A stretch of 64,000 nt of DNA, taken from positions 1,456,566 through 1,520,565 of the forward strand of contig ML992501.1 in the NCBI GenBank assembly GCA_010093995.1. Reading direction: 5' to 3'. Below, in pieces: positions 1 to 64,000 of this stretch. How positions within the stretch are numbered: the first letter of the stretch is position 1; the number at the start of each line of letters is the position of its first letter. Origin of the DNA: Elsinoe ampelina (taxonomy: Eukaryota). Both the position numbers and the translations under genes were made by a program. The notes under the pieces are model-generated. The model worked only from the letters and a program-made list of their open reading frames with translations, had not been told where the DNA came from and made no database searches.

Positions 1-346
1 GTTTTGGCGTCGTTGTGTCGTCATTTTCGAGGTTTAAAGGCGTCCATGGATCCTCCCGATTTAAGACACATCACATGACATCCAGGTTTTCGGAACCTAC
101 AAAGTGGGGATAGGGGAACGTCTGGGGACTTTGCAAATTTGTATAGAGCTATGTTTTCTGGTCATCTCGTTGCGGACCAATGCTTTGTCGAGGCTCAAAT
201 GACCGCACGTGACTCTTCCGTCCCAGAGTCTCGCATCTGTATTGGAGCATTCGAACATTTCAGTGTTATGTATTTGACGGTGGCTATATACAATTGTCGC
301 CATTTTGTGGCTCACACAACGGGAATTTTCTGCTGTCTTGCTGCGC

Positions 347-1635
347 TTAAACACGGGCAAGCATGTACCTGACACCGGCCCAGGTCTCGACGGCGGTAGG
401 TCTGATCTGAGCAGCAGGGAGCACGAAGCCGGTGCTACCAGTGTCACGAAGCTCATAGGTGAAGGAGTAAGTGGCACCACCAACATCTCCAACGTAATCG
501 GTGGAGGAACCAGATGTGGCGTAGAGAGTGCTGCAGGACGGACCAGTGGTGTAAGTGGTACCAGAAACAGCGCGAATAGCAGCACCGGCACCTGCGGCCA
601 AGGAGTTCTGGGCAGCCTGGTTTGTGGCCTGGGCGGTGCAGCTGTAGCCCTTGGGAGTGAGAATGTACTGGCCGTAAGAGTGGAAGTCAATGTAGAGTCT
701 GATACCCTGGGCAGCCTTGAGGGCCTGGACGTTGGCGACAAGACCGCGGATCTCTGGAGAATCACCTTGCGCAACTCCACGGTACGTCTCCGAGCAAGGA
801 TTTGTGGATGACCCTCCAGGAACAGACCACTGGTATGGCCAGTTACGGTTGTTATCGCGACCCACGCAGGTGTTCCCGCTGACAGTCTGCCTGTTCTTGC
901 GCCACAAGCGATCAGTGGTTTGGGAGTAGAGGAAGCCATCCGGGTTGACTGGGACACTGTTAGAGAGTATCAGGGACATGGGGATGAGTATTGCCTACCA
1001 ATGGGGAAGATCTCGAATTGGAACTTGTTGACCGCAGTGGTAACCTCAGTGTTGGTGTTGTAGCCAGTCAGAAGCTGGTAGGCGAAGTACTCGACGTTCA
1101 TGGAGGTGATCCACTCACGAGCATGAACGTTGCCGTGGAACAACACATTGGGCCTTGCGTTCTCGCCACCGCTACCCCAGATACGGATACCAGTGATAAC
1201 ACGACCCTGGGAAGAGGAGCCCGCAGTGATGATCTTGGAGTTGGACGGGAAGGCACCCTGGAGATCGCGGAGGAAGGTCAAGTGGTCCGCGTACGGGTGG
1301 TAAGTGTCCCACCAAGTTGTGGAGGGAACTGCGGCAATGCTGACATAGTCGCTGGTGGTCTCCTGCGCGATGGAAGCGCCAAGATCCTCGTCGACTACGG
1401 TGCTGTTGAGACCGAGAGCCTCGAATGCGGCAAGCTTGGCTGGAGAGACAACGACATCAACCTCCTCAGCAGAGCTGATCTGCGAAAGATGGAATTGGCG
1501 AGTGGACTCGTGAATGGCCTTTGCGTCACCAGCGACACGGAATGCCTTGAAGCCGGTGTAGTCGACCTTTGGCTCACGAGGGAGGACGGAGGCTGTGGCC
1601 AAAGCGGCGAGAGAGGACCAGATAGCAGCCTTCAT
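347..1635 (-). CDS. Secreted zinc carboxypeptidase A/B (MEROPS M14A) with propeptide; 2 exons, intron 949..998
   Basis: Signal peptide MKAAIWSSLAALATA; HAREW zinc motif, NPDG, DNNRNW, DFHSYGQ and ELR motifs. The GTAGGC..CTAAC..CAG intron joins FPI|VNPDG. Confidence 0.93.
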
Positions 1636-3374
1636 GGTGGATGATTTGCGGGTTGAAGAGTGATGGGTACAAGCTCTGGGGTGGGACGTACGAGTTATAT
1701 ATTCGCCAAAGCCAGAATCGCGGTCAAGAGGGTGTTTCGAATATGGCAGGTGTGATCTGCAGTCTCACGCCTCTGGGCTGATAGACTTTGGAGACCAATC
1801 TTGTGAAGGTTTGTATGGCGGCCCATGGTGGTGGCCAGCATGTGGAATTCCCCGGTGACGCGAGAACAGAGGCGACAATGTCAACCATGATGGGCTGGCG
1901 GTGATTGTGGACCTTCCTAAACCAAGCAGAACCCGCGACGTGCTCAAGCCCGAGGAGGGAGACCATTGGAGGTTGTGACCAAATGAACAGGACATACCAA
2001 GACTTGCCAAGAGAGACGGCGCCGGCGCTCCCAAACGCAAGACGGACGGGGGGTAGATCGCCCCTGGGGATCAATGCGTGGTGTTGTGGTGATCACATGC
2101 AATGGTTGACTTGCCATCGAAGACAGGAAGGACTCAATCAGTCACACAAGAATAGCGTTGGCTGTTCTTTGGATATCACTCAAGGGCGTGTCGTGAAGCG
2201 GAGAGGAGGAGGTGAGGTGGTCAGAAGGAGCGGAGACGGCCGTCAGGGCAAGAACTGGAAGGTTTCAAATGTCGGACATTTCAGACTTGAGGAATATTCC
2301 TTGACACTTCGAAACTTCCAATCGCCTTCTAGCCATCTGCCGTCGAGTCGATACCCAAGCGAGCGTGGCTTGATGCCCTGCCTGTGATCAACATCGCTTG
2401 TTTCCGTTCAGGTCAGGGACTTTTGAGGCTGTTTGATCTTCATCTGGGCAATGCAAAGACGATGGGATCTGCGCAAATCATCCGCACCTCGTTCATGCGC
2501 GTGTTCCAGCTGACCAGATGTCAGTCCTGGGCAGAGAGCAACAAGACCGTACAGTCCTACACCTATCTTCAGCATCCTAGGGAGTTGAACATACCTCGAA
2601 AGACAGGCCCACTATCTCCTGCACAGACGCATTTCATCTATTATGCATACTTTTGAGACTCCTTGGCTTTGGCTAAGCGACCACAGTCTAGATAAGGTAC
2701 AAACGCCTGGACCACTCCAAGTGACATGCAAGCACATCATCAACAGACTTCTGGTTCCTGCCCAATGGTCAACTCGGCTCTTTGGGCTTCTCCATCTGTT
2801 CCTCAAGCCACCGGTCCTGTTCAAGCTATCCCCCCCAGTCTGCTAGTCCCGCATGGGAAGTTCACAAGGGCACTGGCCGGCCATAGCCGCCGCTCCAATA
2901 TCAAGGTGCTTGTTCCGTGAGCTTGATCCACCTGCATTTGTTGTTACCGTCGATGCAGACCAGCATCCTCGTTGAGGACATCACGAGACCATGCGCAGCG
3001 CTGCGGGCTGGAGTGGTGGTAGGACCGAGCTTGGTCGGGCTCGGTCGAGCTCCATGAAAGAGCTCTGAAGTAGGTCGCGGCGTAGGGATGCGGACGAGCA
3101 GATATGGCCGTGCAGAGAGAAACGTCCGCCTCAAATTTGTAGCACACTCGAATCGCGACTACCATGAACTGATGCATTGCTCATGCTATTGAGATGCGTT
3201 TGCTGCGAGCCCGGAAAGGTGAGGACACAAAACTGCGTAAGAACAAATCTGGTTCACCAGACTCTTCGGATTTTCGTGACGAAATGCTTGTGAGGCTGAT
3301 TGTTGACCTTCGAGACAATACTGTCTGGAATCCCGAACACTCAGCAGTGCCGCATGATCGAGCATTTCACTTCG

Positions 3375-4151
3375 ATGGCATCCGTTAGTCGACCTCTCGC
3401 AGTGCTCCGCCTGCCACCGTCACTCCGCTCCTCTCTCCTTCCCGCCCTCCAAAGCACGGCACCCTCGTTACATCGACAATACCATAGTCCCGAAACACCC
3501 GACCCTCCACCTTACTCATCACCACAGTCTCAAATTCTCTCCTCCGCCCTCTCTCATGTCCCAGAGTCAGGCTTCACTCTCCAGTCTCTCCGTAATGGCC
3601 TCGCAGACAACTCCTACCCAGCCTCGTCACTCAATCTCTTCCCTCGCGCAGAGTTCGATCTGGTCCTTTACCATCTCCGCACCCAGCGACTCGCTCTCAA
3701 GGATCGAGTCCAGTTCCCTGACCCCTCTGGTCCCGGTGTAGGGCGACGAGTCCGCACCCTCATACTTTCGCGACTGCAGGGCAATGTCGAAGCCGATGTT
3801 GTAGGCAAGTGGTCCGAAGCGTTGGGCCTCATGTCACTGGCAGAGAACATACCCTCTTCCCTGAAAGAGCTTGGGCTTCTGAGCGACGAGATCTGGTATT
3901 TATCAGGCGACACTGCGGTGGACGGCAGCTGGTACAGCAAGCGAGCAAGTCTTGGGGCAGTCTATGCTTCTGCCGAGATATTTCAAGGTCAAGATCAGAG
4001 CACGGATTTCAAGGATACCGAGCAATTCGTGAATCGCAGATTGGAGGAAGTCAGAACACTAGGCGGAGCCATCAGCAACTTTGGCGAATGGGCGAGCTTC
4101 CAGGGCACCGCGGCTGTGAATCTAGCAAGGAGTCTGGGAGCACGAATATGA
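3375..4151 (+). CDS. COQ9: Ubiquinone biosynthesis protein COQ9, mitochondrial
   Basis: Presequence-like N-terminus; ILSSALSHVPESGF and LSDEIWYLSGD..D.SWYSKRASL..VY...E....QDQS.DF.DT.F..RRL are typical COQ9 motifs. Start placed at the first ATG after the ORF-track TTG/upstream ATG is uncertain. Confidence 0.9.
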   Translation: MASVSRPLAVLRLPPSLRSSLLPALQSTAPSLHRQYHSPETPDPPPYSSPQSQILSSALSHVPESGFTLQSLRNGLADNSYPASSLNLFPRAEFDLVLYHLRTQRLALKDRVQFPDPSGPGVGRRVRTLILSRLQGNVEADVVGKWSEALGLMSLAENIPSSLKELGLLSDEIWYLSGDTAVDGSWYSKRASLGAVYASAEIFQGQDQSTDFKDTEQFVNRRLEEVRTLGGAISNFGEWASFQGTAAVNLARSLGARI

Positions 4152-4814
4152 TCGATCACGGACATGGTTATGGCGGATTGGTTGACGCTGTATGAATACG
4201 CATACATTGTGGCTTGTCCGACCGAGAACAATGCACAGATACCCTCGCAACAAATGTAATATATTCTTGGTCAGTCATACCTTACCGCCACATCAGCCCA
4301 TCAGTCTCGCACTTCAGCTCTGACCACGCCTGCCTGTCGAGCAAACCCAGCTATGCTCTCTTTCACCTGAAGTATCTGGAGATGGCTATTGGAACGGGTC
4401 TGCGGTTGAATTGTATTCCGAGCCGCAACCCCGCATCAATGTCAGCTTCAGTCAATAAGCAGGCTACAGCGCGGGTTAACCCCTACTTTATATTGAAAGA
4501 GGGCCTGATGCAAGGATGAAGGGAGAAGAACTGCCGGACAGGGGCCACTTCGTGACTCCTCACGTCCGGATTGTCGATGATCTCCTCTTGCGGATCTATT
4601 TGTCCACTCCAAGCTGCGCTGTCGAGCTGCGTGGGACACATACTGCAAGCCACCGCAGATCACAGGGGTCTTTGTGTGCTGAAGTGCTGACAGGTCTGGA
4701 AACCACTTGGATGAAGAGGGTAAGTTATCGTTCCATTTATTCAAAAGGTCCAGGTAGGACGCTGATTCTCCGTGCTTTTACAAATCTTTCTCGTTCACTA
4801 CGGCATCGTCTCCT

Positions 4815-6721
4815 ATGCTTCGATCCGCTGTTCTTGTGTTATGCTTCTTAAGCGCATCGCTATTCACAAAAGCTACCTCAGCAGCGCCGACAAGATATAC
4901 TGGAGACTGCGACGAGTATGACTTTGTGAGTAGCCATGGGCAGGAAGAACGCAAACAATCCGTATCTAACACGAGCAGATCATCGTTGGCGGAGGTACAG
5001 CTGGCATTGCTCTCGCCACTCGACTGAGTCAGCGTCTACCCAACGATCGCATACTACTTCTCGAAGCCGGACCGACCGTGCTAGACGATCCTCGTATCAA
5101 TATTCCAGGGAGGAAGGGCTCTGCTTTAGGGACCGTATATGATTGGAATTGGACAACCACTCCACAGGAAGCTGCAAACGGTCGGACTGTGGCTGTCAAT
5201 CGCGGTAAAGTCCTAGGAGGCACATCGGCCATCAATTTGTTATGCTGGGACCGTGCCTCAGTGGCAGATTATGATGCATGGGAAGCTATTGGCAACCCCG
5301 GGTGGAACTGGAAGAATATGATCGATGCCATGCTCAAGGTTGAGAATTTCACTGGCATCAACACAGAGACTTATGCCTCCGAGGGCGTGGGTGTAGGTGG
5401 ACCAATCGACACTGTAATCAATCGCATTCAGCCTACGCAACAGACCTACTGGCTCCCAACTCTGAAGTCGCTTGGAATCTCTGGAAACCTCAACTCCTTG
5501 AACGGCAACCCTCTAGGCGTCGAGCTCCAACCAAGCAACATCGACCCAACAGGTTACATCCGCAAATACTCCACCAACTCTTACCTCCCGGAAGCCGGAC
5601 CAAACCTCGAAGTCCGCGACCAAACTCTCGTCAACAAGATCCTCTTCACCCGCCGCCACCACAAACTCCGCGCCACCGCCGTCTCCCTCTCCACCAACCA
5701 GACCATCTCCGCCAAAAAAGAAATCATCCTCTCAGCCGGCACGATCCAATCCCCAGGTCTCCTCGAACCCTCCGGCATCGGCTCCCCCTCCATCCTCAAC
5801 CCCCTCTCCATCCCCCTCCTCCACCCCCTCCCCGGCGTCGGCGCCAACCTCCAAGACCACGTCCGCATCACCGCCTCCTACCAGCTGAAACAAAACTACA
5901 CCTCCTTCGACGCCCTCCGCGTCAACGCCACCTTCGCCGCCGAGCAACTCGCCCTCTACAACGCCTCCCTCCCCTCCCTCTACGACTTCACCGGCTCAGC
6001 CTACCTCTTCGCGACCTGGCCACAAGTGCTTCCCAAGGACACCACCGCGCGCCTCACCGCCCTCGCCAACACCACCTTCTCCTCCTCCCCGTCCCCCGTC
6101 ATCCGCCGCAAACTCGCCTACCTCCTCGACCCCGCCGGCATCGGCGCCGCCACCACGCCACAGCTGGAGATCATTTTCTCGGACGGCTACACCGGCGTGA
6201 CGGGCTACCCGGCTCCCTCGTCGCCTTTGTACGGACAGGGCTTCTCGACTCTGATAGCGGGGCTGCAGCACCCGTTTTCGGAAGGGAGTGTGCATGTCAA
6301 TTCCACGGTGGCGGACGCCGCGCCGTTGATCGACCCCAATTACCTGAGTAATGAGTATGAGATACAGGCGTTGGTGGAGATTGTAAAGTTCATGAGGGAG
6401 GTGGCGGGGACGTACCCGTTGGCTCAGGCGTGGGAGGGGGAGTATGAGCCTGGCCCCGAGGTGGTGGGGGATGAGGCGGTGAGGGACTATGTCAAGAGGA
6501 CGGTGGCGTCGTTGTATCACCCTGTGGGCACGTGTGGGATGATGCCGCTTGAGGATGGAGGGGTGGTGGATCCGGAGTTGAAGGTTTATGGGACCGAGGG
6601 GTTGAGGGTCGTGGATGCTAGTGTGATGCCGATTTTGGTGCCGGGGCATATACAGACGGCCGTGTATGGGATTGCGGAACGGGCGGCGGATTTGATTGTC
6701 GGGGAGTGGGGAGGGAAGTGA
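4815..6721 (+). CDS. Secreted GMC oxidoreductase (AA3, glucose/aryl-alcohol/choline dehydrogenase-like); intron 4926..4978
   Basis: Signal peptide; splicing gives YDF|IIVGGGTAG (FAD-binding). Also RGKVLGGTSAIN, VGANLQDH, YHPVGTC and LRVVDAS. Confidence 0.93.
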
Positions 6722-6806
6722 GCAGGTATGTGGAAAGATGGTAATGTCATAGGACTTGTATGAAGGGTATCGATACGGCTACGGAGCTGGTCTACCAACA
6801 AGGGTA

Positions 6807-8741
6807 TTATAGCTTTGCGCTAGATATGTGGCCCGCTAATTCCTTTACTTCCTCCTCAATCTTTTCGCCTTCTTTAAAAGGATCGTACATGCGTTCGCGG
6901 ACGTATTGCTCTAACTCGGCGTCGCCGAGGCCACGCAGGCTGAGTTCACGATCGACCTTGTCCTGCTGAGCGGCGCGGATGACACCGCAGGTAACTTGGA
7001 CGGACACGTCCCTGATGCGCTCGATAGCTGGGTAAAGACTGAGCTCGTCCTTCTCATGTTGGGTCAGACTACCTGAAAGTGCAACGGCAGAGGCGTAGAT
7101 CATTTCTTGGGTCACGTTGACGGCTTTGCTGAGAATGGCTCCTAGCCCGATACCGGGAAAGACGTAGACATTGTTACCTTGACCCGGAGTAAGGGACTTT
7201 CCGCCGTACTCGAGTGATGGGAAGGGACTGCCGGAGGCGAAGAGGCATCGGCCTTTGGTATACTTGACTGCCTCTTCGAAAGTGCATTCCGACTTTGAGC
7301 TCGGATTGGACAGAGGGAAGATGATAGGGCGATCATTCAGCTCGGCCATGCGTTTGATGATTGTGGGAGTGAAAGCACCGCCAATGGTCGAAAGTCCGAT
7401 GAGGATAGTAGGCTTGACGTATTCGATCACCTCTTCCAGGCTGCGGTACTGTTGACCTTTGTTGTCAGGACGTGAGAAGTAGATCTTGTGTTCAGGTAGT
7501 TTGTCGCCGCGGTCATCAGTGACCAGACCTTTCGAGTCCACGAGCCAGAAATTCCTGCGAGCTTGCTCTTCACTAAGACCCTCCTTGACAAAATACTCGA
7601 CAAGCTGCTTGGCCACACCAACACCAGCTGAGCCAGCACCAAGGAACACTGCCCGTTGATCTTCTGGTCGTACACCAGACTGCTTGCATGCTTCGATGAA
7701 GCCTCCTAGTACGACAGCGCCGGTGCCTTGGATGTCGTCGTTGAACATGGAGTAAGTGTGCTGGTATCTTTCGAGAGAGGGGAAAGGATTCTTGAAGTCT
7801 TCATACTGAATGACAATGCCGGGCCATCGTTCCGTCAGAGCAGCCATAAGCTCATCAAGGAACTCTTTCTCTTCCTCAGCGGTGACCTTGTCACGACGGC
7901 TTCCCATGTACAGAGGATCATTCCGGAGCTTTTCGTTGCTGGTGCCCAGGTCCAAGCAGAGTGGCAGTGTGCGATCCGGTCGAATACCTGCACAGGCGGT
8001 GTAAAGGGAGAGCTTGCCAATCGGGATACCCATGCCATTGATGCCGAGGTCACCCAGTCCGAGGATCCTCGAGCCATCCGTCACTACCGTGATCTCGACG
8101 TCGTGTGGCCAGTTGTGGAGGATCTGTGACAGGTGGCCTTTGTCTGAGTAGGAGAGGTACATGCCCTCGGGCTGTGTGTAGAGCTCCGACCATCTCTGGC
8201 AGATCTCGCCGACCACCGGAGTGTAGATCAAGGGTGTCAACTCCTTGATGTTGTGCGCAAGCAGTCGGTAGAAGAGGTGTACATTCGTGTACCGCAGTCG
8301 GGAGAGATACAAGTGCTTGCCTACCAGGGTCTGCTTGTTGTGTAGTTGTTTCATGCATCTCAGCTCTTGCGTGTCGAAAGACTCGACGGCGGGAGGAGTC
8401 AGGCCATAGGTTTGGATGAGTTTGCGAGCTTCAATTGTGTTTGAGGTGTCGAACTCGCTGTTTCTGCACGGCGCATAAGCATGTTTCATGTCAACTCCTC
8501 GGGGAACATCCTACACTGGAGCAATGCCTCGCTTGAATGAAGGAGGATGTGCTGACTTGATGTTCGCGGCAGGTATGTCTTTGCTAATCGGCATCGTGGA
8601 GGCAAATCGAGTTTGCGAGGTAGAGGACGACACGGATCTCGAAGCTGTAGTATAAGTGCTCGAGGATGAATACCTAGCAGCCGAGGCTCGTGAGAGGTGG
8701 ACAAGAGTGCTGAAATTCCTAGGTACGAGAGGCAATTGCAT
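6807..8741 (-). CDS. NAD(P)-dependent malic enzyme; intron 8464..8514
   Basis: GLTPP, PLIYTPVVG, VVTDGSRILGLGDLG, FNDDIQGTG, FLGAGSAG, PLSNP and QGNN motifs. N-terminal Ser/Arg-rich extension and C-terminal AKL. Confidence 0.95.
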
Positions 8742-9723
8742 CGCTCAGGAAGTCAATAGAGAAGCCGAAGCCGGCGTTTGACCTGGACCTGAATTGACGT
8801 GACCCCAGAAAAAAAAGTTGAAAGTCGAAACAGGCCGAGGGACGGAAATGCTTCGGGGAGAGTCGGGAGATGGTTCTCAGCGGTATGTTGCAAGGTTGTG
8901 TGAGGGAAGAGAAGGTCAAGATGAGGCTGGACAATGAGAGATCTGGTAGTTACAGGCGTATCTAAAGACTACCAGAACTATCAGCCGAGATAGTGTTGCG
9001 AGTGGGAAGGATCAAATAATGTCCGACTTCGTTGCTCGCGTGAGATGTGAGTCGTGCAAGCTCAATCTTGATGATTTCCCTTGAACCAAGAAGAAATTCG
9101 TGGGAGCAGCTGGTCATAGCTCCCTCACGCTGCAGATCCCGACAATGATGAATTTCCAGGGTCAGTTGCCGAACAATTTGGTTACTTGTTGAATCTGCTG
9201 AAGAAGCGGACATGGATGGCTCAAGGGTATCCGGCTTTATCATGGTCATCTCTGTCCTTATCTGAATCGGCCGCCGTGGTATGCGAGTTCCGCCATGTCC
9301 GGCATTGTGTTGGACATCGGGTGAAGAGCCGAAACAGTCATACCGTATTGCCTGGAGATATCTCGCATGAAAAGCTGCCGGGATCGGCCATGTTTGTGTG
9401 GTCAACGCGGGGAAACAAGCCATCGACAAGACATTCCAACCTGATTCCAAGAATGCCCTGCCCTGGCGACAATCAAGCTGGCGCGAAGTTGGCAATGACG
9501 ATGAGACAAGGCAATCAGCTCTACTGACTGGTCAGTTCCCCGCATCTTGCGCTTCTTGATATTGCCTTCCAAGCACGATGCATGCTCAAGAGTCATTACA
9601 AAGGCATTATTGCATGTCTATCCACTTGGCCCACATTGAAGTCTCTATGATGGTATCTTTAGCAATTCACAAGCTTGCCCAATCCGAACCGTACCATTGA
9701 CGCCCCGCCACGCACAAATGTCC

Positions 9724-11689
9724 TCATGGCATTATTGGTCCTACCTCATCATCCCAGATCTTGACCTTCTCTGCATACTCCTTGATGTTGGAAACAACGC
9801 TGTCGGGTATCGAGTGACCTTGGCCACCAGCGACCTTGAGGATCAGCTCGTTCAAAGAAGAACGTCCGAGAATATCGACATGGTCACCTGCCACATGATT
9901 AGCCACTTCTCGATACTGCGACTAGTACCGACGTACCTGTATTTGGTCCACCTCTGGGATTGAACCTGTCCGGCTCGTGAGGCATTTCGTAGCTCGTGAC
10001 CTTGATGCCACTTGGGTTATAACGCCTCATCTTCCATCCCTTGTTGCACATGTACCCACTGCTGAGAAGATTCACAGTCCCATCTCCCTCACCCATGATG
10101 ACCCCGTGGTCGATGTTGTTCTCCGGCATGGTCAGAGAGGTATCAATACTGACATTCACTCCGGCTCCCAGTATCGATTCGTGGTGGTAATAGTATGCTC
10201 GTTCTGTTGGCTTTCCAACTCCATAGAAGCAATAAATTCGCATGTTTGGGGCCTTTGGCAAGCGTGTTTCCAGAGGGTTGATCCACTTCGATTGGATGAG
10301 CTGGTTGGCCTCGACTTCATGCTTAGTATGCGCCACGCCGTGGGAATACGATTGTGCGACCATGTTGCTATACCAATCTTCGGAATGCTTGAATAGCCAT
10401 GGTAGAGATTCATCGACCGTCAGGTTCGATTTGGTATCCGTGCTGTTAGGACTGCGAAAGGAGATGAAATTGCCGAATGTGACGTTCTGGTTGGGCAAGT
10501 CATCTGGTGCACCATCCATATCACCCCAAACAGCATTGCCACCGATGGGCAGCATACTGGACAGACCTGGCATGGCTCGGAAGATCTCTGCTCGCTCTGC
10601 TCGACTCAAGAACTTCTCCAGACCATACACGGCGAAAGCATTCATCTGCGCTGTATCCTTCATCTCGCCAGAAAGTACTGCTGGAACGTCCTTGAGTGCA
10701 CCAAGCAGGCAGCCAGAGATGTTGATCCATGAGTCGACATGCTCTTCCACCCAATTTGGTCCACCATTACCAAAGCTCTCACCTTCCGCTTCGACCCAGT
10801 GTAGAAAGTAATATAGCACTTGACTGCCCATGCTGTGGCTGAGCAGACTGACTTTCATTCCCGAGACCGTCTTTGCCAATTCGATATGGCTCTTTAATCG
10901 CGTAAAGTACTGATCTCGCTTCTCCAGATTAATGTATGATAATCGCCAATCATAAGCAGCCGTAAATGCATTAGTCGGATCGTACCCCACCGTCGCCAAA
11001 TTCTCCAAGATCTTGTTCCATATCCAGTACCCAGTAATGAAGAAATCCGCAGCGTCAAATCCCTGCGCCGCTCTCAGCTTGATCCCCGGTGGATCCATGC
11101 CCGTGTTCTTGTCCAACATGATATGCTTCTTCCAGACCGCCTTGTCTAGCACCAATGCCCGCATCATGCTCCAACTTCCCCATAATCTCTTGCGAAAGTA
11201 TTGCCTGCTCTGTTCTTCCGTTCCCCAGCTCTCCAGCCCTGTCGAGATCACTCCTGGTATCATGATCACAGGGTGTTGCGCCTTAATACCCTGGCTCCTA
11301 GCATGTAACCCCACCGAGAAGCTGTCGTAGTTCACTGCATCCCTCTCTTGCTTTTGTAGATTCTGCGCATCCTTGACCAGACCAGCGGGAAGTACATCGA
11401 ATAGACTGTCCAGATTCATGTCCTTGATAGCTGGAAAGTCCATGAGGTCGTTCCCACCAGCAAAGAACCCTGCGACCAAGATGCCAAACAGCCCTCCGAG
11501 CCCGAAGATCCAGGCATTGCGTCGCTTTGATCCCTTCGGCCTCCCGCGGATCTTGTGGTATTCCTTTGACGGCACAACGCGAAACTCTTCGCTCCCTGGA
11601 TTCGGTGATCCTTCTCGTGATATGTCTGGTGTCGAGCCGGGGGAGTCATCCGTGACTACGGACAAGAATCGCCGGCGTAACTCGGCCAT
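9724..11689 (-). CDS. LRO1: Phospholipid:diacylglycerol acyltransferase (LCAT family); one 3' intron near 9885..9937
   Basis: N-terminal TM helix (WIFGLGGLFGILVAGFF), PGVISTGLESW, YDWRL, HSMG nucleophile motif, GEGDGTV. The last exon gives HVDILG. Confidence 0.93.
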
Positions 11690-11936
11690 GGCGAAACTCG
11701 AAGACGAAATTGCGCAGGCTGCGCATGAAAAGGGCGCGTCGGAGTTGGAAACAGGTCGCGCAAATACTTTGGGCATGTGAAGGGAGGTGGGTGGCTTCAG
11801 AGGCACGACGTCATTGGTCGGACCCGAAGTCTGCCGGTTTGGTTCGGCGGGACATGTGAAGGTGACTTTCTTCACACCGGAAATATCTCCTAATTACTGT
11901 CATCGAACATATCGACGATGGGGAGACGCAGCAATC

Positions 11937-12531
11937 ATGACCGGCAACCATGACACCAGTCTCAGATACATCCAGTATAGCCAGGAGCTCGAGACCAAGT
12001 ATCTGACAGCCATCCGAACCCTGATCTCCAAGGACCTCTCGGAGCCCTACAGCATTTATGTTTATCGATATTTTCTATACCAATGGGGTGAGCTCTGCTA
12101 TCTGGCAGTGGATGAAAGCGACACGCTTATTGGTGTGGTTGTAAGCAAGCTTGAGGTTCACCGTGGAGGACCACTGAGAGGATATATTGCCATGCTAGCC
12201 GTAAGGGATGACCAAAGAGGGAAAGGAATCGCCACCAAGCTAGTCTGCATGGCGATCGAAGCAATGACGGTCAAAAATGCGGACGAGGTGGGTATATTAC
12301 AATCTACATCTAGTCTACATGCTGATCAACTCAAAGATTGCCCTCGAAACCGAGATCGATAACATCGCCTCCCTGAAGCTATACGAACGGCTTGGATTCA
12401 TACGGACGAAGCGGTTGCACAGGTATTACCTGAATGGCAACTCTGCTTTTCGATTGGTCCTATATCTGAAGGAAGGTACGGCATTGAAGCCGACTCAACC
12501 GCCGGCTTATCCTGAAGACCAATATTACTGA
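11937..12531 (+). CDS. MAK3: NatC N-alpha-acetyltransferase catalytic subunit (Naa30); intron ~12288..12337
   Basis: LISKDLSEPYSIYVYRYFL, RGYIAMLAV...RGKGIA, LETE, LYERLGF, RYYLNG. Confidence 0.95.
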
Positions 12532-12612
12532 GGCAGTCATGCTTTGCTGGATAGCAAGCAGTTAGCCCGCTCTCGGACTTGGCCCACACTTCGAAGAGAC
12601 ATTCCACAGCGC

Positions 12613-14379
12613 TCATGTCAGACCGAGAAGCTTTTCAAAGACCGCCTTCGCCTTGTCGGCCTCGACTGTCCCCTCCTCGGCATTGCGCATCATCTGGCCA
12701 ACGAAGAACATGACCTTGCCCTTCTGGCCTTTGTCCCTGACCGCAGAGACGGCATCCGGATTTTGGTCCAGGATCTCTTGAGCGAGGCTCTGGTATTCCG
12801 GGTCGCTCATCGGTCGCAGCTGAAGATTACCCTCCATGATCAGGTCGTCGACAGACTTTCCAGGCGCTGACCCTTCAAAGCAAGTTTGAAGCAGCTGCTT
12901 CGCCGATCGTCCGGTGATCTGCTTGAGCAGAAGGTGGTGTAGAATAGCCGACAAATCCGTTGTAGATACCTTCATTTCCTCCCACTGCAAGTTTTTTGTT
13001 GTGAGAAGACCGCCAATCTCGTGAAGTACCCAATTCGCCGCCGCTTTCGCGATCTTTACCTCGTTCAAGCCTTTCTGCTTCATGCCATTCTCCCCAATCA
13101 CTTCCTTGACCAACCCTGATACCTCCGCTGCAAATTCCAACCTCTCCCCGTCATCCAGTCCGAACAACGTCCAAGCATCCTTCTCACTCAACCCAAAATC
13201 CATTTTGACCCTCTCCACCGTCTCCTCCATCCCCTCCGGCATCGTCCCCCTCACCACCTCCACCACTTCCTCCCCTACCCACACCGGTCCCAAATCCGGA
13301 TCCGGCATATACCTATAATCCACCTCCCCCTCCTTCCCCCTCAACCTCGTCGTCTCACTCCCCCCCACAGTCCAACCCCTCGTCTCCCCCTCCACCATCC
13401 CTCCCCCCTCCAACACCCTCACCTGCCTATCCCTCTCCGCCCTCACCGCCTCCTCCACCGCCCGAATACTATTCAAATTCTTAATCTCCGTCCTCGTCCC
13501 CAACCCCTCGACGCCCGCATACCCCATCCCCATCCCCTCGCTCCCCCGCCTCCGCACACTGACATTCACATCCGCCCGCAAGTCACCCCTGTCCATGTTC
13601 CCCTCGCACGCATCCACATGCCGCAAAACATCCCTCACTTTCCTGACAAACGCCGCGGCCGCAGACGGGGAGTGGATATGCGGCAGACTGATGATCTCCA
13701 CGAGCGGCGCCCCCACCCGGCTCAAGTCGAGTAAATGCTGCCCCGTCGTGCCGGGCGGGGAAATCGATTTCGCAGTGTCCTGCTCGAGTTGGATCTGCTT
13801 GATGCCGATCCGCACTTTGCCCGTGTCGCCATCGATCCCGGGATCATTGGGTAGATCGTGCCTCCCCAGCGTCACGCACCCGGAGAGCGCGAACGGGGCG
13901 TAGTACTGCGTTATCTGGTACCCCGCGGGTTGGTCTTGGTAGAAGTAGTGTTTCCTGTCCCAGCGCGAGGAGGGCTGGATGGTGCAGTTGAGGGCGAGAG
14001 CGGCGCGGATGGCGGGGAGGAGGACGGAGGGTTGGAAGTGGGGTTGGGTGCCGGGGAGGGAGGCGTCGAAGGGGGCGACGTGCGTGTTTGGGTGAGGGGA
14101 GAGGTGGAGGGGGGCGGGGGAGAAGAGTTTGGTGGCGGCGTTGAGGCGGGCGTGGATTTCGATGCCGACGGTGAGTTCCCAGTTGGAGGAGGGAGGTTCG
14201 GGGGAAGGGGTCTTGGGGCTGGATTTGAGGTGGCGGGCTTTATCCTTGAGTTGTTTGCGGAGGGGTTCGGAGGTGCTTGTTTGGTGGCTGCGGGCGAGGG
14301 GTGGGAGACATCTTGTGATTATGACTCGATTGGATGATAGTATACTGCGTATATTGAAATTGTTAATGGCACGACGCAT
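12613..14379 (-). CDS. PET112: Mitochondrial Glu-tRNA(Gln) amidotransferase subunit B
   Basis: VGIEIHARL..KLFS, DRKHYFY.D.P.GYQITQ, QLEQDTAKS, RADVNVSV, EIKNLNS, DYRYMPDPDL; C-terminal GatB/Yqey-like FFVGQMMR. Confidence 0.95.
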   Translation of the reverse strand: MRRAINNFNIRSILSSNRVIITRCLPPLARSHQTSTSEPLRKQLKDKARHLKSSPKTPSPEPPSSNWELTVGIEIHARLNAATKLFSPAPLHLSPHPNTHVAPFDASLPGTQPHFQPSVLLPAIRAALALNCTIQPSSRWDRKHYFYQDQPAGYQITQYYAPFALSGCVTLGRHDLPNDPGIDGDTGKVRIGIKQIQLEQDTAKSISPPGTTGQHLLDLSRVGAPLVEIISLPHIHSPSAAAAFVRKVRDVLRHVDACEGNMDRGDLRADVNVSVRRRGSEGMGMGYAGVEGLGTRTEIKNLNSIRAVEEAVRAERDRQVRVLEGGGMVEGETRGWTVGGSETTRLRGKEGEVDYRYMPDPDLGPVWVGEEVVEVVRGTMPEGMEETVERVKMDFGLSEKDAWTLFGLDDGERLEFAAEVSGLVKEVIGENGMKQKGLNEVKIAKAAANWVLHEIGGLLTTKNLQWEEMKVSTTDLSAILHHLLLKQITGRSAKQLLQTCFEGSAPGKSVDDLIMEGNLQLRPMSDPEYQSLAQEILDQNPDAVSAVRDKGQKGKVMFFVGQMMRNAEEGTVEADKAKAVFEKLLGLT

Positions 14380-14504
14380 TGCTCGATGTCGAGCGTCGGG
14401 TTGATGGGAAACAGTGATTGAGGTATGGCAAATGTATGAAGTCGAAGCGAAGGCTTGGCAGTATCGAAATAATGGCAAAATGCACTTCGACTGGAGAGCG
14501 AATA

Positions 14505-15801
14505 TTATGATTCGATAGACGCTACTTCAACTTTGGCATCTTTGCCATTCTCAGACCCCGAGTGTTCAATAATGTTTATCACCAACATCTTCAACTCCGA
14601 CCATTGTGGTCCCAACGTGGGTATAACCGCTCCAGCCAGAGCCTTCCCCAAGCCCCTTGCCCACCAGAAACCATCCAAATCGTGTATTATGGCACCCATT
14701 ATAGCTAGTATAGCATCTCCAAGATTCGTGCGTCTCTGCAAGAGATCTATAGAAGGTCCCTCGAACTGGCACAGCCACCTAGCTACCTCCAGAGGCCCAA
14801 CATACTTGAAGTGAAACAGTCGATCAAGGGCCTCGATAAGCTTGAAATATGCCGGTCTATCGTCCAATGGCTCGTATGATACACGATCATAGAGAGACTG
14901 AATGACGCGCACTGCATAGTCTGCAGGTTCCTCGGTCGTCTGGTCTTTGTTCCTACCAGTCATTGGCGCGAATGGGCCATCGCGCACTACGGCAATAACA
15001 TGATGGCTGACACTGACAATCCCGATCCACATGCGACAGGACTCCAGCAAGTCCGTTATGGCGTTATGTGATGATTTGTCTGCCATTGCAAGAGCCGTGA
15101 CTGCGGCGAAGATGGCGAACATGAATAGCGCTGAGCACTTGTCGTCAGAGATGTCGGCAAGCGCTATGCGATAGTGCCGCAGAGCTGTAGCATAGTGACT
15201 TGCTGCTAACGCTCGCCACGGACTTGGACCGGGAGGGACTCGTTCATACTCTGCGTGTAGTGCTGATAGTGCTAGGACGCCGTGAAGTAGAAATGGCTGC
15301 TTGAGACCTTCCCCGACCACGCGACATCGGAAGACATCTTCAAGGTCGGGTAGAGCGGTGACTGTGTGAGCTGCATACTGAGACCAGTGATGGAGTAACC
15401 GAAGGTCATCGAGAGATTCTGGTCTAAAGGTAGTATCACCAACGTCGGGAATTGGAGCAGGCTGTGTCTGATTGCTGGTCGGGGTCCTGGCAGGTGAGCG
15501 ACCCGACACAGTGGTCGAGGGCGATCCAGCTGACTTGGGCTGCTTCTGATCGGAATTCTTATTGACAAACTTGGAGACAGGGACGATGCTGAAGGTGTTG
15601 TAGGAGCAGGTCGCCCCCCTAGCAGTGCATGCCACACAGGTGGGATGTGTCTCGTCACACTTTGCAGATCGTTAATCAATGGCTACATGAGGACCTGGAC
15701 GTTGCATAAAAACATACTTTTATCCTTCTCCGCTTGCACTCGACGCAACCCAAGTGGGATTTTCTGTGTGCCTTCCGGGTTCCTGTCCGTGAACTCGCCA
15801 T
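14505..15801 (-). CDS. Zn(II)2Cys6 transcription factor (Upc2/sterol-uptake-control-like architecture); intron 15660..15717
   Basis: Spliced N-terminus MASSRTGTRKAHRKSHLGCVECKRRRIK|CDETHPTCVACTARGATCSY is a complete C6 cluster. DLRLLHHW and PFLLHGVLALSALH match the fungal TF domain. Confidence 0.88.
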
Positions 15802-16805
15802 TCGTGCCGTAGCTTCCAAATGATCGAGTCTGCATCACGCTCGACTTCACGAGATCAAGTATTCCTTGCAGCACGCTTTGTCCTCATGATTGAGGTTGTC
15901 GCCTGAGAGCTGTGTTTTCCAGAGGAAGGCGGACTGCGCCGAGACGTGGTTGAACTGGCAAAGCGGCTAAATTGCCCGATCGGGTTGTGTATGCGACTGA
16001 CGGTGGACCGAGCTCAATTCTTGCCCTGGATGACCTTTGTGGTTCGTTTCGATCTTCGTGTTCTCTCCATCCATCACGTCTTGAACTGGACAGGGACCCT
16101 TGAGACCTCTGCGGCTGTGTTCACGATTGCCGCGTCACCTCGTCGAGTCCAAGGCCGCATTGTCCTCTAGACCAAGCTCGACGCCGGCTGCCTGATGCTT
16201 CACCGAGAAGGACACCAGATCGAAGTGACTTTTGACGGATGTTGCGGAACGTTGTCGTCGTTGTTGGACGGAGGACAGCGACCTCCAGACACGACAACGC
16301 GTCGACCACGTAGGGCCAAAAGCAGAGCTGCATCTGCAGATGCGGCATCGGCCAAAAACCGTTCCAAGAGCTTCCGCACCCTCCATCACGAGCTGTGCCT
16401 GTCAAAGTACACGGCCTGAGGCTTGGTGCCCCGCATTAAGCACCATACAGCTCTCGTCCTTTCTCTATCCTGCCACCAGTAAGACTAAGGTTGACTGATC
16501 GATCCACCTTTTCTTCCATTTCTGTCTCCAAGCTGCGCGGCATCCGCTCACATCTCACCAAGCTTCACCAACCATTTCAAAACCCACCCTGCGTTGAAGA
16601 ACTTACCTGCTCCCACCTAACAATTCGCTACCTACCACGTCGTACCTAGCCACTCCTTCATCTGCACGACTCTTTCATCCGCACCACACTCGCTTGAACG
16701 GCGACGAGCCGCATTTGACAGCCCCTTCGCCACTTTCACCATCACACCGGACGGTCCGGGGTTGATTGCTCAATTCAACGTATCGCTCTTTATACCACCT
16801 TCGTC

Positions 16806-17054
16806 ATGGCTGGCATTGCCCCCGGCGCGGTCATCGTCCTCGCGCTTGTTGGCGGCGGCTTTGTCGTCCTCATCGCCGCAGCCATTCACAAGACCATGAG
16901 CAGACGAGTAGAACGCAATCCCATGACGAGAGCTCCTGATCAGGAAAATTACATGCGCGAAGTCCGGCAAGCGAATCTCGACAGACTGACGCCAGCGTAC
17001 CTGAAGCCCGGAACGTTCGTTCTCACGCGAGGCACTCGCGACTCTCCAAGCTGA
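16806..17054 (+). CDS. Small single-pass membrane protein (82 aa), unknown function
   Basis: ATG start, hydrophobic PGAVIVLALVGGGFVVLIAAAI segment, then a QENYMREVR motif. Lies in an otherwise empty intergenic space. Confidence 0.6.
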   Translation: MAGIAPGAVIVLALVGGGFVVLIAAAIHKTMSRRVERNPMTRAPDQENYMREVRQANLDRLTPAYLKPGTFVLTRGTRDSPS

Positions 17055-17361
17055 CATGCTATGCAGGACATACAGCATGCCATACAGCAACCCTTACACA
17101 GACGGAAGTTCTCGAGTGTAGATGCGTTTCTGCTCTACCCTGAACTTCCGCGCATCTCACGACCGATCACGATTACGCATTCTTTTGTCTTGCTGGCAGC
17201 ATGATATAGGGCTTTTCCATTTATCATGATGGCATGGACCTCCTAACATTAGGCGCTTTGTAAAAGTCTATATACCCATTCAATCGATTGACGCCATCAA
17301 CTCATTCCATCCGATTTTCTATGTCATGACCGGCTATGTACACTTCTCCTCTGGTTGCCAT

Positions 17362-18693
17362 TCACAGCTTTGATACAGCCGGCAACCTCAACAAATCTGG
17401 ATAGACGGTTATGAACTCCCGCACCGCTCCGACAAAGCCTTTCAGCTCCTCATCCTCCAAAGCCAGACTCAGCGCAATAAATCCCCTCCTCGCGATATAA
17501 TACCCCTTACTCAACAGGAACAAATGCAACACATCCCCCAACCCCCTATACTCCTCCCCCACATCCGCCGGCTTCCTAATCCCCTCACCCTCCCTCGCAG
17601 AAAAATGGATATTCATCAACGACCCCTTCCCAGTAACCTGCAACAACGTCCCCCTCCCCACCTCCCTCAACTCCCGCCTCAATCTCTCCCCCCTCTCATG
17701 CAACTCCTCCGCCCTGCTCGGCGTAAACACCTTCTCCAACCCCGCACACCCCGCCGCCATGGTCAGCACGTTATTATTAAACGTGCCCGCATGCGCCAAC
17801 GCCCCTTTCCGCCGCGGATCGAACAGCTCCATGATGTGCTGTATCCCCCCGAACGCGCCAAACGACATGCCGCCGCCGATGTACTTCCCCAACGTCGTGA
17901 GGTCAGGCCGGAGATGGAGAGGGAGTTGGGATTGGATGCCCCCGCCGCTATGCATGCGACTCGTCATGACTTCGTCGTAGATGAGGACCGCGCCGGTCTG
18001 GTTTGCCAGATCGCGGAGGCCGGTGAGGAAGGCGACGTCGCCGGGGATGGCGCCGCCGGAACCGAGCATTGGCTCCACGAGAATGGCTGCGAGGGAGGAC
18101 TTGTTCTCTGGAGCGAGAGCGAGAGATTGCGCGGAGGCGAGGTCGTTGTATTCTGCTATTAGGAAGGGGAAGGGGGCGTTGACGGGACTGCTCACGCCGC
18201 CGCCGAACGCAAAGGCGCCGCCGTGGTAGCCGCCGCTAAAGACGAGGGTTTTGGTCTTGGAGGTGTAGGCGCGGGCGAGGGCTAGGGACATGAGGGTCGC
18301 TTCGGTGCCGGAGTTTGTGTACCGGATGAGGTCGATGCTGGGGAAGCGTGCTTTGATTAGTGTGGCGAGTTTGGCTTCGTTTTTGTTGTGGCCGCCGTAG
18401 TTGAGGCCGCGGTGAACGGCGTTGGTGATGGCTGAGAGGATGGTGGGGTCCGAGTGGCCGTAGAGGCCGGCGGTGTATTCGCCGAGTAGGTCAGTGTAGA
18501 CATGACCGTCTGTGTCGTGGAGTTTGGAGCCGACAGCTTTGGAAATAGAAAGGGGGAAGGGATGGTAGAAGAGGACGGTGCGGGTGTTGCCGCCGGGCAG
18601 GGGGGTGGTGGCGGCTTCGTGGATGGCTTTGCTGCGCGGGTTTTGTGTAATGAAGGAGCTGGCCAGGGTATTGTATGCTGCTGTTCCGGCCAT
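17362..18693 (-). CDS. PLP-dependent class III aminotransferase (glutamate-1-semialdehyde aminomutase / beta-amino-acid transaminase-like), PTS1 SKL
   Basis: LPGGNTR, NSGTEA, GGYHG, ILVEP, LIYDEVMT, LGKYIGGG (PLP lysine), HAGTFNNN; ends VSKL. Confidence 0.9.
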   Translation of the reverse strand: MAGTAAYNTLASSFITQNPRSKAIHEAATTPLPGGNTRTVLFYHPFPLSISKAVGSKLHDTDGHVYTDLLGEYTAGLYGHSDPTILSAITNAVHRGLNYGGHNKNEAKLATLIKARFPSIDLIRYTNSGTEATLMSLALARAYTSKTKTLVFSGGYHGGAFAFGGGVSSPVNAPFPFLIAEYNDLASAQSLALAPENKSSLAAILVEPMLGSGGAIPGDVAFLTGLRDLANQTGAVLIYDEVMTSRMHSGGGIQSQLPLHLRPDLTTLGKYIGGGMSFGAFGGIQHIMELFDPRRKGALAHAGTFNNNVLTMAAGCAGLEKVFTPSRAEELHERGERLRRELREVGRGTLLQVTGKGSLMNIHFSAREGEGIRKPADVGEEYRGLGDVLHLFLLSKGYYIARRGFIALSLALEDEELKGFVGAVREFITVYPDLLRLPAVSKL

Positions 18694-19809
18694 ATCGATG
18701 ATATAGGTCCACGATGTACTATATGCTGAGGAATTCAAGAGCCATCAAGCTCTATATGGCGTCGCTGCATAGATAAGATTCAATGCTGGAACCACGGAGC
18801 TCGGAGTTCGGGTTGCTATCGACGAAGGCGGGGGCATAACTACTCCTATCTGTCAGATTTACTCAAACTGATCATGCAGTTGCAAGATAGTCACATAGGG
18901 CATGCTTGCCGTACCAATGGCGTGTGGTGTCAGCTTGTGGTCAGGCGCTCCAAGAAAGCGTGGTATGGTTCGGAGAGTGAGGTTTTGTTCGCACGACATC
19001 CCACAATTATAGCCGTGTGCGAGGAGCCAGGGCTGCCGCCGCGCATGTGTTGTCTGCTCGAAATCTGACCTGCCTTGATCGAGTCTTGTGACCTGTCAAA
19101 TTGGTCCGTTTTCTGATATGGCATCGCTAGGAAACCCTGCGAATAAGAGCGTCAAGCGAATTTGGCGACACGTGACGATTAGCCGAGGTTGCGATCCGCA
19201 GGTTGGTATACAAACGGACGTCACGATTCAGCCTACCTGGACCTTCGTCCACAACCCAACATCCAGGTTCTCGCTTCACGGCAGCAACAGGGAGACAAAG
19301 CAAAGTTGACTCGAGCAAGCGTTGTCACTACCTTGCGGTGACTACTAAGCATGTACTCTGTGCGTTGAGACCACAAAGATTCGACCGGAAATGCGGATTT
19401 GTCTTTTGCTGTAGTAACACCGCCCAGGGCGCGGGATCGTGAGCGAGGCAATGCACGGCAAGTGTAGCATTTGTATATCCCGGGTTACAATCAGGTAGCG
19501 TGTCTGCCACTGGGCGGCGGTACAGCGAGACTTTCCTTGCAATGGCGTCTTGGCTTCTGCTTTTCCGGCGGTGGATACAATTCCGGAACGCACTCCTGGT
19601 GGCGTCTCAGGTGAGGATAACCAACTCTCCTTCACCTTCTCCGGTTTCTCCAGATTGCATCTCCGCACCCCCGCATCCCCACCCCTAGTCAGTCCGGGGT
19701 CTACGACGTGGTGTTGCTATATAGTGTTACCAGTCGAGCATGTAAGATTCTAAGGTTTGGGCCAACAGTATCCTACTACCCTCCCTGGACCCTCTAGACA
19801 GCGGCAGCC

Positions 19810-21520
19810 ATGGCGCACCACGGAGCCAGAACATCGATGACCTCGATTGACAAGGACATGGAGAAGGTCTCCTACGTCGAGGCTGCCAACAGACTCGCAA
19901 ATCTAGGTATCTCAGACGACGATGCCGAATTCTACGAGACGTTCCCGGAGGAAAAGTTCAAGAAGATGCTCAGAAAGATCGACGTCAGACTCGTACCGGT
20001 CCTCGCGCTTCTCTACCTGGCTGCACACATTGACAGAGCCAACATCGGCAATGCAAAGATCGAGAGAATGGACAAGGATTTGGGACTTGACGGGATCAAA
20101 TACAACATTGTGTCAGTATCATGACATTCGTCCACTAAGCCTCGTCTGACATGACCAACAGTCTGAGTATCTTCTTCGTACCATACATCCTGCTGGAAGG
20201 TGGATACACCCCTCGATAAGACGTTCTCGAGCTAACATGGTATAGTGCCATCGAATATCATCTTGAAGAAGTTCAAGCGGCCTAGCACGTATATAGGCAT
20301 CCTGGTTGTATCTTGGGGAATTGTTATGACCTTCACTGGTCTGGTCAAGAACTTTGCTGGTCTCATGATCTGTCGTGTTCTCCTGGGTATCGCTGAAGCA
20401 GGATTTTTCCCAGGTGCAGTCTACCTGATCACAAGATGGTAAGTAGAGAACAATGGAAGTCACTCAGGACTTGGAGCAAGAGGCTGATCATAACTCTAGG
20501 TACGGTCCACGTCAGGTGCAGACAAGAATCGCTCTTTTCTACTGCGCCTCAGCTCTCTCGGGAGCTTTCTCAGGTCTTCTCGCCTTTGCTATCGCCAAGA
20601 TGGACGGCGTTGGTGGTCGTCCAGGCTGGGCCTGGATCTTCCTCCTTGAAGGCATTGCCACAGTCATGATCGGCGGGTTCTGCTTCTTCATTATGCCAGA
20701 CACCCCGGCTCTTTCCGGGCGCTGGCTCAACAGCGAGGAGATGCGCTACCTGGCGATCCAAACTGTCATCAAAGATGGCGGTAGAGCCACCTCCGAGAAG
20801 GGCGACAAGTTCAAGTGGTCCTACCTCACCGACCTCCTTACCGACTACAAGCTCTATCTCCAAGCCTGGATCCTCTTCACCGCCTCCGTGTGCGCCTATG
20901 GTCTCAAGTTCACCATGCCCTCCATCACCAAATCCATGGGCTACACTTCCTCTCAAGCCCAGCTCCTCACCATCCCACCATATGTCGCCGGTGCCATCTC
21001 TGCCGTCTGCCTCTCCAAGCTCTCCGATCGCTTCCAATGGCGCTACCCTTTCATCATGGGTCCCATGGCCACTGTCCTCCTCGGCTTCTGCATCCTCCTG
21101 CCGCTCGCTAAGAACATCACCACGCAGATCGCAGCGTGCTACATCGGTGTCATGCTCATTTGTATTGGACAGTACCCTACAAACCCTGCCGGCTCGGCGT
21201 GGATCTCTGGCAACTTGGCAGGCGACTCCAAGCGAGCCATTGGTATTGCGTTGAACATTTGCATTGGCAACTCAGGCGGTATCTTGGGAAGCTACATGTT
21301 CCTCGACTCGGAAAAGAACAAGGGATACCCCACTGGATTTGCCATTGGACTGGTGTTTGCGGCACTAACGCTGGTGAGCACGAGTATATTGGAGTGGAGC
21401 TATTGGAGGGTCAACAAGCAGAGGGATGCAATGGATGAGGATCAGGTCAGGAGGGAGTACAACGAGGAGCAATTGGCAAGGATGGGGGATAATAGTCCTT
21501 TGTTTAGGTACAAGCTGTAG
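19810..21520 (+). CDS. MFS transporter, allantoate/nicotinate (Dal5/Tna1, ACS family); 3 introns (~20112..20161, ~20200..20245, ~20439..20499)
   Basis: KIDVRLVP..LYL...DRANIGNAK, RVLLGIAEAGFFPG, WIFLLEG, LLTIPPY and a terminal PLFRYKL. Confidence 0.92.
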
Positions 21521-21930
21521 TGCGAGAGGGGTGCGCGGATCGCTGATAGCGTTGATGTAAGAGAAGATGTTTCACGGCAGACAATGCTCAGCACGAATCC
21601 TGCATTGTTCCTGCATCGCCCGATGGTTTGTGACAAGTGGACCTTGCTGTGAAGGTCGTCTGTTTTGCCGCGGGCTGGCGGTTCATCCCGCCCTGCTTCC
21701 CACCTCACTCGGCCATTCAGGATCCCCTGAATGCGCGCAATGATGCCGGGATGTGACAATTAGCATGTGATAGCATGTAATAGCACGTCAACGAAGTTCT
21801 GGAATGCACTATAATTCCTACAAGGCAAGAATATGTGTAAAACCTGGATTCTGAACCTTGACTACGTGTGCCATGCCCAAGTGCCACATATGCCCCCCTT
21901 GCCACTCACCCTTGACGGTACTTGTACGCC

Positions 21931-23942
21931 TCAGACACTCACCTTCTCATTCCTCTCCTCATCCCTGCCCTTCTCGCTTTCGACCACACTCTGTTTCCTC
22001 TTGTATTCCTCCGCAGCGGCCTTGAAACTCGCTCCTCCGGCCAAACTGCCTGACCGCTCGATATCGGAGAACTTTACGGCGGGCCTGTACTCTGCACTCT
22101 TCCAAGCTTTGTTGACAGTCTGGTAGAGTGCATCGACTTCCTCCAGAGACAGTCCTTTGGTCTCGTAGATGAAGAACCAGACGAAAATGGTCGCGATCAC
22201 GCAGAAGCCTCCCCAGATGAAAAAAATCTCAGTTCCTAGGCCGGCGTACGTCTCCTGAGTGAGATAGGGGGTTATAAATGCCAAGAGCCAATTGAAAAAC
22301 CAATTTGAGCTGCAATTGGATGTTAATTGGAGTTGTTATGATGGTATGAAGCCAAAAGTGGGAAATTTGGGAAACTTACGCGGTGGTCATCGACAAGCCC
22401 TTGGCACGGTATCTCAAGGGGAAGATCTCGGAGGTGACGACCCACGCTACTGGTCCCTGTCAATTGTTAGCATACATATTGCGTAGTGCTGCCGTCGTGG
22501 TCGAAAACGTGAGCCGTATGCTTGGCGGGCTGTCTTGGCGGAAACAGCCCGTGGCGGCGAGAGATCGGGATGAAACTTACCCAACTAGCGGCGAAGAAGA
22601 AAATGAAGAAGCAGACGAAGGCAATGAGGGCGTTTTGGGCCGGTCTGTTGGTCTCGTCGGTCGTAAGACCGATGATTGCCACGATGAGTTGGGAAACGCC
22701 CATTCCGACCGCTCCAATGAGCAAAAGTGATCTGCGACCGAGAGCTTCGACTGCCCAGAGACCTGGAAGGGTAGATACAACGTTGACTGTGTTGATAATG
22801 ACCTGGATGATGAAGGGGTTGATTTGACCTGGTGCGTCTCCGAATCCGGCTCGGGTGAAGACTAGCAGGTTGTCAGTACTGACCACAACCTCGTAGTGTC
22901 GTCGACTAACAAGTTGTGCCGTAATAAATGATGAAGTTGATTCCAACAAGCTGTTGAAGAGACTGAAGAGACATTCCGGTAAACAGGCGCTTCTTCATAG
23001 GTCCAGTGACAAGCTCGACCCATCCGGACTGGCCTATGGACATCTCATAGCGATACGCAGCCTCGTATTCAGCAAGCTCTTCAATAATAGACTCGTGATC
23101 AATCGGCAGTCTTCGCAGCCTCGAGAGGGACTTGGCTGCCTCGTCGTGCTTATCTTTCTTGATCAAAAATCTTGGGGTTTCGGGCAGAACGAGAAGACCA
23201 CCAGTGAGGATGAGAGACCAGGCAAATTGGACGGCTAGAGGGATACGGTAAGAACCAGAGTCATTGCGGTCCTTCGTGGCATAGCTGACAATTGCAGCGA
23301 GGAAAAGACCGATCGTGATTGCTAGCTGATAGGTGCCTGTGACGGTGCCGCGGATCCACTTGGGGAGAGTCTCGGACTGGTACATTGGGACTTTGAGGAT
23401 TAGCAGAAATACCCATGCAGTCGGAATAGTGCCATCTTACTCATTGCAGAGACCAGGCCTACCCCATAACCTGCGAAGAAGCGTCCCGATTGGGCTATTA
23501 GTTGGCTTCAGTATCACAGCGGTCTCAACGTACCATGATGAACATGTTATCCTCTGTAGACGCTGTCTGGAGGATGACTCCGAGGTTGAAGGGGGCTGCG
23601 CACGCGAAGATCAATCCCCAGCGACGACCGAGGATATCTGCTACGAAACCGGCTGAGAGAGCACCGACGAAGGTGCCGATAGAGAGGACAGATACAATGA
23701 GAGAGATTCGTCCCCGTCCTGCAGGATCCTCGAATTCATTGATCCAGTATGGCATCTCTTGAATTCCACTGATCGTACCGGTGTCGTATCCAAAGAGAAC
23801 ACCTTGTAACGAGCTCAGCTTCACCTCTTGGAACTGTTAACGTGAAATGCTTACCTCCAAAGGCGACGAAGAGGCCGACTACAATAGCAGGCCATGCTGC
23901 TCCAGCTTCGCCCTCGGGGCGCTTAATAACAGTGATTGCCAT
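21931..23942 (-). CDS. Sugar porter family hexose transporter/sensor (RCO-3/Snf3-like), multi-exon
   Basis: AFGG|VLFGYDTGTISG, LGRRWG, YQSETLP, PETPRFL, QQLVGINFIIYYG, GPVAWVVTSEIFPL, ETKGLSLEEVD. Confidence 0.93.
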
Positions 23943-25124
23943 AGCGAGCAAACTCGGTCGACTGGTATGGGGAGAGTGTGAAGAGCAGTGCACGAGAAAC
24001 AGTACCGAGTCCTTCGACAAATGACACAGTGAAAGCTCGGGGTATGCATAGATTATAAACCCCCACCACGGAAAACATGAAAGGATTGCAGATCTCCCAC
24101 CGTCTGACACCTACCCTGCACAAGGTAGCATGCACACCAAGATCCTCGTGAAACCCAAACTCCACCAGCGGCCATGATCCATCGAGAAACAAATTGAGGT
24201 TGAGCAGTGAGATCATACGGACCAACTCCCCCCTCCCAGCCCGCTAAAGATCCGACGGGCTCGTGCACGCGAATAAATCAAGCCTCGAAAGCAGGCACAA
24301 ATCCCGACATGCACCCGAGCCCATATCTCAGCCATGATTCGCTGTTCAGCAGCCCAAACGACTCCACTGGGGGATTTGTAGGGCGGCGGAGCTACGTCAC
24401 AGGATGGAGAGAGGTCGAGGGCGGACCGATGACATCGGGCCGGCAGATTTCTTGGCCCTCATCAAGGGCTGAACTCTGTTTTCGGCCAAGCGACTCACGG
24501 GCGAGCTTGTTTCGTCGTCGTCATGGGGCTCGTTGGATCCACTGCTGAACCATTCGACGATGTCTTCCACGGTGCTTCTGGCGGCTGATCGTATGTCATT
24601 GCTCAACGAGTGCAGTGTCCCGGCGCAGGCTCAACACGCACTAGGCATGCATGGGCGAGGTCTGGAGATTAAGCTGGGGACGAAGGGACACACCCATGGG
24701 GAGAAAGAGGGTCAACAAATGCACTCCCGGTCAACAAAGCGGCTACTCTCGAGGTCAACAGTCACATGCTGGAGATTGTCCGTTTCTTGGCTTTGTGGTC
24801 AGGCCTGGTAGCGGGCGCGCGCGAGGGGCGGACAAGCCTTCCGCAGCCACGTCGAGTCTGATCGCGAGATCTGGCGCGGCATCTGCGATTTGTGCTGGTT
24901 TGTGAGCCTGGCCAGCGAAAACAATCCTGCGTTTGAAAGCCACACACACCGGGCAGTCGTCATGGCCAAGTTGACAGACCATGGGGACTCCACGAGATCG
25001 TTGGGACAGGTGACAGGATCGTGCGGGGTGCATGAACGGTTGTCAAAAGGAACGAAGATGAGGGTTGGTTGTGCATTATTCGTTATTGATTGTCCATGTG
25101 CTGCTAATGAGATCTCGGACCGAC

Positions 25125-26513
25125 TTATCCCTTGGATGTCGCTGGGGATACATGTATCTCCCAGTACTTTTCGTAAGGGAGCTTTCCAGTCCTCATCCCT
25201 GTTAGGGCTTGCCCATAAGCTGTCGTATCTGCAGGCATCGAGAGTAGGTCTGATGCGGTACCTTTGTGCTGGTACTTTAGGAACGAGACCGACACGTCTA
25301 CGTACTGGAAGATGCCTTCCCCCACATCGATCGTAGCTCCAGTAGTCCACTTCAACAGCAATGGCTCTATCAGAGGAGCATCGCATACTGATGGGTGCGA
25401 CGTCTCCAGAGATGTGAGGAACCACGCCTGGCTACCACCCTTCAACACCTTTTCCGCTAGCTCTTTCACCACCTCGAAATGCGGACGACCAAAGAATACC
25501 GACTTCTTCTTCGACCAAGACTGTGAGTGTATAATCAGAGTAGGTACCGCAATCTTGTCGTTCAGCCGACCACTGTTCTTCCCTGGATCCATGATAATCG
25601 CGCCCTTGAACGGCATCCTTTTCGACGGCGCATTCTTCAGCGTCTGCAGAGCCAACGTCGCTCCATACGAATGCCCAGCGATAGTCATACTCCCAACGTC
25701 CAATCTGTCCTTCCACTCCTTAACTCCCTTCCCCTCCCCTCGCAGACCCACATCCACCTCCCTCCCCTCATCAATCCTCCTCAAAACCCTCACCACCTCC
25801 TCCACCTCCCCCTCCCTCATCCCCAATTGCGCCCTCTTCAGCTCCTCCCTCGTCACCTCTCCCCCATCCACCACCACCTCCTGCTCCCCAAAGTGCAGCT
25901 TCGCCCGTCCCGCGACCTCCGTCCCCGGCGCGCTCCCATCTCTATGCTCCACCGCCACAACCACGTACCCTCTACTCGCCACCTCCCCGCACCACTGCGT
26001 ATAGCTCGTCCGCATACTAGCCATCCCATGACTGAAGACCACAACAGGCCACTTACCCCCGTCCGGCTTACGGAGTAGCGGCAGGTCCACTCCGGCAGGC
26101 ACCTTCGTCCCGCCTACCAGCGCCCACAGCCCGATCGTGAACAACGTGTCTGTAACAAAATTGCTCCATCCAGCGAACCTCGCCCAACCCTTGGCTGTCA
26201 GGCTAATGGGCCGGGGGATCCAGTAGTGTTGCCTCCTTGACCCTACAGCCTCTCGTTCAGCAGGGTAGAAGACACTGAAGAGCACCGTTTCGAGCTTGAA
26301 TGCCGGCTCCCCTGTGGTGGTGAAGACCGCGGGTTGGATGACGCGTGGTTGAACTGGGACTTCGAGATCGATGGTACCGACGCGGTGGGAGCCTGTGTAG
26401 GACGGAAGAGAAGAGGAGAGGAGTGGACGAGAGAGCAGGAGGCGGTAGGTGATGTAGAGGAGGGGGAGGGAGACGAGGGTGGTGGTGAGGGTGAGGCGGG
26501 GGAGGGGGAGCAT
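25125..26513 (-). CDS. Platelet-activating factor acetylhydrolase-like phospholipase (alpha/beta hydrolase)
   Basis: N-terminal TM segment; PVVVFSHG, AVEHRDGS and GHSYG nucleophile motifs. Confidence 0.88.
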   Translation of the reverse strand: MLPLPRLTLTTTLVSLPLLYITYRLLLSRPLLSSSLPSYTGSHRVGTIDLEVPVQPRVIQPAVFTTTGEPAFKLETVLFSVFYPAEREAVGSRRQHYWIPRPISLTAKGWARFAGWSNFVTDTLFTIGLWALVGGTKVPAGVDLPLLRKPDGGKWPVVVFSHGMASMRTSYTQWCGEVASRGYVVVAVEHRDGSAPGTEVAGRAKLHFGEQEVVVDGGEVTREELKRAQLGMREGEVEEVVRVLRRIDEGREVDVGLRGEGKGVKEWKDRLDVGSMTIAGHSYGATLALQTLKNAPSKRMPFKGAIIMDPGKNSGRLNDKIAVPTLIIHSQSWSKKKSVFFGRPHFEVVKELAEKVLKGGSQAWFLTSLETSHPSVCDAPLIEPLLLKWTTGATIDVGEGIFQYVDVSVSFLKYQHKGTASDLLSMPADTTAYGQALTGMRTGKLPYEKYWEIHVSPATSKG

Positions 26514-27089
26514 GTTGGTTTCTTGAGAGATGGATATGCTGGAATAGGAGAGCGATTGGAGAAAAAGAGAAGACATCGGAGGTCGTGGTGTAGTCGTGCT
26601 TACATTGTTGATGCTGCCGCCTCTTCCGGGGGATTTTTGATGGGCGACGTCACGCGGACGTGTGCCTGAGTGAGATTGCGCTGAGGGCGCGGGACGGCAG
26701 ACAATATTTTTGACAGCTGTTCTCCTTGTTATTGGCTCTCGTTACCGTCAAAGAAATTTGGCGCTGACGACGCATCAAGGCCGTGTGTGTTTGGTGTAGA
26801 GAAAGGTTGGATGGTCTAAAGGAGATGTTGAAAAGTCGGGATGAAATCTCTCTCCTGCCAGGCAATCCACTTGGTCGTTCCACCAAGCTCCCCACGACTT
26901 CTCGTGCCTCGTCCGGGAATCCTTACGAAGGGTTTTGTGCAGGACTATTACGTTCAATACTGCTCACTTGCAAGGGCAGAACCGGTCAAACATCGATGCA
27001 TTCCATTTTTGACATTACAACTTAAAGACTACATATTTCTTCTCACATTCCGTCGCAACCATGATGCTTCGTTCCTAGACTCTATGTCT

Positions 27090-27767
27090 TTACTTGCAGG
27101 TCAAGCCGCGAGTAGACAGTCCGTAGCGACCGTATCTGAGACGGATCTGGCGCCTGACCTCGACGGAGCTCGGGTTGGGAAGAGCAGGGACTGTCATCAC
27201 GATTAGCATAAATCTTGATATCGCCACTAGGGAGAACATGAACATACCGAATTGGAAGATATCAGCAAGGATCTCCTCGTATGGCCTGGTCAAGATACCA
27301 GGAACGATGGCAACATAACCGTTCCTCCTCCAGAACTTCAAGCTAGTGACCAGGTTGCCACCTGGCTGGCCCTGCTCGTTGAAGAGACCAGTGGAGAACG
27401 GAAGAGGCTGTACATTCGCGGCAGGCTTGTTGAAGAGGAGGATGGACCCCTGTGCGTCGTCGGCAGCGGTGACTGCACGGGCGAAGTCGAGGACGTAGGT
27501 CTTGCCGATACGCTGAGCGCGAGTCTCGGCTACGACATTGTCGAGGATACACTGAGCTGCTTCCTCGTTCTGGAGACTGACGTCGGTGCTAAAGCGTTCG
27601 GCCTGGCGGGCGCAGTCGGTAATGAGAAGCAGGGAGGCAAAGCAGCTGCCGAAGGCGCCTTGGGGTCTGGGAGCGGCGAGTGCGTCAGGAGTGGCAGCTG
27701 GAGCTGCTTGGGCTGAGAGCAGAAGAAGAGGAGAGAGAAGGGCAGAAGCGATGAGCGAGGCGTGCAT
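27090..27767 (-). CDS. Secreted protein of unknown function (~206 aa after removing in-frame intron 27191..27247)
   Basis: Clear signal peptide (MHASLIASALLSPLLLLSAQA-AP), 4 Cys, canonical GTATGT..GCTAAT..CAG intron, TATA-like element upstream (~27866). Confidence 0.75.
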   Translation of the reverse strand: MHASLIASALLSPLLLLSAQAAPAATPDALAAPRPQGAFGSCFASLLLITDCARQAERFSTDVSLQNEEAAQCILDNVVAETRAQRIGKTYVLDFARAVTAADDAQGSILLFNKPAANVQPLPFSTGLFNEQGQPGGNLVTSLKFWRRNGYVAIVPGILTRPYEEILADIFQFGMFMFSLVAISRFMLIVMTVPALPNPSSVEVRRQIRLRYGRYGLSTRGLTCK

Positions 27768-29438
27768 GATGGCGAAATGTAATCTGGACCGCGTCGATTG
27801 TGTGAAGATGTCTAGGTGAAGTGAAGTTGTAAGTTATGATTCACTCCCTTCAGCGAGATGAATGCTATTATATAGCTTCAGCGGAGGGAGCTTCTTGCCC
27901 TGATGTGTCCTGTATATTGCTAAGCACGGTCACGCTTACCAAAGGGACTACCAACCAGCCGTAACGAGGTACCTCTCTTATAGCGTCCAGGAAGAGATAG
28001 AGTGAAAATTACCGCATTTGAAAGGCCCATGGTCCAACACGCGGTCGGGAAGACCCACCGGAAGAACTGCGTCTCTCCTTGGTATGCCGACTCGCTTAAG
28101 AACGACATGGTATTGGCTACTCTGATGCAATGACGTTCAAGCTAGTTCACGTCGAGAGTCGAGGCCGCAAAGATCCAATAGACCGACCGTCACGATAATA
28201 AATGTGCAACGCTGAAGCATGTGAGCATTCGCTCCACTGACGTGGTAGTAAGCCGTTGGCGCACAGTCTGTGAGGATGTACGGCCAAGAAGTCTTCCTTG
28301 GGCTTGCATTTGATGAAAAGCTGAACGTAAATCGTCGACCAAGACGGTCATTGGGACCGACGAATGACTAGCAATATCCATGGCGGAAAATCTCATGCAT
28401 CGAGAAACCTTGGCGTGACATGTTTGGAAGCAGTTTGTTGGCCGTCTGGTAGCAGTTCATCTAAGTCTCATCTGCTGGAGGGAGACTAAATCTTGCTAGA
28501 CTGGACCGGGCCGATGGTAGCTCGGTTGCATGATGAACGGCTCTAGGGTTTTCCCGCTGGCCGGGTTCATGGCATATGAGGCGAGAGGTGAGAAAGATGA
28601 TAGACATCAAGAGCGCGACCCCATCTGTAGATTGGAAATAGATTTCAAGCTCACCAGCCTCGGTACAAATCCCATGCACGTTCACTGCTGCAAGGTAATC
28701 ATTCCGGTGGGAGGACAAACGTTCCCGTCCTGCGTCTGGAGGAACCGTGTACATAGCTTTCTTTTTAGCCGCAGGACGTGGCGTGGCGTCGAGGTGCAAG
28801 TGCCAGTATGGTAGCTCTTGTTGGATGTCGTGCGCCTCGCTTAAGCACAGCATTCTCGATTTGGTACTGCTAACAGTGTGCGACAGAACAGCACGCACCC
28901 TCTCCCACCGAATGGAGAAGGTCGATTGATTGCCCATCTCGCAAGCTGCGAAGAGATTCTCACAGACCAGATCATATTCAGCTGCTACCATGTCCGTGGC
29001 GTTGGTATCATACTTCGTACCCAGCTAAGCGACTAGCCAGAAGGGCGAAAAGATGCATGCTCCGTTGGTAGCTCGATATTGCAACTGGTCCGGCTCGACT
29101 GCATTCCATGGTCCGGAGCGGTGACCGAGATTGACTTGTCATGCTCCGCATCATTGATTTGAAGCCTATTCGCCGTCGCAAGGCCCCACCATTCTAAGCG
29201 ATCGTCCCGAATGCTTTTGTAAAGATTGTTATCGGCTGAAGTGACCCATGGTCGTAAAGTGGGAAAGGAAAGAGGAGATCCCTCACCACTGGGAGTGATC
29301 AATGATCCCCGAGCTTGGCGTGAAGGCTCCACTTTTTCCCGTTCCCAAGCACGAGGAACAACTGGAGCTCCCGATCGTTACTGTACCTCTTGCGTCCATT
29401 TGACAATGTGAACCTAGTGCCGACACAGGAGACCAGTC

Positions 29439-30102
29439 ATGCCGTCGCCGATAGTCACGGCCACAGTCCAATCAACGTGCATAGCCTGTGCGTCGAACGT
29501 GATGGCGCAGGTGCTTGACCACTGGAACAAGAATGTAGGTAGCAAGTTGTCAACAACACACGCTACGAGTCGATCACTGAGCTCGACAGGAACCCTTCGC
29601 GTTCTCTTTTGGAGATTTGCTGCGATTCATGTTCCTCAATATCATTGTTGCACCTCCGAATTTCATCTGGCAAGGATGGCTGGAAAGGACTTTCCCAGCA
29701 CGCAAGGCAATCCCAAGCTCTCACAGAGCAAGTCCCGAGGAGATTGAGCTAGGCGAGGCAGACGGTTTCATGGAGAAGCATGAGGAACAAGAGCAGGGAG
29801 GAGACTTCAGCTGGGTCAATACATTCAAGAAGTGGTTCGTCGATTGCATGACGGCTGGCGCCATCATGAACACTGTTGCCTTCCTCGTCATCATGGGTTT
29901 GATGAAGCATAAGAGCCTGCCAGAAATTGGACAGGCCGTTCGCAAGGACACCGTACCGATCATTGTAGCTGGCTACAAGATCTGGCCTATTGCCTCGGTG
30001 ATAAGCTTCACCTTTGTGCCGGTAGAGAAGAGAATTGTCTTTCTCAGCTTCGTGGGCTTCCTGTGGGGCATCTACTTGTCTCTTGTAGCAGCTCGGCAGT
30101 AG
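29439..30102 (+). CDS. Mpv17/PMP22 family membrane protein; intron 29535..29589
   Basis: SNVMAQ, LLRF, PPNFIWQGWLERTFP, KWFVD and YKIWP..S.ISF..VP...R.VF...W.IYLSL. Confidence 0.88.
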
Positions 30103-30242
30103 TCTCTGCCCTCGGCAAGCGGGACTATTGCGACAAATGTCGACCATAGAATGTATAGATCACCTCCTTCGACAGTGTCGATTGGCAGAGTCCTCGTTTC
30201 CGCTACATGTGGGCGCTTGTAGCTCTCGGACTTGGAGAGGCC

Positions 30243-30599
30243 TCACGCCTGAGCCTTCTTCTTTTCCCACTCCTCAGGCGTGTAGCATTTTGGCGTCCAA
30301 GCATGTATCGCAGCGATCTCTTGTTTCAGCAAGCCGTTAACGAGCCGGTGTCGTGCTAATGTGGTCTTCTTCGCGAATTGTGGTGATATTATAATTGCTT
30401 CGAACATTTGCCCGCAACCACCTGGCAACATGTTAATCTTTAGATAGATTCAGGCGATGCTGGACTGCTGACCTGACAGATCCTCGATCTCTACATGTGT
30501 GGCCTGGAGCTTTTCTACCAAGGTCGTCCGAAGAGAATCTGGGGTCACACCGCTTGTACCCTGTACCTCCATGGCCTCGTTGTCGGTCCTGGCGCTCAT
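30243..30599 (-). CDS. BolA family protein (Fra2/Bol2-like); intron 30422..30472
   Basis: Spliced HVEIEDLS|GGCGQMFEAIIISPQF..LARHRLVN..LKQEIAAIHA. Confidence 0.92.
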
Positions 30600-30841
30600 A
30601 GTGTCGAATGCTGTGCCTTGCGATGAAGGGCGTCCTACGGGAAGTCTCAAGTTCTGGTGGGGTATGTTGCAGCAGGTAGCGATCTCGGCGACTCAAAAAT
30701 TTGAAGCCAGTGACGTGCAAGTCCAAGATCCAACCAGCCACATCCGCCTCTATAGCAACCAAAAAACTAAACATGATTAATCTATCCTCTCATTGACGCC
30801 TCTCCTTCATGTTGCGGCCTTTCTTCCGAAGATCATACACC

Positions 30842-32182
30842 ATGGCGAGCGCTTCTACTTCATCGCCCTTTTCAAGGGCCGTCGTCAGTGCAATGCGACG
30901 ACTGTTCGTAGCAGAAGCACCCGTGCCGGCCTGATGCTAATGTTCCACAGCTATCCCGAGTCATTAGCAGATAAGAGCTTCGACAACACGGGCCGTGAGT
31001 CGACCCGCATATCAGGCAGACGAGACCGGGGAGACTGATGACATTGCAGTGCTCTTGGAAGCTCCCTTCAACCACATCCGGAGGCAGATGAACTCTGCTC
31101 TCCTCACAATCGACTTGACCAAAGCTGTCGCAGACGAAGCAATTGAGCGGAATGACTCCATCATAATCGCATATCGTCAGTGCAGCACATCCAAAAAAAT
31201 CTGGCTCGACTGATTGATACCAAGCAAAGATCCCATCATTTTCCGTGGACTAAAGTCAATCACTCTTGGAGACACCCAGCAGAACACTCTTCTGCGACTT
31301 GCCGCCGAGGGTATCAGCGTCTACAGTCCCCACACCGCCGTCGATTGTGCTCCAGGAGGACTAGGAGACTGGCTTGCAGATATCGTGACGGGTACACCTA
31401 CCACTTTGTCCGATATACAATCCGAAGATGCCTCGGCAGACGAGCAGTCCAGCGCGATTAAGGATGGGCCCTCTACGCCGCCAGCACAGACTGCGAATGA
31501 CGATGATCCGTTCGTCGATAATGCTCCGAAGCGACCCACCTACATGCTCCAGCACCATCCTTCACAGCTCTCTGTGACGGATCGAGAAAGAGCCCTACAG
31601 CTCAGTGCATCCCAACATACTCGCTATCCAATCGAGCCATCTTCAGTTGCTGGGTACGAGGGTACTGGCGCTGGCATGGGTCGCATTGTACGCTTTGCAA
31701 AGCCTCAGTCACTCATCGCCATCATTGACCGTATTGGTCTCGGTCTTGGCAACCCCAAAGGCTTCCCAATCGCTATACCTCAGGGCAAAACCATCGAGGA
31801 GATCAAAATATCCTCGGTCGCCATCTGCGCAGGAAGTGGCGGCCATCTCTTCTCCGGGCTGGGAAAGAATGGAAAAGACGACGTGGATCTGCTCTTCACT
31901 GGGGAGCTTTCCCACCATGAAGCACTCGCTGCCATAGAGCAGGGCAAGTGTGTGATCACTCTGTTCCACAGCAACACAGAAAGAGGGTTCCTGAGTAATG
32001 TGCTCAAGGGTCAGCTCGAAAGGGTAGTGAAGGAAGAATGGGACAAGGCACGGAAAGAAGCAAAACAAACAGACTCGGCCGAAGACTTGGAAGAGGTCCT
32101 TGCGGATGAGGAAGTGGAGATTCATGTCAGTGAGGTCGACCGGGATCCGTACGGCATTGTCATCAACAAAGATGAGATCTAG
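30842..32182 (+). CDS. NIF3: NIF3 / NGG1-interacting factor 3 (DUF34); three 5' introns
   Basis: YPESLADKSFDNTG|LLLE, LLTIDLT, IIAY|HPIIFRGLKSIT, YSPHTAVD, AICAGSG, TGELSHHE, HSNTERGFL, SEVDRDP. Confidence 0.92.
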
Positions 32183-32677
32183 CCAAGACCTGTACAACAG
32201 CAAAACCATGGATGATGGTCTGTCGACAAGCCCCCAGTGATAAACACTCGAATGCGGTCTTCGGATCTTTCATCATTTCCGGAGAAGCGTAGAGGTAACC
32301 TCGCTTTTCATGCCCGACCAACCATGAGGTCGTTAAAATGCACGCCAGTATGGCTCTGGTGGATCAGGTGTTGCATACGAGTATAACGTGGATTGACGAA
32401 CAAAAAATTCCGAGGGACCATTGTCCAGTGCCCAGATCTTAAGAGCACTAGCTGCGATCCATCAGCCCTGAAATGCAAGGTTCGGACAATTGCTGCGTTG
32501 AGCCACTCATGACCGCCAAGTCACACATGATGAACAGCTCTACCTTATGAAGCAAGTTTGACGGATGCGTTTGTCAAGCAGTAGTAGTATTCTATTCAAT
32601 CATTATCCCAGGGTATGTACCTCATCACCTCAACGGCTTTCCAGACCATGCCTCAAACCATACAGCCGATCATCCAT

Positions 32678-35407
32678 CTACGCACCCACACTCACGCCCT
32701 GCTGAGCACCCGACCTCGCACCACGGGTTGGCTTGACAGCTCCCGGCCGTGCAAGAGTGTACTTCGCAAACGCCCTCGCAAGTGCCTTCTTGCAGCTGAC
32801 CTTCTGGCTGCCGACGAAGCTGTCCACCGCGACGGCGATGGCACGGTCGATGTCGGCGCTGCTGCAGTAGTCGGAGAGACGCATTTTGGCAAATGACTCC
32901 GAGATGCGGAGGATGGATTCGAGGTGGCGGACCTGGAGCGTGGTTAGCATGATTTGTGGGAGGTAGATAAGAACACGTACTGTGATGGGGTAGGCGCCTG
33001 TTGCCAGACTCTCCCTTCTCATGTCTGCGAATAACCTTGCAATCTTGTCTTGGTCGATCTGGTAGAGCTTGGGTCTGCACTTTTCTCTAGCGTACAGGAT
33101 GTACTTGCGGAGAAGCTCTTGGCTGATCTCGCCCTGTTGCTTCTGTCCCGCATCGACTTGCATGATGCCGTCCTCGTTGCCGTCTGATTCTGCTTGACCG
33201 CGAGCACGGCCGTGGCTGTTGACTACGAATGAGGCGAGTCGCTCGTCCTCAGCAGGGTCGACGGTGTCGCGCACCACGCAGAGGATGTCGAAACGAGACA
33301 GGATGGGCTCGGTGAGTTCGACGTTCTGGCTGAACGGAATGGTACCGTTGTAGCGACCGCCGATTGGATTGGCGGCGGCCACTACTGCACATCGAGCTTG
33401 GAGCGTGGTGACGATACCAGCCTTGGAGATGGAAATGGTCTGCTGCTCCATGGCCTCGTGGATAGAAGTACGATCTTGGTCGTTCATCTTGTCGAACTCG
33501 TCGATCAAGCATGTTCCCTTGTCCGCAAGCACGAGAGCTCCGCCCTCTAAGGTCCATTCTGAAGTCATCGGGTCTCGTCGTACAGAGGCAGTCAGACCGA
33601 CGGCCGAAGCACCCTGGCCAGTAGCAAAGACAGCTCGATGAGCAGTGCTCTCGACGTATTTCAAGACTTGAGATTTGGCTGTACCAGGATCGCCGAGGAG
33701 AAGAAGATTGATATCACCACGGATGGAGTGCTTGCCCTGTGCCATTTTGCTGACGCCACCAAACAAACTCAGTGCGATTGCAGTCTTGATGTCGGTGTGG
33801 CCGTAGATGCTTGGCGCGATACTTGATATGATCATTTCGATGATACGAGGGTTGCGAGAAAGAGCACGAATCTCTCGCTCATCTTCCTCAGTCAAACGGA
33901 AGCCTGCGAGCTGATCATGCGATTTAACGACATGGTTCGCCTCGAGGATGGTCGCAAAGACTGGGAAGCCGTTCTTGTTGTTTAGCTGGGCATCATAATT
34001 GTTTCGGTAAACTCCGGTGATCTCGACCTCTTCGCCAGGCTTTGCCGAGTCGATCAAATCCCAGAGAAGGATCACCTCACGATGTCGAGGAAGACGCCCT
34101 GCAGGTACGGTACCAGGCGATTCCTGTAGAGTGATCTTCTGGTAGTTGCGATAAACTGTCTTCTCCGAGTTCAAGGTGAAAGGTCCTCGAGACTGACAGT
34201 TCTGGCAGAACGACAGCTTGACCTCGGCGTTGGAGTCCTGAGGGAATGGTCCAAGAGTGATTCCACACTTTGTGCAATCGAACTTGACATACTTCAGTTG
34301 TGGGAAAACACCAGTTCTGCGTGTGACGACACCGCTGACACGAATGAGGCAGTTGAGATGGCTCTGTCGTAATTGTCGCAGTGTGTAGCTGACAGGTAGG
34401 CCATTGATTCTGACATGAATCTCTGAATGGATGCGCTCATAATCTGGGTAGTGGTAAAGAGTGACCTCCATGGCAACCTGGTCGAAGATCTTAAGCACTT
34501 CGGTAGGGGCATTTGCCACAAAGTACGCGATCGTCGGCTTCATGTTGCTCAAATCATCCCAGTCCACTTCCAGTGATTCAGCGTTGACCTCACCGAGAGT
34601 CCTTATCCTAACACCGTACACTGACACGCCTTGCGCATCTACGAACTCGGTGAGGAAGGACTTGAACTCCCGGGCGATTGTCCGGGATACAGCAGGTTGC
34701 ACAACCCAGTCTGTCAAGCTCGAGGCCTTCACATCTGCAAGTGCTTCGGCCGAGAGCTCTTCGGTCATGATGTCTTCCACCATATCCACGTCGTCCTGCT
34801 CCTCATCGTATCGATGACGCCTTCGCCGGGGCTGTCGGGTCAGATCTGCCACATCGTCGTCCTCGTCCGGGAGAAAGGCATTAGGTCGACCTCGTTGGCG
34901 TGCGAGCTCGCGATCGCGGCGGTTAAGCCTAGCATCCAGTTGCCTCCTTGCCGCCAGGTCCATATCATCATACTCCTCCTCGTCCAGATCAGCTGCCTCG
35001 TAGAAGTCGTTGATATTGTTCTCCCTTCGGCGGTAATCGCGATCAAAGTTGTCGCCAAAGAGGTCGATGCCAGCATCTTCCTCCATCATCTCCTCTGCAT
35101 CATCAATGTCTTGAATCATGTCCTCCGGGTCGACATCGTCCTCATCATCTTCTTGCGGCATCATTGGCGGTGAAGAAGCGGGAGCTGCCCATGTCAGATA
35201 TCGGCTTGCGCGGCAAAATTGTTCACCTACGACTTGATGGCGGTGCAGGTGATGAGTCTGCCATTTCTTCGTCGGTATCACGCCCGCGCTTGCGTGCACC
35301 TCCTGGGACTAAGCGGCCCCTGTTTGCGGAAGACATGTTTGGTCGAAGTGGTGAGCTGCAAGGTCAGTAGCTTTCTTACGGGTGACTGGAAATCGTTCGT
35401 ACCTCAT
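32678..35407 (-). CDS. MCM2: DNA replication licensing factor MCM2; introns 35356..35402, 35185..35230 and in-frame ~32933..32980
   Basis: MSSPLR start via a 5-nt first exon; C4 zinc finger; GDPGTAKS (Walker A), IDEFDK (Walker B), SRFD arginine finger; histone-binding acidic N-terminus. Confidence 0.97.
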
Positions 35408-35516
35408 TAAAATATCTTGGATTGTGGTTGGAATGAAATTGGACTACACGAGTGCTTTAGAACTGTAGCACAGAAGTGGGTTCAGAAGAAGTCGAGGGGT
35501 TCTCTCCTCCGCGGCG

Positions 35517-35554
35517 ACGCGTCGACGCGCCAAGAAATCGTGGGAGACGCGAAA
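35517..35554. promoter_or_regulatory. MCB/SCB-like G1/S elements in the MCM2-UBR7 divergent promoter
   Basis: ACGCGT 35517-35522, ACGCG 35525-35529 and ACGCGAAA 35547-35554, all within 150 bp upstream of the MCM2 start. Confidence 0.7.
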
Positions 35555-35698
35555 TCAATTTGTCCCGATTAGGAATTATTATAATGCCCAGCTTAAGCAG
35601 CTTGGGACCAAGTCGACCGCAGTCAAGACCTCACAAACCCACTTCGCTCTTCCGTTTCGTCCTTTTCTTCATCTCACATCCCCTGCAGAAGTTGAAAC

Positions 35699-37309
35699 AT
35701 GGCCGAAGCCTCGGAAGTCCAGCCAGCAGACAGTGGCTCTCAAATCTCTGCCGCGGATTCGCAGACAGCTCAAGAGTATGTCTGGCAGCCGCACATGATG
35801 GACACAGCTCACGACTCACAGGTACATCGCCGAGCAGTTGCGTTTGGAAGCCGACGCGAAAGAGGCACTCCCATATGTATGTCCACCCTACTTCCCATAC
35901 CTCGTTCCGACTGACCCGGCCAGCAATTCGACTCGTGCACAAAACCTCTTGGAGCCCTTCGACAATCTCTCTTTTCTTGCCTCACATGCAACCCACCGCC
36001 GAAATCCGTTAACGACCCTTACAGTGCAGCTGGGGTCTGCTACTCATGTAGTATTTCATGTCATGGCGACCATGAGCTGGTCGAGCTGTTTTCAAAGCGC
36101 GACTTCGAATGCGACTGCGGTACTACGAGAACGCCCGAATCAACACCATGCAACTTGCGGAGCCATGGGACTTCTGGCACCAAAGGAAACGTCACAGGAG
36201 AGCTTGCACGTCCGAGCAACAAGTACAATCACAACTTTGCCGGCCGATTCTGCGGATGCGGCGACGAGTACGATCCTCACAAAGAGAAAGGCACCATGTT
36301 CCAGTGTCTCGGGCTGGGTACAGTGGAAGAGGGCGGCTGTGGCGAGGACTGGTGGCATCCAGAGTGCATCATGGGACTTTCGAGACACAAGGATGGCGGA
36401 CTCAGCTCCATGAAAACGAAAGCCCCACCATTGCCATCCGTGACAGAAGAGGCCGAGGTGCAAGGGCAGACGAATGGCACATTATACAAAGATGACGACC
36501 CACCACTTCCATTTGGGTTTCCAGCCGAGGATGACTTTGAGCACATGATCTGCTACAAGTGCGTTGACGCCAACCCCTGGATCAAGCAGTATGCGGGCAG
36601 CACTGGATTCTTGCCGCCAGTGCACTTCTTTGGTCGTGAAGCCCCGCAGATTAAGACACCAGTACTACCGGGTCAGAATGGTAGTGCCCAATCTGACGCG
36701 CCAGTTGTCTCTGCTAAGCGCAAGATGGATGACGATATTGAGGAGTCAGAAGCGAAGCGCTCAAAGACAGATCTAACAGCCACTGACACACCAGTGGATG
36801 TTTCCACCGCTGCACCCGACGCTCAGCCAGGTGTGGATCAAGCCTATCACACCAGACTGCAGCCCATCGCCGACAAGCGCTTCTCCATCTTCCTCAAAGA
36901 AGACTTTCGGGAGCACTTCTGCCGCTGCAAAGACTGCTTTCCACGACTCGCCAAGCTCCCCCACCTCCTTGAGGAGGAAGACACGTATGAACCTCCTATC
37001 TCCGAAAGCGACCATGGCGACGGACAAGGCAGCGTCGGTTCGCGAAGTCTACTCGACCGTGGCGAAGCCGCACTCAGCAACATGGATCGAGCACGAGCCA
37101 TTGAGGGCGTCATGGCGTACAACCACCTCAAGGACAACCTGAAGTCGTTCCTGCAGCCCTTCGCAGATAGTGGACAAGCAGTCGGTGCAGAAGACATCAA
37201 AGCATACTTCGCCAAGCTCAGGGGCGACGAAGCTGGACTGGCGCAAGCCGCTACGACCGCTGATGGAGGAGGCGACGGTGACAACAGAAGAGAGCAGAGC
37301 GGGTATTGA
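35699..37309 (+). CDS. UBR-box zinc-finger E3 ligase (UBR7/Mlo2-like), multi-exon
   Basis: QLRLEADAKEALPY, CYSCSISCHGDHELVELFSKRDFECDCG, YNHNFAGRFCGC, MFQC..EDWWHPEC, C.C..C. Confidence 0.88.
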
Positions 37310-37443
37310 CGAATCTTCTTGATCAATCATGTAAACTAGTTTGAGATGACCACCGGCATAACGGCGTTTGGATGACCAGGAACTGAATCTTACCTTTCCA
37401 ACACCTTGCTTTAAATCGGACCAAACCCTACCGTACCTGCCCC

Positions 37444-39070
37444 TTACATCCACAGACACAACTTCCCACTCGCCGTCCCCGCCGCGATCCAGTCCTGTGT
37501 AGGATGGAATTGCGCCACAGCAGGCACAGCACTGATACCCTCCCCACCGAGCTGCGCCAATTGCTCTCCCTTGCTGGTATACACGTCCACGAAACGATTC
37601 ATGTTCCCAATGCAGAACCTCTGCACCCCATCTTGGGGCTGCATCTGCCACTGCGCGCGTAATCTATAGTCGTCAGCTATCCGTCTCACAACTACCAAGT
37701 CGAAGGGGAAAGAAAAGGGACACTCACATCGTCACCCATCTCCCCGTCTGGTTATTATGCGGCACTATGGTAGCAGGCACCATTTCCTCATCGCTCAACT
37801 CGTGGCCCGCCTTCCACTCCCCTGCTTTGCTAAAGTCGTAGATCTTCACCGTGTCGTCGTAGCTGGCCGTCGCTACTTGACCTGCGCTGTTGAACGCGGC
37901 ATGGGACACGCTGAGCTTGCTCTCGTGCGAGCCGATGAGTGCAGGGAGACGATTCTCCCCGCGGCCGGAGATCTTGCGGAGGTCCCAGAGTTTCAGGCAC
38001 CGGTCGAGTGATGCGGTGGCGAAGATGTGGTTATGGATCGGGTGGAGGGTGAAGCCGCCGATCTTCTTCTCGCTGAGCTGCATGAGGCCTTGGGATTGGG
38101 TTGCGGGTGTGCGCATGTCGTGAATGCCGAAGCGGCCCTCGAGGGAGGTGAAGTAGATCATGTTGGGGTCTGAGCGGGAGATTTCCACGCCGGACAGGGG
38201 CTCGTCGGCGTCTAGTTCGGGAGGAGCCCAGACTTCGACGGCAACGCCTTTATTGAGGTCCAATTTGCGGATGGAGGAGTCGTAGGATGCGGAGTAGAGG
38301 GATGTGGGGTCGGAGGGGTGGATCTGGAAGGCGGAGATGGTGCGTGTGTGGATCTTGAAGGAATTGACTTGGATTTCTGGTTCGTCGTGTTCTTCGTCGT
38401 CGTCTTCTGCTTTGACTGCTGCGAGAGATTGAGAGCCGTCGAATACACCGAGATTACCAAGCTTATCGCCTGCAAATACGAGGGGTTTGTCTGCCGAGGG
38501 GTGAAAGCCCATACTGTAGATGCGCTCTGGTGTGATCTTGATACGTGCAGGTGTAACATCTTCCCATAGTCCAAGCCCACTCATGCGCTCGCGCAGCTCT
38601 TTTAATTGCTTGTTGGTGGTCTCCTTCACATCCTGCTGATCGAAGGTTCTTTCGCCTGGATTGGCAGGGCCGAACCGGCGCATGAAGTTGCCACTCAGGT
38701 TCCAGTGTCCATCTCCACTGACGACGACATCTCCAAGATTGAGGTCGCCGCTCACACGCTGTCGCTTTGCCCGTTCCTGCTCGATATAAACCTGCCTCTC
38801 CTCCTCGGCTTTCTTCTGTGCTACTTCGCTGTCTGCGACAATGCCTCTAATGCGGGACGATGTCCTCGTTGGGACGATCTCTTTCTTGATCTTCTCTGGC
38901 TGTCTCTTGCGCTTTTGACCTGCAGATTGTGCTGGCTTGCTGGCCTTTTTTGGTCCGAGTCCTGAGGCCGCAGCATCGAGCTGTAGCTGCTGCAGGAGTG
39001 CTTTGTTCTTTGCGATGTTCTCTTGCCTCTGCCTTTCGTAGTCGCTGATCTCGACCCCAGCCTTCGCCAT
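37444..39070 (-). CDS. CMR1: WD40 DNA damage-binding protein CMR1 (WDR76); intron ~37665..37727
   Basis: [34 protein letters not shown] repeats, [10 protein letters not shown] and GTASGK. Confidence 0.93.
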
Positions 39071-39173
39071 GATTGCTGGGGAAGCCTGCTTGAGCAATTG
39101 GTGTCCAAGGTGAGTAATGTGAAGTTGACATCCAGGGTGATGATGTCAACCCCAGAAATTGGTTCAAATTGAA

Positions 39174-39202
39174 ACGCGACTCCACGCGATCTGATCGCGA
39201 AA
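39174..39202. promoter_or_regulatory. MCB/SCB-like elements upstream of CMR1
   Basis: ACGCGA 39174-39179 and 39184-39189; CGCGAAA 39196-39202. Confidence 0.55.
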
Positions 39203-39321
39203 AGCACGAGCCACATTTTGAGATCTCTTCCATCAAGCTTGTCGGCGCTTATTTATCATCTACCACCAGTTGACGATATCGGCGTGACCAATGTGCTGTG
39301 CTGGTAGAAAGTGTCATTCGA

Positions 39322-40887
39322 ATGCTGCTGACTTCGAAGGGTTTCCGGTCTGAACGGCTCTGTCTGCAGGTATGGCGACTCGAGCAACGCCGCCACCGCG
39401 GGCTGGACTATATGACATCAGACTTCAGGAAGAGACATGAAAAGAGACTTGAAAAGAAGGAGAGGCGAGCGAAAGAACAAGCTGAACCACCTGGATCAGC
39501 TGAACCACCTGGATCTTTTCGGGGTCCCCAAAACGACTCAAAGGGTTTTCAGAAGAACAGGGATGTGGACCACCCGTTCAAGGATGAGGTCCGCATCTGG
39601 AGACACTATGCTCATACGCCAAAAGGATACGAGCCGGACTTGACAGATAAGAGCACTTTGCCTCGATCGGAGCGGAACTCTGCGAGCCACGATCCCGGAG
39701 ATATCACGCGCGAGAAGAGAGCGTTCAATATTTTGCGCGACAAGCTACCCTCTGAGAAGGGCGATCCATCTCCAGGTACTCCTAATCAATCGTCCGGCAA
39801 ATGGGAATTCGGTGAACGCAGCAGTGCAGGTGGTGCTATTCCTTTTGACAATCTGGCCAAAGATTACCCCTCCCGAAGTGAAGACTCCAGCATGACCCGA
39901 CGTGAACAGAGTACGCTCAGGAAACTGCAAAAGAAGAGTGCACCGGCTGCTATCGCCACACGATCACCTTCTGCAGTGCTTATGAAAGAGAAGCCGCCAC
40001 CAGCCAAGAGACCGACCTCCGTCTTAGATGCTCTGTTGGATGATATCAAGGCCAAGGAGAGGTTCAGCGCATCTTCCCGCTCGCCTCGACCGCGCAAAAG
40101 CGCAGATCTACCCGACCTCAATACGACCGTGGAGGAGGTGCAAAGTCGACGCAAAAGCATCCGTATCCAACAAGAAGAGCAGCACAAGGTAATTTCGAGA
40201 AATCTGTCGAAAGCGCAAGACGACTTTGAGGTCTGGAAGATTCTACAAGAAGACATCTTGAAGCCAGTCGCCGACATGCATCTGGATGACCCAAGAGTCA
40301 ATCATGATTCGATCGAGACGGCCAAAGGACGCAAGAAACCCATCCCTACAATGGAGACATTTGGCAACAACTTTGCCTCGCAAGTCAGAACAGCAGCTGC
40401 CACTCTGAGAAACCACTTCCCCACCTCTCAGATTAGAGGCATCATTATCCCAGAGCTGCGGAAACTAGGGCCGACTGCGTTTGCGCTCGGAGCTAGTACC
40501 GGTCTCTACAATGAAATGCTCAACTACGTGGCTCTGCAAATGGAGGACTACACAGCGACCTTGGACCTACTGAACGAGATGGAGCGAGAAGTCATCGAGC
40601 CAAATCACATGACGCTGGAAATTCTCCTGAAGCAGAGACGTTTCCAGAACAACTTCAGGAAGGGCAAGTATGGGCATGGTGCGAGGATTGCGTTGATGAC
40701 GACAAGTCGGCAATTGGCTGTCATACAGGAGATCGGACAGAAACTGAGGGACATGGTGGCTTACTTGCAGGCAAAAGGACCCGGCGAGGATGTTGGGCCG
40801 TTGACTCTGCAAGTCGTCAGCGATGGGAAGCTCCAAGATCGCGCGATCGATGCAGAGCAGGAAGCCATATCACCCGCTGAATTATGA
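39322..40887 (+). CDS. Mtf2-like mitochondrial protein (C-terminal Mtf2 domain)
   Basis: Long single ORF; basic presequence; C-terminal DFEVWKIL...FP.S...IIPELRKLG..AFALGAST.LYN motif, as in fungal Mtf2-like proteins. Confidence 0.7.
   Translation: MLLTSKGFRSERLCLQVWRLEQRRHRGLDYMTSDFRKRHEKRLEKKERRAKEQAEPPGSAEPPGSFRGPQNDSKGFQKNRDVDHPFKDEVRIWRHYAHTPKGYEPDLTDKSTLPRSERNSASHDPGDITREKRAFNILRDKLPSEKGDPSPGTPNQSSGKWEFGERSSAGGAIPFDNLAKDYPSRSEDSSMTRREQSTLRKLQKKSAPAAIATRSPSAVLMKEKPPPAKRPTSVLDALLDDIKAKERFSASSRSPRPRKSADLPDLNTTVEEVQSRRKSIRIQQEEQHKVISRNLSKAQDDFEVWKILQEDILKPVADMHLDDPRVNHDSIETAKGRKKPIPTMETFGNNFASQVRTAAATLRNHFPTSQIRGIIIPELRKLGPTAFALGASTGLYNEMLNYVALQMEDYTATLDLLNEMEREVIEPNHMTLEILLKQRRFQNNFRKGKYGHGARIALMTTSRQLAVIQEIGQKLRDMVAYLQAKGPGEDVGPLTLQVVSDGKLQDRAIDAEQEAISPAEL
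39480..39515 (+). repeat. 18-bp in-frame tandem duplication (AEPPGS x2)
   Basis: agctgaaccacctggatc repeated twice exactly. Confidence 0.9.
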
Positions 40888-40937
40888 TGTATATCTAGAT
40901 ACCCCTACTCTTGTACTATATGTATATGATTTGATCT

Positions 40938-43115
40938 CTAGCTGAGCAGAACTTTTATCTCATCGCCTGTTCTAGGGAAGACGTCTCTCAGAAACGTGCG
41001 GTCTTCCTCGTCCTTCTCCTCCTTCTCCTTCATCAATTGCTCGTCAACCAAATCTAGCATCCTCTCGACACCCTCGAACATCTCCACAAAATCGTCCGCC
41101 GCTTCTTCGCAGATGGCTCGCGCGAGAGCACGGTCTTTCAAGTTGCCAATGTACGCTCTAGCGTCCTCGATCGATGTCGGCAAGAAAGCATCCAACTGCT
41201 GCGCCACCTCACCCAGCTTATCCTCCTGCAATACTTCTAAGCTCCTCACCTTCCCCAGATCCAAGCCCTCATCGTTCTCCAACCACGGCTTCAACGTAAC
41301 GAACACCTCACCCATACCCGACTCCCGCACGATCCACTCCCTCACCAACTCCACCGCCCGCCCCTTCAACCCCTCCATCAACCCCTCCACCCTCTCCGCC
41401 CTCCCTCTCACATAGCCCAACCCTCTCACCACCTCCCCCACCCTCCCAAAACAATTCAACCCAAACACCACCCTCTCCACCCCCTCCAACCTCCTCCCCA
41501 CATTCTCCACCCCATCCAGATACGGATCCAACGCCTCCTTGACCACCGCCTCGAACCCCTCTTCCTTCTCTTCCCTCCCCACTTGCCTCGTGAAACTCGC
41601 CTCAAAACTCTTCGCCAACTTCCCGAACGTCACCAGCGCTTCTTCCAACCACTCCGGCACTCCCAGATCGTTGCCGATGCCATCGATCTCGTTGCGGAGA
41701 CTGGAGATGTGGTCCCTCGTCACAAGGCGGAATTGATCCATGCCCATCTCGCTCAGTGGCGTGAGAGCGGCAGCGACAGTGCTCTCCTTGCCCAGGAGAG
41801 GGATGAAGACGTCGCGGTAGAAAGCGCAGAGGTTGGCCACTTGGTACGCAAGCAGGGCGTCCTCGTGGCTGCGCACGGTCTGGTCGATGCGTTGACGGAG
41901 ATGGCGGAGGACCCCGGCCAGATCGCGGTCGATGAGCGAGGAAAGGGCCTGGGTGCCGTCGAAGGCGGAGTCGGGGGCGGAAGGGTCGGAGAGCCATGGC
42001 TGGGCGTCGCGGCCTGCTTTGAGCAAGGCGGAGATGGCGTCCGCGTCGGAGCCGGAGATGAAGAGGTTGGAGAGGGCTTCGCGTTCGCCGACCGCGGCGG
42101 CGTGGAGCCAGGCTAGCATGTCTGAGACGTAGCGGAGGGGTTCGTGGGCGGAGAGCTCGATGGGTTTGGTGGGGATGGTGGAGATGGCGGGAGTGGCGTG
42201 GCCGGTGAGGGCGGCGTGGAAGGCGTCCGCGAGGGTGCGTTCGCGGCTTTCGGCGAAGAAGTCGAGGCAGGATTGGAACAGTTGGGGCCGTTCGGCGAGG
42301 ATGCGGAAGGCTTGGCGGATGGGGGTGGAGAGGTGAGGGTTTTCGAGGTCGAGGTCGCGGAGGGAGCGTTGTGTCCAGCGGAATAGTTTTTGATAGGCAG
42401 AGTTGAGGGTTCGGGACGTGTCTTCGAGGACCTCGAGACCGAGGGTTTGGTCTTCGCTGCCGAGGAGGACTTGACTGTCGTTGTGGATTTGCTTCAGGCG
42501 GCCAAGGGCGGTATAGAATGTGTTGTCGATTGGCAGGGCCGTCGAAGTTAGAGCATTCAATTCGATCTCGGACAGTACGAAGTGCTTGTTGAAGGCCTCC
42601 AGAAGCTGTCGTTTGGTTTCTGCCTCGTGTCGTTGAGCAGTCAAGCTTTTATTCTCATCCAGCATAGGGGCGGTTTCCTTCCGAGCGGCATTGACGTGTG
42701 TACGGATGTTCGAGCATGTCTTGTTTAGAGTGTCCAAAGCAGCACCTACGCGTCTCAATTGCTATTTGATATCAGAGAACAGTCACAACGCATGGCCTGG
42801 GGATACTACCTCGGCGACTTGGCCAAAGTCCTTGACGACTTCTCCATTACAGGCTATGAGTTCTTGTTGAAGGTCTAGCCGTAGATTCCTTCTCGTCTCG
42901 GCAGTGTTCTTGATCCCACGGCTATCGAGGGTTTGTAAAGCATCACTGATCTCGATATCGGCATATGATGCGGATAGAATTGTTGCAATGCGCGTTTGCA
43001 GAGCATTTGCTCTGCTTGGTGCGGACCCAGGCGTTACAGGCACTGGCGGTGAGAAGAGTGGTGAAGCAGCATTGGATGATGGTCGACGATCAGCAGCGAA
43101 GTAGCTCGATGACAT
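40938..43115 (-). CDS. COG6: Conserved oligomeric Golgi complex subunit 6; intron ~42763..42809
   Basis: [66 protein letters not shown]. Confidence 0.93.
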
Positions 43116-43922
43116 GGCTGTAGCACTGATGGCTTGATCATCAAGATGGAGCCAGAAATGACAGTGTTTGGCGACGGAAGCGAGAACGAAATTCTCGCAT
43201 CTCTGCGTGAACGTTGACGAAGCTGATCGCTTCTCCCACAATAATTTGCGTGAGAATCACGCGACTACAACATCAAAGCCATACATTTCACGATCACATA
43301 GCAAGTACATTGCAGATCATCAGAGCCTATCTTTCCCACCAGTTACTGCGTAGAATCTGTAGAGGTGGTCCTGGAAACTTGGATAACTGTAGTCACTTCC
43401 AGCGAAGCTGACCTTTCCTTTCGGTCCAATCATGCCAAACGCCTACAAGCTAGAAGATATCCGGCCAGTCCGATAAAACAACCCCACCAAGTGTTTGTCA
43501 GATACAGATTGCTGGTGAAGATCGAGATGTCTCTTCCCTCATGGCCCTTGGCCGGAAACGTGGAGCACGCAGTTCCGGGGCAGGGGCGGGGTCAGCCAAG
43601 ACATGGTGGGAATCCGGAGGCGTTTCCGGGTGGCGGCAATCCCTCACCAGCACGAGAAGCAGTTTGCGGAGCCTACTACCAATTCACGCTGGCCTCAGTC
43701 ACTAGAGTGTGATCTTAGGCATGCTTGGAGCTAGATTTGCCGAGCACCGCGACAGCGATGTGCCCCAAATCGGTTGCCGTACAGCCGTCTTTGCTTATCC
43801 GAGATCAACCGGATTAATTATGGCACTCTCTCGATGCACAACACTAGTGTCTATTGCATAGTTATACTTCTACAACGTCAGTGTCCTATGTTTGGGCTCA
43901 ATCACTACCACACATCGCCAGG

Positions 43923-46900
43923 ATGATTCAGACTGTTACATCCACCGCGACCCAGCAAAGTGCTGGTCGCCTGTACATCAAGAGCGAAGAGCCGCTCTAC
44001 ACCATCGATGAGCTGATCAAGCGAAGAGCATCAGAATTACGAGACTCAACACTTCTCGCATATCCAAAGACCGGACTCTGTGACTTTGAAGAGCACTCAG
44101 CAAATGCCGTGGACCGGTACATCGATGCTGCGGTGGCGACCTTACAGACGAGAGGTTTGAAACCAGCTGTGAGTATCACTCCCGATCGCAAGTTGCAAAG
44201 CTAATAGACTCAATAGGACTCGCGGCTACAGCAAGCTCCAGTTATTGCCATTCTCGCACATTCTAGCTTCCACTTCATCATCACACTCCTGGCCCTCAAC
44301 CGGTTGGGATACGCTGCTCTGCTACTATCACCACGGCTGGCAAGTCCTGCCATGGGATCATTACTGGACCAGTCACAATGTCGAATTGTTCTTTCCACGG
44401 CCAGCTTCGAGGCAGTCCTGGGTGAGGTACGGCGCGATCGAGATCTGACAGTGCTGGATATGTTGAAGCACGAAGACTATCGGCAGTCAAGTGCTGCTCC
44501 TTTCTCGCGGCCATACGACCCTCTCCGGGAGAACCCAAAGTGGGCTGTCATCATCCATTCTTCTGGCTCGACCGGCATGCCAAAACCTATCTACCTCACC
44601 CATCGAAGCTGTCTCGGAGCTTTCGCTCTGAATCTTGATCGGAGATCGTTGATGACGCAGCCATTGTTTCACAGTTTCGGCTTCTACGAGACATTCCGAG
44701 CCGTATACTCGGGAAAGCCAATGTACTACTACAATTACGACCTACCCGTCACTAAACAGAATCTCATTGTTACCATCGCCCACGTCAAACCCGACCTTTT
44801 TTTCTGTGTACCATACATTCTCAAGCTCCTTGGAGAATCAGAAGAGGGCATACAGGCGCTCGCTTCTATAGATCTGATTCTTTGGGGTGGTAGTGCTTGC
44901 CCTGACGCACTTGGCGATGCCTTGGTCCAGCGGGGCGTTAACATTGCGGGCAATTATGGAGCGTGAGTGAAGCGAGTTCCATAGCAGAATCGCGGCTGAC
45001 AAGGCTTAGTACCGAGACCGGAAGAATGATGACCTCTGTTCGTCCACGAGATGACCTGCTATGGAGCTACATGCGCATTCTGCCGCAAACTCAGCCACAT
45101 GTGCTTATGGATGAGATCGCACCAGGGATCTATGAAGCTGTTGCATTGGAAAGCCTCAAATCGAGAAGTACAATCAATTCCGACAACCCACCGAATTCCT
45201 TCAGGACTAAGGATCTCTTCACGAAGCATCCATCAATACCGAACCGATGGAAGTTCGTCTCCCGTCTGGACGACCGTTTGACTTTGTACAATGGGGAGAA
45301 AATCTTGCCTATCCCTATCGAAGGTAACATCCGCAAGTCACCTCTTGTGTCAGAGGCGGTAGTGTACGGAGATGGCAAAACTATACCTGGTCTCATTATT
45401 GTGCGATCTACGGAGTCTGCACAAGTATCAGACAAGGAATACCTCGACATGATCTGGCCAACGATTGAAGAAGCGAATGCGAACGCTGAGAGCTTCTCGA
45501 GGATTCCACGCGAGCTGGTCATTGTCCTTCCTGCAGACACGACATATGCACGAACCGATAAGGGCACCTTCATTCGTGCTCAAGTCTATGCTCAATTCAA
45601 GGATATGATTGAGGCGGCATACACCGATTTCGAAACAGGGACCGATGATTCAGTGACTAAGGTCTCGTTATCAATTTCAGAGCTGGAGACGTTCCTTCAA
45701 CAGAAATTTGCAGAGCACCTTGGAGTGGAGCTTCCGTCACTGCAATCCGACTTCTTCGCTTTCGGAATTGACAGCTTGCAGTGCATCAAGATGTGGAGCT
45801 TGATGAAGAAGGAGATCGACCTTGGTGGCAACCAGGCACAGCTCGGACAGAACGTACTCTATGAGACTGGCAATATCGAAGGTTTAGCCCGTCATCTCTC
45901 CGCTCTCAAGACTGGAGAGAAAGAAGACTCCAAGGATGCATACCGAGTCATGGAAGATCTTGTCGAGAAGTATTCTTACTTCGAGAAGCACAATCAGCAA
46001 CAAGACTCCTCATCTGAAGGAGAGGTGATTGTTCTCACTGGTGCGACTGGAGGTCTCGGAGCGCATCTTCTCGCACAGCTCGTTCGCAAACCAAATGTCC
46101 GGTCAGTCTGGGCACTCACTCGTGCATCATCAGATGGAATCGCCCTCAGCAGGACTCTGCAGAGTCTCAAGACCCGCGACATCAAGCTCACTTCGGAAGA
46201 GCTCAGTAAAGTCGTAGCCGTCCCGGCCGACCTGAGCAAACCAGACTTCGGCCTCGGCGCAGAGCGATACGAGGATCTCCGCTCGAAAGTCACCTCCATC
46301 ATCCACAGCGCATGGGCGGTGAATTTCAATCTCGCTGTTCAGAGCTTCGAAGACCAACACATCAAAGCTGTTCGAACCTTCATCAACTTCTGCCAATCCA
46401 CCACTCATGGCCGCCCAGCCCGTTTCTTCTTCTGTTCTTCCGTCTCCTCCACAGGTGGCACCCCACGACCAGACACAGTCCCCGAGACGCCCGTCCGCTC
46501 CATTTCACATGTCCAAGGCACCGGCTACGCACGCTCGAAGTACGTGGCCGAGACCATTGTCCGCAACGCTGCTCGGTTGGTCGGAGCTGACGCTCGGGTC
46601 CTCCGTATTGGGCAACTAGTCGGCGACAGCACAGTCGGCGAGTGGAACATAACCGAGGGCATCCCTCTGATGATTCAAACAGCTCAAACTCTTGGCGCAC
46701 TTCCCATGCTAGATGAAACCATGACTTGGCTCCCGGTCGACACAGCAGCGAGCATCATCATCGATCTTGTGGAAAGTGGCTCCTCCGTCGACCCAGAGAA
46801 GGTCTACCACGTTCTCAACCCTGCTTCTTTCCACTGGACAAACGACATGCTTCCCGCTTTCCGTGCCGCCGGGCTAGATTTCGAGGCGCTGCCAACCCCT

Positions 46901-47152
46901 GAATGGATGGATCGACTCCGCAACTCGGAGAGAGATCCGGAGAAGAACCCACCGATCAAGCTGTTGGATTGGTTCGAGAGCAAGTATGGTGCTGGAGCTG
47001 CGGCGAAGCCCAAGGGCCCGTTGGTGTACGAGACTAGGGAGACAGGAATGGAGAGTGAAACAATCGGGAGGGTACCGGACGTCACTGATGCGGAATATGT
47101 TGGAAAGGTTGTTCAGCGGCTGAAGGCTGCTTGGGATAGGAAGCGGGCATGA
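43923..47152 (+). CDS. NRPS-like carboxylic-acid reductase (A-T-R); introns ~44169..44216 and ~44963..45009
   Basis: IIHSSGSTGMPKP (A3), NYGA|TETG, RTKDLF, RLDD; carrier DFFAFGIDSL; reductase LTGATGGLG, IIHSAW.VNF, GYARSK, RIGQ. Confidence 0.93.
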
Positions 47153-47823
47153 ACTTAACGAACGGACATTCGGTGCATGGCGCACGCCAAGACTTGGTTG
47201 ATGGAGTCAGGCTCTCATTTGGAACCTCAAGGTAAAGGATAGATCCCAGTTCATATCATTCATCCTTATTCAGGTGGGCTCACCTTCTCATCATGTGCTA
47301 CCAAGTGGCCAAGTCCATCATGGCAGGCTCGTGGCATCGACCATGACTGCTGTCATGATCCTGGATCTCTGAGACAACGTGGCTCCATGCCTACAATTCC
47401 ATTCTGGATCTACACGTCCAAGGCCCTTCCAGTACTGTATGGCCAGGCATTCTGATCCACTTCATCTCTGTTTCATTCGTCCTCTACGTCAACGAATTGG
47501 TCCCGGGTCACCGATATTCAAGCTTGCTACTACCAGATGCAGGGGCTCATTCGGACGGAGCATGCCCTATAGGCGGTCGACCAGAGAAGATCAATCCCGT
47601 TGTCATGACATGGGACTAACTCTACCTCTTACGCCTATTCAACGCTCAATGATCGACAGGATCCACGCATCATGCTGCACACAAGCAAAAAAATTCATCC
47701 TTACTTATTCTGAAACAACACCCCCTGCATCGATCATTGTCAGCGATGATCACCTCCTCAGCACGGCAAGCACACGTGACTATCTCAACCTGACTAAGCA
47801 CTAAATTCTTCCAGCAAAGTGGC

Positions 47824-48055
47824 AAAAAAGCTCTTACTCATCTGCTCGACTCGGCCGTTGTACCAGGGCTTCTCCTCTCTTTACTGCATCGCACATTAAT
47901 TTGTGGTGCTATGAAGTGAGGAGAACTTGATTTGAACCCGGGGTCTTTGCTCTGTGTCAGAGCTACGCCGAACAGATGATGGCCCAAACTCGGTCGACTG
48001 CTTTTAAGGGCAGAAGACTTGGTTTTGACTACTTAACCACTTGAGCTACGCTCGC
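47824..48055 (-). ncRNA. tRNA-like, Pol III-type structured RNA locus (~230 nt), identity unknown; alternatively a tRNA pseudogene or SINE
   Basis: On the minus strand: TATATAAT (48091-48098), tRNA-like 5' end GCGAGCG-TAGCTCAAGTGG (A box 48037-48048), GGTTCAAATC (B box 47929-47938), T6 terminator (47824-47829), and several perfect helices. Confidence 0.6.
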
Positions 48056-49077
48056 GGGGTTGTTCGATGGGGGACGGAGGACGAAGTAGCATTATATAGT
48101 TATGCTTCTTGGGGGAGGACTTTGTGGCATGTGAGAACGGGTGAGTTGGGAGGGTGTGCATGTGGTAAGCCTTTTCTATTACACTTGAATACTTATTGGC
48201 AAGATCACTTTTGAGGCCTCACATGAGTGGCTATCCGACGATCTTCATCTCACACGATCTTTGCGACATACTTCACACCGCACATCATATATCGAGCATA
48301 TTGAATATGTGTCTCTGATCTTGGACTTCATCACAGATATCGCTGTAAGTAACACGGCTGAACTCCAATCACTGTCACCTGGTCATCGCTGACATCTCTG
48401 TCAGTGATCGGATTACCATTATCATTACAGAACGGTTCGCCACTATAATCTCGATGTGCAGAATCAAGCCCATACAGCCGAAAGCGATCACACTTTGCGT
48501 GATGGTTTCCGGTCGATCAGCATAATACTCGATCTTTGTTCCACCACCGGGCCGACTATAACACAGACCGAGCAGGGTCAGCATGTCAGGCAGTTCTTGA
48601 TTGCTAGGATAACTCTTCAAGGATCACCGGAGGTAGACGGCTCGCATTACAGTCGGAATAAAAGCAACGTCACAGCTTTGTATTACCACGTTCGAAAGAT
48701 ACTAAGGTTATCGTATACCTACCACACCGGGGAACGCAGGGGACTGAAGCCTGAGTGGCAGGATTGTCGCACCGGCCCTCCTAATACTGTACTAGGGTCA
48801 CAACTTCAGATATCACTTCTTCGCAGCACGGTAGCCCCTCAAAAGTGAGTCCTGATCGACACGACGATAATTAGAGAGCCTCACTCATTGACCAGGGGAT
48901 TGAACTTCACGCCAACGCCGAAACCAGGACATATGCTCCAAGCTATTTGATGGAAAACCTTCATCTCACCCTTCACATCTCAATTTGGCCTGATACGCGG
49001 ATTTGACAGCAGATTCAAGTGACGGAGAAGATGTGCGTATCACGAGAGAGTCAAAGATTCATCCTTGGGGCTCAACG

Positions 49078-49124
49078 CCGATACTCTTGATTAGCACACC
49101 GATACTCTTGATTAGCACACCGAT
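49078..49124 (+). repeat. 21-bp tandem duplication
   Basis: ccgatactcttgattagcaca x2 plus a partial third copy. Confidence 0.9.
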
Positions 49125-49256
49125 CACGATCTACCCAGCCCAAAGGTGCTTGAATGCGTTGAACTCACCCTTAATACCTAGGTATGTCAGTCCCATCACA
49201 GTATTGCGACATTGGACCTCATTCTGATCACAAACATATAGTCCCAACGCTCACTT

Positions 49257-51422
49257 GAGACCCCGGAGACTGCTCAGATCGCCGACGAAGTCGCGTGAGA
49301 AGATCACTTCGAGGACAGGGTTCATCAAGCCATTGACGGGGAAATGAAGGCAGTACAAGTGGGATTGGGCGAATAGGATCGCCGTACGACTGAGGTCGAA
49401 TACACACATCCGTCTCAGGAAAACCACGCTTACAGGACTGGCAAAGCTCGCCACCGCTACACCTTCCGCCCGCCGGAAATCGGAGTGGCGGCACTTGCGT
49501 GGCTGGATTTTGGGGCTGTTCCCAGGGATACTCGACAATTCTCCGATGTTGCCGATGCTCTCCGTCGAGCGGATCAACGACTTAACGTTGCCTTTGAGGG
49601 ATGGAAGAAGGTCGCCAAGAGTATGATCGGGAGGGACCCTCCGCAGCCTTACTACATGTCATGATCGCACTGCGCGTACACTTGCGCCACTTTAACAGAT
49701 TCGGTATTGAAGACCTTTCACAAGACTCATCTGCCGATTGTGTGAGTGGTATTGGGCCAAGCGACACTGTGCATCCAGGATCTGATGACGCTTTTACTAC
49801 CACCGACCGCGGAAGAGCTATGAATGAGCGCGACATATATCACTTATCTGTCTTCGGGCCACCTGTATGCCGGAAGTGCGACGGGAAAACATGGCTTGTG
49901 GTTTCGCATGAAGACATATGATCAGAGCAAAGACGCCTTCGAAGTTGAGGGTAAGATATTATCCACGGTCAGTCACAGTCACCACCTCCGTCATGCTTGT
50001 CGAGCAGGAGTGGAGATGCACGCCCGTTCCATCGGACTCTTCCCGCCCTCCAAATATATCCAAAACGAAGTCCTGTTGTTCGAAGGTCTGACCGTGACGT
50101 GGATGAGCACATTGGATCTGGACGGCGTACAACGCTCTCCACGCCGACGTACCGATCTCACATTACAGGTGGCCCGCGATGTTGTCATGCTAGTCGGCGG
50201 AGACGACACTATCAATACTTCGTGGACAGGCTTAAATCTCTGCCATCCTTTCACCCAGGGACTACCGAACAACGAGACGCAGCCATGTTTTTTCTCCGAC
50301 CACGAATGCGACCAGACGGCCAAGGGGACCAAGAGGCCCCATGTATGGAAGGTAGCTCTCACCATGCATCCCGACTGCAAGGACAGCATCTGGCTCTGTT
50401 ACATGTGCAACAGGGCTTGGAAGAAGTCCAGAACAGTCAAACCTCACGACTGCACAAAGGACAAAGGCAAATGCCCCCACGATTGCAAACCTCGGGAACG
50501 ACAAGACGAGTGCCTCTCCTCTACGTACCCCTATTTTCTTGAGTGGATGCCGGTGCGTCGCGGGTACCTTGCGCAGAAGATGATCCGCGCCAGGCAGAAC
50601 GGTACGGGCCTGATGACCTGCATTTGCGATCGAACAATGTACGTCGGCGAGACGCCGCCAGCTGACGCCACATCGGACTCGACGCCGTGTTACCGACTGT
50701 CCGACTGTCCAGAGCCGACATGGGCGTGTACGTTCTGCGAAGGGCCGTGGCGCCACACGCCCAAGAACCGACAGGGCTTGGACGACTGGAAGGCTCAAAG
50801 ACGTCACATGTACACTCTGCATTTGAATGACGACAAGAATTGTATCTGTTCAACGGACACGAATACGGTCGCTGCCAATCTCGCAAACCTCACGCACGCA
50901 AAAGTACCAAAACTGTGCAGAGGTTGCCTCTAGACACTCAAACAAGCGGCAACTGCGCTCAGTCTTGACCTTGACGACCACCACGACGTTGCCGAAGCCG
51001 TGGAGCAGACCAAAGTTCGCCGCGCCGACCCCGACAAACTCAGAGTCGAATTCGCCGAGGCGCCAAAGTGTTCATGTACAGGAGACAACCCTGCCATCGC
51101 AAGACTCTACCCTCTGTGGCCCTTCTCACCTGACCATCGAAGCTCCAGGTTGGTAGCAACCCTTCACATCTCCAATGTCTGCCTTTTCAACTCCAATCTT
51201 CCGCTGCGACGAGGTGTGATGTTGCTGGCGATACGAGCGGACCTTCTCAAACGGAACCCTGCCAAACGAGTGCGTACGAGCTTAACCGGCTGTTTCGCTT
51301 TCGTCCCAACACGACAAGGTAAGCGAACCCCTCCATGCAAAGAATCACATCACGCACCCGTCGCTGGTTCTGCTCATCTGCTGTTGACGGAAGAGTCGGT
51401 CGTTGCGGCTGGTCTGAGGTAA
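49257..51422 (+). pseudogene. Degenerate GIY-YIG-type endonuclease with Cys/His-rich (zinc-finger-like) C-terminus
   Basis: One frame runs about 2.1 kb with in-frame stops at 49296, 49374, 49662, 49743, 49821 and 50931. It contains ATYITY..LYAGSATGKHGLWFRMKTYD, LLFEG, WTGLN and repeated CxxC/CxC motifs. Confidence 0.55.
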
Positions 51423-52034
51423 ATCAGCGCTCCGACACAGCGGTCACAACCTTGGAGACAGAACGTACTGAATGCCAACACATCAGTCCTTTGAAAGACC
51501 TGCCGCATACCGGGCAATGCTTTGTCGACATCAACCACTCTTGGTGATCTGCATGACTTGGGTCGGATAGCGGGGTGACATTGCAGATGATCTGTCGCGT
51601 GTCAGGCTGCACGTGTGAGGCCAATCGGAGTGGAAGGGACGAACGGTCGACATGATGATGTGCTGTGATGTTTTGCGAGCGCTTGGAAATGTCAAATCGA
51701 GGGTGTCGGATGGATTATGGAAGCTCGAAGCCATTTCTCGATGCACAGGCTGTCGAGGTGAGAATGTCGACACCAGTCGAGGCAAGAGCTCTCTTGTAAG
51801 GACTGCCTCGCGGGAGATGACAAGGTCGGCGCCCTAGCACCAAAGCGATGAAGATTGGCCTTGTTCACGCTCCCTACTTTGGCTTACAAGTATACTAGGT
51901 ACATCTTTGTTGCTGTTGGATGTATTTGCATCAGTCATACTGCCTCATCTGAGCGCTCGCCATCGAGCACAAGTCAAGATCATCCACGATCGAGCAATTC
52001 GAAAGCGGACATCATTCACGGCTCACTTATCGAA

Positions 52035-53515
52035 GATGGAAAAATCTCCTGATACTGCCACTGGATTATCAAATCCGCAACTGTCGGTCGACGGGACTCG
52101 ATGATGACTAGAGGTCCATCTACGCCTGTGTCAGCAACGCTCCTGATTACCCACGCCTTAGGCCACGAGTCTGCCCCGGATATCTCGTCGGATCATCACC
52201 AACGTCAGCAGAAGACTTCTTCCCTGCTCGTCATCCTGGAGACTATGAACGGCTCATGATCTACTGCACACGCTGCCGTCCCTCCGGTCGTAAACGAATT
52301 GGCGCCCAATCGACTGTCATAGACGATGAGACTCTCTGCCGAATCAGTCCAGAGGTTCCCGTCTGGCATCATGGACATAATCCTCCCCTCCAATCTCCCC
52401 ATTATGCATTTTGGACCAGAGAGCCGGATATTTCCCCGATGATGGCCTGTTCAGGCGGTCAGTCCCACTTCTGGAGTCCGCCGAGCCCTTCTACAAGCCC
52501 ATGGTATCATTCTGGTATTACATGGCCAATGGAGAGTCCTACCAGATCTGTCGCCATGTCAAATCCCAATTTTCCGGCGGATCTCGGCTGCGGTGGCCTG
52601 ACACTCAGTCTGTCTTTGCATTTCCGGATACGAGCAATGTCCTTACTTTTCAGTACGCGCGTGGCTCACTTCTGAGCCAGACCGGGATCGATTTCCAACG
52701 CCAGCATTCAAGCGTGGCGGGATCGACAAGCGTTCGATGGAATAATGTCGTCGTCTTCATGAGGTAGTTTTGCTCTGATTTGTGAGGTATCGCTCCTGAG
52801 GTCACGTTCTCTCCGTCGCAGCAAGCGCCGCCGTTTGTAGGAGATGATGGGAGCGTCGTCGCTGTCGCTGATTTCAATGATCGCGTTCGCGTCCATGATT
52901 GGCTTCAATATAAGATGGCTGAAATGAGTCTGAAAGCGTTAGCGTTCTTGTCATTCGTGTTTGAGTGCATGTCACTCACGACGGTTGAGATGGGAATGAG
53001 AGGAGCCGACTGAATGCTCAGTGATTGTTTAACGGGTCAATTCAGAGGCCAGAGCTTGTACTGGGTCGTCCAAAGAGTCAAAGATGCAGATGCTGAGACA
53101 TACTGTGCTGGTGGTCGAAGATGGTCCAGATACCGTCTTCCTGGAGAATCTGTAGGACGTTCGCGACACTCCTTCACCGACAGTGCAATCGGTCACATAG
53201 GCGCTCGCAGGACTGTCTAGCTGGTTGTCTCTCATTGTAACACGTAATGAAGACAAGATCATGGACGTGCGGAGAGAGACATCGTTGAATCCCCAGAATG
53301 GTTCGTAAGTGTTTTGACCTGTTTTGAGGAGCCTTTCAATGACCGGCATGAGGATAATGGGTGTGGGATTCGACGGCACCCGATCTGTTCCGGTGGTCGC
53401 ATGGCGTGGCTCATTAGGACCGCGTATGCCATACAAGCCCACTCTCTGGCCTCGTGACAGAGTGGCCAGATTGAAGAGTGCCGAAATGGCCATTGGTGTC
53501 TACAGAATATGTTAG
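52035..53515 (+). pseudogene. Fragmented coding-like sequence of unknown identity
   Basis: Coding-like frames (e.g. YERLMIYCTRCRP..., 52411..52767, 53100-53515) broken by TAG/TGA and frame changes; no recognisable domain. Confidence 0.3.
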
Positions 53516-53767
53516 AAATGGATCGAGCGGACTCACTCACATGTTTCCCCAGGAAACTTGGTGAGCTCGTTGTAGTCTGCGGTGTTGCGGAAAGGGGCCT
53601 CTACGGACGAGGCGAGATATTCCTTTCGATTCTGTATTCCAAGAAGTGATAACTGCGAGCTCGAAGCCGATGAGTCAGCCTCTTTCCTTCTCCTAAAGAA
53701 AGCCTCGAGCGTTCCGCATCTCTTCCACATTTGTCCATTTCTCACCAGATTGAACGGACCAGCTGCG

Positions 53768-55154
53768 ATGGAGAATCCTCTCTTCAACTTTGATACTTCT
53801 AAAGTTCCACTCGACATCACTATCTCCAATAATACGCTACTACTCAGCTACGATCCGAGCAGTGATACGTATCGCCCTCTGCGTGACGCTGGGCGCCACA
53901 GCCATCAGGGCCCATCCAGGTATTCTTCGCTGGAAGAAGACCCCTCGCCAGAAGATCTGACTTTGATTTCTCACCACCAGAGGACGACTTCAGCTTCTCA
54001 CCACCGCTCGCCCCTGGCACTTTCTCTGTTAGGGAAGATGCCCTGCCCGCTCCAGTCGACCTCGCCCCGGATGCTCGTGGCACTCGTTACATTCTGATCA
54101 GATCATACGCGGAACTGAGCGACGAGGAATGTAATAGGATAGAATCCCTCGGGGTGGCAGATCTTGTCGAAGAAGACGACAATATCTACGTAGGGATATA
54201 CGAGCAGAATGATCTTGATGAGCTAAGACGACTGGATTTCCTCGCATACGTGGACGTGAACCAGAGATTTTTCAAGATTAGCGCCGGGCTCCGATACAGC
54301 GCGCGTACTAGAAGAGTCGTTGCGGACGGCACATCCTCAGACTCCACATCTCCGGCTCCTGAGGCTTCTCACATCAATGTCGCCATCGGATTTTTCCGAA
54401 GACCCGTCTGGGGGCCTGGACAGGTATATGATCAATTGATAGCGGCAGGCATAATTCCGCCCGAAACCATAAGACCGACTGGCGACATCATCCACGCAGT
54501 GGTGGCGTTGAGACATCTGTCTCGTCTTACTCGATGTGACAGCATCCAGTGCGTCCTCGACGATTCCGGCATGCGCTTCGACAATAATCAGGTTCGCGAA
54601 GTGATCAGTAGTCCAAGCAATTACTCTGCAAACTCTCACACTGGTTCGGCGTTCAATGGTGTTGGTCAGGTCATACACGTCTCCAGGGTTTCGGGCGTGT
54701 AAACGTCAACGGAAGTCTCTTCGTCATTGAGGCGGAATGTGTTGACCCATCTGCGCAGAAGGAGGGTGGGTTCGTCGACATCCCCGATCCAGTAAAGAAC
54801 ATCCAAGAGATCGGTAAAGGGTCTGAACACAGCTACACCATCGACATTACCGCAGCAGACGGGCCATTCGCGCCCACTAAGAAGCTGAAAGCAACGCTCA
54901 CCTGGCTCGATCCTGGTAACAAGAAGCTCGTCTACCGTCTGGGACTGGCTGTGATTTTGGGCGGCAAGCGCAGACATGGTAACTTTGGTCCCAAGAAGCA
55001 GAAATCTCCATATGTCTACGACGAGGACAACAACGTGCAGCAAGTCATTTGGGATCCTGCACCATCGGGGACTGCAACCATCATTGTCAAATGTCTGCGT
55101 CTGCCGAAGGGTACACGAGGCTGTGGGTATGCGTTGGCGTGGAGCTTGGAATGA
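53768..55154 (+). pseudogene. Subtilisin-like S8 (KP-43-type) protease gene lacking its catalytic domain; frameshifted
   Basis: N-terminal ITISNNTL, then DARGTRYILIR...YVGIYEQNDLDELRRLDFLAYVDV prodomain and FNGVGQVIHVS (start of the catalytic domain). This abuts, in another frame at 54684, QGFGRVNV...LKATLTWLDPG...RRHGN...DEDNNVQQVIW...YALAWS* (C-terminal beta domain). No D/H/S triad motifs are present. Confidence 0.75.
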
Positions 55155-55782
55155 GTGCTTGGTCTTTCTCCACAAGATCACTGGTTCACGATGGCGTTTT
55201 GCGGCATAATACAAGGAAGTTTGCAAAGGTCCATGATGGCAGCAAGGCGTTGGCTCAATCTGGGAAGGGGCTTGCAGTCTTGAGCGATCATACCCCATTC
55301 TGCGTGATTGCGGCAGCAGGATATACTGCTTCAATGGAACATTGACGATAGTCTCGATTCTTCACTCAAGAGGAGTCAGCGTTTTCTGGTAGTGCAACGA
55401 TTCTGAGGAAGAGCAAGTAGAAACGCCCAGCGAATCGTGACTGCCACCAGCGAATACAACCTCTTATGGTCAAAGATCCGTTTGCATTAAAATTCTAGTG
55501 CACCCACCCCTGATAGTCCTTCGAAGTGGGACTTTCGTGCATGCCATGCCAGGCAATTGACGATGTTTCCTGTGTTGGTAGCAGTGACCGATGGATGGCG
55601 ACAAGCAAGTACATCACGCCTTGTTGGGTCACCGAGGAAAAGTTTACTTGAATCTTGCGTTGCTTCTTCCGTGATGAACTTTGTGGTGTGAAGTCTGCAC
55701 GATGACTCCGCACTCTCCTATTCTACATCTTCCAGAGCGCCAACTCCACTAGCGACACGACAGAATCCTACCAGCATGCAAC

Positions 55783-56559
55783 ATGGAGAAAGTGTACGTA
55801 CCCGACCGCCCGGATTCGGACGACGCAACCCATCCAGTCCTCCCACCAACAACCATTGCGCTTCACCGTCGGGTCCTCCATCTCGTCCAGGATGGTGACA
55901 AGATAGCTTACACCCCATCACTCGACCCAAGCCGCTACCGTTACGCCAAAGTCCTCACGCCGGCCAACAGCGAGGCGGTGTGGCGCTGTCTCGTCCCCGT
56001 TCCGCCATCCGACGACGCAAGCTCGAGCCGGTACATCCACATCAAGACGTGGGCAGCCCTGGAAGACTTTGAGGAGGACGACCTGCTGGCGCTCGGAGTC
56101 GAGGTGCTTCAAAGGGTGGATCATCAACAGACTTACGTCTGCATGTACGAAGGGATAGATCTCGGCAGGATCAGGGAGTTGCCGTTCGTCTTATACGCCG
56201 ACGTGTATCAGATGTTCTTCAAGCTCAGGGGAAGTTTCAGGCACGTGGTAGCGCATCACGATGGTGTGAGAGCATCTCCGTCGAAAGTGGATGTGATCGT
56301 GGATGTGCACAGGAAGCCGACGTCGGCGAGGTGTGAACTGATAGTGAGGCTGTTGCGAGAGGGGAAGTTGGTGCTGAAAGAGGTGCATTCAGAACACGGA
56401 TATTTCTGCGGTGAGATGGCGGTGGCGGATCTGGTGTACTTGGCAGAATTCGACTGTGTAAGGCAGGTGGAGGGGTGGAATCGTGAGGACATCCGCGAGG
56501 TTATTGCACGAGAGACGGTAAGACGGGAGGCGCTGGCCGAGCTGAAGGACAGGCACTAG
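55783..56559 (+). CDS. Intact 258-aa protein consisting of only the S8 (KP-43-type) prodomain
   Basis: DASSSRYIHIKT..LLALGVEVLQRV..TYVCMYEGIDLGRIRELPFVLYADVYQMFFKL..VDVIVDVH..LAEFDCVRQVE aligns by eye to the prodomain of the upstream copy. The ORF is uninterrupted from ATG to TAG. Confidence 0.7.
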   Translation: MEKVYVPDRPDSDDATHPVLPPTTIALHRRVLHLVQDGDKIAYTPSLDPSRYRYAKVLTPANSEAVWRCLVPVPPSDDASSSRYIHIKTWAALEDFEEDDLLALGVEVLQRVDHQQTYVCMYEGIDLGRIRELPFVLYADVYQMFFKLRGSFRHVVAHHDGVRASPSKVDVIVDVHRKPTSARCELIVRLLREGKLVLKEVHSEHGYFCGEMAVADLVYLAEFDCVRQVEGWNREDIREVIARETVRREALAELKDRH

Positions 56560-57140
56560 ACTTCGTAATAGAACTTGAAAGGTCGGAAATGCTGTCGCGA
56601 GTTGAAGGTATCGGGTAGTGACCCTTGCCTGCCTGTAGCTGTATTCAGCCGGAGCGTGGAGAGCCGCTCCTGAAACGGGCGACACGGCGAGAAGTAACCT
56701 GCCAGAATCCCCCGACCAATGATCGGGCAATTGTAGCGAGCGTGTCGGCGGCGTGGTTCGTGGCGTATGGCAAACAAGATCATGTACGACCCAAAGGGCG
56801 GTCAACGTGGTACAAAACGACCAATCGAGACCGGATCCTCAACAAGGTGTTGTCGGCTTTTGACAATCACGGTGAGTTTGGGTGAGATGGCGACTTTAGT
56901 GAATGTACTTGAGTTCCAGTCTGGAATTCTGACTCAGCCATGTCTAGACCAGTACAGGCGCACCTAGAGCGAGCCGAAGGACGGCTCGTATGCCATTCTA
57001 TGCAAAGCGCGATGAGAGGCAGACGGCAAATATATGTACACGCCCAAAAGTAGCGGCACGTCAAAGCGGCGGTGAATGTGCTCGCGACCAGTCTCAGAGG
57101 AATGCTAGTAATCGACCGGTGCCACGCGGCGCCATGCATC

Positions 57141-57202
57141 GAGATGGCTAGACATGCATGGAGATGGCTAGACATGCATGGAGATGACTAGACATGCATG
57201 GA
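57141..57202 (+). repeat. 20-bp tandem repeat x3 with internal palindrome CATGCATG
   Basis: gagatggctagacatgcatg x2 followed by gagatgactagacatgcatg. Confidence 0.92.
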
Positions 57203-58532
57203 TATTGTCCGGGATGCAGTGACGAGTCCAACATCCGGGGAGAGTGGGGCGGTTGTTATCGGAAGGCGATACCGAACCAGCCCTGACACTGCAAAAGATG
57301 CTGGGGCCTGGGGGTGGGACTTCCTGGGGATCAAACAAAATGGACGAGAGTCAGGTCGGTCTGGGGAGGAAAAAGGCGGAGGAATGTATCGAGCCGAGGA
57401 AACCGAGGGGAGCGTGGGTGGGTGAGAGAAGGCCTGAGGAAGCGGGAGAAGAAGGTGATTAAGTTGGATCTGAGACACTGGCAGCTTGGGACTGACTCTT
57501 GGAGTGGGAAAGTGGGAGAGTGGGATGTCATGTACTGTGCAACCGTGGCGGGCCGAGTGTAATGCATGAGAAATGCAGGAGGTGAGCCTTGATAGTGATA
57601 GCGAGCTTTGCGAGCAATAAAGGTCGTGAGGCTGCCATGTCCGTCCAAGGGATTTTTCACTCGCTTTCCAACTCATCACCGTCGTACAGATCGTCAGCCA
57701 ACACATCGATACAGCAGACCTTGTACATCTCTAGCCAACTAGAGCATTGACGCCTCCAGCCCTCTGACCTGATTTTAGCAACTTGTTCCAAACATCTCCG
57801 CAACCCCCAAACACGTGGAATTTCGGCTCATTTCCCGCGGACTGGGGCAGATCAAGGAACTTGGAAGTGGAAAAGAACCCCATCACCAGGTCTACAGCAC
57901 ATTGATCACCGTCTGCACGCACACGAGGGAACGTGTCTTCATTTCCGGACCTCAGAAGAGAGGTAACTTACACACAGTCCAAGGACAAGGGGTTGTTGGA
58001 AAAATAAAAACCCTGGATTCCCGCTCAATCTCGCCCCTGACATCAGACGGACAAACTTGATAAAGTGACTTTCTCAGCCTGTCCTTTTTATCACATCAAA
58101 TCTCACACTCACCCTCGCCTTCAGCCCGTCTCATCTTCTCCTCTTAAACGCCCAGGTCGCACAGAACTTCCAGCCCAGCCGATCACTCCAAACCAGGCTC
58201 AAACGGACACGCGGCGCTACTTTGACCTCTCAGTCCAAAGCCCTTTCGCTGCAAAGACCCGAAAAATACAAGTTCCTGCGCTCGGGTTATTCCCTGACCT
58301 CTACCAAACTCTGCTCGTCTTTCTCGAAAAGGCTCCCAAATTTCCATCACCTCTTCAACCACGGTCACACCGCGCCACCCAGAATTAGAAATCTTTGACG
58401 ATTTTTTCTATCAGTTCAAATATTTCGACATCCAACGTCAGATTTTCTTCCATCATCTTACCACCACCCATCTCACTCCAGCATCACTCCTCGTCACCAC
58501 CGACACACTATCCCACCACCACAATCATCACA

Positions 58533-58802
58533 ATGTCCTCCTCATCAATCCAATCACCAATCCCAGTCCGCCCACAACTCATCCCCTCCCTCTCCACCGA
58601 CTCTTTCAACGAAGACCTCGCCTCCGCCTTTGCACAATCCAACTCGGCCCCCCGCGTCCCCGACCTCAACATCCGCACCCCAAAGCAGACCGACTGGGTG
58701 CCCTGCGCCCCTCCCCCTTCGCCCATCGACTCTGCCCTGCTAAGCGCAGGCAGCAGCTCGTCATCGCTACACATGGCGACGGGCAAAGTCAACGGCCGCT
58801 AG
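58533..58802 (+). CDS. Small Ser/Pro-rich hypothetical protein (~89 aa)
   Basis: ATG in a CACAATG context after a pyrimidine-rich leader, C-ending codons, WVPCAPPPSP motif. Confidence 0.5.
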   Translation: MSSSSIQSPIPVRPQLIPSLSTDSFNEDLASAFAQSNSAPRVPDLNIRTPKQTDWVPCAPPPSPIDSALLSAGSSSSSLHMATGKVNGR

Positions 58803-59467
58803 GTCAATGAGGTCGCGCCTCACTTTCTTCTTGCGACTTTCCTTCTCAACATTATCAGTTCGGCGCAGGGCAAGCATCACTGGCGTTATTCCCCACTGGC
58901 AACCGACGACGGTTCAACTCGATTTTTTTTTCTGGGCAAGTCTACTTCGGCATCATACGGGTCATGGGATGCTTAATCGGCAATCTCTCTTCGCGCGTCA
59001 GTCTCAGTCTCCGCGGCTTTTTTCCTATCTGGCTTTTCTTGGAGTTTGTAGTGGAGGGTCCTATGGGACCTTGTCAGGCTGGGAAAGGGCAGGCTTCTTT
59101 CACGTGCTGGGCGATGGCAGGCAACAGCTCTGCAGGGCTGGAGGTCCTTTGTGGGACCGGGGTCCAAGGTAGCCAGTGAATGTACATTTTACCATGCTCT
59201 TGCGCTTGTATCACTTTCACGTGTGAATCAGATCCCTCTTCATGACCATCGCCATGGCTAGAGCTCGTTCCACGAGGTATTCCCGACCAGCCGTCATGCA
59301 GGTCGGTCGAGGATAAGCTTATATCTCCGTCACTCACTACGCAGCACGCCATGATATCGCGCACGAACAAATGGCATTCATACATGTCTTGATCACTCCA
59401 AATCAGAACCACACTTCCCGCGCTGGAACACAAAAGATCGACCCTCTTCCCCATCTCCCCTCTCCCC

Positions 59468-61076
59468 CTACGCCTCCTCAAAATTGAGTTCCACCCTCTC
59501 GTTAGGCTGCATCACAATCTCCGCCCTCTCCCCGACCACCCGACCCTCCATCCCACTCACCCCCTTATACCTCTGCAAAATCCTCACCACCGTGTACGCC
59601 ATCTCCGTCAACGCAAACTGTTGCCCCACGCATATCCTCGGCCCGCCGTTGAAAGGGATATAAGTCCAGGACTTTGGGGTCCAGTTCTGCCATCGCTCCG
59701 GCACGAACAGGGAGGGGTCGGGGAAGGTGGGCGAGGTGGCGGGGTAGATGTCCCTTCGTCGCTGGAGGACGAGGGTGCTGTACCCGACGGGAGTGCCCTC
59801 GGGGATGCCGAGGGGGGAGAGGCCGTCTGGTCCGCCGCCGTGGGGGAGGGTCGTGTCCTTTAGGGCGACGCGGACGTTGAAGGGGACAGGGGGGTAGATG
59901 CGGAGGATTTCGTTGAGAGTGTGCTGGAGGTAGCGCATGGATTTGAGGTCTTCGTAGGTTGGGGGCCGGTCGGGGCCGAGACGGGAGAGGATTTCGGCGC
60001 GTAACTTTGCGACTACGTCCGGGTGGGAGGGGAGGGTGAGGAATAGCCAGGAGAGGGTCACGGCTGTGGTGTCGCGGGCGGCGAGGAGGACGGAGAGGAG
60101 TTGGTCGCGGAGCACGGTGCGGTCGCGGGTGAAGGCCGCGAGGGCGTGGAGGAAGGTGAAGCCTTCGTCGAGTTTGGTCTTTTCTTCGAGTTCTTTGGGG
60201 GAGAAGCGGAGGGTTTGCTCGATGAAGGGGGCGATGAAGTCTTCGATTACTTTGAGGGAGGCGTAGAAAGACTTCCGTGGGACGAAGCGGTTGAGGGGAC
60301 CGGCCCGGGCGATGAGGGATTGGACACGCTGGACTTCGGCAAAGGCGTCGGCGAACGCAGACTTCGGAGTCACGAGAGAGTCGACTGAGGCGCCGAGAAG
60401 GAAGTGCGTAGCGCTGTCGAGAGTGTAGCGGAAGATGAGTTCGGTGAAGTTGATGGGCACGCCTGGGGCTCTGCTCTTCATTTGAGGAAGCATTACTTGC
60501 AGATGCTCTTCGAAGACTCGCAGGTCTGATACTCTGTCCTTGATGAATTGAGGTCGAATGAGGGCGCGAGAGTCGTGCCATGCTTGGTTGTCCGTGGTAA
60601 AGATGCCTAAGTGTGTCAGCCCCGTGCCTTTCCCACGCAGATATATATCTCTTACTGTCTCCCAAGAAATCATGCCAATCCTTGTTGAACCTTGGTCCCT
60701 TTCCATAGTCGCTGAACTGTGTCGCTAGTATAGCCTTGATATTCTCTTCATCTGCAGTCAAGATACTCCTCAATCCCAATACCCTAAGCTCGGTCGTGTA
60801 CGGCCTGTTCGGGTTCGCAGTCTGGAAGACGGAATTGAGCCAGAACTCATAATTGCGGTGTGTCAGATTCGCCTTGACCGCCTTGTACGTGAAACCGAGG
60901 CCTAGCGGGGTCCAGTCTGGTATCTTGGGTGCATGCAGCCCCAGTTTCCTGATCTTGTGCTCGGATAAGAGAAGGGCGAAGTAATATCGACCTACCACCA
61001 GAGCTACAGTTAGCCCAAGGAATGTGAGGATTGGCGATTGTCCGAGTGACAGCTGGGAGAGGATGCCGGAGGACAT
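59468..61076 (-). CDS. Cytochrome P450, CYP52/CYP584-like (alkane/fatty-acid hydroxylase); intron 60607..60655
   Basis: N-terminal TM segment; ENIKAILATQF, FLGD|SIFTTD, AARDTT (I-helix), EILR, PERW and FNGGPRICVG heme motif. Confidence 0.95.
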
Positions 61077-61656
61077 GGTGCTGGTCGTGCTGGAGCAGCA
61101 AAGTGCTCTGGAGGAGGAAGGAGGGCAGCCATCGTGGATGTAGTATATCAGCCAGCGTTACACATGTCAGCTCTTGAGCTCGTCCAATCGTATTCGATCC
61201 GACTGTCCAGGCGAGCTGAAACGGGCCACTCAGGCTTCCCCAGTTTTCCATTGTTCCTTGCTCCCCGCATTTGGCATGTTCGGATTTTTGGCGGAAAATC
61301 ACGACAAACATCTCCTTGTTTCTCCCGTGGCTAGGCAGGTATGAGGAGGGCAAGAGGAGACAAAGAAGAGACTAGATGAGGCCCATACCATGCCAGAATA
61401 ATTAATACGAGCAGAAATGCTCAAGTTGCTGCAAAAAGGTCTTGTAGTTGTCCGAGTTGTCCACCATCACGGAATTTTAATTCCTTGGTTCGCCAACGGC
61501 TGTCAAAAGCTAATCTACCTCGGTACCCAGCCGACATGTCATGACATATTTATTATGCTCGCTATGCGCGCATAACCTGTTTCCATAATACAGCAATTGG
61601 TCTCCTGCAGCCAGCAAGTCATCTTACGTCTAAAGTCCTTGGTCCCCGATCATATC

Positions 61657-64000
61657 TCATGCTGCAATTGCGTTTCCGCCATCACTATCGCCGATTGCAC
61701 TATCCTCCGCCGAGCTCGGGTCCTGGTATCCAGTAGCCGCTGCCCTCCACGGTGCACTGGGCCCAACGATGCCGCTCTTGCGCTTATCTGACTTCGAGTA
61801 CGTCTTGATCCTGTTCCTGCTCGATGACGGGATCGTTGTCCTGCTCAGCGCCTTGAACTCTTGCGGGAGGGAACTCTGCCAGGTGTCCTGCGTGGCTTGA
61901 AGTGGCTGATCGGCCAAATCACCCAGCTCAGGAGATGCAAGCCTCAGCGATCCAAGCTCCTCAGATGCACCAGACACGTCATCAACCCCTTCCTCATCTT
62001 CGTCGTCGGCAAGATCGTGTTCTTGGGTAGTGTCTTGTCCTGGCGCGTCCACAGCATCCTGCACAGCATCCCCATCCGCGTCCGACACGACTGCTTCTTC
62101 ATCGGCTGTGTGGTTGGCCAGGTGGTTTGCTTCGTCGTGCCAAATCGGATGTAGCATGTCCTCAGCGACGGTATCGTTGCCTCCACTTAGTTCGACAACC
62201 TCAGATCCTTCCGCAATGCCTTCATCGTCACGGGGAAGTTCCAGGTTCCCAGACTCCTTCGTGTCGATAACCTCTTGCGACCATCGGTCAACGCGGTCAG
62301 CAGCATATTTCTGCTGTGCCAAAGGATTCAATCGTCTTTCCCTCTCCTCATCCGTGCTCGCCAATTCGATGCCTTGCTCCCTCCTGATCCTCTTCCTCTC
62401 CTCTCGTCTGACCTCATGTCGACGCTCGGCCTTAATCCTCGTCGTTTCCCGAGCGAGATCCCACAGTATGTCATCCGGCACCCTGATGGCTGGAGCTCGT
62501 TTTTTGTTCCTCCATTTCAACAGATGGAATGCCAGCTCCTCCTCACCCATGCGAGCAAACTCTGTAGAAGGATCAGGATGCTCCACATCACCGCCATGCT
62601 CCAACACCCTCTCGGTCCTCTTGCGCACAATGGCTTCGAGGTGCCATTGATGCCACTGCGAGTCTAGATTGTAGCGCCTTCGGATCTCGCTCGCATCGAC
62701 CTCCGAAGCAGTCATCCTGGCTCGCCTTTCAGCATGGCGCGCCTCATGTGCTGCTCTCCTCGCCGCACGTCTCTGCGCCGACGCCGCTTGGATTGCGACT
62801 TCGGCGTCTGTGGGCTGCCTGCTCCCTTTCTCGACTTCGCACTCCTGGTCAATGACCTGATCGCGATCGCTGAGCTCCTCATTAGGATCAACGCTGCTTC
62901 CCAGTATTTGACCTCTCGCTTCGCGGATCTGTGCTGCTTGTCGCTGAACAACGTCCTCCTGATAACGCTCATCGGCAAGCAATTCCTGCGATCTAGAGCG
63001 CGGGGGCGTGGCTTGGTCGGGAACTCTTTCCAAAGATTGATCGTAAACCACGTTACCATGACTGGTGCGAGCAAGCACCCAAGTCTCGTACCGGTCGGAA
63101 AGCCAGTCAATGCTTGATATGATGTTGCGACGTAGTCCACCTCGAAATCCAGCCTCCTTGACGATGTTCCAGTACTGCGTGATGCGATCTTCAGCCGTGT
63201 AATGCTCCTCGCGGCATTCACGGCGTACAGTGACCAGAAAACTGTTCAAGTCGGTGAAATTGCCAGCATGATACGCCGCCATGAGATCGTGCAGCATGAG
63301 ATATTGATCACCGGGTAACCACACTTTCTCATCGGGAGGCGTCCGCGCCCGAAGTCGCGAAGGGCCGGAGGTGATGGGAGATGGAGGTCGTTCACTGCTA
63401 TCGTATACCCGTTGCGCAAACCGACGGACCGGTCGCGGCGAGTCTTCACTACTGGGATCATCTGGCTGAACAGCAGGTTGCGGGATCGGCGGCGATGATG
63501 CGAAAGATGGCGAGCTGGGCTCCGCGGCGACCTGTGCCGTAGCATCGTTCGGACGTGGTTCGTCCCCGATCCTCGACGTAGCAGATGGGGATCCCCCTGG
63601 CCGAGCTTCCTCCTCGTCTTCCTCACTGGAAGACTCCGCTTGCTGCACCTCGTTCCCGGCAGCTACTACTCGTTGAAGAGCAGGTGCTGTTCTTCTTGCA
63701 GAGCTGCCATGTGCTAGAGGAATTGCTTTGCGGATAGCCTTACGCGCTTGGGACCCTGTTGGCGGCGACTGAGGAATGTCGTAGATCTGCGATTCCTCAG
63801 CGATTGTTCTTTGAGGTGTGAAGATGTGTCCCGATGCTAGGAAGAGACCTTGCTTACCTCCATGTCATCGTTGCGCTGCGAGTATTGCGGCTGGGTGGAG
63901 TCTTCGATCTCGTCGTCCTCAGAAGTGACTTTTGCGGCGCTCAAGTATTTCTTGCTTGAATGTGGTGCCGAAGCACGTCTTGCCTTTTTGCTTTTTGCAG
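61657..64000 (-). CDS. Large low-complexity, charged hypothetical protein; 5' end lies outside the window; probable intron 63787..63857
   Basis: The 663-aa ORF extends upstream to a GTAAGC..CAG intron and an open exon running to the window edge. E/R-rich coiled-coil-like segments. Confidence 0.6.

Follow-up and report, generated by a model that had tools for sequence, protein, structure and literature searches.

The question raised by this locus is whether a short minus-strand stretch that bears all the marks of a Pol III gene encodes a functional RNA or is a remnant of tRNA-related sequence. It lies in a 64-kb window, by which we mean the whole stretch of DNA analysed, and is flanked by an NRPS-like reductase gene on one side and by a downstream gene on the plus strand, with MCM2, COG6 and a WD40 gene further upstream. 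The MCM2 ORF is 93% identical to its counterpart in Sphaceloma murrayae and 91% to that in Myriangium duriaei. Both species are members of the Myriangiales, Sphaceloma within the Elsinoaceae, which places the source of the window in this family or close to it. The NRPS-like protein, whose best matches reach 59% (Fusarium) and 49% (Talaromyces), is uninformative on this point. An earlier note, made from the letters of the DNA, had interpreted the element as a functional tRNA-derived ncRNA, or else as a SINE or small-RNA precursor.

Direct reading of the minus strand found the TATA, the A box, the B box and the T6 run where that note had placed them, and all the helices it claimed are likewise in place (Table 1). 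The proposed Pol III unit extends from 48055 to 47824 and thus comprises 232 nt. Its A and B boxes are 110 nt apart from start to start, leaving 98 nt between the boxes. Taken singly, these motifs are not exceptional: the A-box pattern occurs 21 times in the window against 13.6 expected, which is not telling alone, and the B-box pattern four times against 4.5 expected. Among 300 dinucleotide shuffles of the window, an A box with a B box arose in 18, the two boxes with a T5 run in two, and the layout including the TATA in none. For this one window, we thus confirmed that the ordered TATA, A box, B box and T run is rarer than chance. An accidental coming together of short intergenic motifs would fit the frequency of the single motifs, and many windows had been screened beforehand; given the complete absence of the full layout from the shuffles and the diverged copies of the unit elsewhere in the genome, described below, it is scarcely credible as an explanation.

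Table 1. Positions of the features of the element and of its surroundings, numbered along the window
Feature	Position	Strand	Basis or remark
TATATAA	48098-48092	minus	43 nt before the G of GCGAGCG; direct reading
GCGAGCG, tRNA-style 5' end	48055-48049	minus	without a complementary 3' strand beside the T-like arm
A box TAGCTCAAGTGG, fits TRGCNNANNNGG	48048-48037	minus	pattern match
B box GGTTCAAATC	47938-47929	minus	pattern match
T6 run, possible Pol III terminator	47829-47824	minus	100 nt past the B box
Helix GTCTT / AAGAC	48018-48014 / 47947-47943	minus	direct reading; encloses the CTGC/GCAG hairpin
Hairpin CTGC / GCAG	48013-48010 / 48001-47998	minus	8-nt loop; in the minimum-energy fold
Hairpin GCTCTG / CAGAGC	47963-47958 / 47954-47949	minus	loop ACA; direct reading and fold
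Long hairpin	47925-47870	minus	repeat search; two 28-nt arms, 75% complementary, 0 nt between them
Helix TTCTCCTC / GAGGAGAA	47925-47918 / 47877-47870	minus	direct reading; in the long hairpin
Helix GCAC / GTGC	47909-47906 / 47894-47891	minus	direct reading
Helix CCGGG / CCTGG	47941-47937 / 47867-47863	minus	direct reading; can pair across the long hairpin
Family similarity of at least 85%	47783-48069		contig alignments (records 17 and 19)
Intron of 49 nt, GC..AG ends	47766-47814	plus	contig joint 47764>47814, perhaps 1 nt further along
Cover by RNA-like contigs	47687-48068	plus (inferred from splice sites)	records 3, 8, 9 and 10; 0 other letters
NRPS-like reductase ORFs	44352-44966; 44963/45026-47152	plus	AMP-binding, carrier and NAD_binding_4 domains
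15-nt inverted repeat, 93% complementary	47738-47752 / 48380-48394		repeat search; brackets the region

Several searches addressed the kinship of the element to tRNA and to other RNA classes. ARAGORN predicted no tRNA in the 64-kb window, and its intron (-i) and lowered-threshold (-ps) modes gave none at the element, where neither a plain nor an intron-containing tRNA was thus found; matches at thresholds of 70%–80% fell elsewhere or on the other strand. No model of Rfam 15 reached its gathering score in the window, and with E values up to 10 nothing, the tRNA model included, matched inside the element in a search of 47500–48400 or of 47810–48070 alone. The three box-C/D-like chance matches within 47500–48400 (E values 1.9–6.9) are located outside the element. 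The acceptor strands are also unpaired, since TACAACG, which follows the CCTGG strand, cannot pair with GCGAGCG. The wobble complement of GCGAGCG, UGCUUGC, appears far downstream at 47772–47766 without a preceding T arm, and by our own estimate about 0.3 complements of this type are expected by chance. These results agree with the earlier descriptions of the element as having no cloverleaf and no match to 5S, U6, SRP, RNase P/MRP or snoRNA. A tRNA with unusual introns was accordingly rejected, the acceptor partner being absent, the intron modes of ARAGORN empty and the Rfam tRNA model unmatched.

The remaining tRNA likeness is fragmentary. The CCGGG and CCTGG strands can pair across the long hairpin and resemble a T stem split by an insertion. 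GCGTAGCTC is present twice on the minus strand, at 48051–48043 and 47968–47960, and the second copy runs into a D-arm-like hairpin, GCTCTG-ACA-CAGAGC, which falls in the core common to all four family copies. We read the split T-stem-like pairing together with the repeated GCGTAGCTC as tRNA-sequence debris, not as a working tRNA. With its boxes and layout exceeding chance, the stretch looks tRNA-derived.

Other RNA classes and a protein-coding origin were considered and set aside. An H/ACA snoRNA is suggested by the ACA that follows CCTGG, but its pocket is lopsided, with 11 nt on one side versus 1–2 nt on the other. For a C/D snoRNA, reading of the element found no C or D boxes suitably placed and Rfam gave no match; a hammerhead-like CAGAUGAG matched none of the Rfam ribozyme families. 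No ORF of at least 60 aa covers the element, and those inside it encode only 20–42 aa. Splicing on the plus strand creates an ORF of 143 aa (47439–47765 joined to 47815–47919). Relative to it, one diverged copy of the element (copy B, below) carries two synonymous and seven non-synonymous changes by hand count, in addition to a 4-nt deletion, so the similarity within the family is not protein-coding.

To look for relatives, contigs from four of 11 public runs listed as matching, all bearing the same organism label (X3, X4, X5 and X8), were compared with 47000–49000; parts of this interval lacking contig cover did not count as evidence. This comparison revealed at least four distinct loci including the window copy, a count that is a lower bound, and one of the copies is about 88% identical. 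Copy B (X8 record 17, 1086 nt) aligns to 47783–48058 with 27 mismatches and five gap letters. Copy D is represented by X8 record 19, which aligns to 47935–48069, and by X5 record 14, the two having five substitutions and two indels in common. Copy C (X3 record 4, X8 records 18 and 20) matches only over the core at 47918–47968, and the flanks of its records are identical to one another and unlike the window. Run X8 contains these diverged relatives and no exact copy of the window sequence. Overall, the copies differ by 10%–30%, with indels. Neither blastn nor nhmmer detected a second copy inside the 64-kb window. Scanning of metagenomes with a pattern of the core plus the B box yielded 0 loci; a pattern of the hairpin base yielded three loci of 59%–70% GC without further similarity, which by our own estimate is about the chance number. 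The SINE-like alternative of the earlier note presupposed a multi-copy family, and the public-run contigs supply one.

The similarity extends past the proposed RNA on both sides, by 14 nt upstream of GCGAGCG and by 41 nt beyond the T6 run. Hand alignment of the loose ends traced it further. In copy B, the upstream loose end of 30 nt matches at 14 of 16 positions, then has a 7-nt insertion and then matches at 4 of 4, and downstream the matches go on through a common 10-mer around CACGTG at 47773–47778. In copy D, the 30-nt loose end from 48069 contains TATATAT at most 1 nt from the position of the window TATA. Thus, the conserved unit is larger than the RNA of about 230 nt that had been taken as the unit. 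A tRNA-related head with A and B boxes, as in a SINE, is indeed present, with a box spacing longer than in tRNAs; however, copies B and D do not show similarity that begins at the Pol III start between unrelated flanks. Reading of the element and its flanks found no target-site duplication, no TG..CA ends and no A-rich or simple-repeat tail. Since the copies share their upstream flanks, unlike retroposed SINEs, they either spread as DNA or have a promoter region under selection. The in-register TATA of copy D would also be expected under selection on an external promoter.

The width of the repeated unit, greater than that of the Pol III unit, also raises the possibility that the element belongs to the interior of a longer repeat, such as a solo LTR, a MITE-like or foldback DNA element or the untranslated region of a LINE. 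This repeat would have captured tRNA sequence or would mimic it, in which case the Pol III look would be incidental. Consistent with this, the copies reside in contigs of 1086–1623 nt that are transcribed throughout, the 15-nt inverted repeat brackets the region, and the 3' hairpin forms a palindrome, perfectly centred, that is longer in some copies than in others. However, similarity of at least 85% is confined to about 290 nt, beyond which the contigs continue for hundreds of unlike bases. The second arm of the inverted repeat falls within an intron of the gene downstream and could be a chance match, with an expectation of about 0.03 by our own estimate. Furthermore, an ORF scan of the surroundings found no reverse transcriptase or transposase near the element, and the terminal hallmarks sought by reading are missing as noted. 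We consider this explanation quite improbable.

The earlier note regarded the new base-pairing as a sign of function. On the minus strand, the 233-nt stretch folds at –75.7 kcal/mol, with a z of –3.85 against shuffles. The plus strand folds equally well, at –80.7 kcal/mol and a z of –4.07; the helices thus reflect DNA-level inverted repeats and carry no strand information. For copies B and D, each listed substitution was scored against the predicted pairs, and the substitutions were then re-placed at random 5000 times. The input comprised 19 of the 27 mismatches of copy B and 18 of the 22 of copy D, with indels ignored, and two paralogs give low power. For copy B on the minus fold, five pairs are broken, three kept and one changed on both sides, versus a null mean of 5.27 broken pairs (P = 0.57); the plus fold gave P = 0.81 for broken pairs. 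For copy D, the values were P = 0.53 and 0.49 on the two folds. Nor is there an excess of double changes (P = 0.16–0.25), of which the compensatory ones are 47973–47844 in copy B (G-C to A-U) and 47914–47881 in copy D (U-A to C-G). The minus strand alone tolerates the wobble changes at 47944 and 47974/47843 (copy B) and at 47941 (copies C and D), and the plus strand alone tolerates three others. With three favouring each strand, wobble pairs give no decision on strand. The top of the long hairpin is variable: copy B has lost 4 nt there, and in copy C 13 nt replace 46. Within these incomplete lists and two paralogs, the fold shows no trace of selection. The step from new base-pairing to function is therefore unsupported on three counts: the plus strand folds as well, paralog substitutions break pairs as random ones do, and the hairpin top of copy C has been replaced.

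The same variability bears on the hairpin as a source of small RNAs. A Pol III small-RNA precursor would use the tRNA-like head as promoter and processing handle, and its 56-nt hairpin would be diced to milRNA-like RNAs. The hairpin with 28-nt arms does lie directly 3' of the B box, and Neurospora milRNAs are largely Pol III products, milR-4 being cut by RNase Z from a tRNA-containing precursor (PMC3547838). However, the head is not folded as a tRNA, which makes recognition by RNase P or RNase Z doubtful, and the hairpin top is not conserved, with mismatches in addition to the 4-nt deletion in copy B and the replacement in copy C. We hold such a precursor to be very unlikely.

The promoter pieces, judged by their letters, look retained across the copies. 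The B box is kept in four of four copies, with changes confined to degenerate positions of the consensus. Its sole change in copy B, at 47933, is A to G on the minus strand and brings it nearer to the consensus GGTTCGA, and its sole change in copy D, at 47931, affects an N position. The T6 run is kept in copy B, none of the differences listed falling within 47821–47842. CGGGTTC..TCAAGTTCTC and GAGAAGCCCTGGTACA show no change in any copy that extends over them.

Contigs of X3, X4 and X5 skip 48345–48404 and/or 48845–48895, pieces with GT..AG ends, from which we infer that these runs are RNA. The joint 47764>47814 is found in one contig each of X3 and X4, which come from two studies. On the plus strand, the intron it defines starts with GCAAGC and possesses a CTGAC branch site at 47789–47793, a pyrimidine tract and a terminal CAG; on the minus strand its ends would be CT..GC, so that GC..AG applies to the plus strand only. 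The spliced contigs are identical to the window over 47713/47736–47764 and 47814–48051/48068, and X4 also has an unspliced form (record 9, 47736–47836). Given the polarity of the splice sites, the only RNA form seen for the window copy is a plus-strand transcript, antisense to the proposed RNA. The RNA-like contigs of the window copy traverse the T6 run. One window-identical contig (record 10) ends at 48068, 30 nt below the TATA, an end that as part of a contig cannot prove the end of an RNA.

Word depths, a poor measure of expression, differ widely among the copies in X8, with means of 1426.5 for copy B, 264 and 48.8 for copy C and 29.9 for copy D, compared with 23.9 for the contig with the 3' end of the NRPS-like gene. 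In X4, the depth is 4 over the proposed RNA versus 3.3 for the upstream exon contig. The X8 contigs of the copies are 637–1623 nt in length, so these copies lie within longer transcribed stretches. The high X8 depths suggest that the reading as active genes should be kept alive, without establishing it.

These findings enable us to weigh a lineage-specific family of Pol III ncRNA genes with a cellular role. Here, the upstream TATA would be bound by TBP/TFIIIB and the internal A and B boxes by TFIIIC. With a start about 10 nt ahead of GCGAGCG and a stop at the T6 run, the product would be a stable RNA of about 230–245 nt; the spliced RNA of the plus strand would have no relation to it and would come from antisense or read-through transcription. 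The full set of promoter and terminator signals, which none of the 300 shuffles reproduced, argues for such genes, as do the TATA that copy D has in register, the B box kept in every copy and the T6 run of copy B. Also consistent are the z-score of the minus fold, the depth of the copy B and copy C contigs in X8, the contig end 30 nt below the TATA, and hand alignments in which similarity fades gradually into the flanks with no sharp stop. Pol III units that combine TATA-like elements and poly-T with putative A and B boxes have been described in Neurospora (PMC3547838). Against these points stand the substitutions without structural constraint and the equal folding of the plus strand, similarity that runs at least 41 nt beyond the terminator, window-copy contigs that cross the T6 run and are spliced with plus polarity, and an X4 depth over the proposed RNA about equal to that of the upstream exon contig. 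For a type-2 promoter, an A-to-B spacing of 98 nt is long, and paralogs that differ by 10%–30% with indels are unusual for an essential ncRNA; both features were thus counted against the gene family, which we regard as somewhat unlikely.

A bolder form of the same idea would be a lineage-specific multigene family of Elsinoaceae whose products are abundant Pol III RNAs of about 230–245 nt, each with a tRNA-derived head and a new body and with a putative role, for example as a small-RNA source or RNP scaffold. The upstream TATA and the widely spaced internal A and B boxes would drive these RNAs, and on this view the very high word depth of the contig with copy B would stem from such an RNA. This proposal we consider unlikely.

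We instead favour a tRNA-derived repeat family that may recruit Pol III and is drifting without visible structural constraint, to which we give about an even chance of being correct. On this reading, the core of this small dispersed family of at least four loci descends from tRNA-gene sequence. It still carries tRNA-type Pol III signals, namely the upstream TATA, the A box, the B box and the T6 run. The repeated unit, about 290–330 bp, takes in sequence upstream of the presumed start and beyond the T run. Since it includes flanks, the unit most likely spread as a DNA segment, through duplication or as a mobile unit of no assigned class, rather than by retroposition of a Pol III transcript. The copies have drifted 10%–30% apart, with indels, and the predicted RNA helices show no visible constraint. 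At some copies, TFIIIC and Pol III may still be recruited by the boxes. The window copy itself is seen only in a low-depth spliced transcript of the plus strand, which runs antisense to the proposed RNA. A decaying tRNA-derived module is its best reading, in preference to a conserved structured ncRNA gene. Of the original proposal, the tRNA-derived look and the multi-copy nature are supported, and the inference of function from pairing is not.

Such units can serve as binding sites for Pol III and TFIIIC beside Pol II genes, here the NRPS-like reductase gene and the downstream gene, and can also feed small-RNA pathways. If the lineage-specific ncRNA genes were real, they would constitute a novel family of Pol III RNAs in fungi; on present evidence, the finding is a modest one for annotation. 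No description of the element family was found in the fungal SINE and Pol III ncRNA literature, supplementary files aside, and four sequence words of the element had no match in literature text. The near-complete genome of Elsinoe fawcettii, a related species, is annotated with 0 SINEs and only 43 tRNA genes (PMC12941528). On the basis of that annotation, a tRNA-derived family with intact boxes would be an unannotated repeat class in crop-scab fungi.

Like tRNA pseudogenes and relics, it has boxes that survive while the acceptor, D and T stems are unpaired; unlike pseudogenes, it is about three times as long as a tRNA, belongs to a family with a common non-tRNA body and flanks, and gives no Rfam tRNA match with E values up to 10. 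In budding yeast RPR1 and SNR52, the A and B boxes are located in a tRNA-like leader. The element resembles them in having an internal tRNA-type promoter 5' of a non-tRNA body that ends at a T run; its body, however, matches neither RNase P RNA nor an Rfam snoRNA, and reading it revealed no fitting C/D or H/ACA geometry.

The Neurospora crassa pri-milRNAs (milR-1 to milR-4) are Pol III transcripts with TATA-like elements, putative A and B boxes, poly-T and a hairpin (PMC3547838). By its sequence, the element is likewise a fungal non-tRNA, non-5S Pol III-type unit with a hairpin, and milR-4 too is linked to tRNA sequence. However, milR-4 is flanked by foldable tRNA-Ala genes that RNase Z cuts, whereas the element has no tRNA that folds; nor is its hairpin conserved among the copies, a further difference from these pri-milRNAs.

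Another close parallel is offered by the AfuSINE2 sequences of Aspergillus fumigatus, low-copy tRNA-related SINE-like sequences of 140–493 bp with an oligo-T end; they have degenerate boxes and no cloverleaf, and five of eight families are transcribed (PMC5063351). The boxes of the element, by contrast, are near-perfect and 98 nt apart. There is also no sequence relation, with none of five short element words found in the text of PMC5063351. Unlike a retroposed SINE, the element has copies with a similar upstream flank that includes the TATA, and no target-site duplication was found beside it. The element nevertheless resembles AfuSINE2 in its tRNA-related head with A and B boxes, its tRNA-unrelated body, its oligo-T end, its size within 140–493 bp and its want of a cloverleaf, and in its low copy number, which for AfuSINE2 is 1 to about 5 with some copies transcribed (PMC5063351).

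Alignment of contigs assembled from public sequencing runs revealed a spliced plus-strand transcript over the element, a repeat copy, probably tRNA-derived, with an A box and a B box on the minus strand. Contigs from two runs lack the GC..AG intron of this transcript, and one contig keeps it. Splicing yields an ORF of 143 aa, which is not preserved in copy B, a diverged paralog of the same repeat family. The transcript may be non-coding, or it may form an extended 5' leader of the downstream gene, whose ORFs 48456-48848 and 49824-50933 are without a Pfam family.

Features in and around the element (window positions)
Feature	Position	Strand	Evidence or detail
NRPS-like carboxylate reductase	44352-47152	+	AMP-binding, AMP-binding_C_3, PP-binding, NAD_binding_4
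GC..AG intron	47766-47814	+	CTGAC branch site; joints in public-run contigs
Flanking exons	about 47687-47765; 47815-48068 or further	+	
Downstream gene	48324-49000 and beyond	+	contig joints
GT..AG introns of downstream gene	48345-48404 and 48845-48895	+	contig joints
15-nt inverted repeat, arms	47738-47752 and 48380-48394		93% complementary
9-mer GCGTAGCTC, two occurrences in element	48051-48043 and 47968-47960	-	
UGCUUGC	47772-47766	-	can pair with GCGAGCG 5' end; G.U at positions 3 and 7
Pfam-blank ORFs, first four	49824-50933, 51000-51422, 53029-53493, 54666-55298		
Pfam-blank ORFs, last four	55783-56559, 57188-57706, 59565-61076, 61657-63297		

Within the element, the repeated 9-mer takes in part of the A box, and by our estimate about 0.1 such repeats would be expected by chance. 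This repetition hints at two tandem tRNA-derived pieces, or at an insertion with a flanking duplication. The arms of the 15-nt inverted repeat flank the element region with 627 nt between them, the distal arm lying within an intron of the downstream gene; they could represent terminal inverted repeats from an old DNA element, or chance. The end of the UGCUUGC segment coincides exactly with the intron boundary, and its complementarity to the 5' end of the element is probably due to chance, because no T arm precedes it.

On the upstream side, the NRPS-like carboxylate reductase looks like a secondary-metabolism gene of patchy distribution, since the best longer relatives found, from Fusarium longipes and Talaromyces islandicus, share 59% and 49% identity with it. 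On the distal side, a scan of eight long ORFs within 49824-63297 gave no Pfam match with an E-value of 1e-5 or below, and the ORF domain scan placed conserved housekeeping genes upstream of this stretch.

For a filamentous fungus, 43 tRNA genes is a very low number. ARAGORN detected no tRNA gene within the 64-kb window. The near-complete genome of the related species Elsinoe fawcettii is reported to have only 43 (PMC12941528). It may be of interest whether this lineage genuinely has a small set of tRNA genes or whether standard finders overlook some of them.
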